A stretch of DNA of 64,000 nt from Squalus acanthias (taxonomy: Eukaryota), in the NCBI GenBank assembly GCA_030390025.1, contig CM059447.1, positions 46,624,001 to 46,688,000 of the forward strand, written 5' to 3'. The position numbers and the translations under genes were made by a program. The first letter of the stretch is position 1; every line of letters begins with the position of its first letter. The notes below the pieces were generated by a model that made no database searches, was not told the origin of the DNA, and worked only from the letters and a program-made list of their open reading frames with translations. Of this stretch, positions 1 through 64,000 are shown piece after piece.

Positions 1-295
1 GACGCGGACATCCCAGAACGATTATGTTCAAAAGGAATGTTCTCTCTCTCTCTCTCTCTGGGTTATGTTTCGACGCTGTGATGTGCCTGGGTAAATCTTA
101 TTAAAATTAAATATTCCAACATTTCTGCATGAACATGGCATCCTCAGGAGAGATGAGGATGAAACTGGCATTTTAATATCTAGTTCAGGGAGCGGCCCCT
201 TTAAGGCATGTTGAGAGCTGGGACTCCCGTCGACTGGCCCTTTAAGGAGGAGCAATCGGTGCACAGCTGCTCCTTCTACAGCAGGTGGCGCTGTT

Positions 296-1218
296 CAACA
301 ACAACAACAACAACAACATGTATTTATATAGCGCCTTTAACGTAGTAAAATGTCCCAGGGTGCTTCACAGGAGCGATTATCAAACAAAATTTGACACCGA
401 GCCACATAAGGAGATATTAGGACAGGCGACCAAAAGCTTGGTCAAAGATGTTGGTTTTAAGGAGCGTCTTAAAGGAGGAGAGAGAGGCGGAGAGGTTTAG
501 GGAGGGAATTCCAGAGCTCGGGGCCCAGGCAGCTGAAGGCACGGCCGCCAATGGTGGAGCAAAGGAAATCGGGGGATGAGCAAGAGGCCAGAATTGGAGG
601 AGCGCAGAGATCTTGGAGGGTTGTGGGGCTGGAGGTGGTTACAGAGATAGGGAGGGGTGTAGGGCTGGAGGTGGTTACAGAGATGGGGAGGGGTGTAGGG
701 GCTGGAGAGGGTTACAGAGATGGGGAGGGGTGTTGGGGCAGGAGGAGGTTACAGAGATAGGGAGGGGTGTAGGGGCTGGAGGAGGTTACAGAGATGGGGA
801 GGGGTGTAGGGCTGGAGGGGGTTACAGAGATAGGGAGGGGGTCGAGGAGGCCATGGAGGGGATTTGAAAATGAGGATGAGAATTTTAAAATCGAGGCGTT
901 GCCGGACCGGGAGCCAATGTAGGTCAGCGAGCAACAGGGGGTGATGGGTAAACGGGACTCGGTGCGAGTCAGGACACGGGGGCAGAAGAGCTTCGGAGGA
1001 GCTCAAGTTTATGTAGGGTGGAACGTGGGAAGCCGGCCAGGAGAGCGTCAGAATAGTTCAGTCTAGAGGTAACAAAGGCACGGATGAGGGTTTCAGCAGC
1101 GGATGAGCTGAGACAGGGGCGGAGACGGGCGATGTTACAGAGGTGGAAGTAGGCGGTCTTTCTGATGCTGCGGATATGTGGTCGGAAGCTCATTTCAGGG
1201 TCAAATATGACGCCAAGT
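296..1218 (-). mobile_element. L2-clade LINE 3' fragment with a short 37-bp internal array
   Basis: HLCNIARLRPCLS..AETLIRAFVTSRLNY and LHWLPVRQRLDFKIL motifs; (CAA)n tail. Confidence 0.85.
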
Positions 1219-4200
1219 TCACAGCCGCTCCCTCTTATGTCTCCAAGTTCTGGTCTCCCCCACAAGTGGAAACATCTTCTCTCCGTCTACCCTATCCAAC
1301 CTTTTCATAATCTTAAAGACCTCGATCAGGTCACCGCTCAGCCTTCTCTTTTCTAGAGAAAAGAGCCCCAGCCTGTTCAATCTTTCCTCATAGTTGTAAC
1401 CTCTCAGTTCTGGTAACATCCTTGTGAATTTTTTTGCACTTTCTCCAGTGCCTCTATATTCTTTTTGTAATATGGAGACGCGAACTGTGCTCAGTGCTCC
1501 AAGTGTGGTCTAACCAATGTATATGGAGACCAGAACTGTGCACAGTGCTCCAAGTGCGGTCTAACCAATGTATATGGAGACCAGAACTGTGCACAGTGCT
1601 CCAAGTGCGGTCTAACCAATGTATATGGAGACCAGAACTGTGCACAGTGCTCCAAGTGCGGTCTAACCAAGGTATATGGAGACCAGAACTGTGCACAGTG
1701 CTCCAAGTGTGGTCTAACCAAGGTATATGGAGACCAGAACTGTGCACAGTGCTCCAAGTGTGGTCTAACCAAGGTATACAGAGACCAGAACTGTGCACAG
1801 TGCTCCAAGTGTGGTCTAACCAAGGTATATGGAGACCAGAACTGTGCACAGTGCTCCAAGTGTGGTCTAACCAAGGTCTATGGAGACCAGAACTGTGCAC
1901 AGTGCTCCAAGTGTGGTCTAACCAAGGTATATGGAGACCAGAATGGTGCACAATGCTCCAAGTATTGTCTAACCAAGGTATATGGAGAACAGAACTATGC
2001 ACAGTGCTCCAAGTGCGGTCTAACCAAGGTATATGGAGAACAGAACTGCGCACGGTGCTCCAAGTGCGGTCTAACAAAGGTATATGGTGACCAGAACAGC
2101 GCACTGTGCTCCAAGTGTGGTCTAACCAAGGTATATGGAGACCAGAACTGTGCACAGTGCTCCAAGTGTGGTCTAACCAAGGTATACAGAGACCAGAACT
2201 GTGCACAGTGCTCCAAGTGTGGTCTAACCAAGGTATATGGAGACCAGAACTGTGCACAGTGCTCCAAGTGTGGTCTAACCAAGGTCTATGGAGACCAGAA
2301 CTGTGCACAGTGCTCCAAGTGTGGTCTAACCAAGGTATATGGAGACCAGAATGGTGCACAATGCTCCAAGTGTTGTCTAACCAAGGTATATGGAGAACAG
2401 AACTATGCACAGTGCTCCAAGTGCGGTCTAACCAAGGTATATGGAGAACACAACTGCGCACGGTGCTCCAAGTGCGGTCTAACAAAGGTATATGGTGACC
2501 AGAACAGCGCACTGTGCTCCAAGTGTGGTCTAACCAAGGTCTATGGAGACCAGAACAGTGCGCAGTGCTCCAAGTGTGGTCTAACCAAGGTCTATGGAGA
2601 CCAGAACTGTGCGCAGTGCTCCAAGTGTGGTCTAACCAAGGTATATGGAGACCAGAACTGTGCACAGTGCTCCAAGTGTGGTCTAACCAAGGTCTATGGA
2701 GACCAGAACAGTGCGCAGTGCTCCAAGTGTGGTCTAACCAAGGTCTATGGAGACCAGAACTGTGCACAGTGCTCCAAGTGTGGTCTAACCAAGGTATAGG
2801 GAGACCAGAACTGTGCACGGTGCTCCAAGTGCGATCTAACCAAGGTATATGGAGACCAGAACTGTGCACAGTGCTCCAAGTGCGATCTAACCAAGGTATA
2901 TGGAGACCAGAACTGTGCACAGTGCTCCAAGTGCGGTCTAACCAATGTATATGGAGACCAGAACTGTGCACAGTGCTCCAAGTGCGGTCTAACCAACGTA
3001 TATGGAGACCAGAACTGTGTACAGTGCTCCAAGTGCGATCTAACCAAGGTATATGGAGACCAGAACTGTGCACAGTGCTCCAAGTGTGGTCTAACCAAGG
3101 TATATGGAGACCAGAACTGTGCACAGTGCTCCAAGTGTGGTCTAACCAAGGTATACAGAGACCAGAACTGTGCACAGTGCTCCAAGTGTGGTCTAACCAA
3201 GGTATATGGAGACCAGAACTGTGCACAGTGCTCCAAGTGTGGTCTAACCAAGGTCTATGGAGACCAGAACTGTGCACAGTGCTCCAAGTGTGGTCTAACC
3301 AAGGTATATGGAGACCAGAATGGTGCACAATGCTCCAAGTGTTGTCTAACCAAGGTATATGGAGAACAGAACTATGCACAGTGCTCCAAGTGCGGTCTAA
3401 CCAAGGTATATGGAGAACAGAACTGCGCACGGTGCTCCAAGTGCGGTCTAACAAAGGTATATGGTGACCAGAACAGCGCACTGTGCTCCAAGTGTGGTCT
3501 AACCAAGGTATATGGAGACCAGAACTGTGCACAGTGCTCCAAGTGTGGTCTAACCAAGGTATACAGAGACCAGAACTGTGCACAGTGCTCCAAGTGTGGT
3601 CTAACCAAGGTATATGGAGACCAGAACTGTGCACAGTGCTCCAAGTGTGGTCTAACCAAGGTCTATGGAGACCAGAACTGTGCACAGTGCTCCAAGTGTG
3701 GTCTAACCAAGGTATATGGAGACCAGAATGGTGCACAATGCTCCAAGTGTTGTCTAACCAAGGTATATGGAGAACAGAACTATGCACAGTGCTCCAAGTG
3801 CGGTCTAACCAAGGTATATGGAGAACAGAACTGCGCACGGTGCTCCAAGTGCGGTCTAACAAAGGTATATGGTGACCAGAACAGCGCACTGTGCTCCAAG
3901 TGTGGTCTAACCAAGGTCTATGGAGACCAGAACAGTGCGCAGTGCTCCAAGTGTGGTCTAACCAAGGTCTATGGAGACCAGAACTGTGCGCAGTGCTCCA
4001 AGTGTGGTCTAACCAAGGTATATGGAGACCAGAACTGTGCACAGTGCTCCAAGTGTGGTCTAACCAAGGTCTATGGAGACCAGAACAGTGCGCAGTGCTC
4101 CAAGTGTGGTCTCACCAAGGTCTATGGAGACCAGAACTGTGCACAGTGCTCCAAGTGTGGTCTAACCAAGGTATAGGGAGACCAGAACTGTGCGCAGTGC

Positions 4201-7200
4201 TCCAAGTGTGGTCTAACCAAGGTATATGGAGACCAGAACTGTGCACAGTGCTCCAAGTGTGGTCTAACCAAGGTATATGGAGACCAGAACTGTGCACAGT
4301 GCTCCAAGTGTGGTCTAACCAAGGTCTATGGAGACCAGAACTGTGCACAGTGCTCCAAGTGTGGTCTAACCAAGGTATATGGAGACCAGAACTGTGCACA
4401 GTGCTCCAAGTGCGGTCTAACCATGGTATATGGAGACCAGAACTGTGCACAGTGCTCCAAGTGCGGTCTAACCAAGGTATATGGAGACCAGAACTGTGCA
4501 TAGTGCTCCAAGTGTGGTCTAACCAAGGTATATGGAGACCAGAACTGTGCACAGTGCTCCATGTGTGGTCTAACCAAGGTCTATGGAGACCAGAACTGTG
4601 CACAGTGCTCCAAGTGTGGTCTAACCAAGGTCTATGGAGACCAGAACTGTGCACAGTGCTCCAAGTGCGATCTAACCATGGTTTATGGAGACCAGAACTG
4701 TGCACAGTGCTCCAAGTGTGGTCTAACCAAGGTATATGGAGACCAGAACTGTGCACAGTGCTCCAAGTGTGGTCTAACCAAGGTATATGGAGACCAGAAC
4801 TGTGCGCAGTGCTCCAAGTGTGGTCTAACCAAGGTATATGGAGACCAGAACTGTGCACAGTGCTCTAAGTGTGGTCTAACCATGGTATATGGAGACCAGA
4901 ACTGTGCACAGTGCTCCAAGTGTGGTCTAACCAAGGTCGATGGAGACCAGAACTGTGCACAGTGCTCCAAGTGTGGTCTAACCAAGGTCTATGGAGACCA
5001 GAACTGTGCACAGTGCTCCAAGTGTGGTCTAACCAAGGTATATGGAGACCAGAACTGTGCACAGTGCTCCAAGTGTGGTCTAACCAAGGTATACAGAGAC
5101 CAGAACTGTGCACAGTGCTCCAAGTGTGGTCTAACCAAGGTATATGGAGACCAGAACTGTGCACAGTGCTCCAAGTGTGGTCTAACCAAGGTCTATGGAG
5201 ACCAGAACTGTGCACAGTGCTCCAAGTGTGGTCTAACCAAGGTATATGGAGACCAGAATGGTGCACAATGCTCCAAGTGTTGTCTAACCAAGGTATATGG
5301 AGAACAGAACTATGCACAGTGCTCCAAGTGCGGTCTAACCAAGGTATATGGAGAACAGAACTGCGCACGGTGCTCCAAGTGCGGTCTAACAAAGGTATAT
5401 GGTGACCAGAACAGCGCACTGTGCTCCAAGTGTGGTCTAACCAAGGTATATGGAGACCAGAACTGTGCACAGTGCTCCAAGTGTGGTCTAACCAAGGTAT
5501 ACAGAGACCAGAACTGTGCACAGTGCTCCAAGTGTGGTCTAACCAAGGTATATGGAGACCAGAACTGTGCACAGTGCTCCAAGTGTGGTCTAACCAAGGT
5601 CTATGGAGACCAGAACTGTGCACAGTGCTCCAAGTGTGGTCTAACCAAGGTATATGGAGACCAGAATGGTGCACAATGCTCCAAGTGTTGTCTAACCAAG
5701 GTATATGGAGAACAGAACTATGCACAGTGCTCCAAGTGCGGTCTAACCAAGGTATATGGAGAACAGAACTGCGCACGGTGCTCCAAGTGCGGTCTAACAA
5801 AGGTATATGGTGACCAGAACAGCGCACTGTGCTCCAAGTGTGGTCTAACCAAGGTCTATGGAGACCAGAACAGTGCGCAGTGCTCCAAGTGTGGTCTAAC
5901 CAAGGTCTATGGAGACCAGAACTGTGCGCAGTGCTCCAAGTGTGGTCTAACCAAGGTATATGGAGACCAGAACTGTGCACAGTGCTCCAAGTGTGGTCTA
6001 ACCAAGGTCTATGGAGACCAGAACTGTGCGCAGTGCTCCAAGTGTGGTCTCACCAAGGTCTATGGAGACCAGAACTGTGCACAGTGCTCCAAGTGTGGTC
6101 TAACCAAGGTATAGGGAGACCAGAACTGTGCGCAGTGCTCCAAGTGTGGTCTAACCAAGGTATATGGAGACCAGAACTGTGCACAGTGCTCCAAGTGTGG
6201 TCTAACCAAGGTATATGGAGACCAGAACTGTGCACAGTGCTCCAAGTGTGGTCTAACCAAGGTCTATGGAGACCAGAACTGTGCACAGTGCTCCAAGTGT
6301 GGTCTAACCAAGGTATATGGAGACCAGAACTGTGCACAGTGCTCCAAGTGCGGTCTAACCATGGTATATGGAGACCAGAACTGTGCACAGTGCTCCAAGT
6401 GCGGTCTAACCAAGGTATATGGAGACCAGAACTGTGCATAGTGCTCCAAGTGTGGTCTAACCAAGGTATATGGAGACCAGAACTGTGCACAGTGCTCCAT
6501 GTGTGGTCTAACCAAGGTCTATGGAGACCAGAACTGTGCACAGTGCTCCAAGTGTGGTCTAACCAAGGTCTATGGAGACCAGAACTGTGCACAGTGCTCC
6601 AAGTGCGATCTAACCATGGTTTATGGAGACCAGAACTGTGCACAGTGCTCCAAGTGTGGTCTAACCAAGGTATATGGAGACCAGAACTGTGCACAGTGCT
6701 CCAAGTGTGGTCTAACCAAGGTATATGGAGACCAGAACTGTGCGCAGTGCTCCAAGTGTGGTCTAACCAAGGTATATGGAGACCAGAACTGTGCACAGTG
6801 CTCTAAGTGTGGTCTAACCATGGTATATGGAGACCAGAACTGTGCACAGTGCTCCAAGTGTGGTCTAACCAAGGTCGATGGAGACCAGAACTGTGCACAG
6901 TGCTCCAAGTGTGGTCTAACCAAGGTCTATGGAGACCAGAACTGTGCACAGTGCTCCAAGTGTGGTCTAACCAAGGTCTATGGAGACCAGAACTATGCAC
7001 AGTGCTCCAAGTGTGGTCTAACCAAGGTATAGGGAGACCAGAACTGTGCGCAGTGCTCCAATTGTGGTCTAACCAAGGTCTATGGAGACCAGAACTGTGC
7101 GCAGTGCTCCAAGTGTGGTCTAACCAAGGTATAGGGAGACCAGAACTGTGCGCAGTGCTCCAATTGTGGTCTAACCAAGGTCTATGGAGACCAGAACTGT

Positions 7201-10125
7201 GCGCAGTGCTCCAATTGTGGTCTAACCAAGGTCTATGGAGACCAGAACTGTGCGCAGTGCTCCAAGTGTGGTCTAACCAAGGTATAGGGAGACCAGAACT
7301 GTGCGCAGTGCTCCAAGTGTGGTCTAACCAAGGTATATGGAGACCAGAACTGTGCACAGTGCTCCAAGTGTGGTCTAACCAAGGTATATGGAGACCAGAA
7401 CTGTGCACAGTGCTCCAAGTGTGGTCTAACCAAGGTCTATGGAGACCAGAACTGTGCACAGTGCTCCAAGTGTGGTCTAACCAAGGTATATGGAGACCAG
7501 AACTGTGCACAGTGCTCCAAGTGCGGTCTAACCATGGTATATGGAGACCAGAACTGTGCACAGTGCTCCAAGTGCGGTCTAACCAAGGTATATGGAGACC
7601 AGAACTGTGCATAGTGCTCCAAGTGTGGTCTAACCAAGGTATATGGAGACCAGAACTGTGCACAGTGCTCCATGTGTGGTCTAACCAAGGTCTATGGAGA
7701 CCAGAACTGTGCACAGTGCTCCAAGTGTGGTCTAACCAAGGTCTATGGAGACCAGAACTGTGCACAGTGCTCCAAGTGCGATCTAACCATGGTTTATGGA
7801 GACCAGAACTGTGCACAGTGCTCCAAGTGTGGTCTAACCAAGGTATATGGAGACCAGAACTGTGCACAGTGCTCCAAGTGTGGTCTAACCAAGGTATATG
7901 GAGACCAGAACTGTGCGCAGTGCTCCAAGTGTGGTCTAACCAAGGTCTATGGAGACCAGAACTGTGCACAGTGCTCCAAGTGTGGTCTAACCAAGGTCTA
8001 TGGAGACCAGAACTATGCACAGTGCTCCAAGTGTGGTCTAACCAAGGTATAGGGAGACCAGAACTGTGCGCAGTGCTCCAATTGTGGTCTAACCAAGGTC
8101 TATGGAGACCAGAACTGTGCGCAGTGCTCCAAGTGTGGTCTAACCAAGGTATAGGGAGACCAGAACTGTGCGCAGTGCTCCAATTGTGGTCTAACCAAGG
8201 TCTATGGAGACCAGAACTGTGCGCAGTGCTCCAAGTGTGGTCTAACCAAGGTATAGGGAGACCAGAACTGTGCACAGTGCTCCAAGTGTGGTCTAACCAA
8301 GGTCTATGGAGACCAGAACTGTGCACAGTGCTCCAAGTGTGGTCTAACCAAGGGATATGGAGACCAGAACTGTGCACAGTGCTCCAAGTGTGGTCTAACC
8401 AAGGTATAGGGAGACCAGAACTGTGCACAGTGCTCCAAGTGTGGTCTAACCAAGGTCTATGGAGACCAGAACTGTGCACAGTGCTCCAAGTGTGGTCTAA
8501 CCAAGGGATATGGAGACCAGAACTGTGCACAGTGCTCCAAGTGTGGTCTAACCATGGTATATGGAGACCAGAACTGTGCACAGTGCTCCAAGTGTGGTCT
8601 AACCAAGGTCTATGGAGACCAGAACTGTGCACAGTGCTCCAAGTGCGATCTAACCATGGTTTATGGAGACCAGAACTGTGCACAGTGCTCCAAGTGTGGT
8701 CTAACCAAGGTATATGGAGACCAGAACTGTGCTCAGTGCTCCAAGTGTGGTCTAACCAAGGAATATGGAGACCAGAACTGTGCGCAGTGCTCCAAGTGTG
8801 GTCTAACCAAGGTATATGGAGACCAGAACTGTGCACAGTGCTCCAAGTGTGGTCTAACCAAGGTCGATGGAGACCAGAACTGTGCACAGTGCTCCAAGTG
8901 TGGTCTAACCAAGGTCTATGGAGACCAGAACTGTGCACAGTGCTCCAAGTGTGGTCTAACCAAGGTCTATGGAGACCAGAACTGTGCACAGTGCTCCAAG
9001 TGTGGTCTAACCAAGGTCTATGGAGACCAGAACTGTGCGCAGTGCTCCAAGTGTGGTCTAAACAAGGTATATGGAGACCAGAACTGTGCGCAGTGCTCCA
9101 ATTGTGGTCTAACCAAGGTCTATGGAGACCAGAACTGTGCGCAGTGCTCCAAGTGTGGTCTAACCAAGGTATAGGGAGACCAGAACTGTGCGCAGTGCTC
9201 CAATTGTGGTCTAACCAAGGTATATGGAGACCAGAACTGTGCACAGTGCTCCAAGTGTGGTCTAACCAAGGTATGTGGAGACCAGAACTGTGCACAGTGC
9301 TCCAAGTGTGGTCTAACCAAGGTCTATGGAGACCAGAACTGTGCACAGTGCTCCAAGTGTGGTCTAACCAAGGTATATGGAGACCAGAACTGTGCACAGT
9401 GCTCCAAGTTCGGTCTAACCATGGTATATGGAGACCAGAACGGTGCACAGTGCTCCAAGTGTGGTCTAACCAAGGTATAGGGAGACCAGAACTGTGCACA
9501 GTGCTCCAAGTGTGGTCTAACCAAGGTCTATGGAGACCAGAACTGTGCACAGTGCTCCAAGTGTGGTCTGACCAAGGTATATGGAGACCAGAACTGTGCA
9601 CAGTGCTCCAAGTGCGGTCTAACCATGGTATATGGAGACCAGAACTGTGCACAGTGCTCCAAGTGTGGTCTAACCAAGGTCTATGGAGACCAGAACTGTG
9701 CACAGTGCTCCAAGTGTGATCTAACCAAGGTCTATGGAGACCAGAACTGTGCACAGTGCTCCAAGTGTGGTCTAACCAAGGTTCGACACAAGTTTATCAT
9801 AACGTCTCTGCTTTTCAATTGTATCCCTCTAGAAATGATCCCCAGTGCTTTGTTTGCTTTTTTATGGCCTCGTTAACCTCCATCGCTACTTTGTGATTTG
9901 TGTATCTCTACCCCTGGATCCCTCTGCTCCTCCACCCCATATGACTCTTGTTTTCAAGACTCTTGCCTTCTTATTCATCCTACTAAACTGCACCACCTCA
10001 CACTTACGTATATTGAAATTAATTTGCCAATTACAAGCCCATTCTGCAAGTTTATTAATGTCTTGTATTTGATGCAGTCCTCAGTAACTGCACCCCCCAA
10101 TTTGGATCCATCCGCAAATTCCGAA
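1219..10125 (-). mobile_element. CR1 LINE 3' fragment hosting the 51-bp array
   Basis: YEERLNRLGLFSLEKRRLSGDLIEVFKIMK on one side of the array and degenerate upstream ORF2 (KANKALGIISRGI) on the other. Confidence 0.85.
1471..9783. repeat. 51-bp minisatellite, about 163 units, derived from CR1 ORF2 (LVRPHLEHCAQFWSPY)
   Basis: Unit TATGGAGACCAGAACTGTGCACAGTGCTCCAAGTGTGGTCTAACCAAGGTA; higher-order periods of 408, 1377 and 1938 bp. Confidence 0.97.
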
Positions 10126-10129
10126 ACAG

Positions 10130-10895
10130 AAAGAAAGAAAAAGAAAGACAGACTTGCGTTTCTCCAGCGCCTTTCACCACCTCAGGACGTCCCAAAGCGC
10201 TTTACAGCCAATGAAGTACTTTTTTGGCGTGTAGTCACTGTTGTAATGTAGGAAACGCGGCAGCCAATTTGCGCACAGCAAGAGCCCACCAACAGCAATG
10301 TGACAATGACCAGATCATCTGTTTTAGTGATGTTGGTTGAGGGATAAATATTGGCCCCAGGACGCCGGGGAGAACTCCCCCCTGCTCTTCTTCCAATAGT
10401 GGCCGTGGGATCTTTTACATCCACCTGAGAGGGCAGACAGGGCATCGGTTTAATGTCTCATCTGAAAGACGGCACCTCCGACAGTGCGGTGCTCCCTCAG
10501 TACTGCCCCTCCGATAGTGCGGCGCTCCCTCAGTACCGCCCCCCCGACAGTGCGGTGCTCCCTCAGTACTGCCCCTCCGATAGTGCGGCGCTCCCTCAGT
10601 ACTGCCCCTCCGACAGTGCGGCGCTCCCTCAGTACTGCCCCTCCGACAGTGCGGCGCTCCCTCAGTACCGCTCCTCCGACAGTGCGGCGCTCCCTCAGTA
10701 CCGCCCCTCCGACAGTGCGGCGCTCCCTCAGTACTGCCCCTCCGACAGTGAGGCGCTCCCTCAGTACTGACCCTCCGACAGTGCGGCGCTCCCTCAGTAC
10801 CACCCCTCCGACAGTGCGGTGCTCCCTCAGTACTGCCCCTCCGACAGTGCGGCGCTCCCTCAGTACTGCCCCTCCGACAGTGCGGCGCTCCCTCA
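10130..10895 (-). mobile_element. DeuSINE (SacSINE1-like) with a 33-bp internal array
   Basis: Deu-domain-like GGAGGTGCCGTCTTTCAGATGAGACATTAAACCG; unit GACAGTGCGGCGCTCCCTCAGTACTGCCCCTCC. Confidence 0.8.
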
Positions 10896-11145
10896 CCATT
10901 ATTTTTATTAAACAGCAGCGCTGCCGACGTTTTCCAAATCTGAACATCATCACAGCTCAGCTCGAGCTGGGCCCGTCCCGCAGAGCCACAGGCCAGAGCG
11001 ATAATGAATTGGCCGCCCCATTTATCTCCCTACATCCAGCCCAATGGACGGAGAACCGGGCGGGCAGTATAACAGGCGGGTAAGTCGACATTTACAGGCA
11101 ACAGCCGAAGTTAAAATTGCCTCCAGATGTGCCTTACGGTTTCAC

Positions 11146-11300
11146 CATTAAACATTCCGGTTAATCGCCAAAAAACTGAAATTGCCACATGCGATCACGT
11201 TGCAAAAAAGAAGGCGGATTGCACACATCGAATGATCTGTTTTATGACATTAAACACTGGCAAAAATCAAAGTCCCCTGCCAACTCGCAACGCCTCAGTC
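11146..11300 (-). other. Displaced stop codon and 3' UTR of the cluster 2 C exon
   Basis: GACTGAGGCG... homologous to 19043-19193 of cluster 1 (shared AAGGCGGATTGCACACATCGAATGATCTGTTT). Confidence 0.88.
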
Positions 11301-13195
11301 ATAGAGGCATAACGGCACAGAAGGAGGCCATTCGGCCCATCGAGTCCGTGCCGGCTTTCTGTAGAGCAATCCAGTCAGTCCCATTCCCCCGCTCTATCAC
11401 TGTAGCCCTGCAAGTTTATTTCCCTCAAGTGCCTATCCAGTCTCCCCTTGAAAACATTGAGTGTCTCCGCTTCCACCACTTCCGTCGGCAGCAAGTTCCA
11501 GGTCCTCACCACTCGCTGTGTAAAAAAGTTTTTCCTCACATCCCCCCTGTATCTCTTGCCCAAAACCTTAAATCTGTGTCCCCTAGTCCTTGTACCATCA
11601 ACTAGTGGGAACAGCCTTTCCCCGTCTAGCCTATCCAAACCCGTCATAATCTTGTACACCTCGATCAAATCACCCCTCAACCTCCTTTGCTCTAATGAAA
11701 ACAAATCCAGCTTCTCCAACCTGTCCTTGTAGCTAAGATCCCCCATCCCCGGAACCATTCTGGTAAATCTCCTCTGCACCCTCTCAAGGGCCTTCACATC
11801 CTTCCTAAAAAGTGTGGTGACCAGAACTGGACGCAATACTCCAGTTGTGGCCTAACCAGTGCTTTATAAAGGTTCAGCATAGAGTCATAGAGTTATACAG
11901 CACAGAAAGAGGCCCTTCGGCCCATCGTGTCCGCGCCGGCCATCAAGCCCTGTCTATTCTAATCCCATTTTCCAGCACTTGGTCCGTAGCCTTGTATGCT
12001 ATGGCGTTTCAAGTGCTCATCTAAATGCTTCTTGAATGTTGTGAGGGTTCCTGCCTCTACCACCCTTTCAGGCAGTGAGTTCCAGATTCCAACCACCCTC
12101 TGGGTGAAAAGGTTTTTCCTCAAATCCCCTCTAAACCTCCTGCCCCTTACCTTGAAACTATGCCCCCAGGGAGGTATTGCTGCAGTTATATAAGGTATTG
12201 GTGAGACCGCACCTGGAATACTGCGTACAGTTTTGGTGTCCATACTTAAGAAAAGACATACTTGCTCTCGAGGCAGTACAAAGAAGGTTCACGCGGTTAA
12301 TCCTGGGGATGAGGGGGTGGACATATGAGGAGAGGTTGAGTAGATTGGGACTCTACTCATTGGAGTTCAGAAGAATGAGAGGCGATCTTATTGAAACATA
12401 TAAGATTGTGAAGGGGCTTGATCGGGTGGATGCGGTAAGGATGTTCCCAAGAATGGGTGAAACTAGAACTAGGGGGCATAATCTTAGAATAAGGGGCTGC
12501 TCTTTCAAAACTGAGATGAGGAGAAACTTCTTCACTCAGAGGGTAGTAGGTCTGTGGAATTTGCTGCCCCAGGAAGCTGTGGAAGCTACATCATTAAATA
12601 AATTTAAAACAGAAATAGACAGTTTCCTAGAAGTAAAGGGAATTAGGGGTTACGGTGAGCGGGCAGGAAATTGGACATGAGGCTGAGTTCGGATCGGTCA
12701 GGGCCCTGTGGGTGGCGGAGCGGGCCCAGGGGCTGAGTGGCCGGGTCCTGCTCCTACTTCTTGTGTTCTTTAGATTTGAGGTGAGGATCAGATCAGCCAT
12801 GATCTCATTGAATGGCGGAGCAGGCTCGAGGGGCCGATTGGCCGACTCCTGCTCCTATTTCTTATGTTCTTATGTTCTTATTGACCCCTCTACTAAGGGG
12901 AAATGTTCCTTTCTATCTGCCCTATCTATGCCCCTCATAATTTTGTACACCTCAATCAGGTCCCCCCTCAGCCTTCTCTGCTCCGAGGAAAACAACCCCA
13001 GCTTGTCCAGTCTCTCTTCCTAGCTGAAGCGCTCCAGCCCAGGTAACATCCTGGTGAATCTCCTCTGCACCCTCTCTAATACAATCACATTCTTCCTATA
13101 GTGTGGCGACCAGAACTGCACACAGTATTCCAGCTGTGGCCTAACTAGCGTTTTGTACAGCTCCATCATAACCTCCCTGCTCTTATATTCTAATT
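11301..13195. mobile_element. Nested CR1 LINE 3' fragments (two on -, one on + at about 12166-12880)
   Basis: CR1 ORF2 C-terminal motifs (LERVQRRFTRM, RGDLIE, FFTQRVV) and microsatellite tails. Confidence 0.9.
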
Positions 13196-13891
13196 GTGAG
13201 AAGTCGCACAACACCAGGTTATAGTCCAACAGCTTTATTTGAAATCACAAGCTTTCGGAGCGCTGCTCCTTCGTCAGGTGAAGTGAAGAGATGCATATAG
13301 GCACAGCATATATAGTCAGAGAACACTGCCAGGTGATTACAGTTAATCTTTCCAACTGCCCTTTATCACACCTCGGCAGAGAGATAATCACGGCAATCAA
13401 AGGTGTGGATGGTGTCCAAACAGGTCAGTCAGGAAAACATTCCATCAAAGACAATGGGGTGGGGTCACAAGGGGTCAATGTGGCAGATTCTGGGGTCTGT
13501 ATGGAAAACAAAAAACTGTTTTTTGCTGGAAATCACAGCAGGTCCGGCCGCATCTGTGTAGAGAGAACAAGCCAACGACGACTCGAGTCTGGATGACTCT
13601 ACGTCAGGTGGGGTTACATGTAACGTGACGTTACATGTAGCGTGACATGAACTGCGACAACGTATGAACGGACACCACGCAACAATTGCCAGGCAGGAGT
13701 GTTCCCTCCCAGTCGGGGAACACTTCAGCAGTCAAGGACATTCAGCCTCCGATCTGCGGGTTAGCGTTCTCCAAGGCGGCCTTCGAGACACATGACAACG
13801 CAAAATCATCGAGCAGAAACTGATAGCCAAGTTCCGCACCCATGAGGACGGCCTCAACCGGGATCTTGGGTTCATGTCACGCTACATGTAA
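13196..13891. mobile_element. Penelope-like fragment with internal inversion
   Basis: Minus-strand pLTR-like part (13196-13650) joined to a plus-strand GIY-YIG 3' end similar to 41373-41606; TTACATGTAGCGTGACATGAAC is inverted at about 13631 and 13870. Confidence 0.85.
13245..13281 (-). ncRNA. Minimal hammerhead ribozyme motif
   Basis: Reverse complement reads TCAC-CTGACGA-A-GGAGC(AGC)GCTCC-GAAA-GCTT-GTGA. Confidence 0.75.
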
Positions 13892-13909
13892 GCCCCTCCG
13901 CTTTGGGAA

Positions 13910-14235
13910 GTCGGAACACGAGGAGGCGCTGATGGTCTTGAGAAGAGGCGAGCTCAGGGAGCCGTGGCTGACGCTGCAGGAATAGCTGGAGCCCTTGCTC
14001 CAGGCGGCGGCGGGGACTCTCAGGTAACTGCTCAGGCTGTAGGTTTGATCGCTGTCCGGGGACACGGCGCCTGTCGTCACCCCGCTGTCTGTCTCTTGGC
14101 CATCCACGCTCCAGCGGAGCCGCACCAAGCCCGGCTTAAAGTGACTGACCAGGCAGGACAGAGTGGCCGTGCCCGAGCCAATTTCTTCCGAGGAGGGACG
14201 CAGGAGAAGGACCGAGGGGCTCCGATCCTCGCTGC
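13910..14235 (-). pseudogene. Ig light chain cluster 2, constant exon; stop codon displaced by insertions
   Basis: Acceptor CACACAG|GC; open C domain with 10 nucleotide differences from the cluster 1 C exon by manual count; after SCSD it reads on as FPKRRGLHVA* (stop at 13877). Confidence 0.9.
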
Positions 14236-14439
14236 CTGTGTGTGGGGGGAGAGAAAATCTCACTGTGAGTCTCGGTTATTTCTCTGATGGCCCAAACACA
14301 GAATTATTAACGTGCGTTGGAGGAAAGTCAAAAACAAGATTTAAAACTTCATTTTAATCCTAAGGAGAGGCACTAGATGTTACATTTTATTTCAATCCAG
14401 CTCCCTGTAAATAGAAAGACAGATAGAAGCAAAGAATGA

Positions 14440-15870
14440 AGATAGGAAGAAAGATTTGCATTTCTCCAGCGCCTTTCACCACCTCAGGACGTCCCAAAGC
14501 ACTTTACAGCCAATGAAGTACTTTTTGAAGTGTAGTCACTGTTGTAATGTGGGAAACACATCAGCCAATTTGCGCACAGCAAGCTCCCACAACCCGCAAT
14601 GTGATAATGACCCAGATCATCTGTTTTTAGTGATGTTGATTGAGGGATAAATATTGGCCCCAGGACACCGGGGAGAACTCCCCCTCTGCTCTTCTTCCAA
14701 TAGTGGCCGTGGGATCTTTTATGTCCACCTGAGAGAGCAGACGGGCCTCGGTTTAAAGTCAGTGCAGCGTTCCCTCAGTACTGCCCCTCCGACAGTGCGG
14801 CGCCCCCTCAGTACTGCCCCGCCGACAGTGCGGCGCTCCCTCAGTACTGCCCCTCCGACAGTGCGGCGCTCCCTCAGTACTGCCCCGCCGACAGTGCGGC
14901 GCTCCCTCAGTACTGCCCCTCCGACAGTGTGGCGCTCCCTCAGTACTGCCCCTCCAACAGTGCGGCGCTCCCTCAGTACCGCCCCTCCGACAGTGCGGCG
15001 CTCCCTCAGTACCGCCCCTCCGACAGTGCAGCGCTCCCTCAGTACTGCCCCTCCGACAGTGCGGCGCTCCCTCAGTACCGTCCCTCCGACAGTGCGGCGC
15101 TCCCTCAGTACTGTCCCTCCGACAGTGCGGCGCTCCCTCAGTACTGCCCCTCCGACAGTGCAGCGCTCCCTCAGTACTGCCCCTCCGACAGTGCGGCGCT
15201 CCCTCAGTACCGCCCCTCTGACAGTGCGGCGCTCCCTCAGTACTGCCCCTCTGACAGTGCAGCACTCCCTCAGTACTGCCCCTCCGACAGTGCGGCGCTC
15301 CCTCAGTACTGCCTCTCCGACAGTGCGGCGCTCCCTCAGTATGGCTCCTCCGACAGTGCGGCGCTCCCTCAGTACTGCCCCTCTGACAGTGCGGCGCTCC
15401 CTCAGTACTGCCCCTCCGACATTGTGACGCTCCCTCAGCACCGCCCCTCCGATAGTGCGGCGCTCCCTCAGTACCACCCCTCAGACACTGCGGCGCTCCC
15501 TCAGTACCGCGCCTCCGACAGTGCGGCGCTCCCTCAGTACCACCCCTCCGACACTGCGGCGCTCCCTCAGTACCGCGCCTCCGACAGTGCGGCGCTCCCT
15601 CAGTACGGCCCCTCCGACAGTGCGGCGCTCCCTCAGTACTGCCCCTCCAACAGTGCGGCGCTTCCTCAGTACTGCCCCTCCGACAGTGCGGCGCTCCCTC
15701 AGTACCGCCCCTCCGACAGTGCGTCGCTCCCTCAGTACTGCCCCTCCGACAGTGCGGCGCTTCCTCAGTACTGCCCCTCCGACAGTGCGGCGCTCCCTCA
15801 GTACCGCCCCTCCGACAGTGCGGCGCTCCCTCAGTACTGCCCCTCCGACAGTGCGGCTCTCCCTCAGTAT
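14440..15870 (-). mobile_element. DeuSINE with expanded 33-bp array in the cluster 2 J-C intron
   Basis: Same SINE body as at 10130; array about 14760-15870. Confidence 0.85.
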
Positions 15871-15888
15871 AATGAGAGAGTCAGCTAC

Positions 15889-15925
15889 TCTTTATACTCA
15901 GGACGATCCTCGGTCCGAGGATCCA
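15889..15925 (-). pseudogene. Ig light chain cluster 2, J segment (degenerate)
   Basis: WILGPRIVLSIK + 1 nt (37 bp); FGxG is degraded to LGPR; weak donor GTAGCT. Confidence 0.78.
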
Positions 15926-15964
15926 CACAGAGTGGTGTTACAATGGGACGGGTTACCGAAAACC
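15926..15964 (+). other. J recombination signal sequence (23-bp spacer)
   Basis: Heptamer CACAGAG (15926-15932), exactly 23 bp, nonamer CCGAAAACC (15956-15964), abutting J. Confidence 0.8.
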
Positions 15965-16293
15965 CAGGGCGGGGAAGAAAGAGAAGGAAATATGAATAAC
16001 CTGCCCTTTCGCACATTCTCTTTCACATTCCACCTTACACGGGGTCGGATTGCTTACAGCCCGAGAAGCACCTTCTAAATATCTTGTCGGTAAAGCGCGA
16101 GGATCTCAGTGTTGGCACACCCGGGCACCACATTGAGTTCAAGGATTTGTCAAAAAATAAATTGAAATATCACATTGCAATTGCAGCGAGCTGTGCCGGG
16201 AAATGACAGAAGAAAGATTTGGGAAAGGCATGACACATTTGCAAGCGTTAATGTTTCAGTACCTGTTGCTGTCGAGAGCAGCTCTCTTCGTGC

Positions 16294-16322
16294 GGTTTCT
16301 GTATTGCCCCGGTGTTGCCGTG
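16294..16322 (-). other. Degenerate V recombination signal sequence (13-bp spacer)
   Basis: Heptamer CACGGCA (16322-16316), 13-bp spacer, nonamer ACAGAAACC (16302-16294), directly 3' of V. Confidence 0.75.
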
Positions 16323-16596
16323 TATAAAGACCCCTCGCTGAGCTGTCCCAAGTCCGACAGTAACAGACGGCAGATTCACTGGGCACCGAGGCTCCGATGG
16401 TCAGCGTGTAACTGTTAATGGATCATTCTCCGTGTCGTATCTTATCCCCCCACCACGGCGCTTCCCCCCGAGCTGCTGTCCACATCCCCACTGCCCACGT
16501 TCTCGTCCTCCGTCGCACACTGTAACCGGGCGGTCTGACCCGCGGAGACAGGCTCGGCTATTGGGGACTGATTGAGGACAGGAGCCGCCAGGACAC
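16323..16596 (-). pseudogene. Ig light chain cluster 2, V pseudogene (unrearranged)
   Basis: GVLAAPVLNQSPIAEPVSAGQTARLQC..., then a deletion removing WYRQ/CDR2 and an in-frame stop; resumes NSYTLTIGASVPSESAVCYCRTWDSSARGLY; leader remnant near 17695-17720 begins TTGGCTCC where cluster 1 has ATGGCTCC. Confidence 0.88.
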
Positions 16597-16764
16597 CTTC
16601 ATTGAAAGGGGGAAAAAAATCAACCCATTCAGAGACTTGGAGCAAAATGCACACGGATGGATCAACAGGCTGGCCACCAAAGGCTTTTGCTTCTCAATCC
16701 TTCAACCAATAAAAAAGTCGAGCACATTCCGCGAGTAGATCTCACAGCCTCACCTGTTACATGC

Positions 16765-17692
16765 TTCATCAGAAGACAAGAATTTGGAGCAGGAGTCGGC
16801 CATTCGGCCCCTCGAGCCTGCTCCGCCATTCAATAAGATCTTGGCTGATCTTCGACCTCAACTCCACTTTCCCGCCCGATCTCCATATCCCTCGATTCCC
16901 CTCGAGTCCAAAAATCTATCGATCTCAGCCTTGAATAGACTCAACGACTGAGCATCCACAGCCCTCTGGGGCAGAGAATTCCAAAGATTCACCACCCTCT
17001 GAGTGAAGAAATTCCTCCTCATCTCAGTCCTCAATGGCCGACCCCTGATCCTGAGACTGTGACCCCTGGTTCTAGACTCTCCAGCCAGGGGGAAACAGCC
17101 TCTCAGCATCTACCCTGTCAATCCCCCTCAGAATCTTGTATGTTTCAATGAAATCACCTCTCATTCTTCTAAACTCCAGAGAGTATCGGCCCAATCTGCT
17201 CAATCTCTCCTCATAGGACAGCCCTCTCATCCCAGGAATCAATCTCGTGAACCTTCGTTGCACCGCCTCCAAGGCAAGTACATCCTTCCTTAGATAAGGA
17301 GACCAAAACTGTGCACAGTACTCCAGGTGTGGTCTCACCAAGGCCCTGTACAATTGTAGCAAGACTTCCTTACTCTTATACTCCAACCCCCTTGCAATAA
17401 AGGCCAACATGCCATTTGCCTTCCTTATTGCTTGCTGTACCTGCATGCCAACTTTCTGTGTTTCTTGCACGAGGAGACCCAAATCTCTCTGAACACCAAC
17501 ATTTGAAAGTTTCTCACCATTTCAAAAATATTCTGTTTTTCTATTCTTCCTACAACCTCACTTTTCCCTACATTGTACTCCATCTGCCACCTTACTGCCC
17601 ACTCACTTAGTCTGTCTATAGCCCTTTGCAGACTCTTTTGCGTACTCCTCACAGCTTACAGTCCCACACAGCTCACAGTCTCAGCAGATCCG
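16765..17692 (-). mobile_element. CR1 insertion at the cluster 2 leader splice donor
   Basis: CR1 ORF2 C-terminus 17072-17482; flanked by a 14-bp direct repeat CACCTGTTACATGC at 16751-16764 and 17693-17706. Confidence 0.85.
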
Positions 17693-17834
17693 CACCTGTT
17701 ACATGCATCGCCGGAGCCAATTCCCCCGGAGATGTGTGAACGGTAACTTGTGAGGGCTCGACGGGCTATAACCCGGGAATCCAATCGAGTTACAGCCTGC
17801 CAAGGGGAAGACCAGTGATTGGATATTGGGCAGT

Positions 17835-17842
17835 ATGCAAAT
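17835..17842 (-). promoter_or_regulatory. Octamer of the IgL cluster 2 promoter
   Basis: ATGCAAAT on +, same orientation and similar spacing to the leader remnant as in cluster 1; TTATAG at about 17766-17771. Confidence 0.7.
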
Positions 17843-18006
17843 AGGGGGAGGGGTTAAGAGGAGCACTTTTTATTGAATGTATTTGTCCCCGATTAAACAT
17901 TTCCAACTCTATTTCCACTCTATGCGTTGTGTTAATTCACACCAATTTCTGCTTAAAGCGATATTAGGAGTCAGTGGCCTGCAGGAAGAGCCAAGGGCTC
18001 AGGTTT

Positions 18007-18630
18007 ATAGAATCGTAGAGCGATAGAGCACTGGAGGAGGCCATTCGGCCCATCGTGCCTGTGCCGGCTCTTTGAACGAGCTCTCCAATTAGTCCCACTC
18101 TCCCCCTGCTCTTTCCCCACAGCCCTGCAGATTTTTCCTTTTCAAGTATTTATCCTATTCCCTTTTGAAAGTTACTATTGAATCTGCTTCCACCGCCCTT
18201 TCAGGCAGCGCGTTCCAGATCACAACAACTCACTGCGGAACTAAATTCCTCTTCATCTCCCTCTCTGGTTCTTTTGCCAATTATCTTAAATCTGTGTCCT
18301 CTGGTTACCGACCCTCCTGCCACTGGAAATAGTTTCTCCTTATTTACTCTTATCGAAACCCTTTGTGATTTTGAACGCCTCTATTAAATCTCCCCTTAAC
18401 CTTCTCCGCTCTAAGGAGAACAACCCCAGCTTCTCCAGTCTCTCCAGGTAACTGTATTCCCTCCTCCCTGGCTCCATTCTGGTCAATCTCCTCCGCATCC
18501 CTCTCCAAGGACTTGACACACTTCCTAAAGTGCGGTGCCCAGAATTGGGACACAAGACTCCGGCTGGGGCCGAACCAGGGATTTTTAAAGGTTTGGCGTG
18601 ACTTCCTTGCTTCTGTATTCAATGCCCCTG
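18007..18630 (-). mobile_element. CR1 3' fragment
   Basis: LEKLGLFSLERRRLRGDLIEAFKI. Confidence 0.85.
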
Positions 18631-18881
18631 TTTACAATCCGAAATGAGCAATTAGGTTTTTAAAAAAAGATTATTCATCCTCGGGGTGTGGGTGTCACGG
18701 GGCAAGACCGGCATTTATTGTCCCTCCCCGGGGCTACTTCAGAGGGGCAGTTAAGAAGCAGCCACGTTGGTTTGGGACTGGAGTCACATATAGGCCTGTT
18801 TGTGCTGTGCCTTCTATCTAATCCACTCAATGTCCCTTTAAGTAAAGACGGAACAGTTTAAGTTCATGGCAGCATTTCATG

Positions 18882-18887
18882 TTTATT
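18882..18887 (-). terminator. Candidate polyadenylation signal of IgL cluster 1
   Basis: AATAAA on the minus strand about 300 bp after the C-exon stop. Confidence 0.6.
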
Positions 18888-19187
18888 AAGAGCTGTGTTA
18901 CATAAGTTCCCAATCACAATATGATCACAGACTAAAGGGAAATCTGTCCCCATTCTACACACAGTGAAAGTTTACACACAAGATATTGGGGAGAGTTGTA
19001 CAGACAGTTCCATCTCACAATCATTTCGTTCTCTTCTGATATTATTAAACATTCGGATTTTGCCAAAAATTGAAATTGCTACAGTGATTACATTGCAAAA
19101 AAAAAGGCGGATTGCACACATCGAATGATCTGTTTCATTATATTAAACACTAGCAAAAATCAAACTCCACTGCCAACTCGCACCGCC

Positions 19188-19516
19188 TCAGTCTGAACAC
19201 GAGGAGGCGCTGATGGTCTTGAGAAGAGGCGAGCTCAGGGAGCCGTGGCTGACGCTGCAGGAATAGCTGGAGCCCTTGTTCCAGGCGGCGGCGGGGACTC
19301 TCAGGTAACTGCTCAGGCTGTAGGTTTGATCGCTGTCCGGGGACACGGCGCCTGTCGTCACCCCGCTGTCTGTCTCTTGGCCATCCACGCTCCAGCGGAG
19401 CCGCACCAAGCCCGGCTTAAAGCGACTGACCAGGCAGGACAGAGTGGCCGATCCCGAGCCGATTTCTTCCGAGGAGGGAGGGAGGAGAAGAACCGAGGGG
19501 CTTCGATCCTCGCTGC
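19188..19516 (-). CDS. Ig light chain cluster 1, constant exon (type I/NS5/sigma-cart-like)
   Basis: Acceptor CACACAG|GC; GSEDRSPSVLLLPPSSEEIGSGSATLSCLVSRFKPG...YSLSSYLRVPAAAWNKGSSYSCSVSHGSLSSPLLKTISASSCSD*; C1-set domain closely resembling horned shark type I light-chain C; spliced L+VJ+C = 729 nt, 242 aa. Confidence 0.95.
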
Positions 19517-19574
19517 CTGTGTGTGGGGGGAAAAGAAAATCTCACTGTTAGTCTCTTAATGTTCGGCTCCAGCA

Positions 19575-20400
19575 ACTAATATTTATTATGCATTTTTAAC
19601 AGATCTTTAATATTTTCATTATTAATTGATATTATTTATTGTGGATTTTTAACCGATCTTTAATATTTGCATTATTAATTGATATTATTTATTGTAGATT
19701 TTTAATAGATCTTTAATATTTGTATTATTAATTGATATTATTTATTGTGGATTTGTAATAGATCTTTAATATTTGTATTATTTATTGATATTATTTATTG
19801 TGGATTTTTAATAGATCTTTAATATTTGTATTATTTATTGATATTATTTATTGTGGATTTTTAATAGATCTTTACTATTTGTATTATTAATTGATATTAT
19901 TTATTCTCCTCCTTCTTGGACTCGAGAGAATTGAGAAAATGTTATATCTTTAAGATGCTCCGTAATCATTGTTCTTAATTATGCAAATATTGTAAATCTT
20001 TATATACTTCTTTCTAATATTTAGCTAAATGTATTTGTTCTTTTAATTGAATAGTTATATTTATATATTTGTACATTTAAAAATTATTGACATTGATTTA
20101 ATTGGTTATATTTCCCATTGTGATTTATTTGTTATGATTCCATTCAGTTCTTATATTTAATCTTAATATTTATCTTTCAGATACTCTGTGTTTAGATCGA
20201 GCATTTATAGAATGTATTATTGAAATACTATTTATAGTCAGCCTCCAATTTATTTATATATTCAATATTTATGTATATATAATTTAATAGTCTTATCAAT
20301 GAAGTACCAGCTAAAGATGTACTTTAAAAAGTTTTGAAACTTTCGTTAAAAAAAAGTTTTGAAACTTTCATTAAAAAAAACTTTAGAAACTTTTGAGAGC
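19575..20400. repeat. Extremely AT-rich J-C intron segment with about six 53-bp tandem units and an octamer
   Basis: Unit approximately ATTTTTAATAGATCTTTAATATTTGTATTATTAATTGATATTATTTATTGTGG at 19580-19905; ATGCAAAT at 19981-19988. Confidence 0.75.
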
Positions 20401-20559
20401 CCTGTCAATGTCCCAATTCATATCTTGGTTCACTATTAACCCTGTGAAGTGCGGACCAAATGTTCTATTATATACGGCAATCAAGCCCACTATAGACCCA
20501 ATCCCTCCAGCATTAGATGGTGCCGATCCTGCTTAAAGGCACTTTGGAACGTGGGAACG

Positions 20560-20945
20560 CTGTATTCCCTGGAATTTAGAAGGTTAAGGGGTCATCTGAT
20601 CGAAGTTTTCAAGATATTAAGGGGAACAGATAGAGAGAAACTATTTCTGCTGGTTGGGGAGTCTCGGACTAGGGGGCAGAGTCTAAACATTAGAGCCAGA
20701 CCTTTCAGGAGTGAAGTTAGGAAACACTTCTACACACAAAGGGTGGTAGAAGTTTGGAACTCTCTTCCGCAAACGGCAATCGATGCTGAGTCAGTTGTCA
20801 GTTTTAAAACGGAGATTGATTTTGTTAACCAAAGGTATTGAGGGATACAGGGCAAAAATATGGAGTTAGGTCGCAGATCAGCCATGATCTCATTGAATGG
20901 CGGAACAGGCTCGAGGGGCTGAATGGCCTCCTCCTGTTCCTAGGT
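20560..20945 (+). mobile_element. CR1 3' fragment
   Basis: LYSLEFRRLRGHLIEVFKILRG...FYTQRVVEVWNSLP. Confidence 0.85.
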
Positions 20946-21938
20946 GACACAGGAACAGAATTTGTAAAGGAACAGAAGGTGGGAAAAAGAAATCGGATAA
21001 GCTGTCGAAGCACGAGTCATTCAATTTCTTTGTTCTATGAACAAATTGTATTCCAAACACATGAAATACTCTTTGCTCCCGCGCTCCAGAAATCGCAGGG
21101 TCCTCGAGTTGAGGACGTGGAATCAGTCAGAGGACCAGAGAAAGCCGTCGGGGGGGGGGAGTATTGATAAGAATGTGGAATGGGCAGAAAAGCGGCGTCT
21201 GCAGTTTAATGCCAGTAATTGTGAGCTGGTGGAGTCTGGTTGAAAATAAAAAGTAATCGGGGACTCTGCATAAAAACCAGGTGACGGCGAATCGGCAGCC
21301 CATCCCCCCCCCCCCCCCCGACTGACTTCAGTGACAACAAAAATGGTTTAACACTCATCGCCCAAAGTCAAGATCCAGCCCATTGAGGGAAGATTGAGGG
21401 ATGTGGAAGAGGCGATGGATTTGAGAGTTTAGGTTGACAAAACATTAAAAGAGGCACCCCAAGTGGATAAAAAATATCCTGGAATATTGGCTTTCATATC
21501 AAGAGGTAATAGTCGAGGCATAATGGAGAATCTACATACACCCTGAGCAGGACCACAGTTGGGGCAGTGCCAGCAATTGTGGGCTCCGCGCTATAGGAAG
21601 GATGTCGAGGCAATAGAGAGGGCGCAGGGCGGATTCACTGGGATAAGGACATTTAGAAAGTGTGTCAGGACGGAGGAGATTTTGGGATGATTGATAGAGG
21701 CGTTTCAACGTTATGGAAGGATGGGACGGAGCAGAGAGAGAGACAGATTGTTCCCTGTAGTTGAAGGGGGCTCAAGAACAGCGGGGGACGTAGATAGTGG
21801 AAAGTACCAGGGGGATCCTGTGAGTGAAGCCGAGACGACACTTAAGAGATTTAGGGTAGATAGATGGGAGAAGGAAAGGAGAGGGGAATAGGGTGTGGGA
21901 GTAGGACTGTGGATGTGGAGAACAACAACGATTTGTAT

Positions 21939-22549
21939 TGTGGAAGTGTATTTTTTACTTGGACACAAAATGGCTTCCTAGACACAGAATAAGAGATACA
22001 AAATGGCTGACTCTGACTTGCCTGGGAAAAGATAAAGTTGTTTATAACTTCTCATGGTGATGAATTTACACTTTGCAGACTATGCTGTTTTCGCAGCAAC
22101 TGGTACAGAACAAAAAGGCTTCTTCTAATCAACTTGAGATAACCAAGGACTAGTGAAGTAAACATTTAGCCTTTGATTCCAGATGGCCTGGTGGGAGGAG
22201 AACAAGCTTCCTCCGTGAGAAGAGATTAGCTAGCCTTATCTCAAGGTATTCCTGCTCCTTTAACCTTTCTGACCTTTCAGAAAGTCCTCCTTAAACATAC
22301 ACATACTCCTTTTTAACTTGTTTTTGCAGGCGCTATGCTTTTAATCAACTGTGATTTAATACCATGTCATGTGATATGGAAAGCTTGTATTTTCAGTGTA
22401 TAAAGATGTTGCATTTTTCTGTAATTCTTCAGAGTGTCATCGTAGCCTTTGACTACATGCATTCTCCTTGTGAGCAAGTAAATAATAAAGCCTGTCTTTG
22501 ACGATACTTTATGTTTCAAGAGTCTTACTCGGAAGTCGAAACTTCGACA
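21939..22549 (+). mobile_element. Solo LTR (611 bp) in the J-C intron
   Basis: TG...CA ends with 8/9 inverted termini (TGTGGAAGT / ACTTCGACA); 4-bp TSD GTAT at 21935-21938 and 22550-22553; TATAAA at 22399 and AATAAA at 22484; it splits an L2 tail. Confidence 0.8.
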
Positions 22550-22843
22550 GTATTTATACAGTGCCTTTAAAAGAAGTAAAATGTCCCAAGGTGCCCAGGA
22601 GCGATTATCAGACATAATTTGACACCGAGCCACATAAGGAGATATTAGGACAGGCGAACAAAAGCTGTGTCAAAGAGGGAGGTTTTGAAAGAGGAGAGAG
22701 GCGGAGAGGTTTAGGGAGGGAGTTCATAAACACCAACAGGGATAGAACGGCCAGTTTCTAAGCTGTAATATATATTATCAACATTATCCGCCAGAGTAGA
22801 GCGAACACAGGACGAAAACCGCATTGATATGGATAACGCGGCC

Positions 22844-22999
22844 AATCTCTTAACTCAATGCTCACTTACCCTGTACACTCAGAATCTCTTAACTCAATGC
22901 TCACTTACCCTGTACACTCAGAATCTCTTAACTCAATGCTCACTTACCCTGTACACTCAGAATCTCTTAACTCAATGCTCACTTACCCTGTACACTCAG
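22844..22999. repeat. 4 x 39-bp perfect tandem repeat spanning the J 3' end and splice donor
   Basis: AATCTCTTAACTCAATGCTCACTTACCCTGTACACTCAG at 22844, 22883, 22922 and 22961. Confidence 0.95.
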
Positions 23000-23337
23000 A
23001 GTCGTCCCCGCTCCGATAATCTTGAAGCTCCAGATCGCGCAGTAATAGACGGCGGAGTCGGCGAGCTCCATGTCCCCCACCGTTAAAACGTAGCTGTTCT
23101 CCGAAGCGTCCCTGGACGGTGCAAAGCGGTCGTTGAAGCCGCTCCCTCGCGTGATGCTGCCGTCGATGTTGTGGTAGAGCACAAACGCCGGCGCTTCGCC
23201 CAGCGCCTGGCGGTACCAGCGCACGTCGAGGTTGCCCACGGTGCCGTTCACCACCAGGCACTTTAACCGGGCGGGGCCACCCGGCGGCACGGGTTGGAAA
23301 GCCGGGGACTGGATCAGGACTGGGTCCCCCAGCGCAC
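22987..23337 (-). CDS. Ig light chain cluster 1, germline-joined VJ exon (type I/NS5/sigma-cart-like)
   Basis: Acceptor TTGAAG|GT; open frame GALGDPVLIQSP...LKC...WYRQ...DSAVYYCAIWSFKIIGAGTTLSVQ; both Ig cysteines and the Trp are present; no RSS or spacer between V and J; donor G|GTAAGT; 351 nt, phase 1-1. Confidence 0.95.
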
Positions 23338-23652
23338 CTTCAACAGCAAACAGAATAAAGACATCATTTGAGGCCCTTCGTGAATTGACTTGAACCTTCT
23401 AAGCCGCGTAAAAGATCTCGGAAACACCAGCGGAGGTGGGGTTTTTTTGCGGGGGGGGAAAGGCTGCTCACTTACGCTTACAGTTCCACCCCCCCTCCCG
23501 ATCTCCCGCGCTGGTTACAGCCAAAGTGCGCTGGATTCTGGGCGCAGAAACCAGCTGGAAACTCTACCCCCGATTCGATAGAACTTGACTCGATCCAGCG
23601 CCTAATCTAACGAGACTTGGTGCGCGTCAGCGGCAGTGAGGAAGCCTCTCAC

Positions 23653-23701
23653 CCGTTAACTGGATCAACAGAGCCCACAGGAGATGCGTCGATGGAGCCA
23701 T
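23653..23701 (-). CDS. Ig light chain cluster 1, leader exon (MAPSTHLLWALLIQLT-G)
   Basis: ATG at 23701; 16 codons + 1 nt of a hydrophobic signal peptide; phase-1 donor G|GTGAGA; lies downstream of an octamer and a TATA-like box. Confidence 0.88.
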
Positions 23702-23823
23702 TTCCGCCGATAAACCCCAACACCAGTTGCGCCAATGGCCGGAAAGAACGAGGCAGAGAAGACGGCGTAACTACCGGACCTGGTGCGGTGCGGTGTGGCT
23801 GATTGAGCGGAGCCATCGCTCCC

Positions 23824-23848
23824 TATTTATCAGCCCCGAGATGCAAAT
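23824..23848 (-). promoter_or_regulatory. Ig promoter of cluster 1: octamer ATTTGCAT plus TATA-like GATAAATA
   Basis: ATGCAAAT on + at 23841-23848 (ATTTGCAT on the sense strand, the light-chain orientation), about 140 bp upstream of the leader ATG; AT-rich box at about 23824-23831. Confidence 0.8.
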
Positions 23849-23869
23849 GAATGGGAGGAGCGAGAGGTA

Positions 23870-24420
23870 CGACACCGAATGCTGGGGAGGGCGATGGTTC
23901 CTCTGAAGAGTACAGCCAGTGGCAGGTCCACGGCACCACGGGTGGCTCAGCTGCACGGGCCGGGGGGAGGAGGAAGATCGGGAAAGCAATAGTGGTAGGG
24001 GATTCGCTAGTTAGGGGAGCAGACAGGCGTTTCTGCGGCCGCAGACGTGACTCCAGGATGGTATGTTGCCTCCCTGGTGCCAGAGTCAAGGATGTCGCCA
24101 AGCGGCTGCAGAACATTCTGAGGGGGGAGGGTGAACAGCCAGAGGTTGTGGTCCATATCGGTACCAACGACATAGGTAGAAAGAGGGATGAGGTCCCGCA
24201 GGCAGATTTTAGGGAGTGGTTAGGATCTGGAAGGTGGTGGAGGCAGACCCAATCACAGCTTTCAAAGGGGAATTGGATAAGCACCTGAAGGAAAAACATT
24301 TGCAGGGCTACGGGGAAAGGGCGGGGGAGTGGGACTAGCTGAAGTGCTCTTGCAGAGAGACGGCACAGGCTCGACGGGCCGAATGGCCTCTTTCTGTGCT
24401 GTAACCGTTCTATGACTCTA
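23870..24420 (+). mobile_element. Internally deleted CR1: ORF1 SGNH-esterase fragment fused to a 3' end
   Basis: IVVGDSLVRG...CLPGARVKDV...VVHIGTNDIG esterase motifs, followed directly by a CR1 3' UTR. Confidence 0.8.
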
Positions 24421-24629
24421 TGTCCAACTAAGATCGTGGAATTATTGGGAAATAAGATCTGACAAGGTTCTTTGGTTTAATTGCAGGGTCGTTTTCAGGA
24501 GCAATGACCCATTGTCCTGGAGGATAGGGTGCTTTTCGCATTGCGCACCTGGCCTGCTGTTACTGTTGTGTCTCAACTTGCCAAAGGATCCTTCGAAAGC
24601 ACTCACGACCTCCAACCACTTGGGATGAC

Positions 24630-26400
24630 AACTGGGGAGATTTTGAGAGAGGGGTTCAAAAATCGTGAATGGTTTTGATGGAGTCAACGAGGGGAAAATT
24701 GTTTCCACTGGCTGAAGAGTCGATAGGAAGGATGTGAAGGCTTTGGAGAGGGTGTACGGAGGAGATTGACCAGGATGGTGCCAGGAATAAGAGACTTCAG
24801 TGATGTGGAGAGACTGGAGAAGCTGGGGTTGTTCTCCTTAGAGCGGAGAAGGTTAAGGGGAGATTTAATCGAGGCGTTCCAAATCACGAAGGGTTTTGAT
24901 GGAGTAAATAAGGAGAAACTGTTTCCAGTGGCAGGAGGGTCGGTAACCAGAGGACACAGATTTAAGGTGATTAGCAAAAGAACCAGAGGGGAGATAACCA
25001 GAGGTCATAGATTCAAAACTCATTGGAAATAGATCGAGAGGGGAGAGGAGGAGGATTCTTCTGAGTCGGAGAGTTGTGGGGATCTGGAACGCTCGGCCTG
25101 AAACGGTGGTGGAATCTGATTGCATCGATCATTTTAAAAGGGAGTCGGGCGGGTGCCTGGGGACGAGGAGCTCGCAGGGCTACAGACAAAGAGCTGGGGG
25201 GGACTGAGCGCGACTGCTCGTTCTAAGAGACGGCTCGGGTACGACCGGCCGCGCGGCCCCTTCCTGTGCTGTGGGTTTCTGTGAAAACGAGCCATCGAGC
25301 GGTTCTGTTCCACCGACAAAATGACCCCTGGGGGAGATTCCCCATCCTGCTACAACACCGGCAGTAACCAGATACAGGACGTATAGTAACCGAACTTACA
25401 ACAGGGACCACACTTCAAGAAGCACTTCATTGGCTGTGTAAAGCGCTTTGAGACGTCCGGTGGTCGTGAAAGGCGCTGGAGAAATGCAAGTCTTTCTTTC
25501 TCTCTGTCAGATACCGAACAAGGATAGAGATAAGGACACGAGGATTGCCTGTTACTGACACTCAAATTCATTTCAACCTAAAGTGATATTTTTGCTCCTG
25601 TCCATCGGCAGGTGGGTTTAACGGGACTTTAAGCCGAGAATCCTTCCGTTCCTCCCTGTTTGACTCGGGTTCAGCACCTGATCTGATCCAGGGGACCAGC
25701 CTTGGTTTAAACCGTGTCCCAATTCAGGAGTGAAATTCGACCTCCGTCTTCCTGCGGCTTAATCCGCCGGCCTTTGAACAATCGATCGCACTCTGTCATG
25801 TTTGATTCACGCCCTAAAAACAGAGAAAAATAGGAGCAGGAGTCGGCCATTCGGCCTTTCGAGCCTGCTCCGCCATTCAATATGATCATGGCTGATCCTC
25901 TATCTCAATACCATATTCCCGCTCTCTCCCCATACCCCTTGATGCCTTTTGTGTCTAGAAATCTATCGATCTCCTTCTTAAATATATTCAGTGACTTGGC
26001 CTCCACAGCCTTCTGTGGTAGAGAATTCCACAGGTTCACCACCCTCTGAGTGAAGAAATTTCTCCTCATCTCAGTCCTAAATGTCCTACCCCGTATCCTG
26101 AGACTGTGACCCCCTCGTTCTAGACCCCCCCAGCCAGGGGAAACATCCTCCCTGCATCCAGTCTGTCTAGCCCTGTCAGAATTTTATACGTTTCAATGAG
26201 ATCCCCTCTCATTCTTCTAAACTCCAGTGAATACGTGCATTCAATACTTTCAACACCACCAATACTTGAAGGGGAAAGGTTTGCCGGGCTGTGGGGAGAG
26301 AGCAGGGGGGAGAGTGGGACTAATTGGAGAGCTCTTTCAAAGAGCCGGCACAGGCACGATGGGCCGAATGGCCTCCTTCTGTGGTGTAAGATTCAATGAT
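24630..26400. mobile_element. Several CR1 3' fragments and a DeuSINE tail
   Basis: CR1 motifs at 24766-25032 (+) and 25830-26230 (-). Confidence 0.75.
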
Positions 26401-26454
26401 TGGAGTCGTTTAATATTTAATTTGATGCATGTCCCTTAAAGTCACCTTTTATAT

Positions 26455-28500
26455 GAAAAGAAAGAAAGAAAGACTCGCGTTTCTCCAGCACCTTTCACCA
26501 CCTCAGGACGTCCCAAAGCGCTTTACAGCCAATGAAGTATTTTTTGAAGTGTAGTCACTGTTGTAATGTGGGAAACGCAGCAGTCAATTTGCGCACAGCA
26601 AGCTCCCACAAACAGCAATGTGATAATGACCATATCATGCGTTTTTAGTGATGTTGGTTGAGGGATAAATATTGTCCCCAGGACACCGGGGAGAACTCCC
26701 CCCTGCTCTTCTTCCAATAGTGCCATGGATCTTTTACGTCCACCTGAGAGGGGCAGAAAGGGCCTCGGTTTCACATCTCATCTGAAAGATGGCACCTCCG
26801 ACAGTGCTGCGCTCCCTCAGTACCGCTCCTCCGACAGTGCGGCACTCCCTCAGTACCGCCCCTCCGACAGTGCGGCGCTCCCTCAGTCCTGCCCCTCCGA
26901 CAGTGCGGCGCTCCCTCAGTACTGCCCCTCAGACAGTGCGGCGCTCCCTCAGTACTGCCCCTCCGACAGTGCGGCGCTCCCTCAGTATGGCCCCTCCGAC
27001 AGTGCGGCGCTCCCTCAGTACTGCCCCTCTGACAGTGCGGCGCTCCCTCAGTACTGCCCCTCCGACATTGCGGCGCTCCCTCAGCACCGCCCCTCCGACA
27101 GTGCGGCGTTCCCTCAGTACTGCCCCTCCGACAGTGCGGTGCTCCCTCAGTACCGCCCCTCCGACAGTGCGGCGCTCCCTCAGTACTGCCCCTCCGACAG
27201 TGCGGCGCTCCCTCAGACAGTGCGGCGCTCCCTCAGTACCGCCCCTCCGACAGTGCGGCGCTCCCTCAGTACCGCCCCTCCGACAGTGCGGCGCTCCCTC
27301 AGTACCGCCCCTCCAACAGTGCGGCGCTCCCTCAGTACTGACCCTCCGACAGTGCGGCACTCCCTCAGTACTGACCCTCCGACAGTGCGGCACTCCCTCA
27401 GTACTGCCCCTCCGACAGTGCGGCGCTCCCTCTGTACTGCCCCTCCGACAGTGCGGCGCTCCCTCAGTACCGCCCCTCCGACAGTGCGGCGCTCCCTCAG
27501 CACCGCCCCTCTGACAGTGCGGCGCTCCCTCAGTACTGCCCCTCCGACAGTGCGGCGCTCCCTCAGACAGTGCGGCGCTCCCTCAGTACCGCCCCTCCGA
27601 CAGTGCGGCGCTCCCTCAGTACCGCCCCTCCGACAGTGCGGCGCTCCCTCAGTACCGCCCCTCCGACAGTGCGGCGCTCCCTCAGTACCGCCCCTCCGAC
27701 AGTGCGGCACTCCCTCAGTACTGCCCCTCCGACAGTGCGGCGCTCCCTCAGTACTGCCCCTCCGACAGTGCGGCGCTCCCTCAGTACCGCCCCTCCGACA
27801 GTGCGGCGCTCCCTCAGCACCACCCCTCTGACAGTGCGGCGCTCCCTCAGTACTGCCCCTCCGACAGTGCGGCGCTCCCTCAGACAGTGCGGCGCTCCCT
27901 CAGTACCGCCCCTCCGACAGTGCGGCGCTCCCTCAGTACCGCCCCTCCGACAGTGCGGCGCTCCCTCAGTACCGCCCCTCCGACAGTGCGGCGCTCCCTC
28001 AGTACCGCCCCTCCGACAGTGCGGCGCTCCCTCAGTACCGCCCCTCCAACAGTGCGGCGCTCCCTCAGTACTGACCCTCCGACAGTGCGGCACTCCCTCA
28101 GTACTGACCCTCCGACAGTGCGGCACTCCCTCAGTACTGCCCCTCCGACAGTGCGGCGCTCCCTCAGTACTGCCCCTCCGACAGTGCGGCGCTCCCTCAG
28201 TACCGCCCCTCCGACAGTGCGGCGCTCCCTCAGCACCGCCCCTCTGACAGTGCGGCGCTCCCTCAGTACCGCCCCTCCGACAGTGCGGCGCTCCCTCAGT
28301 ACTGCCCCTCCGACAGTGCGACGCTCCCTCAGTACTGCCCCTCCGACAGTGCGGCGCTCCCTCAGTACTGCACTGGGAGTGTCAGCCTGGATTTTTGTGA
28401 TCAAGTCCCTGGAGTGGGGCTCGAACCCACAACCTTCTGACTCAGAGGCGAGAGAGAGAGAGAGAGAGAGAGTGCTACCCACTGAGCCACAGCTGACACC
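26455..28500 (-). mobile_element. Full-length tRNA-headed DeuSINE inflated by a 1.6-kb 33-bp array
   Basis: A box TGGCTCAGTGG and B box GGTTCGAGCC at 28418-28490; array 26795-28370; Deu domain and tail. Confidence 0.85.
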
Positions 28501-28747
28501 TGTGAAAAATATGGTTTTTAAATTCGCCGTACAATATTTTTGAAGCAGGACTTTAAATCGTCACGCACGGTGCTTCATGCAAATTTCGTGACTCCTTCTC
28601 TACCCGACCCCCCCACCCCCAAGTCTATGCTTGACGCAGAATCCGTGACCCCAGAAATTGAAGGCAAATTAATGTAAGAGCTGAATTTAGGGGAACTGCC
28701 ATGCCATCGTTGTCCACTTGAGGTCAGCAGTGAGCACAGAGAAGGAC

Positions 28748-31700
28748 ACAACAAGAAACTGCATTGATATAGCGCCTTTAACGACATACAAGGTCCCCCA
28801 GGCACTTCACAGGACCGTTATCAGACAAAACCCGAAATTTGACATCGAGTCACATCAGGAGATATTAGGACAGGCGACCAAAAGCTGTGTCAAAGAGGTC
28901 GGGTTAAAGGAGCGTCTTAAAGGAGGAGAGAGAGGCGGAGAGGTTTAGGGAGGGAATTCCAGAGCTCGGGGCCCAGGCGGCTGAAGGCACGGCCGCCAAT
29001 GGTGGAGCGATGGAAATCGGGGGATGCGCAAGAGGCCAGAATTGGAGGAGCGCAGAGATCTCGGGAGGGGTGTGGGGCTGGAGGGGGTTACAGAGATAGG
29101 GAGGGGTGTAGGGAGTGGAGGGGGTTACAGAGATGGGGAGGGGGGAGAGGGCTGGAGGGGGTTACAGAGATAGGGAGGGGTGTAGGGAGTGGAGGGGGTT
29201 ACAGAGATAGGGAGGGGTGTGGGGCTGGAGTTTGTTACAGAGATGGGGAGGGGTGTAGGGCTGGAGGAGGTTACAGAGATGGGGAGGGGTGTAGGGCTGG
29301 ATGGGGTTACAGAGATGGGGAGGGGGGAGAGGGCTGGAGGGGGTTACAGAGATAGGGAGGGGTGTAGGGAGTGGAGGGGGTTACAGAGATAGGGTGGGGT
29401 GTAGGGCTGGAGGGGGTTACAGAGATGGGGAGGGGTGTCGGGCTGGAGGGGGTTACAGAGATAGGGAGGGGTGTAGGGGCTGGAGGGGGTTACAGAGATA
29501 GGGAGGGGGTGTAGGGGCTGGAGGAGGTTACAGAGATGGGGAGGGGTGTAGGGGCTGAAGGGGGTTACAGAGATGGGGAGGGGGGAGAGGGCTGGAGGGG
29601 GTTACAGAGATAGGGAGGGGTGTAGGGAGTGGAGGGGGTTACAGAGATAGGGTGGGGTGTAGGGCTGGAGGGGGTTACAGAGATGGGGTGGGGTGTAGGG
29701 CTGGAGTGGGTTACAGAGATAGGGAGGGGTGTAGGGGCTGGAGGGGGTTACAGAGATAGGGAGGGGGTGTAGGGGCTGGAGGAGGTTACAGAGATGGGGA
29801 GGGGTGTAGGGGCAGGAGGGGGTTACAGAGATGGGGAGGGGTGTAGGGGCTGGAGGAGGTTACAGAGATGGGGAGGGGTGTGGGGCTGAAGGGGGTTACA
29901 GAGATGGGGAGGGGTGTAGGGGCTGGAGGAGGTTACAGAGATGGGGAGGGGTGTGGGGCTGAAGGGGGTTACAGAGATGGGGAGGGGTGTAGGGGCTGGA
30001 GGGGGTTACAGAGATGGGGAGGGGTGTAGGGGCTGGAGGGGGTTACAGAGAAGGGGAGGGGTGTAGGGGCTGGAGGGGGTTACAGAGATAGGGAGGGGTG
30101 TAGGGGCTGCAGGAGGTTACAGAGATGGGGAGGGGTGTAGGGGCTGGAGGGGGTTACAGAGATGGGGAGGGGTGTAGGGCTGGAGGAGGTTACAGAGATG
30201 GGGAGGGGTGTAGGGCTGGAGGAGGTTACAGAGATGGGGAGGGGTGTAGGGCTGGAGGGGGTTACAGAGATGGGGAGGGGGGAGAGGGCTGGAGGGGGTT
30301 ACAGAGATAGGGAGGGGTGTAGGGAGTGGAGGGGGTTACAGAGATAGGGTGGGGTGTAGGGCTGGAGGGGGTTACAGAGATGGGGAGGGGTGTCGGGCTG
30401 GAGGGGGTTACAGAGATAGGGAGGGGTGTAGGGGCTGGAGGGGGTTACAGAGATGGGGAGGGGGGAGAGGGCTGGAGGGGGTTACAGAGATAGGGAGGGG
30501 TGTAGGGAGTGGAGGGGGTTACAGAGATGGGGTGGGGTGTAATGCTGGAGGGGGTTACAGAGATGGGGTGAGGTGTAGGGCTGGAGGGGGTTACAGAGAT
30601 AGGGAGGGGTGTAGGGGCTGGAGGGGGTTACAGAGATAGGGAGGGGGTGTAGGGGCTGGAGGAGGTTACAGAGATGGGGAGGGGTGTAGGGGCTGGAGGG
30701 GGTTACAGAGATGGGGAGGGGTGTAGGGGCTGGAGGAGGTTACAGAGATGGGGAGGGATGTAGGGGCTGAAGGGGGTTACAGAGATGGGGAGGGGTGTAG
30801 GGGCTGGAGGGGGTTACAGAGATGGGGAGGGGTGTGGGGCTGGAGGAGGTTACAGAGATGGGGAGGGGTGTGGGGCTGAAGGGGGTTACAGAGATGGGGA
30901 GGGGTGTAGGGGCTGGAGGGGGTTACAGAGATGGGGAGGGGTGTAGGGGCTGGAGGGGGTTACAGAGAAGGGGAGGGGTGTAGGGGCTGGAGGGGGTTAC
31001 AGAGATAGGGAGGGGTGTAGGGGCTGAAGGAGGTTACAGAGATGGGGAGGGGTGTAGGGGCTGGAGGGGGTTACAGAGATGGGGAGGGGTGTAGGGCTGG
31101 AGGAGGTTACAGAGATGGGGAGGGGTGTAGGGCTGGAGGAGGTTACAGAGATGGGGAGGGGTGTAGGGGCTGGAGGGGGTTACAGAGATGGGGAGGGGTG
31201 TAGGGCTGGAGGAGGTTACAGAGATGGGGAGGGGTGTAGGGCTGGAGGGGGTTACAGAGATGGGGAGGGGGGAGAGGGCTGGAGGGGGTTACAGAGATAG
31301 GGAGGGGTGTAGGGAGTGGAGGGGGTTACAGAGATAGGGTGGGGTGTAGGGCTGGAGGGGGTTACAGAGTTGGGGTGGGGTGTCGGGCTGGAGGGGGTTA
31401 CAGAGATAGGGAGGGGTGTAGGGGCTGGAGGGGGTTACAGAGATAGGGAGGGGGTGTAGGGGCTGGAGGAGGTTACAGAGATGGGGAGGGGTGTAGGGGC
31501 TGAAGGGGGTTACAGAGATGGGGAGGGGTGTAGGGGCTGGAGGGGGTTACAGAGATGGGGAGGGGTGTAGGGGCTGGAGGGGGTTACAGAGAAGGGGAGG
31601 GGTGTAGGGGCTGGAGGGGGTTACAGAGATAGGGAGGGGTGTAGGGGCTGAAGGGGGTTACAGAGATGGGGAGGGGTGTAGGGGCTGGAGGGGGTTACAG

Positions 31701-32272
31701 AGATGGGGAGGGGTGTAGGGCTGGACGGGGTTACAGAGATGGGGAGGGGTGTAGGGCTGGACGGGGTTACAGTGATAGGGAGGGGTGTAGGGCTGGAGGG
31801 GGTTACAGAGAAGGGGAGGGGTGTAGGGGCTGGAGGAGGTTACAGAGATGGGGAGGGGTGTAGGGCTGGAGGGAGTTACAGAGAAGGGGAGGGGTGTAGG
31901 GGCTGGAGGAGGTTACAGAGATGGGGAGGGGTGTAGGGGCTGGAGGAGTTTACAGAGATGGGGAGGGGTGTAGGGGCTGGAGGGGGTTACAGAGATGGGG
32001 AGGGGTGTAGGGGCTGGAGGAGGTTACAGAGATGGGGAGGGGTGTAGGGGCTGGAGGAGGTTACAGAGATGGGGAGGGGTGTAGGGGGTAACAGAGATGG
32101 GGAGGGGTGTTGGGGCTGGAGGTGGTTACAGAGATGGGGAGGGGTGTAGGGGCTGGAGGGGGTTACAGAGATGGGGAGGGGTGTAGGGCTGGAGGAGGTT
32201 ACAGAGATAGGGAGGGGTGTAGGGGCTGGAGGGGGTTACAGAGATGGGGAGGGGTGTAGGGGCTGGAGGGGG
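28748..32272 (-). repeat. L2 3' end with a 3.2-kb G-rich 36/37-bp minisatellite
   Basis: Unit GGGGCTGGAGGGGGTTACAGAGATGGGGAGGGGTGTA from about 29065; L2 tail 28748-29065. Confidence 0.92.
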
Positions 32273-32708
32273 TACTGAGGGAGCGCCGCACTGTCGGAGG
32301 GGCAGTGCTGAGGAATATCGTCAGGTTCTCAAAGGCAAGATAGGAGTGAAATTAGTGATGAGGGGGAAGCTCTAGCCTCCCAGGAGAATGTTATTTTGAT
32401 TAATCACCTGCAGTGATTTAGTAACTCGCACTGCAGTGTGAATGGTCTGAGGGATCCCACAAAATGGTTAACAAAATGAAAGCTGCACATTTCCCAGCTC
32501 CAAGTATTTGTGCTGAAGGTCCCCAATCATCCGATCACTGCCTGGGCGAGGTCACGCTGAGTTATCACGAGCACCTACCTTCTGTTACACAATCTTCATC
32601 CTTCTTAATTTAAAGCTCCCTCTACACTGTCCCATCAAACACTCCCAGGGCAGGTACAGCACGGGGTTAGATACAGAGTAAAGCTCCCTCTACACTGTCC
32701 CATCTGCT

Positions 32709-32751
32709 TCACCTGAGGAAGGAGCAAATCGATAGCTCCGAAAGCTTGTGA
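32709..32751 (+). ncRNA. Minimal hammerhead ribozyme motif in a Penelope pLTR fragment
   Basis: TCAC-CTGAGGA-A-GGAGC(AAATCGATA)GCTCC-GAAA-GCTT-GTGA. Confidence 0.75.
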
Positions 32752-35700
32752 TTTCAAATAAAACTGTTGGACTATAACCTGGTGTTGTGCGACCTCTCAA
32801 TTTTGTCCACCCCAGTCCAACACCGGCATCTCCGCATCATGACCATCAAACACTCCCAGGGCAGGTACAGCACGGGTTAGATACAGAGTAAAGCTCCCTC
32901 TACACTGTCCCATCAAACACTCCCAGGGCAGGTACAGCACGGGTTAGATACAGAGTAAAGCTCCCTCTACACTGTCCCCATCAAACACTCCGGGGCAGGT
33001 ACAGCACGGGTTAGATACAGAGTAAAGCTCCCCCTACACTGTCCCTTCAAACACTCCCAGGGCAGGTACAGCACGGGTTAGATACAGAGTAAAGCTCCCT
33101 CTACACTGTCCCTTCAAACACTCCCAGGGCAGGTACAGCACGGGTTAGATACAGAGTAAAGCTCCCTCTACACTGTCCCCATCAAACACTCCGGGGCAGG
33201 TACAGCACGGGTTAGATACAGAGTAAAGCTCCCTCTACACTGTCCCTTCACACACTCCCAGGGCAGGTACAGCACGGGTTAGATACAGAGTAAAGCTCCC
33301 TCTACACTGTCCCATCAAACACTCCCAGGGCAGGTACAGCACGGGTTAGATACAGAGTAAAGCTCCCTCCACACTGTCCCATCAAACATTCCCAGGGCAG
33401 GTGCTGCACGGGTTAGATACAGAGTAAAGCACCCTCTACACTGTCCCTTCAAACACTCCCAGGGCAGGTACAGCACGGGTTAGATACAGAGTAAAGCTCC
33501 CTCTACACTGTCCCATCAAACACTCCCAGGGCAGGTACAGCACGGGTTAGATACAGAGTAAATCTCCCGCTACACTGTCCCCATCAAACACTCCCAGGGC
33601 AGGTACAGCACGGGTTAGATACAGAGTAAAGCTCCCTCTACACTGTCCCATCAAACACTCCCAGGGCAGGTACAGCACGGGTTAGATACAGAGTAAAGTT
33701 CCCTCCACACCGTCCCCATCAAACACTCCCAGGGCAGGTACAGCACGGGTTAGATACAGAGTAAAGTTCCCTCTACACCGTCCCATCAAACACTCCCGGG
33801 TCAGGTACAGCACGGGTTAGATACAGAGTAAAGCTCCCTCTACACTGTCCCCATCAAACACTCCGGGGCAGGTACAGCACGGGTTAGATACAGAGTAAAG
33901 CTCCCCCTACACTGTTCCTTCAAACACTCCCAGGGCAGGTACAGCACGGGTTAGATACAGAGTAAAGCTCCCTCTACACTGTCCCATCAAACACTCCCAG
34001 GGCAGGTACAGCACGGGTTAGATACAGAGTAAAGCTCCCTCCACACTGTCCCATCAAACACTCCCAGGGCAGGTACTGCACGGGTTAGATACAGAGTAAA
34101 GCGCCCTCTACACTGTCCCTTCAAACACTCCCAGGGCAGGTACAGCACGGGTTAGATACAGAGTAAAGCTCCCTCTACACTGTCCCATCAAACACTCCCA
34201 GGGCAGGTACAGCACGGGTTAGATACAGAGTAAATCTCCCGCTACACTGTCCCCATCAAACACTCCCAGGACAGGTACAGCACGGGTTAGATACAGCGTA
34301 AAGCTCCCTCTACACTGTCCCATCAAGCACTCCCAGGGCAGGTACAGCACGGGTTAGATACAGAGTAAAGCTCCCTCTACACTGTCCCATCAAACACTCC
34401 CAGGGCAGGTACAGCACGTGTTAGATACAGAGTAAAGCTCCCTCTACACTGTCCCATCAAACACTCCCAGGGCAGGTTCAGCACGGGTTAGATACAGAGT
34501 AAAGCTCCCTCCACACCGTCCCCATCAAACACTCCCAGGGCAGGTACAGCACGGGTTAGATACAGAGTAAATCTCCCTCTACACTGTCCCATCAAACACT
34601 CCCAGGGCAGGTACAGCACGGGTTAGATACAGAGTAAAGCTCCCTCCACACTGTCCCATCAAACACTCCCAGGGCAGGTACTGCACGGGTTAGATACAGA
34701 GTAAAGCTCCCTCTACACTGTCCCTTCAAACACTCCCAGGGCAGGTACAGCACGGGTTAGAGACAGAGTAAAGCTCCCTCTACACTGTCACATCAAACAC
34801 TCCCAGGGCAGGTACAGCACGGGTTAGATACAGCGTAAAGCTCCCTCTACACTGTCCCATCAAGCACTCCCAGGGCAGGTACAGCACGGGTTAGATACAG
34901 AGTAAAGCTCCCTCTACACTGTCCCATCAAACACTCCCAGGACAGGTACAGCACGGGTTAGATACAGAGTAAAGCTCCCTCTACACTGTCCCATCAAACA
35001 CTCCCAGGGCAGGTACAGCACGGGTTAGATACAGAGTAAAGCTCCCTCTACACTGTCCCCATCAAACACTCCCAGGGCAGGGACAGCACGGGTTAGATAC
35101 AGAGTAAAGCTCCCTCCACACCGTCCCCATCAAACACTCCCAGGGCAGGTACAGCACGGGTTAGATAGAGAGTAAAGCTCCCTCTACACTGTCCCATCAA
35201 ACACTCCCAGGGCAGGTACAGCACGGGTGAGATACAGAGTAAAGCTCCCTCTACACTGTCCCATCAAACACTCCCAGGGCAGGTATAGCACGGGGTTAGA
35301 TACAGAGTAAAGCTCCCTCTACACTGTCCCATCAAACACTCCCAGGGCAGGTACAGCACGGGTTAGATACAGAGTAAAGCTCCCTCTACACTGTCCCATC
35401 AAACACTCCCAGGGCAGGTACAGCACGGGTTAGATACAGAGTAAAGCTCCCTCTACACCGTCCCATCAAACACTCCCGGGGCAGCTACAGCACGGGTTAG
35501 ATACAGAGTAAAGCTCCCTCTACACTGTCCCCATCAAACACTCCCAGGGCAGATACAGCACGGGTTAGATACAGAGTAAAGTACCCTCTACACTGTCCCC
35601 ATGAAACACTCCGGGGCAGGTACAGCACGGGTTAGATACAGAGTAAAGCTCCCCCTACACTGTCCCTTCAAACACTCCCAGGGCAGGTACAGCACGGGTT

Positions 35701-38700
35701 AGATACAGAGTAAAGCTCCCTCTACACTGTCCCCATCAAACACTCCCAGGGCAGGTACAGCACGGGTTAGATACAGAGTAAAGCTCCCTCTACACTGTCC
35801 CCATCAAACACTCCGGGGCAGGTACAGCACGGGTTAGATACAGAGTAAAGCTCCCCCTGCACTGTCCCTTCAAACACTCCCATGGCAGGTACAGCACGGG
35901 TTAGATACAGAGTAAAGCTCCCTCTACACTGTCCCATCAAACACTCCCAGGGCAGGTACAGCACGGGTTAGATACAGAGTAAAGCTCCCTCCACACTGTC
36001 TCATCAAACACTCCCAGGGCAGGTACTGCACGGGTTAGATACAGAGTAAAGCGCCCTCTACACTGTCCCTTCAAACACTCCCAGGGCAGGTACAGCACGG
36101 GTTAGATACAGAGTAAAGCTCCCTCTACACTGTCCCATCAAACACTCCCAGGGCAGGTACAGCACGGGTTAGATACAGAGTAAATCTCCCGCTACACTGT
36201 CCCCATCAAACACTCCCAGGGCAGGTACAGCACGGGTTAGATATAGCGTAAAGCTCCCTCCACACTGTCCCATCAAGCACTCCCAGGGCAGGTACAGCAC
36301 GGGTTAGATACAGAGTAAAGCTCCCTCTACACTGTCCCATCAAACACTCCCAGGGCAGGTACAGCACGGGTTAGATACAGAGTAAAGCTCCCTCTACACT
36401 GTCCCATGAAACACTCCCAGGGCAGGTACAGCACGGGTTAGATACAGAGTAAAGCTCCCTCCACACCGTCCCCCATCAAACACTCCCAGGGCAGGTACAG
36501 CACGGGTTAGATACAGAGTAAAGCTCCCTCTACACCGTCCCATCAAACACTCCCGGGGCAGGTACAGCACGGGTTAGATACAGAGTAAAGCTCCCTCTAC
36601 ACTGTCCCCATCAAACACTCCCAGGGCAGATACAGCACGGGTTAGATACAGAGTAAAGTACCCTCTACACTGTCCCCATGAAACACTCCGGGGCAGGTAC
36701 AGCACGGGTTAGATACAGAGTAAAGCTCCCCCTACACTGGCCCTTCAAACACTCCCAGGGCAGGTACAGCACGGGTTAGATACAGAGTAAAGCTCCCTCT
36801 ACACTGTCCCCATCAAACACTCCCAGGGCAGGTACAGCACGGGTTAGATACAGAGTAAAGCTCCCTCTACACTGTCCCCATCAAACACTCCCAGGGCAGG
36901 TACAGCACGGGTTAGATACAGAGTAAAGCTCCCTCTACACTGTCCCCATCAAACACTCCGGGGCAGGTACAGCACGGGTTAGATACAGAGTAAAGCTCCC
37001 CCTGCACTGTCCCTTCAAACACTCCCATGGCAGGTACAGCACGGGTTAGATACAGAGTAAAGCTCCCTCTACACTGTCCCATCAAACACTCCCAGGGCAG
37101 GTACAGCACGGGTTAGATACAGAGTAAAGCTCCCTCCACACTGTCTCATCAAACACTCCCAGGGCAGGTACTGCACGGGTTAGATACAGAGTAAAGCGCC
37201 CTCTACACTGTCCCTTCAAACACTCCCAGGGCAGGTACAGCACGGGTTAGATACAGAGTAAAGCTCCCTCTACACTGTCCCATCAAACACTCCCAGGGCA
37301 GGTACAGCACGGGTTAGATACAGAGTAAATCTCCCGCTACACTGTCCCCATCAAACACTCCCAGGGCAGGTACAGCACGGGTTAGATATAGCGTAAAGCT
37401 CCCTCCACACTGTCCCATCAAGCACTCCCAGGGCAGGTACAGCACGGGTTAGATACAGAGTAAAGCTCCCTCTACACTGTCCCATCAAACACTCCCAGGG
37501 CAGGTACAGCACGGGTTAGATACAGAGTAAAGCTCCCTCTACACTGTCCCCATCAAACACTCCCAGGGCAGGTACAGCACGGGTTAGATACAGAGTAAAG
37601 CTCCCTCCACACCGTCCCCCATCAAACACTCCCAGGGCAGGTACAGCACGGGTTAGATACAGAGTAAAGCTCCCTCTACACCGTCCCATCAAACACTCCC
37701 GGGGCAGGTACAGCACGGGTTAGATACAGAGTAAAGCTCCCTCTACACTGTCCCCATCAAACACTCCCAGGGCAGATACAGCACGGGTTAGATACAGAGT
37801 AAAGTACCCTCTACACTGTCCCCATGAAACACTCCGGGGCAGGTACAGCACGGGTTAGATACAGAGTAAAGCTCCCCCTACACTGTCCCTTCAAACACTC
37901 CCAGGGCAGGTACAGCACGGGTTAGATACAGAGTAAAGCTCCCTCTACACTGTCCCCATCAAACACTCCCAGGGCAGGTACAGCACGGGTTAGATACAGA
38001 GTAAAGCTCCCTCTACACTGTCCCCATCAAACACTCCGGGGCAGGTACAGCACGGGTTAGATACAGAGTAAAGCTCCCCCTGCACTGTCCCTTCAAACAC
38101 TCCCATGGCAGGTACAGCACGGGTTAGATACAGAGTAAAGCTCCCTCTACACTGTCCCATCAAACACTCCCAGGGCAGGTACAGCACGGGTTAGATACAG
38201 AGTAAAGCTCCCTCCACACTGTCTCATCAAACACTCCCAGGGCAGGTACTGCACGGGTTAGATACAGAGTAAAGCGCCCTCTACACTGTCCCTTCAAACA
38301 CTCCCAGGGCAGGTACAGCACGGGTTAGATACAGAGTAAAGCTCCCTCTACACTGTCCCATCAAACACTCCCAGGGCAGGTACAGCACGGGTTAGATACA
38401 GAGTAAATCTCCCGCTACACTGTCCCCATCAAACACTCCCAGGGCAGGTACAGCACGGGTTAGATATAGCGTAAAGCTCCCTCCACACTGTCCCATCAAG
38501 CACTCCCAGGGCAGGTACAGCACGGGTTAGATACAGAGTAAAGCTCCCTCTACACTGTCCCATCAAACACTCCCAGGGCAGGTACAGCACGGGTTAGATA
38601 CAGAGTAAAGCTCCCTCTACACTGTCCCCATCAAACACTCCCAGGGCAGGTACAGCACGGGTTAGATACAGAGTAAAGCTCCCTCTACACTGTCCCATCA

Positions 38701-39784
38701 AACACTCCCAGGGCAGGTACAGCACGGGTTAGATACAGAGTAAAGCTCCCTCCACACCGTCCCCCATCAAACACTCCCGGGGCAGGTACAGCACGGGTTA
38801 GATACAGAGTAAAGCTCCCTCTACACCGTCCCATCAAACACTCCCGGGGCAGGTACAGCACGGGTTAGATACAGAGTAAAGCTCCCTCTACACTGTCCCA
38901 TCAAACACTCCCAGGGCAGGTATAGCACGGGTTAGATACCGATTAAAGCTCCCTCTACACTGTCCCCATCAAACACTCCCAGGGCAGGTACAGCACGGGT
39001 TAGATACAGAGTAAAGCTCGCTCTACACTTTCCCCATCAAACACTCCCAGGGCAGGTACAGCACGGGTTAGATACAGAGTAAAGCTCCCTCTACACTGTC
39101 CCCATCAAACACTCCCAGGGCAGGTACAGCACGGGTTAGATACAGAATAAAGCTCCCTCTACACTGTCCCATCAAACACTCCCAGGGCAGGTACAGCAAG
39201 GGTTAGATTCAGAGTAAAGCTCCCTCTACACTGTCCCATCAAACACTCCCAGGGCAGGTACAGCACAGGTTAGATAAAGAGTAAAGCTCCCTCTACACTG
39301 TCCCCATCAAACACTCCCAGGGCAGGTACAGCACGGGTTAGATACAGAGTAAAGCTCCCCCTACACTGTCCCTTCAAACACTCCCAGGGCAGGTACAGCA
39401 CGGGTTAGATACAGAGTAAAGCTCCCTCTACACTCTCCCATCAAACACTCCCAGGGCAGGTACAGCACGGGTTAGATACAGAGTAAAGCTCCTTCCACAC
39501 TGTCCCATCAAACACTCCCAGGGCAGGTACTGCACGGGTTAGATACAGAGTAAAGCTCCTTCTACACTGTCCCCATCAAACACTCCCAGGGCAGGTACAG
39601 CACGGGTTAGATACAGAGTAAAGCTCCCTCTACACTGTCCCATCAAACATTCCCAGGGCAGGTACAGCACGGGTTAGATACAGAGTAAAGCTCCCTCTAC
39701 ACTGTCCCATCAAACACTCCCAGGGCAGGTACAGCACGGGTTAGATACAGAGTAAAGCTCCCTCTACACTGTCCCATCAAACAT

Positions 39785-42029
39785 CAAACCAACCGCAACA
39801 TTGTCATCAAACCAGCGGACAAAGGAGGAGCCATCGTCATACAGAACAGAACGGACTATTGTAAAGAAGCATACCGACAACTGGACAACCAGGAACACTA
39901 CAGACAGCTACCCGCAGATCCGACCAAAGAACACACCCGCCAACTCAATAGACTGATCAAGACCTTCGATCCAGACCTTCAAAACATCCTACGCGCTCTC
40001 ATCCCACGTACTCCCCGCGTGGGAGACTTCTACTGCCTCCCAAAGATACACAAAGCCAACACACCCGGATGTCCTATCGTATCAGGCAATGGAACCCTGT
40101 GTGAGAACCTCTCTGGATACGTCGAGGGCATTCTGAAACCCATCGTACAGGGAACCCCCAGCTTCTGTCGCGACACTACAGACTTCTTACAGAAACTCAG
40201 CACCCACGGACCAGTTGAACCAGGAACACTCCTTGCCACGATGGACGTATCGGCACTCTACACCAGTATCCCCCACGATGACGGCATCGCTGCAACAGCC
40301 TCAGTACTCAACATCAACAACAGCCAATCTCCAGACGCCATCCTACAACTCATCCGCTTCATCCTTGACCACAATGTCTTCACCTTCGACAACCATTTTT
40401 TTACCCAAACACACGGAACAGCCATGGGGACCAAATTCGCACCCCAATACGCCAACATCTTCATGCACAAGTTCGAGCAAGTCTTCTTCGCTGCACAGGA
40501 CCTCCAGCCAACGCTGTACACCAGATACATCGACGACATTTTCTTCCTTTGGACCCATGGCGAAGGATCACTGAAAAGACTACACGATAACATAAACAAG
40601 TTCCATCCCACCATCAAACTCACCATGGACTACTCCTCAGAATCGGTCTCATTCCTGGACACACGAATCTCCATCAAAGACGGACACCTCAGCACTTCAC
40701 TCTACCGCAAGCCCACGGACAACCTCACGATGCTCCACTTCTCCAGCTTCCACCCTAACCATGTTAAAGAAGCCATCCCCTATGGACAAGCCCTGCGAAT
40801 ACACAGGATCTGCTCAGACGAGGAGGAACGCGATGGACACCTACGGACGCTGAAAAACGCCCTCGTAAGAACGGGATATGACGCTCGACTCATCGATCGA
40901 CAGTTCCGACGGGCCACAGCGAAAAATCGCATAGACCTCCTCAGAAGGCAAACACGGGACACAACCAACAGGGTACCCTACGTCGTCCAGTACTTCCCCG
41001 GAGCGGAGAAACTACGCCATGTTCTTCGCAGCCTTCAACATGTCATCGATGACGACAAACACCTCGCTAAGGCCATCCCCACGCCTCCACTACTTGCCTT
41101 CAAACAGCCGCCTAACCTCAGAAGTACCATCGTTCGCAGCAAATTACCCAGCTTTCAGGATAACAGCGACCACGACACCACACAACCCTGCCATGGCAAA
41201 CTCTGCAAGACATGCCAGATCATCAACACAGATACCACCATCACACGTGAGGACACTACCCACCAGGTACATGGTACATACTCATGTGACTCGGCCAACG
41301 TTGTCTACCTCATACGTTGCAGGAAAGAATGCACCGCGGCATGGTACATCGGCGAGACCATGCAGACACTGAGACAACGTATGAACGAGCACCGCGCAAC
41401 AATCGCCAGGCAGGATTGTTACCTCCCAGTCGGGGAACACTTCAGCAGTCAAGGACATTCAGCCTCGGATCTGCGGGTAAGCGTTCTCCAAGGCAACCTT
41501 AGAAACACACGACAACGCAAAATCATCGAGCAGAAACTGATAGCCAAGTTCCGCACTCATGAAGACGGTCTCAATCGGGATCTTGGGTTTATGTCACGAT
41601 ACATGACGTGATCCAGACTCGAGTCGTCGTTAGCTTGTTCACAGATGTGATTCCCAGTAAAAAAGTAAAAATTTTCCCAGTAAAAAAGTAAAAATTTTAA
41701 AGCTTTTCGTTTTACATACAGACGGCAGCTTTTGACACGTTAGAACCCCTGCGACTACACCTCATTGTCTCAGTTGTATCTTGCTATGTCTTTGATGTGG
41801 TACCTTCCTGGCTGACTTAATTAACTTTATCACACCTCGGCAGATAGTCAGGATGATTTAATTTAGTGGTCTGCAATTGTAAGGTACACATGCTTTGTTT
41901 TCTATCTATATATTCTGTATCTAATTTACTTCACCTGAGGAAGGAGCAATCGATAGCTCCAAAAGCTTGTGATTTCAAATAAAACTGTTGGACTATAACC
42001 TGGTGTTGTGCGACCTCTCAATTTTGTCC
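39785..42029 (+). mobile_element. Penelope-like retroelement, 5'-truncated, with RT + GIY-YIG ORF (open 39788-41611)
   Basis: IKPADKGG, LPKIHK, MDVSALYT, GTAMG and RYIDDIF RT motifs; C-terminal NVVYLIRC...YIGET...RQRMNEH GIY-YIG domain; 3' pLTR-like tail. Confidence 0.95.
41931..41972 (+). ncRNA. Hammerhead motif with core mutation (GAAA to AAAA)
   Basis: TCAC-CTGAGGA-A-GGAGC(AATCGATA)GCTCC-AAAA-GCTT-GTGA. Confidence 0.6.
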
Positions 42030-42610
42030 ATCAAACACTCCCAGGGCAGGTACAGCACGGGGTTAGATACAGAGTAAAGCTCCCTCTACACTGTCCCATC
42101 AAACACTCCCAGGGCAGGTACAGCATGGGTTAGATACAGAGTAAAGCTCCCTCTACACTGTCCCATCAAACACTCCCAGGGCAGGTACAGCACAGGTTAG
42201 ATACAGAGTAAAGCTCCCTCCACACCATCCCCATCAAACACTCCCAGGGCAGGTACAGCACGGGTTAGATACAGAGTAAAGCTCCCTCTACACCGTCCCC
42301 ATCAAACACTCCCAGGGCAGGTACAGCACGGGTTAGATAGAGAGTAAAGCTCCCTCTACACCATCCCATCAAACACTCCCGGGGCAGGTACAGCACGGGT
42401 TAGATACAGAGTAAAGCTCCCTCTACACTGTCCCCATCAAACACTCCCAGGGCAGGTACAGCACGGGGTTAGATACAGAGTAAAGCTCCCTCTACACTGT
42501 CCCGTCAAACACTCCCAGGGCAGGTACAGCACGGGTTAGATACAGAGTAAAGCTCCCTCTACTCTCTCCCCATCAAACACTCCCAGGGCAGGTACAGCAC
42601 GGGTTAGATA

Positions 42611-43039
42611 CATAGAAACATAGAAACATAGAATCTAGGAGCAGGAGAAGGCCATTTGGCCCGTCGAGCCTGCTCCGCCATTCAATACGATCATGGCTGA
42701 TCATCCAAATCCAGTACCCTGTCCCCGCTCCAATCCCCACAGTACACATATCCCACCCCACCCCCATAACCCCACGTATTTAATTCCCCCTAACATATCC
42801 CATCCTATCCCCATAACCCCACATATTTAATCCCCCCTAACACTAAGGGTCAATTTATCATAGCCAAATCAACCTAACCCACACATTTTTGGACTGTGGG
42901 AGGAAACCGGAGCACCCGGAGGAAACCCACGCAGACACGGGGAGAATGTGCAAACTCCACACAGACAGTCACCCGAGGTCAGATTCGAACCCGGGTCTCT
43001 GGCGCTGTGAGACACCAGTGCTAACCACTATGCCACCGT
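42611..43039 (-). mobile_element. HE1-like V-SINE
   Basis: tRNA-type head with B box GGTTCGAATC, V-domain (GTGGAGTTTGCACATTCTCCCCGTGTCTGCGTGGGTTTCCTCCGGGTGCTCCGGTTTCCTCCCAC) and a CR1-type 3' tail (CATAGAAA)n. Confidence 0.88.
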
Positions 43040-44289
43040 AAAGCTCCCTCTACACTGTCCCATCAAACACTCCCAGGGCAGGTACAGCACGGGTTAGATA
43101 CAGAGTAAAGCTCCCTCTACACTGTCCCCATCAAACACTCCCAGGGCAGGTACAGCATGGGTTAGATACAGACTAAAGCTCCCTCTACACTGTCCCATCA
43201 AACACTCCCAGGGCAGGTACAGTACGGGTTAGATACAGAGTAAAGCTCCCTCTAAACTGTCCCCATCAAACACTCCCAGGGCAGGTACAGCATGGGTTAG
43301 ATACAGAGTAAAGCTCCCTCTACACTGTCCCCATCAAACTCTCCCAGGGCAGGTACAGCACGGGTTAGATACAGAGTAAAGCTCCCTCTACACTGTCCCA
43401 TCAAACACTCCCAGGGCAGGTACAGTACGGGTTAGCTACAGAGTAAAGCTCCCTCTACACTGTCCCATCAAACACTCCCAGGGCAGGTACAGCACGGGTT
43501 AGATACAGAGTAAAGCTCCCTCTACACTGTCCCATCAAACACTCCCAGGGCAGGTACAGCACGGGTTAGATACAGAGTAAAGCTCCCTCTACACTGTCCC
43601 CATCAAACACTCCCAGGGCAGGTACAGCACAGGTTAGATACAGAGTAAAGCTCCCCCTACACTGTCCCATCAAACACTCCCAGGGCAGGTACAGCACGGG
43701 TTAGATACAGAGTAAAGCTCCCTCTACACTGTCCCATCAAACACTCCCAGGGCAGGTACAGCACAGGTTAGATACAGAGTAAAGCTCCCCCTACACTGTC
43801 CCATCAAACACTCCCAGGGCAGGTACAGCACGGGTTAGATACAGAGTAAAGCTCCCTCTACACTGTCCCATCAAACACTCCCAGGGCAGGTACAGTACGG
43901 GTTAGCTACAGAGTAAAGCTCCCTCTACACTGTCCCATCAAACACTCCCAGGGCAGGTACAGCACGGGTTAGATACAGAGTAAAGCTCCCTCTACACTGT
44001 CCCATCAAACACTCCCAGGGCAGGTACAGCACGGGTTAGATACAGAGTAAAGCTCACTCTACACTGTCCCCATCAAACACTCCCAGGGCAGGTACAGCAC
44101 AGGTTAGATACAGAGTAAAGCTCCCCCTACACTGTCCCATCAAACACTCCCAGGGCAGGTACAGCACGGGTTAGATACAGAGTAAAGCTCCCTCTACACT
44201 GTCCCATCAAACACTCCCAGGGCAGGTACAGCACAGGTTAGATACAGAGTAAAGCTCCCTCTACACTGTCCCCATCAAACACTCTTCTG

Positions 44290-45000
44290 TCCTCGGTGAT
44301 GCACAGCAGTTCGCGTTCTCAGCCTGAAAGGGACCGGCCCCGTTGAACACTATTGCCCGCCAGCAGCAGAATAATACGCTGCGTGCGATATGCCACGGCC
44401 CCTGTACATGTAAACGCTGCATCATCCAAGCAACCGGGAGCAATGCCACGGGAGGTGCTGGCGGTGGTGGTTGAACTCCGATCTGACGTCTTGACCCCGT
44501 GCCTCCGCTGGTGAACGGCATCGAGGCAGTCCACGTGCCCCATGTCGGCGGCAGAATTCGAGCTCCCAAAGACCCAGCGCTACAAGGACTGGCTGCCCGG
44601 TCGGGGGCAGCGGTAGGAGGAGGAGGAGGTGGAGGAGGAACGGGCGGGAGAGGGCGCCGGAGGGGGCAAAGCTGGCCGCGGGACCCGGACTCCGCGAGTC
44701 CACGCTCGTCGCCCCAGCTCCGCATGTCGCTGGGACTCGCACGGGTCGGGAAGGTGTGTGTGCGTCCCGTGTACCCACCGTTAACGCGCGCGGGCTGCGG
44801 ACGCAACGTGAACGCCGCCGGACCCGAGTTGTCAGTCAAGGTGACGTATCGTGTGACGTGTGGAGATGCGCGCACAATAAAAATTTCCTCCCGCGAATCC
44901 CCCCCCGGTTCCGGTTCCGCAACCCCCCAGTGATGTTGGAGAGTGTCCGTAATAGGGCTGTTCAGCCATGGGGGGAAGCCCGATCGTGTCCACGCGCACT
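44290..45000. promoter_or_regulatory. CpG-rich island, promoter-like
   Basis: High CpG density; TGACGT at 44842 and 44854; TGCGCGCA at 44867; TTCCGG at 44909. Confidence 0.45.
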
Positions 45001-45029
45001 TGCATGTGATCAGGGTCAGAAACTGGACA

Positions 45030-45222
45030 GGAGTGAATCGTTCCCTTTTACCTACTGTGTGTACTGTACATGTACAGGAGCCGACACTGAGACACACACA
45101 CGGGCCGTACAGTACCAGACGGGAGTGAATCGTTCCCTTTTACCCACTGTGTACTGTACACGTACAGGAGCTGACACTGAGACACACACACGGGCCGTAC
45201 AGTACCAGACGGGAGTGAATCG
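45030..45222. repeat. Two tandem copies of a 90-92-bp unit
   Basis: GAGTGAATCG recurs at 45031, 45123 and 45213. Confidence 0.85.
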
Positions 45223-45819
45223 TCTGTGCAACCTGTCCTCATAATGTAACCCTCTAAGCCCCGGTTTCATTCTGACAGCGGGTTGTCCAAAAGTGCAGAC
45301 TGTACGCACAGGCCATCCAGCCCCTCGAGCCTGTTCCGCCATTAACAGTTCATCAGATTCCCAAGCTACGACCTGACTGAGGCCCGGTACAGAATGGCCC
45401 ATCCTCCTCGCGTGGTACTTGGCGCCTCTCTCTACAAAACCCCATGGGGGAGGCGACGGAGGATGATCTGGGGTCCGGAACCCCAGCGAGTGCCGACGTC
45501 TTCAGGGGAGAAAAGGTTAAGACGAAAAAAGAGAGAGAGAGGGGCTCCAAATCCGGAAGACATGGACAGTTCAGTTCAGCTCAAGGGAGCATTCTTCTCG
45601 AACGCAAAGCCCGAGATGATCAATTCAAAAAAAAATCCTCGCACGTGAAAGTGAAACATAGATGGTTTAATTAAAGGGTAGCGAATGAATGGAGGTTGCC
45701 CTTGCTTGTCTGGTGCAGGAGTCGAGACAGGACAGATTAGCAGCGTGGTTCATGAACGGTGATTCCAGGATTTGAACAAGCAGGTACACTAACAAGCAAC
45801 AACAACTTATATTTATGAT

Positions 45820-46083
45820 GTGGAGATGCCGGTGTTGGACTGGGGTGGACAAAAGTGAGAAGTCGCACAACACCAGGTTATAGTCCAACAGCTTTATTTG
45901 AAATCACAAGCTTTCGGAAAGCTTTCGAAAGATTAACTGTAATCACCTGGCAGTGTTCTCTGACTATATATGCTGTGCCTATATGCATCTCTTCACTTCA
46001 CCTGACGAAGGAGCAGCGCTCCGAAAGCTTGTGATTTCAAATAAAGCTGTTGGACTATAACCTGGTGTTGTGCGACTTCTCAA
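45820..46083. mobile_element. Penelope-like pLTR fragment forming a 62-63-bp inverted repeat
   Basis: 45857-45918 is the reverse complement of about 46020-46082; sequence matches 13196-13350. Confidence 0.85.
45998..46034 (+). ncRNA. Minimal hammerhead ribozyme motif
   Basis: TCAC-CTGACGA-A-GGAGC(AGC)GCTCC-GAAA-GCTT-GTGA. Confidence 0.75.
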
Positions 46084-46157
46084 AGTTATATTTACACAGC
46101 ACACCCAACGTAACGACACGTCCTAAGGCGCTTCACAAGAGCGATATCTATAAAAAC

Positions 46158-47272
46158 GAAGGTTCACTAGATTGATTCCTGGGATGAGAGAATCACAGAA
46201 TCATGGAACGGTTACAGCACAGAAGGAGGCCATTCGGTCCATCGAGCCCGTGCCGGCTCTCTGCAAGAGCACTTCAGCTAGTCCCACTACCCCCCTGCCC
46301 TTTCCCCGTAGCCCTGCAAATTTATTTTTCCTTCAGGTACTTATCCAACTCCCTTTTGAAAGCTGTGATTGAATCTGCCTCCACCACCCTTTCAGGCAGT
46401 GCATTCCAGATCCTAATCACTCGCTGTGTAAAAACAGTTTTCCCTCATGTCGCCTTTGGATCTTCTGCCAATCACCTTAAATCTGTGTCCTCTGGTTCAC
46501 GACCCTTCCGCCAATGGGAACAGTTTCTCTCTATCTACTCTGTTCCAGACCCCCTCATGATTTTTAACGCCTCCATCAAATCTCCTCTCAGCCTTCTCTG
46601 CTCTAAGCAGAACAACCCCAGCTTCTCCAGTCTATCCACGTAACTGAAGTCCCTCATCCCCGGAATCATTCTCGTAAATCTTTTTACAGGTTGTCCTATG
46701 ATGAGATGTTGAGTAGAATGGGCCGATACTCTCTGGAGTTAGAAGAATGAGAGGTGATCTCATTGAAACATACAAGATTCTGAGGGGGATTGACAGGGTA
46801 GATGCTGAGAGGTTGTTTCCCCCTGGCTGGAGAGTCCAGAACCAGGGGTCACAGTCTCAGGATAAGGGGTCGGCCATTTAGGACTGAGATGAGGAGGAAT
46901 TTCTTCACTCGGAGGGTGGTGAATCTTTGGAATTCTCTGCCCCAGAGGGCTGTGGATGCTCAGTCGTTGAGTATATTCAAGGCTGAGATCGATAGATTTT
47001 TGGACTCGAGGGATATGGGGATCGGGCGGGAAAGTGGAGTTGAGGTCGAAGATCAGCCATGATCTCATTGAATGGCGGAGCAGGCTCGAGGGGCCGAATG
47101 GCCGACTCCAGCTCCTAATTCTTATGACCCCGAGCCACATCAGGAGATATTAGGGACAGGTGACCAAAAGCTTGGTCACAGAGGTCGGTTTTAAGGAGCG
47201 TCTTAAAGGAGGAGAGCGAGGCGGAGAGGTTTAGGGAGGGAATTCCAGAGCTCGGGGCCCGAGGCAGCTGAA
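46158..47272. mobile_element. Nested CR1 fragments within an L2 tail
   Basis: Plus-strand CR1 46158-47125 interrupted by minus-strand CR1 46190-46683. Confidence 0.8.
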
Positions 47273-47480
47273 GAAATATATATATTGTAAAAATGCCTCT
47301 GCTTTCAGCGAGCGTTTCTTTACACACAGACACTGGGTCAGGGACAGCATTACGCAGGAGCCGCCCGCAATCAGCCGGCAGGCACGACGCGTCGACTTTG
47401 AAGGGCTGCAGCAGTCCGAACGAGCAGGGGGCGGAGCTTCTCGGCCTGTTTTTTCTTCTTCAGAGAGGCGAAGGAAGGCT

Positions 47481-47566
47481 TCATAGAGACAGCAGCAGGA
47501 TCATCAGGAGAGCGCGGGTCACGAGAGACGGTCTGAAGGAGCCCAGGCTCGGAGTGCGGGACGGAG
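47481..47566 (-). CDS. Otoancorin-like gene, last coding exon with GPI-anchor-type hydrophobic tail
   Basis: TTTCCCAG|APSRTPSLGSFRPSLVTRALLMILLLSL*; phase 1 matches the preceding donor. Confidence 0.82.
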
Positions 47567-47644
47567 CTGGGAAATAAAGAGAGAGGCAGGTTATCCCAAC
47601 TGTTCCCACATTTGTTCGGAATTCAGCACCGATTGCAAAGAATG

Positions 47645-48762
47645 ACATAGAATTTACAGCGCAGAAACAGGCCATTCGGCCCATCTGCTCCGTGCCGGTG
47701 TTTCTGCTCCACACCAGCCTCCTCCCAGCCCTCTTCATCTCCCCCCATCAACACATCCTTCGATTCCTTTCTCCCTCATGTGTTTATCAAGCTTCCCCTT
47801 AAATACATCTACACTATTCGCCTCAACCACTCTCTGTGGTAGCGAGTTCCACATTCTCACCACTCTCTGGGTAAAGAAGTTTCTCCTGAATTCCCGGTTG
47901 GATTTATTAGTGACTATCTAATATCGATGGCCCCTAGTTCTGGTCTCCCCCACACAAGTGGAAACATCTTCTCTATGTCTACCCTATCGAACCCCTTCAT
48001 AATCTTAAAGACCTCGATCAGGTCACCCCTCAGCCTTCTCTTTTCTAGAGAAAAGAGCTCCAGCCTGTTCAGTCTTTCCTGATAACCTCTCAGTTCTGGT
48101 ATCATGCTTGTAAATCTTTTTTGCACCTTCTCCAGTGCCTCCATATCCCTTTTATAATATGGAGACCAGAACTGTGCACAGTGCTCCAAGTGTGGTCTAA
48201 CCAAGGTATATGGAGACCAGAACTGTGCACAGTGCTCCAAGTGGGGTCTAACCAAGGTATATGGAGACCAGAACTGTGCGCAGTGCTCCAAGTGTGGTCT
48301 AACCAAGGTATATGGAGACCAGAACTGTGCGCAGTGCTCCAAGTGTGGTCTAACCAAGGTATATGGAGACCAGAACTGTGCGCAGTGCTCCAAGTGGGGT
48401 CTAACCAAGGTATATGGAGACCAGAACTGTGCGCAGTGCTCCAAGTGTGGTCTAACCAAGGTATATGGAGACCAGAACTGTGCACAGTGCTCCAAGTGGG
48501 GTCTAACCAAGGTATATGGAGACCAGAACTGTGCGCAGTGCTCCAAGTGTGGTCTAACCAAGGTATATGGAGACCAGAACTGTGCACAGTGCTCCAAGTG
48601 TGGTCTAACCAAGGTATATGGAGACCAGAACTGTGCACAGTGCTCCAAGTGTGGTCTAACCAAGGTATATGGAGACCAGGACTGTGCACAGTGCTCCAAG
48701 TGCAGTCTAACCAAGGTATATGGAGACCAGGACTGTGCACAGTGCTCCAAGTGTGGTCTGAC
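47645..48762 (-). mobile_element. CR1 3' fragment with about 12 copies of the 51-bp unit
   Basis: Array 48157-48762 in frame with YYKRDMEALEKVQKRFT. Confidence 0.9.
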
Positions 48763-48924
48763 TAAATGAACAAGATTCCAAGTTTGCAAAGGAGTTTCCA
48801 TTTCCGTCACGTTCAGGAAAAGAAAAATAGTGAGAGATCCCATCAACAGGATGAAACAGGCTGAAGGAGGTAAACTCCTTGGAGAAGCTCCTCCTGCCCA
48901 CATCCCCTTAGATGCTACTTTGGT

Positions 48925-49707
48925 AGGAAGATTAGAAAAGCAAAATATTCTTTCAAAGGTGAGAGACCAGTAAATGTTGGGATTCAGAGGGACTGGGATG
49001 TCCTTAGACACCAATCACCGAAAGTTAACATGCAGGTACAGCAAGTAATTAGGAAGGCAAATTGTATGTTAGCCTTTATTGCAAGGGGGTTGGAGTATAA
49101 GAGTAAGGAAGTCTTGCTACAGTTGTACAGGGCCTTGGTGAGACCACACCTGGAGTACTGTGCGCAGTTTTGGTCTCCTTATCTAAGGAAGGATATACTT
49201 GCCTTGGAGGCGGTGCAACGAAGGTTCACTAGATTGCTTCCTGGGATGAGGGGGCTGTCCTATGAGGAGCAATTGAGTAGATTGGGCCGACACGCTCTGG
49301 AGTTTAGAAGAATGAGAGGTGATCTCATTGAAACATATAAGATTCTGAGGGGGATTGACAGGGTAGATGCTGAGAGGTTGTTTCCCCTGGCTGGAGAGTC
49401 TAGAACCAGGGGTCACAGTCTCAGGATAAGGGGTCGGCCATTTAGGACTGAGATGAGGAGGAATTTCTTCACTCAGAGGGCGGTGAATCTTTGGAATTCT
49501 CTACCCCAGAGGGCTGTGGAGGCTGAGTCTTTGAGTATATTCAAGGCTGAGATCGATAGATTTTTGGACTCTAGGGGAATTGTGGGATATGGAGATCGGG
49601 CGGGAAAGTGGAGTTGAGGTCGATGATCAGCCATGATCTTATTGAATGGCGGAGCAGGCTCGAGGGGCCGAATGGCCGCTCCTGCTCCTAATTCTTATGT
49701 TCTTATG
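48925..49707 (+). mobile_element. CR1 3' fragment with open ORF2 C-terminus
   Basis: ORF 49030-49617; (TTCTTATG)n tail. Confidence 0.9.
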
Positions 49708-49727
49708 CATCCGGTTCCGTTGCCTAC

Positions 49728-49878
49728 CTCCACCAGTCGCAGTCTTTGTCTGAGAGGGGATGCCCAGTGCTTCCATCACGGCCGACCTCTGCTCCTCGCT
49801 TGCCCGCTCCATCTGCGCCTCGGTTACGGCCGCGGCGTTGTCCGGCCCGAGCCGATTCAGCTGGGAGACCGAGAGTCC
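49728..49878 (-). CDS. Otoancorin-like gene, penultimate exon
   Basis: CAG|GLSVSQLNRLGPDNAAAVTEAQMERASEEQRSAVMEALGIPSQTKTATGG|GTAGG; 151 nt, phase 0-1; LGP.NAAAVT.AQ motif of otoancorin. Confidence 0.9.
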
Positions 49879-50077
49879 CTGCGCGGAACACAATGGGTCG
49901 TCACTGCCCGCCTGCATTTGGTCATCTCCCTCCAGCCCTCCCCACCGTCCCCCCGCCCGCCCACGCGCGCCTCCCCCGCCACTCTCTGCGAGCACCTGCT
50001 TGCCCCGCCGCCGCCTCGCCCAGTGGCCGCTCTGACGGCGCGAAGCTATTCGAGCGAGGGGGGAATCACTGAATGTA

Positions 50078-51425
50078 GACAACAACAACAACTAGCATTT
50101 ATACAGCGCCGTTAACGTAGTAAAACGTCCCAAGGTGCTTCACAGGAGCGTGAATCAAACAAAATTTGACACCGAGCCACATAAGGAGATATTGGGACAG
50201 GTTGGTCAAAGAGGTCGGTTTTAAGGAGCGTCTTAAAGGAGGAGAGAGAGGTGGAGAGGTTTAGGGAGGGAATTCCAGAGCTTAGGGCCCAGGTAGCTGA
50301 AGGCACGGCTGCCAATGGTGGAGCGATGGAAATCAGGGGATGCGCAAGAGGCCAGAATTGGAGGAGCGCAGAGATCTGGGACGGTTGTGGGGCTGGAGGG
50401 GGTTACAGAGATAGGGAGGGGTGTAGGGCTGGGGGAGGTTACAGAGATAGGGAGGGGGTGCAGGGGCCTGGAGGAGGTTACAGAGATGGGGAGGGGTGGA
50501 GGGCTGGAGGAGGTTACGGAGATAGGGAGGGGTGTCGGGGCTGGAGGGGGTTACAGAGATAGGGAGGGGTGTAGGGGCTGGAGGAGGTTACAGAGATAGG
50601 GAGGGGTGTAGGGCTGGAGGAGGTTACAGAGATAGGGAGGGGTGTATGGCTGGAGGAGGTTACAGAGATAGGGAGGGGTGTAGGGCTGGAGGGGGTTACA
50701 GAGATAGGGAGGGGTGTAGGGGCTGGAGGAGGTTACAGAGATAGGGAAGGGTGTATGGCTGGAGGAGGTTACAGAGATGGGGAGGGGTGTAGGGGCTGGA
50801 GGGGGTTACAGAGATAGGGAGGGGTGTAGGGGCTGGAGGAGGTTACAGAGATAGGGAGGGGTGTATGGCTGGAGGAGGTTACAGAGATGGGGAGGGGTGT
50901 AGGGGCTGGAGGAGGTTACAGAGATGGGGAGGGGTGTAGGGGCTGGAGGGGGTTACAGAGATAGGGAGGGGTGTATGGCTGGAGGAGGTTACAGAGATGG
51001 GGAGTGGTGTAGGGGCTGGAGGAGGTTACAGAGATGGGGAGGGGTGTAGGGGCTGGAGGGGGTTAGAGAGATAGGGAGGGGTGTAGGGCTGGTGGAGGTT
51101 ACAGAGATGGGGAGGGTGTAGGGCTGGAGGGTGTTACAGAGATAGGGAGGGGTGTAGGGCTGGAGGAGGTTACAGAGATAGGGAGGGGTGTAGGGCTGGA
51201 GGGGGTTACAGAGATAGGGAGGGGTGTAGGGCTGGAGGGGGTTACAGAGATGGGGAGGGTTGTGGGGCTGGAGGGGGTTACAGAGATGGGGAGGGGTGTA
51301 GGGCTGGCGGAGGTTACAGAGATGGGGAGCGGGCGAGGAGGGATTTGAACACGAGGATGAGAATTTTGAAATCGAGGCCTTGCCGGACCGGGAGCCAATT
51401 CCGGTCAGCGAGCACAGGGGGGTGA
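50078..51425 (-). mobile_element. L2 3' fragment with a 37-bp G-rich array
   Basis: Same structure as 296-1218; array about 50385-51330. Confidence 0.88.
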
Positions 51426-51664
51426 CGATAGTAGCGAAAGGCGATCAGGAGTAAGGAACCCAGGCCGATTGTTAAGCCACCCTGGGGGCCCAGGATGGAC
51501 GAGGCCCAGCGTGACGTCTCCGGGCAGAGGTCAGCTCCCCCGGCAACAAGCGGGGATGGGACGTGGGATCTTCCTGGTCCGCGCGACTCGTCCGGGGAGC
51601 GGAGGCATTCATGGGCGCGCGTCTGGCAGCCGTTAGGAGCTGAATGAAGGTCTTCCCATGAAGG

Positions 51665-52890
51665 AAGGTCATCTGACCGAAGTGTTCAAGATATTAAGGG
51701 GAACAGAGAGAGAGAAACTATTTCCGCTGGTTGGGGATTCTAGGACTAGGGGGCAGAGTCTAAAAATCAGAGCTAGACCTTTCAGGAGTGAAGTTAGGAA
51801 ACATTTCTACACACAAAGGGCGGTAGAAGTTTGGAACTCTCTTCCGCAAACAGCAACTGATGCTAGATCAATTGTTAATTTTAAATCTGAGATTGGTAGA
51901 TTTTTGTTAACCAGGTATTAAGGGATATGAGGCAAAGGCGGTTGGATGGAGTTAGGTGACAGATCAGCCATGATCTCATTGAATGGCGGAGCAGGCTCGA
52001 GGGACTGAATGGGCCTCCTCCTGTTCCTGTGTAACAGGCTCGAGGGGCTGAATGGGCCTCCTCCTGTTCCTGTGTAACAGGCTCGAGGGGCTGAATGGGC
52101 CTCCTCCTGTTCCTCTGTAACAGGCTCGAGGGGCTGAATGGCCTCCTCCTGTTCCTGTGTAACAGGCTCGAGGGACTGAATGGTCCTCCTCCTGTTCCTG
52201 TGTAACAGGCTCGAGGGGCTGAATGGTCCTCCTCCTGTTCCTGTGTAACAGGCTCGAGGGGCTGAATGGCCTCCTCCTGTTCCTGTGTAACAGGCTCGAG
52301 GGACTGAATGGGCCTCCTCCTGTTCCTGTGTGACAGGCTCGAGGGACTGAATGGGCCTCCTCCTGTTCCTGTGTAACAGGCTCGAGGGGCTGAATGGCCT
52401 CCTCCTGTTCCTGTGTAACAGGCTCGAGGGGCTGAATGGGCCTCCTCCTGTTCCTGTGTGACAGGCTCGAGGGGGCTGAATGGGCCTCCTCCTGTTCCTA
52501 TGTAACGGGCTCGAGGGGGCTGAATGGGCCTCCTCCTGTTCCTGTGTAACAGGCTCGAGGAGCTGAATGGGCCTCCTCCTGTTCCTGTGTGACAGGCTCG
52601 AGGGACTGAATGGGCCTCCTCCTGTTCCTGTGTAACAGGCTTGAGGGGGCCGAATGGGCCTCCTCCTGTTCCTGTGTAACAGGCTCGAGGGACTGAATGG
52701 GCCTCCTCCTGTTCCTGTGTAACAGGCTCGAGGGGCTGAATGGGCCTCCTCCTGTTCCTGTGTAACAGGCTCGAGGGTCTGAATGGCCTCCTCCTGTTCC
52801 TGTGTGACAGGCTCGAGGGGCTGAATGGGCCTCCTCCTGTTCCTGTGTGACAGGCTCGAGGGGCTGAATGGGCCTCCTCCTGTTCCTGTC
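51665..52890 (+). repeat. CR1 3' fragment ending in a 42/43-bp tandem array
   Basis: Unit ACAGGCTCGAGGGGCTGAATGGGCCTCCTCCTGTTCCTGTGTA from about 51990; the single-copy form is at 20905-20940. Confidence 0.9.
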
Positions 52891-52961
52891 CCACTCCCAA
52901 TTAATTCCCCCACAAACAACACCCTAGCTTCCCCAAGGAAAGAGATTCTGGCGACACTCAC

Positions 52962-53059
52962 CGGGAATCGGTCGGGCGGGATCAGGCGGACAGCCGCGGT
53001 GCTGAGGAACGGCATCGTCTTGGGCGCCAAGCTCTTCAAATCCTCAGCGCTGGCTCCGG
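52962..53059 (-). CDS. Otoancorin-like gene, internal exon
   Basis: TGCAG|AGASAEDLKSLAPKTMPFLSTAAVRLIPPDRFP|GTGAGT; 98 nt, phase 1-0. Confidence 0.88.
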
Positions 53060-53174
53060 CTGCAAGGGGCGGAGAGAGGCAGCAGGTTATCTTATGCAGC
53101 GAGGCACCTTCAGGAGCAGAAAGGTGGACACTGGCCTCTCACATCAGTGCCTGGGCCTAAATCCAGACTTGGTT

Positions 53175-53995
53175 TAACGCCACGTCCCAAAGCGTTTACA
53201 CCCAATGAAGTACTGTTTTTTTTTTTAAGTGTAGTCCACTGTTGTGATGTAGGAAACGCGGCAGCCAATTTGCACACAGCAAGCTCCCATAAACAGCAAT
53301 GTGATAAATGACATTTCTTTTTTAGTGATGTTGGTTGAGGGATAAATATTGAGCCCAGGACACCGGGGAGAATTCCCCCTGTTCTTCTTCCAATAGTGGC
53401 CGTGGGATCTTTTACATCCACCTGAGGGGGCAGACGGGGCCTCGGTTTAAAGCCACATCCAAAAGACAGCACATCTGACAGTGCGGCGCTCCCTCAGTAC
53501 CGCCCCTCCGACAGTGCGGCGCTCCCTCAGTACCGCCCCCCCGACAGTGCGGCGCTCCCTCAGTACCGCCCCTCCGACAGTGCGGCACTCCCTCAGTACC
53601 GCCCCTCCGACAGTGCGGCGCTCCCTCAGTACCGCCCCTCCGACAGTGCGACGCTCCCTCAGTACCGCCCCTCTGACAGTGCGGCGCTCCCTCAGTACTG
53701 CCCCTCCGACAGTGCGGCGCTCCCTCAGTACGGCCCCTCCGACAGTGCGGCGCTCCCTCAGTACCGCCCCCCCGACAGTGCGGCACTCCCTCAGTACCGC
53801 CCCTCCGACAGTGCGGCGCTCCCTCAGTACCGCCCCCCCGACAGTGCGGCGCTCCCTCAGTACCACCCCTCCGAAAGTGCGGCGCTTCCTCAGTACTGCC
53901 CCTCCGACAGTGCGGCGCTCCCTCAGTACTGCTTTGGGAGTGCAAGCCTGGTCTCTGGTGTGCGCCTTGAACCCACAACCATCGGACTCACAGCA
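53175..53995 (-). mobile_element. DeuSINE with 33-bp array
   Basis: Same body as the other copies; array 53476-53930. Confidence 0.85.
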
Positions 53996-54136
53996 GAGTT
54001 GAGGGCGATGGACAATGTCCGCATGCTCGATAAAGCCCAAAGCTGCCCTCTGGAGGGAGGCTCATCGAACGGACTGTGTGACTGGCGGGGTTTTGTACTG
54101 ACTATCTCCCTGGCGGTTCCGGATCGCTGCTCTTAC

Positions 54137-54273
54137 CGGCCATGGTGCCAAGCTCCGACATCTCAGCTGCTGACCAGTCCTTCATGGGCCCAAAAACCTC
54201 GGCCACTCTGTCCTTCAGGGAGTCCAACGTCACTGTAGGGCAACTCAGTGTCCCCAGGCTGGCAGCAGCCAAT
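54137..54273 (-). CDS. Otoancorin-like gene, internal exon (not in the ORF track)
   Basis: CAG|LAAASLGTLSCPTVTLDSLKDRVAEVFGPMKDWSAAEMSELGTMA|GTAAG; 137 nt, phase 2-1; VFG...W.....ELG motif. Confidence 0.9.
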
Positions 54274-54328
54274 CTGTCTTACAAGAAGGAAAGAATTCGC
54301 ATTGTAGTCCTGGTTAAGGTGAGAGACT

Positions 54329-55517
54329 AAAGCGCCTTCTACACTGTCCCATCAAACACTCCCAGGACAGGTACAGCACGGGTTAGATACAGAGTAAAGC
54401 TCCCTCTACACTGTCCCATCAAACACTCTCAGGGCAGGTACAGCATGGGTTAGATACAGAGTAAAGCTCCCGCTACACTGTCCCATCAAACACTCCCGGG
54501 GCAGGTACAGCACGGGTTAGATACAGAGTAAAGCTCCCTCTACACTGTCCCATCAAACACTCCCAGGACAGGTACAGCACGGGTTAGATACAGAGTAAAG
54601 CTCCCTCTACACTGTCCCATCAAACACTCCCAGGGCAGGTACAGCACGGGTTAGATACAGAGTAAAGCTCCCTCTACACTGTCCCCATCAAACACTCCCA
54701 GGGCAGGTACAGCACGGGTTAGATACAGAGTAAATCTCCCTCTACACTGTCCCATCAAACACTCCCAGGGTAGGTGAGGCCCGGGTTAGATACAGAGTAA
54801 AGCTCCCTCTACACTGTCCCATCAAACACTCCCAGGGCAGGTACAGCATGGGTTAGATACAGAGTAAAGCTCCCTCTACACTGTCCCCATCAAACACTCC
54901 CGGGGCAGGTACAGTATGGGGTTAGATATGGAGTAAAGCTCCCTCTACACTGTCCCATCAAACACTCCCAGGGCAGGTACAGCACGGGTTAGATACAGAG
55001 TAAAGCTCCCTCTACACTGTCCCCATCAAACACTCCCGGGGCAGGTACAGTATGGGGTTAGATATAGAGTAAAGCTCCCTCTACACTGTCCCATCAAACA
55101 CTCCCAGGGCAGGTACAGCACGGGTTAGATACAGAGTAAAGCTCCCTCAACACTGTCCCATCAAACACTCCCAGGGCAGGTACAGCACGGGTTAGATACA
55201 GAGTAAAGCTCCCTCTACACTGTCCCATCAAACACTCCCAGGGCAGGTACAGCACGGGTTAGATACAGAGTAAAGCTCCCTCAACACTGTCCCATCAAAC
55301 ACTCCCAGGGCAGGTACAGCACGGGTTAGATACAGAGTAAAGCTCCCTCTACACTGTCCCATCAAACACTCCCAGGGCAGGTACAGCACGGGTTAGATAC
55401 AGAGTAAAGCTCCCTCTACACTGTCCCATCAAACACTCCCAGGGCAGGTACAGCACGGGTTAGATACAGAGTAAATCTCCCTCTACACGGTCCCATCAAT
55501 CACTCCCAGGGCAGGTA
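54329..55517. repeat. 67-bp minisatellite, intronic
   Basis: Same unit as 32613-44285. Confidence 0.95.
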
Positions 55518-56059
55518 AGGGAGAACAGAAGGGAAGTGAGGAGGTGAAAACAAGCCTGGGTGTTCGAAGCGTGTCGGTGTCAGGGAAGACTGAGGGAGGT
55601 GAGGAGTCTCAGAGTTTTGATATCCTGGGAAAGAATGGATTGGAATCGGAGATGGTGTAACGAGTCTGGATTTGAACACTGAGGTGGGAGGGAGAGGGGG
55701 AAGAGTGTGTGGGGGAGGGGTGGTTGGAGTGTAGGAGGAACAAGAGAAGAAAGCGTCAATTGAAAGATGAGTGGAGATTGCAAATTCCTCATCTTACTCT
55801 TTACTGATCCTCACTGCATTCAAATCGACTCTCATCGCGCAAGTCTCGACCTCCATTCTTTGCCTGGGTTCGCGGGCCGAATGTTCATCTTCCGTGCTGT
55901 AACCATCCTACGATTCATTTTGCCAGGATCTGCAATCTTAACCTCCCCGGCCGGCCTCCCGGGAAGGAACACGCTTTTTAAAAGCAGCATCAAAGCTCTG
56001 GTGGACGCGCGCTTTCCCCGCAAAGGCAGAGCCCGACTGGAGAGGAAGGAGGCGCTCAC

Positions 56060-56202
56060 CTGATCGCTTCCCCTCCCAGCTGGGAGATGAGAGAGGCGTT
56101 CATTCCGCACACAAAATTCCCAAGCCCGCTGAGTTCCACGGATCCCAGGGAAGCGGCTGTAATCCCGCGAAGGTCCAGGAATCGACCTAACACGGCACTT
56201 TG
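56060..56202 (-). CDS. Otoancorin-like gene, internal exon (not in the ORF track)
   Basis: CACAG|QSAVLGRFLDLRGITAASLGSVELSGLGNFVCGMNASLISQLGGEAI-R|GTGAG; 143 nt, phase 0-2. Confidence 0.88.
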
Positions 56203-56234
56203 CTGTGGGTACGAGAGGCATGACGGAATCAGTA

Positions 56235-59200
56235 ACAGTGATCAGGGGCAGGAACCCTGGCTGATTTCCTCTCTCTCTAACCCAGGGGTCACTGGACAGT
56301 GATCAGGAGCTGGAACCCTGGCTGATTTCCCCCTCTATCTAACCCAGGGGTCATTGGACAGTGATCAGGAGCAGGAACCCTGGCTGATTTCCCCTCTCTC
56401 TCTAACCCAGGGGTCACTGGACAGTGATCAGGAGCTGGAACCCTGGCTGATTTCCCCCTCTATCTAACCCAGGGGTCATTGGACAGTGATCAGGAGCTGG
56501 AACCCTGGCTGATTTCCCCTCTCTCTAACCCAGGGGTCACTGGACAGTGATCAGGAGCAGGAACCCTGGCTGATTTCCCCCTCTCTCTAACCCAGGGGGT
56601 CACTGGGCAGTGATCAGGAGCAGGAACCCTGGCTGATTTCCCCTCTCTGTCTAACCCAGGGGTCACTGGACAGTGATCAGGAGCAGGAACCCTGGCTGAT
56701 TTCCCCCTCTCTCTAACCCAGGGGTCACTGGACAGTGATCAGGAGCAGGATCCCTGGCTGATTTCCCCTCTCTCTAACCCAGGGGTCACTGGACAGTGAT
56801 CAGGAGCAGGAACACTGACTGATTTCCCCCTCTCTCTAACCCAGGGGTCACTGGACAGTGATCAGGAGCAGGAACCCTGACTGATTTCCCCTCTCTCTAA
56901 CCCAGGGGTCACTGGACAGTGATCAGGAGCAGGAACTCTGGCTGATTTCCCCTCTCTCTAACCCAGGGGTCACTGGACAGTGATCAGGAGCAGCAACCCT
57001 GGCTGATTTCCACTCTCTCTAACCCAGGGGTCACTGGACAGTGATCAGGAGCAGGAACCCTGGCTGATTTCCCCTCTCTCTAAACCGGGGGTCACTGGAC
57101 AGTGATCAGGAGCAGGAACCCTGGCTGATTTCCCCCTCTCTCTCTAACCCAGGGGTCACTGGGCAGTGATCTGGAGCAGGAACCATGGTTGATTTCCCCT
57201 CTATCTAACCCAGGAGTCACTGGACAGTGATCAGGAGCAGCAACCCTGGCTGATTTCCCCCTCTCTAACCCAGGGGTCACTGGACAGTGATCAGGAGCAG
57301 CAACCCTGGCTGATTTCCCTCCTCTCTCTAACCCAGGGGTCACTGGACAGTGATCAGGAGCAGGAACCCTGGCTGATTTCCCCTCTCTCTAACCCAGGGG
57401 TCACTGGACAGTGATCAGGAGCAGGAACCCTGGCTGATTTCCCCCCTCTCTAACCCAGGGGTCACTGGACAGTGATCAGGAGCAGGAACCCTGGCTGATT
57501 TCCCCTCTCTCTAACCCAGGGGTCACTGGACAGTGATCAGGAGCAGGAACCCTGGCTGATTTCCCCCCTCTCTAACCCAGGGGTCACTGGACAGTGATCA
57601 GGAGCAGGAACCCTGGCTGATTTCCCCTCTCTCTAACCCAGGGGTCACTGGACAGTGATCAGGAGCAGGAACCCTGGCTGATTTCCCCCTCTCTCTAACC
57701 CAGGGGTCACTGGACAGTGATCAGGAGCAGGAACCCTGGCTGATTTCCCCTCTCTCTCTAACCCAGGGGTGACTGGACAGTGATCAGGAGCAGGAACCCT
57801 GGCTGATTTCCCCTCTCTAACCCAGGGGTCACTGGGCAGTGATCAGGAGCAGGAACCCTGGCTGATTTCCCCCTCTCTCTAACCCAGGGGTCACTGGACA
57901 GTGATCAGGAGCAGGAACCCTGGCTGATTTCCCCTCTCTCTCTAACCCAGGGGTGACTGGACAGTGATCAGGAGCAGGAACCCTGGCTGATTTCCCCTCT
58001 CTAACCCAGGGGTCACTGGGCAGTGATCAGGAGCAGGAACCCTGGCTGATTTCCCCCTCTCTCTAACCCAGGGGTCACTGGACAGTGATCAGGAGCAGGA
58101 ACCCTGGCTGATTTCCACTCTCTCTAACCCAGGGGTCACTGGACAGTGATCAGGAGCAGGAACCCTGGCTGATTTCCCCCTCTCTCTCTAACCAAGGGGT
58201 CACTGGGCAGTGATCAGGAGCAGGAACCCTGGCTGATTTCCCCTCTATCTAACCCAGGGGTCACTGGGCAGTGATCAGGAGCAGGAACCCTGACTGATTT
58301 CCCCCTCTCTCTAACCCAGGGGTCACTGGACAGTGATCAGGAGCAGGAACCCTGGCTGATTTCCCCTCTCTCTAACCCAGGGGTCACTGGACAGTGATCA
58401 GGGGCAGGAACACTGGCTGATTTCCCTCTCTCTCTAACCCAGGGGTGACTGGACAGTGATCAGGAGCAGGAACCCTGGCTGATTTCCCCTCTCTCTAACC
58501 CAGGGGTCACTGGACAATGATCGAAAGCAGGAACCCTGGCTGATTTCCTCTCTCTCTAACCCAGGGGTCACTGGGCAGTGATCAGGAGCAGGAACCCTGA
58601 CTGATTTCCCCTCTCTCTAACCCAGGGGTCACTGGACAGTGATCAGGAGCAGGAACCCTGGCTGATTTCCCCTCTCTCTAACCCAGGGGTCACTGGACAG
58701 TGATCAGGAGCAGGAACCCTGGCTGATTTCCCCTCTCTCTAACCCAGGGGTCACTGGACAGTGATCAGGGGCAGGAACCCTGGCTGATTTCCCCTCTCTC
58801 TAACCCAGGGGTCACTGGACAGTGATCAGGAGCAGGAACCCTGGCTGATTTCCCCTCTCTCTAACCCAGGGGACACTGGACAGTGATCAGGAGCAGGAAC
58901 CCTGGCTGATTTCCCCTCTCTCTAACCCAGGGGTCACTGGACAGTGATCAGGAGCAGGAACCCTGGCTGATTTCCCCTCTCTCTAACCCAGGGATCACTG
59001 GACAGTGATCAGGAGCAGGAACCCTGGCTGATTTCCCCCTCTCTCTCTAACCAAGGGGTCACTGGGCAGTGATCTGGAGCAGGAACCATGGTTGATTTCC
59101 CTCTATCAAACCCAGGAGTCACTGGACAGTGATCAGGAGCAGGAACCCTGGCTGATTTCCCCTCTATCTAACCCAGGAGTCACTGGACAGTGATCAGGAG

Positions 59201-59886
59201 CAGGAACCCTGGCTGATTTCCCCCTCTCTCTCTAACCAAGGGGTCACTGGGCAGTGATCTGGAGCAGGAACCATGGTTGATTTCCCCTCTATCAAACCCA
59301 GGAGTCACTGGACAGTGATCAGGAGCAGGAACCCTGGCTGATTTCCCCCTCTCTCTAACGCAGGGGTCACTGGACAGGGATCAGGAGCAGGAACCCTGGC
59401 TGATTTCCCCCTCTCTGTAACCCAGGGGTCACTGGACAGTGATCAGGAGCAGGAACCCTGGCTGATTTCCACTCTCTCTAACCCAGGGGTCACTGGACAG
59501 TGATCAGGAGTAGGAACCCTGGCTGATTTCCCCCTCTCTCTAACCCAGGGGTCACTGGGCAGTGATCAAGAGCAGGAACCCTGGCTGATTTCCCCTCTCT
59601 CTAACCCAGGGGTCACTGGACAGTGATCAGGAGCAGGAACCCTGGCTGATTTCCCCTCTATCTAACTCAGGGGTCACTGGACAGTGATCAGGAGCAGGAA
59701 CCCTGGCTGATTTCCCCTCTCTCTAACCCAGGGGTCACTGGGCAGTGATCAGGAGCAGGAACCCTGGCTGATTTCCCCTCTCTCTAACCCAGGGGTCACT
59801 GGACAGAGATCAGGAGCAGGAACCCTGGCTGATTTCCCGTCTTTCTAACCCAGGGGTCACTGGACAGTGATCAGGAGCAGGAACCT
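56235..59886. repeat. About 61-bp minisatellite, intronic, about 60 units
   Basis: Unit GTGATCAGGAGCAGGAACCCTGGCTGATTTCCCCTCTCTCTAACCCAGGGGTCACTGGACA. Confidence 0.95.
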
Positions 59887-60288
59887 GTTGCTCGCTGACC
59901 TACATTGGCTCCCGGTCCGGCAACGCCTCGATTTTAAAATCCTCATCCTCATTTTCAATTCCCTCCATGACCTCGCCCCTCCCTATCTCTGTAACCCCTC
60001 CAGCCCTACAACCCCCGGAGATCTCTGCACTCCTCCAATTCTGGCCTCTCCCCGATTTCCATCGCTCCACCATTGGCGGCCGTGCCTTCAGCCGCCTGGG
60101 CCCTGAGCTCTGGAATTCCCTCCCTAAACCTCTCCACCTCTCTCTCCTCCTCTAAGATGCTCCTTAAAACCCACCTCTTTGACCCAGCTTTTGGTCACCT
60201 GTCCTAATATCTCCTTATGTGGCTCGGTGTCAAATTTTGTCTGAAATCGCTCCTGTGAAGCACCCTGGGACGTTTTACTACAATGTTA
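59886..60288 (+). mobile_element. L2 3' fragment without array expansion
   Basis: LLADLHWLPVRQRLDFKILILIF; single copy of the 37-bp unit region. Confidence 0.85.
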
Positions 60289-60327
60289 ATGTTGGACTGT
60301 GTGTTTGAGGGACGGAGGGGTCGTTAC

Positions 60328-60483
60328 CTGCTCCTGGGTCCAGGCAGGACAAGCTGAGATGCTCGCCAGCGTATCGATAGAGCTCAGATCCAACAGCTGT
60401 AGCTCAGTCACGGTCAGCGTGGTGATGATACACTTCAGGTTCGCAATGTCTTCCTGTTTGAAGCTGGACACGGATCCCCACAC
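60328..60483 (-). CDS. Otoancorin-like gene, internal exon
   Basis: TAG|VWGSVSSFKQEDIANLKCIITTLTVTELQLLDLSSIDTLASISACPAWTQEQ|GTAAC; 156 nt, phase 0-0; LDLSSIDT motif as in otoancorin. Confidence 0.9.
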
Positions 60484-60582
60484 CTACAACGCACAAAGGG
60501 GAAGCCGTGACTACCCCCGCATTGACCATCCAGTAAGACATTGCTTCCTTGGGGGTCTGAATCCACACACTGCCGTGTCTCA

Positions 60583-61730
60583 TGTGGGTAGCTCTCTCTC
60601 TGTCTCTCTCTCTCGCCTCGGAGTCAGGAGGTCGTGCGTTCGAGTCCCACTCCAGAGACTCGAGCACAAAATCCAGGCTGACACTCCCAGTGCAGTACTG
60701 AGGGAGCACCGCACTGTCGGAGGGGCAGTACTGAGGGAGCGCCGCACTGTCGGAGGGGCAGTACTGAGGGAGCACCGCACTGTCGGAGGGGCAGTACTGA
60801 GGGAGAGCCGCACTGTCGGAGGGGCAGTACTGAGGGAGCGCCGCACTGTCGGAGGGGCAGTACTGAGGGAGCGCCGCACTGTCGGAGGGGCAGTACTGAG
60901 GGAGCGCCGCACTGTCGGAGGGGCAGTACTGAGGGAGCGCCGCACTGTCGGAGGGGCAATACTGAGGGAGTGCCGCACTGTCGGAGGGGCAATACTGAGG
61001 GAGCGCCGCACTGTCGGAGGGGCGGTACTGAGGGAGCGCCGCACTGTCGGAGGGGCGGTACTGAGGGAGCGCCGCACTGTCGGAGGGGCAGTACTGAGGG
61101 AGCACCGCACTGTCGGAGGGGCAGTACTGAGGGAGCGCCGCACTGTCGGAGGGGCAGTACTGAGGGAGCGCCGCACTGTCGGAGGGGCGGTACTGAGGGA
61201 GCGCCGCACTGTCGGAGGGGCAGTACTGAGGGAGCGCCGCACTGTCGGAGGGGCAGTACTGAGGGAGCGCCGCACTGTCGGAGGGGCAGTACTGAGGGAG
61301 CGCCGCACTGTCGGAGGGGCAGTACTGAGGGAGCGCCGCACTGTCGGAGGGGCGGTACTGAGGGAGCGCCGCACTGTCGGAGGGGCAGTACTGAGGGAGC
61401 GCCGCATTGTCGGAGGGGTAGTACTGAGGGAGCGCCGCACTGTCGGAGGGGCGGTACTGAGGGAGCACCGCACTGTCGGAGGGGCAGTACTGAGGGAGCA
61501 CCGCACTGTCGGAGGGGCAGTGCTGAGGGAGCACCGCACTGTCGGAGGGGCAGTGCTGAGGGAGCGCCGCACTGTCGGAGGTGCCGTCTTTCGGATGAGA
61601 CATTAAACCGAGGCTCCGTCTGCTCTCTCAGGTTGACGTAAAAGATCCCGGGGCCACTATTTGAAGAGCAGGCGAATTCTCCCCGGTGTCCTGGGCCAAT
61701 ATTTATCCCTCAACCAACATCACTAAAACA
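60583..61730 (+). mobile_element. DeuSINE with 33-bp array
   Basis: tRNA-type head (GTTCGAGTC), array 60690-61580, Deu domain. Confidence 0.85.
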
Positions 61731-61773
61731 TCGGCCCTGCCCCGGCCCAGCCTCCTCGCGTGTTGCCGGTTAC

Positions 61774-61961
61774 CTCCACGGCCTTGTCCTTTAGAGCCGC
61801 GCGCTGCTCCTGCGAGAAGCCGGTGACTGACGCCAGCACCTCGACCGTGTCCTCGAAGGTCTGCGCCGACACACACGCAAGCTGCTCCACCGTCCATTGA
61901 GCGTTGGCCTCCCCCAGCTCCCGGATCTGCGCGGCGGTGGGTCTCACGCTGCACGAAGTGA
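61774..61961 (-). CDS. Otoancorin-like gene, internal exon
   Basis: TSCSVRPTAAQIRELGEANAQWTVEQLACVSAQTFEDTVEVLASVTGFSQEQRAALKDKAVE resembles the otoancorin EAN..W / TVELLG..GF segment; donor GAG|GTAACC; exact acceptor less certain. Confidence 0.82.
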
Positions 61962-62244
61962 CTTCAATCCACAAATACAGGTGATGGTTAATTGTCGCCC
62001 GTGACAACGCTTCACACACAGTACAGAAAAATAGCTGAGACCCTGCATCGAATGTCCCATTCTCCCAAGCTCAGAGCCACCGACCGCACTGTGTCCATGA
62101 CATCTGATGCTCCCTTCACTCCTCTCTCTATCTCTTTCTCTCTCACTCCTCTCTGTCTCTCCATCTCACATCTCTCTCTGTCTCTCGCCTCTATCTCTCC
62201 CTCTCTCTATTTCTGTGTGTGTCAGGTACAGCACATATCAGATT

Positions 62245-62829
62245 NNNNNNNNNNNNNNNNNNNNNNNNNNNNNNNNNNNNNNNNNNNNNNNNNNNNNNNN
62301 NNNNNNNNNNNNNNNNNNNNNNNNNNNNNNNNNNNNNNNNNNNNNNNNNNNNNNNNNNNNNNNNNNNNNNNNNNNNNNNNNNNNNNNNNNNNNNNNNNNN
62401 NNNNNNNNNNNNNNNNNNNNNNNNNNNNNNNNNNNNNNNNNNNNNNNNNNNNNNNNNNNNNNNNNNNNNNNNNNNCTCCCTCTCTNNNNNNNNNNNNNNN
62501 NNNNNNNNNNNNNNNNNNNNNNNNNNNNNNNNNNNNNNNNNNNNNNNNNNNNNNNNNNNNNNNNNNNNNNNNNNNNNNNNNNNNNNNNNNNNNNNNNNNN
62601 NNNNNNNNNNNNNNNNNNNNNNNNNNNNNNNNNNNNNNNNNNNNNNNNNNNNNNNNNNNNNNNNNNNNNNNNNNNNNNNNNNNNNNNNNNNNNNNNNNNN
62701 NNNNNNNNNNNNNNNNNNNNNNNNNNNNNNNNNNNNNNNNNNNNNNNNNNNNNNNNNNNNNNNNNNNNNNNNNNNNNNNNNNNNNNNNNNNNNNNNNNNN
62801 NNNNNNNNNNNNNNNNNNNNNNNNNNNNN
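62245..62829. other. N-runs (assembly gap or hard-masked CT-rich sequence)
   Basis: Two N tracts flanked by CT-rich sequence. Confidence 0.95.
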
Positions 62830-63137
62830 CCTCTCTTTCTCAGTCTGTCAGTCTTCTCTCTCGGACCGTACACATTCCAGCTGACACCAGTCCAGTCGAT
62901 GTGTCTGATTTTGAAGGGGTCTTTTCCTGACTGGAATGTTGTGTGGGCCTGGCAGAGACCTGCAGCATCCCTTCCTCTGCTGCACCCTGTGCGGGAATGC
63001 AGTGATCTACAGGGCAACTCACCAAGGAGAAAGTAACAAGGGCAATTTCCTCTCCCCGTTTCCCCCTGACCCCCTCTTGAAGGACACGGGTCCAACGGGA
63101 ACCAGCTGCCCGCGGCTTCCTCACTGAGTTTATAAAC

Positions 63138-63690
63138 GACAACTTGTATTTATCCGGCGCCTTTAACGCAGTAAACGTCCCCAGGGCGCTTCACAGGAGC
63201 GATTATCGGACAAAATTTGGCGCCGAGCCACATCAGGAGATATTAGGACAGGCGGCCAAAAGCTGGGTCAAAAGGTCGGTTTTAAGGAGCGTCTTAAAGG
63301 AGGAGAGAGAGGCGGAGAGGTTTAGGGAGGGAATTCCAGAGCTCGGGGCCCAGGCGCGGTCGCCAATGGTGGAGCGATGGAAATCGGGGGGGATGCGCGA
63401 GAGGCCAGAATTGGAGGAGCGCAGAGATCTCGGAGGGTTGTGGGGCTGGAGGTGGTTACAGAGATAGGGAGGGGGGCGAGGAGGCCATGGAGGGATTTGA
63501 AAACAAGGATGAGAATTTTAAAATCGAGGCGTTGCCGGACCGGGAGCCAGTGGAGGTCATTGAGCAACAGGGGGTGATGGGTGAACGGGACTCGGTGCGA
63601 GTTAGGACACGGGGGCAGCAGGAGATTTGGATGACCTCAAGTCTAGGGAGGGTGGAAGGTGGGAGACCGGCCAGGAGAGCGTTGGAATCC
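63138..63690 (-). mobile_element. L2 3' fragment
   Basis: LNDLHWLPVRQRLDFKILILVFKSLHGL. Confidence 0.85.
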
Positions 63691-64000
63691 TCCAGTGCGG
63701 CGACGAGTATTGGTAGGCTATTCGACCGCAGGTGTCATCACAGCCACGCCTTTACTTGCTGTGGGAGAGGGGGTGATTGGCGCTGCTGCCCCAGCCGGAG
63801 ATCAGCCGACTCAAGGCAGACCGCAGATGGGTCCCCGGGGTGTGGCTGGGCCTGCGGGGGGGAAGGGAGCTAGGGGAGGCGTTGGCGAAGGTAGAACGCG
63901 AGGGGAACGGAGGTTACCTGCCCGGGCTGGGCGCGAGCCAGCCTTCAATGAGGCTCCCACCAGGATGTCAAAGATTTTGGCGCAGACGGCGGTGAGGCTG

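Follow-up and report, generated by a model that had tools for sequence, protein, structure and literature searches.

The window, a 64,000-nucleotide stretch of contig CM059447.1 from Squalus acanthias, contains on its minus strand (19188–23848) an immunoglobulin light-chain gene composed of a leader exon, a fused VJ exon, and a C exon that together encode 242 residues (Table 1). All of its junctions are GT..AG in phase 1 and the frame is open throughout, in agreement with the original prediction. The octamer and AATAAA that had been called intact were found, the latter 300 bases past the end first assigned to the gene, but the TATA element is not canonical. An upstream ATG at 23816 was ruled out as the start, as it has neither a hydrophobic leader nor a compatible donor. 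Pfam recognized V-set (5e-13) and C1-set (5e-23) domains in the chain. The predicted seven-residue CDR3 (AIWSFKI, IMGT) and the J motif change from FGxG to IGAG (IGAGT in full) were confirmed, as was the N-G-T at residue 47 in CDR1, which is the sole sequon of the chain. The Tyr, Gln, Pro, and Tyr of the VL interface are retained.

Table 1. Features of the joined gene and of the neighboring cluster.
Feature	Position	Strand	Remarks
Octamer ATTTGCAT of V promoter	23841-23848	-	147 bases 5' of ATG vs 139-141 in 27 paralogues
TATA-like element GATAAATA	23824-23831	-	candidate, from sequence; not canonical
Leader exon	23653-23701	-	49 nt, 16 codons + 1 base, MAPSTHLLWALLIQLT-G
Leader-V intron	23338-23652	-	315 bases vs 151-154 in paralogues
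Germline-joined VJ exon	22987-23337	-	351 nt, GC3 0.85
Perfect tandem repeat, 39 bp x 4 copies	22844-23000	.	repeats J end + splice donor
J-C intron	19517-22986	-	unrelated to paralogue introns except close to acceptor
AT-rich 53-bp array inside J-C intron	19580-19905		
Sigma-2 C exon	19188-19516	-	329 nt incl. stop; C-terminal Cys
3'UTR	18793-19187	-	AATAAA at 18887; end of tract at family identity
Split sigma-2 cluster, pseudogene	13910-17842	-	
Neighbor octamer	17835-17842	-	
Neighbor V with RSS	about 16322-16597	-	
Neighbor J with 23-RSS	near 15890-15960	-	
Neighbor C	13910-14236	-	

Splicing, the absence of which would have counted against the original prediction, was detected. The leader exon is joined to VJ in contigs of both X6 and X7 by a joint that skips the 315-base intron, and the VJ-C junction letters are present in both (two organisms). 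The first of the repeated J donors is the one used, since the X7 contig exits at 22986 into the C exon. The gene sequence occurs in six probable RNA runs from two studies, two of them with spliced contigs; the run type is predicted, none being recorded as RNA, and the intron-skipping joints fit RNA. Contig depths of 27 vs 182 and 26 vs 73 (each compared with a family leader contig) are no measure of expression rank.

The neighboring cluster is damaged by deletions, a frameshift, and a stop in V; an intact leader is absent, J and its donor are degenerate, and there is an insertion at the C stop. The reading CRTWDSSARGLY taken from its V for comparison of CDR3 was correct, but a pseudogene is no standard by which to judge the length of a CDR3. 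An RSS scan of the whole window returned a single RSS, at the neighbor's J, and none within the joined gene; a genome search found no second copy of the neighbor's V-J interval. This distant pseudogene is the only split cluster found, and no close split precursor of the window junction survives.

Judged by its sequence, the gene belongs to the sigma-2 (type I/NS5) light chains. Its C domain exhibits 98% identity to the Squalus acanthias cDNA P0003, 83% to horn-shark, and 76% to skate type I sequences, compared with 44–54% to other isotypes of the same genome. One C exon ending in Cys, within a single V-J-C cluster, is the sigma-2 arrangement, and the top 40-odd own-genome matches of the window V are all sigma-2. 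A V tree placed the window V within the sigma-2 and multi-V side (support 99/92), but a tree with the window V forced beside lambda was not rejected (p 0.39), so the tree by itself is weak for the V isotype. All 58 paralogous V exons examined are already joined, 57 of them with an 8-residue CDR3, and thus the window CDR3 is one codon shorter; the 8-residue junction is also found in 10 of 10 Squalus cDNAs. In S. acanthias the sigma-2 light chains seem without exception to be pre-joined, a state also described for the type I chains of skates (PMC2192082). The RAG independence and short CDR3 that had been singled out as special are therefore common to the family, and the changed J motif is no more distinctive, with a residue other than Phe at J118 in 21 of 52 database chains and Ile in 4.

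The join is inherited, not somatic. Contigs of X6, X7, X13, and X15 are continuous across the VJ junction with no joint, the gene is present at 0.99 in the DNA of two samples (either of which may be the assembly source), and joined counterparts of about 91% identity occur in two further organisms. A partial list of differences between these counterparts and the window V comprises 12 amino-acid and 7 silent codon differences, the between-orthologue dN/dS resting on 22 listed sites. Tyr42 reads Leu in both organisms; D38 and R40 exhibit, among the listed differences, silent changes only. Because V changes between organisms, the proposal of an invariant chain holds in part: leaving any hypermutation aside, each individual carries one fixed sequence, but many of its V amino acids differ from one organism to another.

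Comparison with the paralogues revealed a mosaic, in which V and the introns are far from the family and the C exon and 3'UTR are near it. The window V is single copy and at most 59% identical to any paralogue, in keeping with the divergent V of the original prediction; its dS is 0.76–1.09 against 28 paralogues (within-family mean 0.13, maximum 0.29), vs 0.02–0.05 for C against five. Residues rare in sigma-2 occupy 35 of its 99 positions. Leader identity is 80–91% in five of six clusters, those with a listed match. Two paralogue clusters can be aligned with each other over 7.1 kb at 89%, whereas the window introns are unalignable: the leader-V intron has a local score of 19 vs shuffled maxima of 22–28, and the last 300 bases of the J-C intron are 54–56% identical to paralogues that are 80–94% identical among themselves. 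The first 400 bases of the 3'UTR match paralogues at 87–91% and the following 200 at 47–51%. Gene conversion from the main family has probably replaced both the C exon and the 3'UTR. Word-index searches with the window V yielded two Narcine multi-V proteins or no match, and none of 66 full-length chains retrieved via C had a VJ above 56% identity to the window VJ. HMMER against 50%-identity representatives turned up no match above 54% among the 150 listed, where sigma-2 cluster members could hide an orthologue. An Atlas search returned generic V-set clusters, and the PDB matches were generic antibodies. Chimeric recombination would yield the same V/C mosaic. Possible pointers to a special role are the single copy, the 2.2-Mb distance from the remaining C24 clusters, the rare sequon, and five residues in common with carpet-shark short-CDR3 chains.

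Building on the observed gene structure, splicing, isotype, joined state of the family, and mosaic of divergence, we consider that this intact gene probably encodes an ordinary light chain whose binding site is pre-set. Its lone divergent V was likely kept apart while its C exon and 3'UTR were converted. The octamer promoter would drive the gene in B cells without rearrangement, and a C domain of the family type, with its C-terminal Cys, would let the product pair with heavy chains. The window V, with its short CDR3 and CDR1 glycan, may supply a germline specificity missing from the 8-residue family. The join itself was presumably made by RAG in the germ line of an ancestor, as established for nurse-shark kappa genes.

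A possible but clearly less probable reading is a specialized early-life chain, orthologous or analogous to the joined sigma-2 chain of nurse shark, that with a joined IgM heavy chain would form a fully pre-determined neonatal antibody. Reviews describe the nurse-shark chain as one of early expression that pairs preferentially with IgM1gj (PMC5192425, PMC4279169). Four to five rare residues of the window V (D5, D38, R40, L46, and F52) recur in carpet-shark chains whose CDR3 has six residues. Two of them are those only silently changed in the two further organisms, and the remaining 74 sequences share no more than three. The window V is nonetheless closer to Squalus cDNAs (56–59/99) than to the carpet-shark group (55–56/99), a group that presumably corresponds to nurse-shark NS5-16. 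The trees were built from thinned sets (59, 34, 20/25, and 39 rows after removal of long or redundant ones). Those joining the window V with these chains equaled or outscored the unconstrained tree in three tests out of four, but AU tests of the window V with its own family (p 0.16–0.46) rejected no alternative. The window V and the carpet-shark chains are both long branches and, with outgroups, one free tree placed the window V elsewhere; basal placement in one free tree is unreliable because constrained trees later scored better. A joined VDJ heavy gene is present in at least three copies (exact-pattern matches), with a joined VDJ at C29 8.94 Mb, although four C1 exons follow it at the locus examined, one of three, vs three in IgM1gj. 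Kinship with the carpet-shark chains is possible. It is more doubtful still that the window VJ descends from a single ancient germline join predating the dogfish/carpet-shark split. On that reading it would be orthologous to the nurse-shark neonatal IgM1gj partner and sister to the shark/ray multi-V membrane receptors, and would have been retained for a fixed innate antibody while its C exon was renewed by gene conversion. If true, a RAG germline event would be dated before the main shark radiations and a receptor family tied to a domesticated light-chain exon.

Relaxed selection on a satellite cluster that is still transcribed while drifting to loss, like its broken neighbor, is an unlikely explanation of the gene. 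Its frame, signals, and cysteines are intact despite time enough to erase intron similarity, and dN to paralogues is about 0.3 vs a dS of about 0.8–1.0. The presence in six probable RNA runs, with splicing in two, likewise argues against drift, to which the 12 amino-acid vs 7 silent differences of the partial list, the many rare V residues, the repeated J donor, and the dead neighbor would point.

The VpreB/lambda5-like surrogate of the original prediction, acting at a pre-B checkpoint, is highly improbable. Rearrangement is not needed, an octamer promoter is present, and no surrogate chain has been described in fish, so that the slot is empty; however, the product is one V-J-C polypeptide without unique tails, dozens of paralogues are equally RAG-independent, and the window V is not tightly conserved. 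TOP3 matches fall on C18 and on C13 (at 51.6 Mb, with lambda-type clusters close by at 52.9–54.8 Mb), away from the window on C24, and VpreB1/2 and IGLL1 are reported in eutherians only (PMC9614664). A retrocopy, or a somatic rearrangement that entered the assembly, is refuted by the junction in other samples, the joined counterparts, the lack of any split V above 59% as precursor, and the retention of promoter and both introns. A never-split UrIg/UrIg2 receptor, defined by VJ and then three C1 domains (PMC12227049), was ruled out, as the window gene has one C exon and a stop.

The Squalus acanthias cDNAs AES93000–AES93010 (sigma-2/type I/NS5/sigma-cart) share with the window gene the C domain, leader type, octamer, V-J-C cluster, and joined state, and their V aligns with the window V without indels up to CDR3. 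The V identity of 56–59/99 contrasts with the 60–76 that P0003 keeps with 14 chains of other sharks and rays, and the shorter CDR3, CDR1 sequon, unrelated introns, and single copy also set the window gene apart. The gene adds modestly to what is known, as a divergent and unannotated V lineage from a shark with apparently all-joined sigma-2. It is also a clean case of divergence in V and introns beside a C exon that stays close to its family. The little skate type I isotype is wholly germline-joined, with many expressed clusters; the abstract on this isotype makes no mention of a lone divergent V on a homogenized C (PMC2192082). VpreB and lambda5 also are not somatically rearranged, but they are encoded by two eutherian-only genes next to TOP3B/lambda and carry unique tails (PMC9614664), features that the window gene lacks. 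The multi-V membrane receptors (XP_069786758 of Narcine; contigs C262 and C3676 here) have sigma-2-like joined VJ exons with a 6-residue junction and a DV-x-W motif, and 10 of 30 domains carry a sequon at the same CDR1 place. They differ in having tandem V, in several members transmembrane segments and tyrosine-motif tails, and no C1; their domains are 43–47% identical to the window V, and at seven diagnostic positions the latter retains the sigma-2-type residue. The nurse-shark joined sigma-2 gene and the carpet-shark chains XP_043535225, XP_020376430, and XP_059499042 (CDR3 EVWGYI) are, like the window gene, joined in frame to a sigma-2 C with the shortest junctions of the isotype, six residues vs seven. 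In nurse shark a single joined sigma-2 gene is expressed, beside two that rearrange, compared with dozens joined in the Squalus genome. If the carpet-shark link is true, sharks of different superorders would share a conserved, fixed neonatal antibody, and the purpose of germline-joined antibodies would become testable with one defined heavy-light pair.

The germline-joined sigma-2 light-chain gene is real and intact, and its elements are collected in the table. Its splice sites are GT..AG and phase 1 throughout, the encoded chain comprises 242 aa with 5 cysteines and 1 sequon, and Pfam assigns it a V-set and a C1-set domain; the original prediction of an intact, phase-compatible, germline-joined light-chain gene is thus borne out by exons, splice phase, and domains. 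A perfect 39-bp tandem repeat at 22844-23000 presents the J end and splice donor four times; a later donor copy would run into a stop codon, and the first of the four is the one used in a contig from X7, a probable RNA run.

Features of the joined gene and other elements of the window
Feature	Position	Strand	Basis or remark
Octamer	23848-23841	minus	sequence
TATA-like GATAAATA	23831-23824	minus	sequence
Leader exon	23701-23653	minus	sequence and splice sites
VJ exon, fused	23337-22987	minus	sequence and splice sites
C exon	19516-19188	minus	sequence and splice sites
AATAAA	18887	minus	sequence
Neighbouring split sigma-2 cluster, pseudogene	13910-17842	minus	sole split sigma-2 cluster found in genome
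640-aa open frame, reverse-transcriptase look, GIY-YIG-type end	39689-41611	plus	presumably a Penelope-like element

Splicing was seen directly. Six probable RNA runs (2 studies, 2 organisms) of the 16 runs listed had 0.26-0.50 of words present, approximately the expectation for exons only, and contigs from four of the 16 (X6, X7, X13, and X15) were aligned to the gene. One contig each in X6 and X7 skips the 315-base leader intron exactly. The X7 contig passes from the J end straight into the opening letters of the C exon, and its VJ exon differs from that of the window at one silent position; an X6 contig (organism B) also joins the J end to the C exon, with 3 of the last 4 J bases changed (22987-22991), possibly through an allele, conversion, or tandem hypermutation. 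Across 22969-23546, the DNA contigs of X13 and X15, from two further organisms (C and D), form a single unbroken alignment with the window, at 48 and 50 mismatched letters plus 18 gap letters; no joint falls inside VJ, and the promoter shows ∼20 differences in 250-266 bases. Taken with the X6 and X7 contigs, the unbroken VJ in this DNA therefore indicates that the join is inherited and common to several organisms. A second X15 contig matches the J-side 127 bases (22963-23089) with 20 differences and is possibly a further related joined gene.

Sequence comparison places the gene in the sigma-2 isotype, its C domain matching a light-chain cDNA of Squalus acanthias at 98% identity and horn-shark and skate type I chains at 83% and 76%; PMC5192425 and PMC4279169 give type I, NS5, and sigma-cart as synonyms of sigma-2. 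The genome holds ∼55 C matches at 78-100% identity. All 58 sigma-2-type V loci examined (every such match on contigs C3553, C185, C3349, and C24, the last holding the window) are joined and none has an RSS; CDR3 has 8 residues in 57 and 11 in one, and the family's 8-residue junction is carried by 10/10 Squalus cDNAs. The 57 loci sharing an 8-codon junction suggest expansion out of one germline join. Some sigma-2 copies at 48.84-48.86 Mb of C24 are identical to copies on C3553 and may be assembly duplicates. In the split pseudogene, the C exon retains 96% identity to that of the intact gene and a 2.6-kb insertion lies at the C stop codon; a search of the genome found no second copy of its V-J interval.

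The V of the joined gene is single-copy and ≤59% identical to any paralogue. Compared with 28 paralogues, its dN is 0.29-0.36 and its dS 0.76-1.09, the latter inflated because GC3 is 0.85 in V versus ∼0.62; the family mean dS is 0.13. Both introns are unalignable to the paralogues, whose clusters align with each other end to end. Against the paralogues, the C exon has a dS of 0.02-0.05; the 3'UTR is 87-91% identical to theirs over its initial 400 bases, the family's own level, and 47-51% beyond. These values define a tract of ∼750 bases (18793-19540) at family identity within an otherwise old gene, plausibly the product of gene conversion or chimaeric recombination. The long branch of V is partly recent: among the differences listed between organisms C/D and the window V, 12 change an amino acid, of which 5 restore residues commoner in sigma-2 (V2, R28, E30, S36, T69), 3 lead away from the consensus, and 4 do neither. 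Set against 7 silent codons in that list, and with about half of the changes in or beside CDR1 and CDR2, these 12 make V appear weakly constrained.

We consider the gene to be probably an ordinary pre-joined light chain. Transcription would proceed from the octamer promoter without RAG, the spliced transcript would yield a chain secreted via a family-type leader, the family-type C would provide disulfide linkage, and the divergent V would add a distinct germline binding site. Expression in B cells and pairing are presumed, and the join itself may derive from RAG, by analogy with the germline joins described in PMC2193156. The traits originally singled out as special are mostly those of the family. 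The CDR3 (AIWSFKI, with J IGAGT) has 7 residues, one under the family's 8; of 66 database chains, 52 could be parsed, and in these the CDR3 lengths are 8 (28), 10 (15), 11 (5), 6 (3), and 9 (1), and residue J118 is Phe in 31, Tyr in 16, Ile in 4 as here, and Leu in 1. Only the CDR1 sequon is truly rare, since it occurs in 0/63 database chains and 1/42 paralogues; 10 of 30 multi-V receptor domains have one at the matching place. At loci L035-L039 (contigs C262, C3676, and C2076) lie many sigma-2-like VJ exons, joined and with junctions of 6 residues, that match ray and shark multi-V proteins (P0001, P0095-P0154); several of these proteins carry transmembrane and tyrosine-motif tails, and a literature search turned up no paper on these receptors.

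A specialised neonatal partner chain is possible, at distinctly lower probability. Carpet-shark chains with CDR3 EVWGYI have 4 or 5 rare residues in common with the window V, whereas the other 74 of 79 sequences have ≤3. Constraining a tree to unite them raised the score over that of the free tree by 6.3 log units in one test and by 0.4 in another; in a further test, the constrained tree tied with the free one when outgroups were left out and fell 2.4 short when they were included. No test rejected a grouping of the window V with its own family (p 0.46, 0.37, 0.16, 0.27); orthology to the carpet-shark chains is therefore possible. This link and the V-versus-C mosaic are worth a second look. 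The nurse-shark joined sigma-2 chain is called NS5-16 and has a 6-codon CDR3. Reviews describe it as expressed early and pairing with IgM1gj (PMC5192425, PMC4279169). A germline-joined heavy-chain VDJ, CARTVTGWAMDFWGQG, is present here in 3 near-identical copies (L069-L071; G000:C29:8940360, C449, C559). Downstream of the copy examined, that on C29, lie four C1 exons that look like IgM; IgM1gj has three. A further light-chain-like gene with a joined VJ-C, divergent in both domains (V at 41%, C at 48-50%) and with FGNGV as its J motif, lies at L046/L055 (G000:C284:278783-281115); in one tree, its V clusters with a chain of Amblyraja.

It is improbable that the gene is a satellite cluster under relaxed selection, a reading favored by the apparently weak constraint on V.

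The VpreB/lambda5-like surrogate role originally proposed is very unlikely. According to PMC9614664, VpreB and lambda5 are two distinct genes, each with a unique tail, that lie next to TOP3B and are confined to eutherians; the window gene encodes one tailless V-J-C chain on C24, unlinked to contig C13 with its TOP3 gene and lambda-type clusters. Somatic capture or a retrocopy has a negligible chance of explaining a gene that keeps its promoter and both introns and whose VJ is unbroken in DNA of two further organisms. A never-split reading after UrIg was rejected, as the window gene has one C1 domain and UrIg three (PMC12227049). No paper on the window gene was found, subscription literature (e.g., Smith et al. 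2012 on the dogfish repertoire) being mostly outside reach. With every examined member joined, the sigma-2 family of this genome resembles the type I genes of the little skate, among whose at least 89 clusters PMC2192082 reports no unjoined gene.
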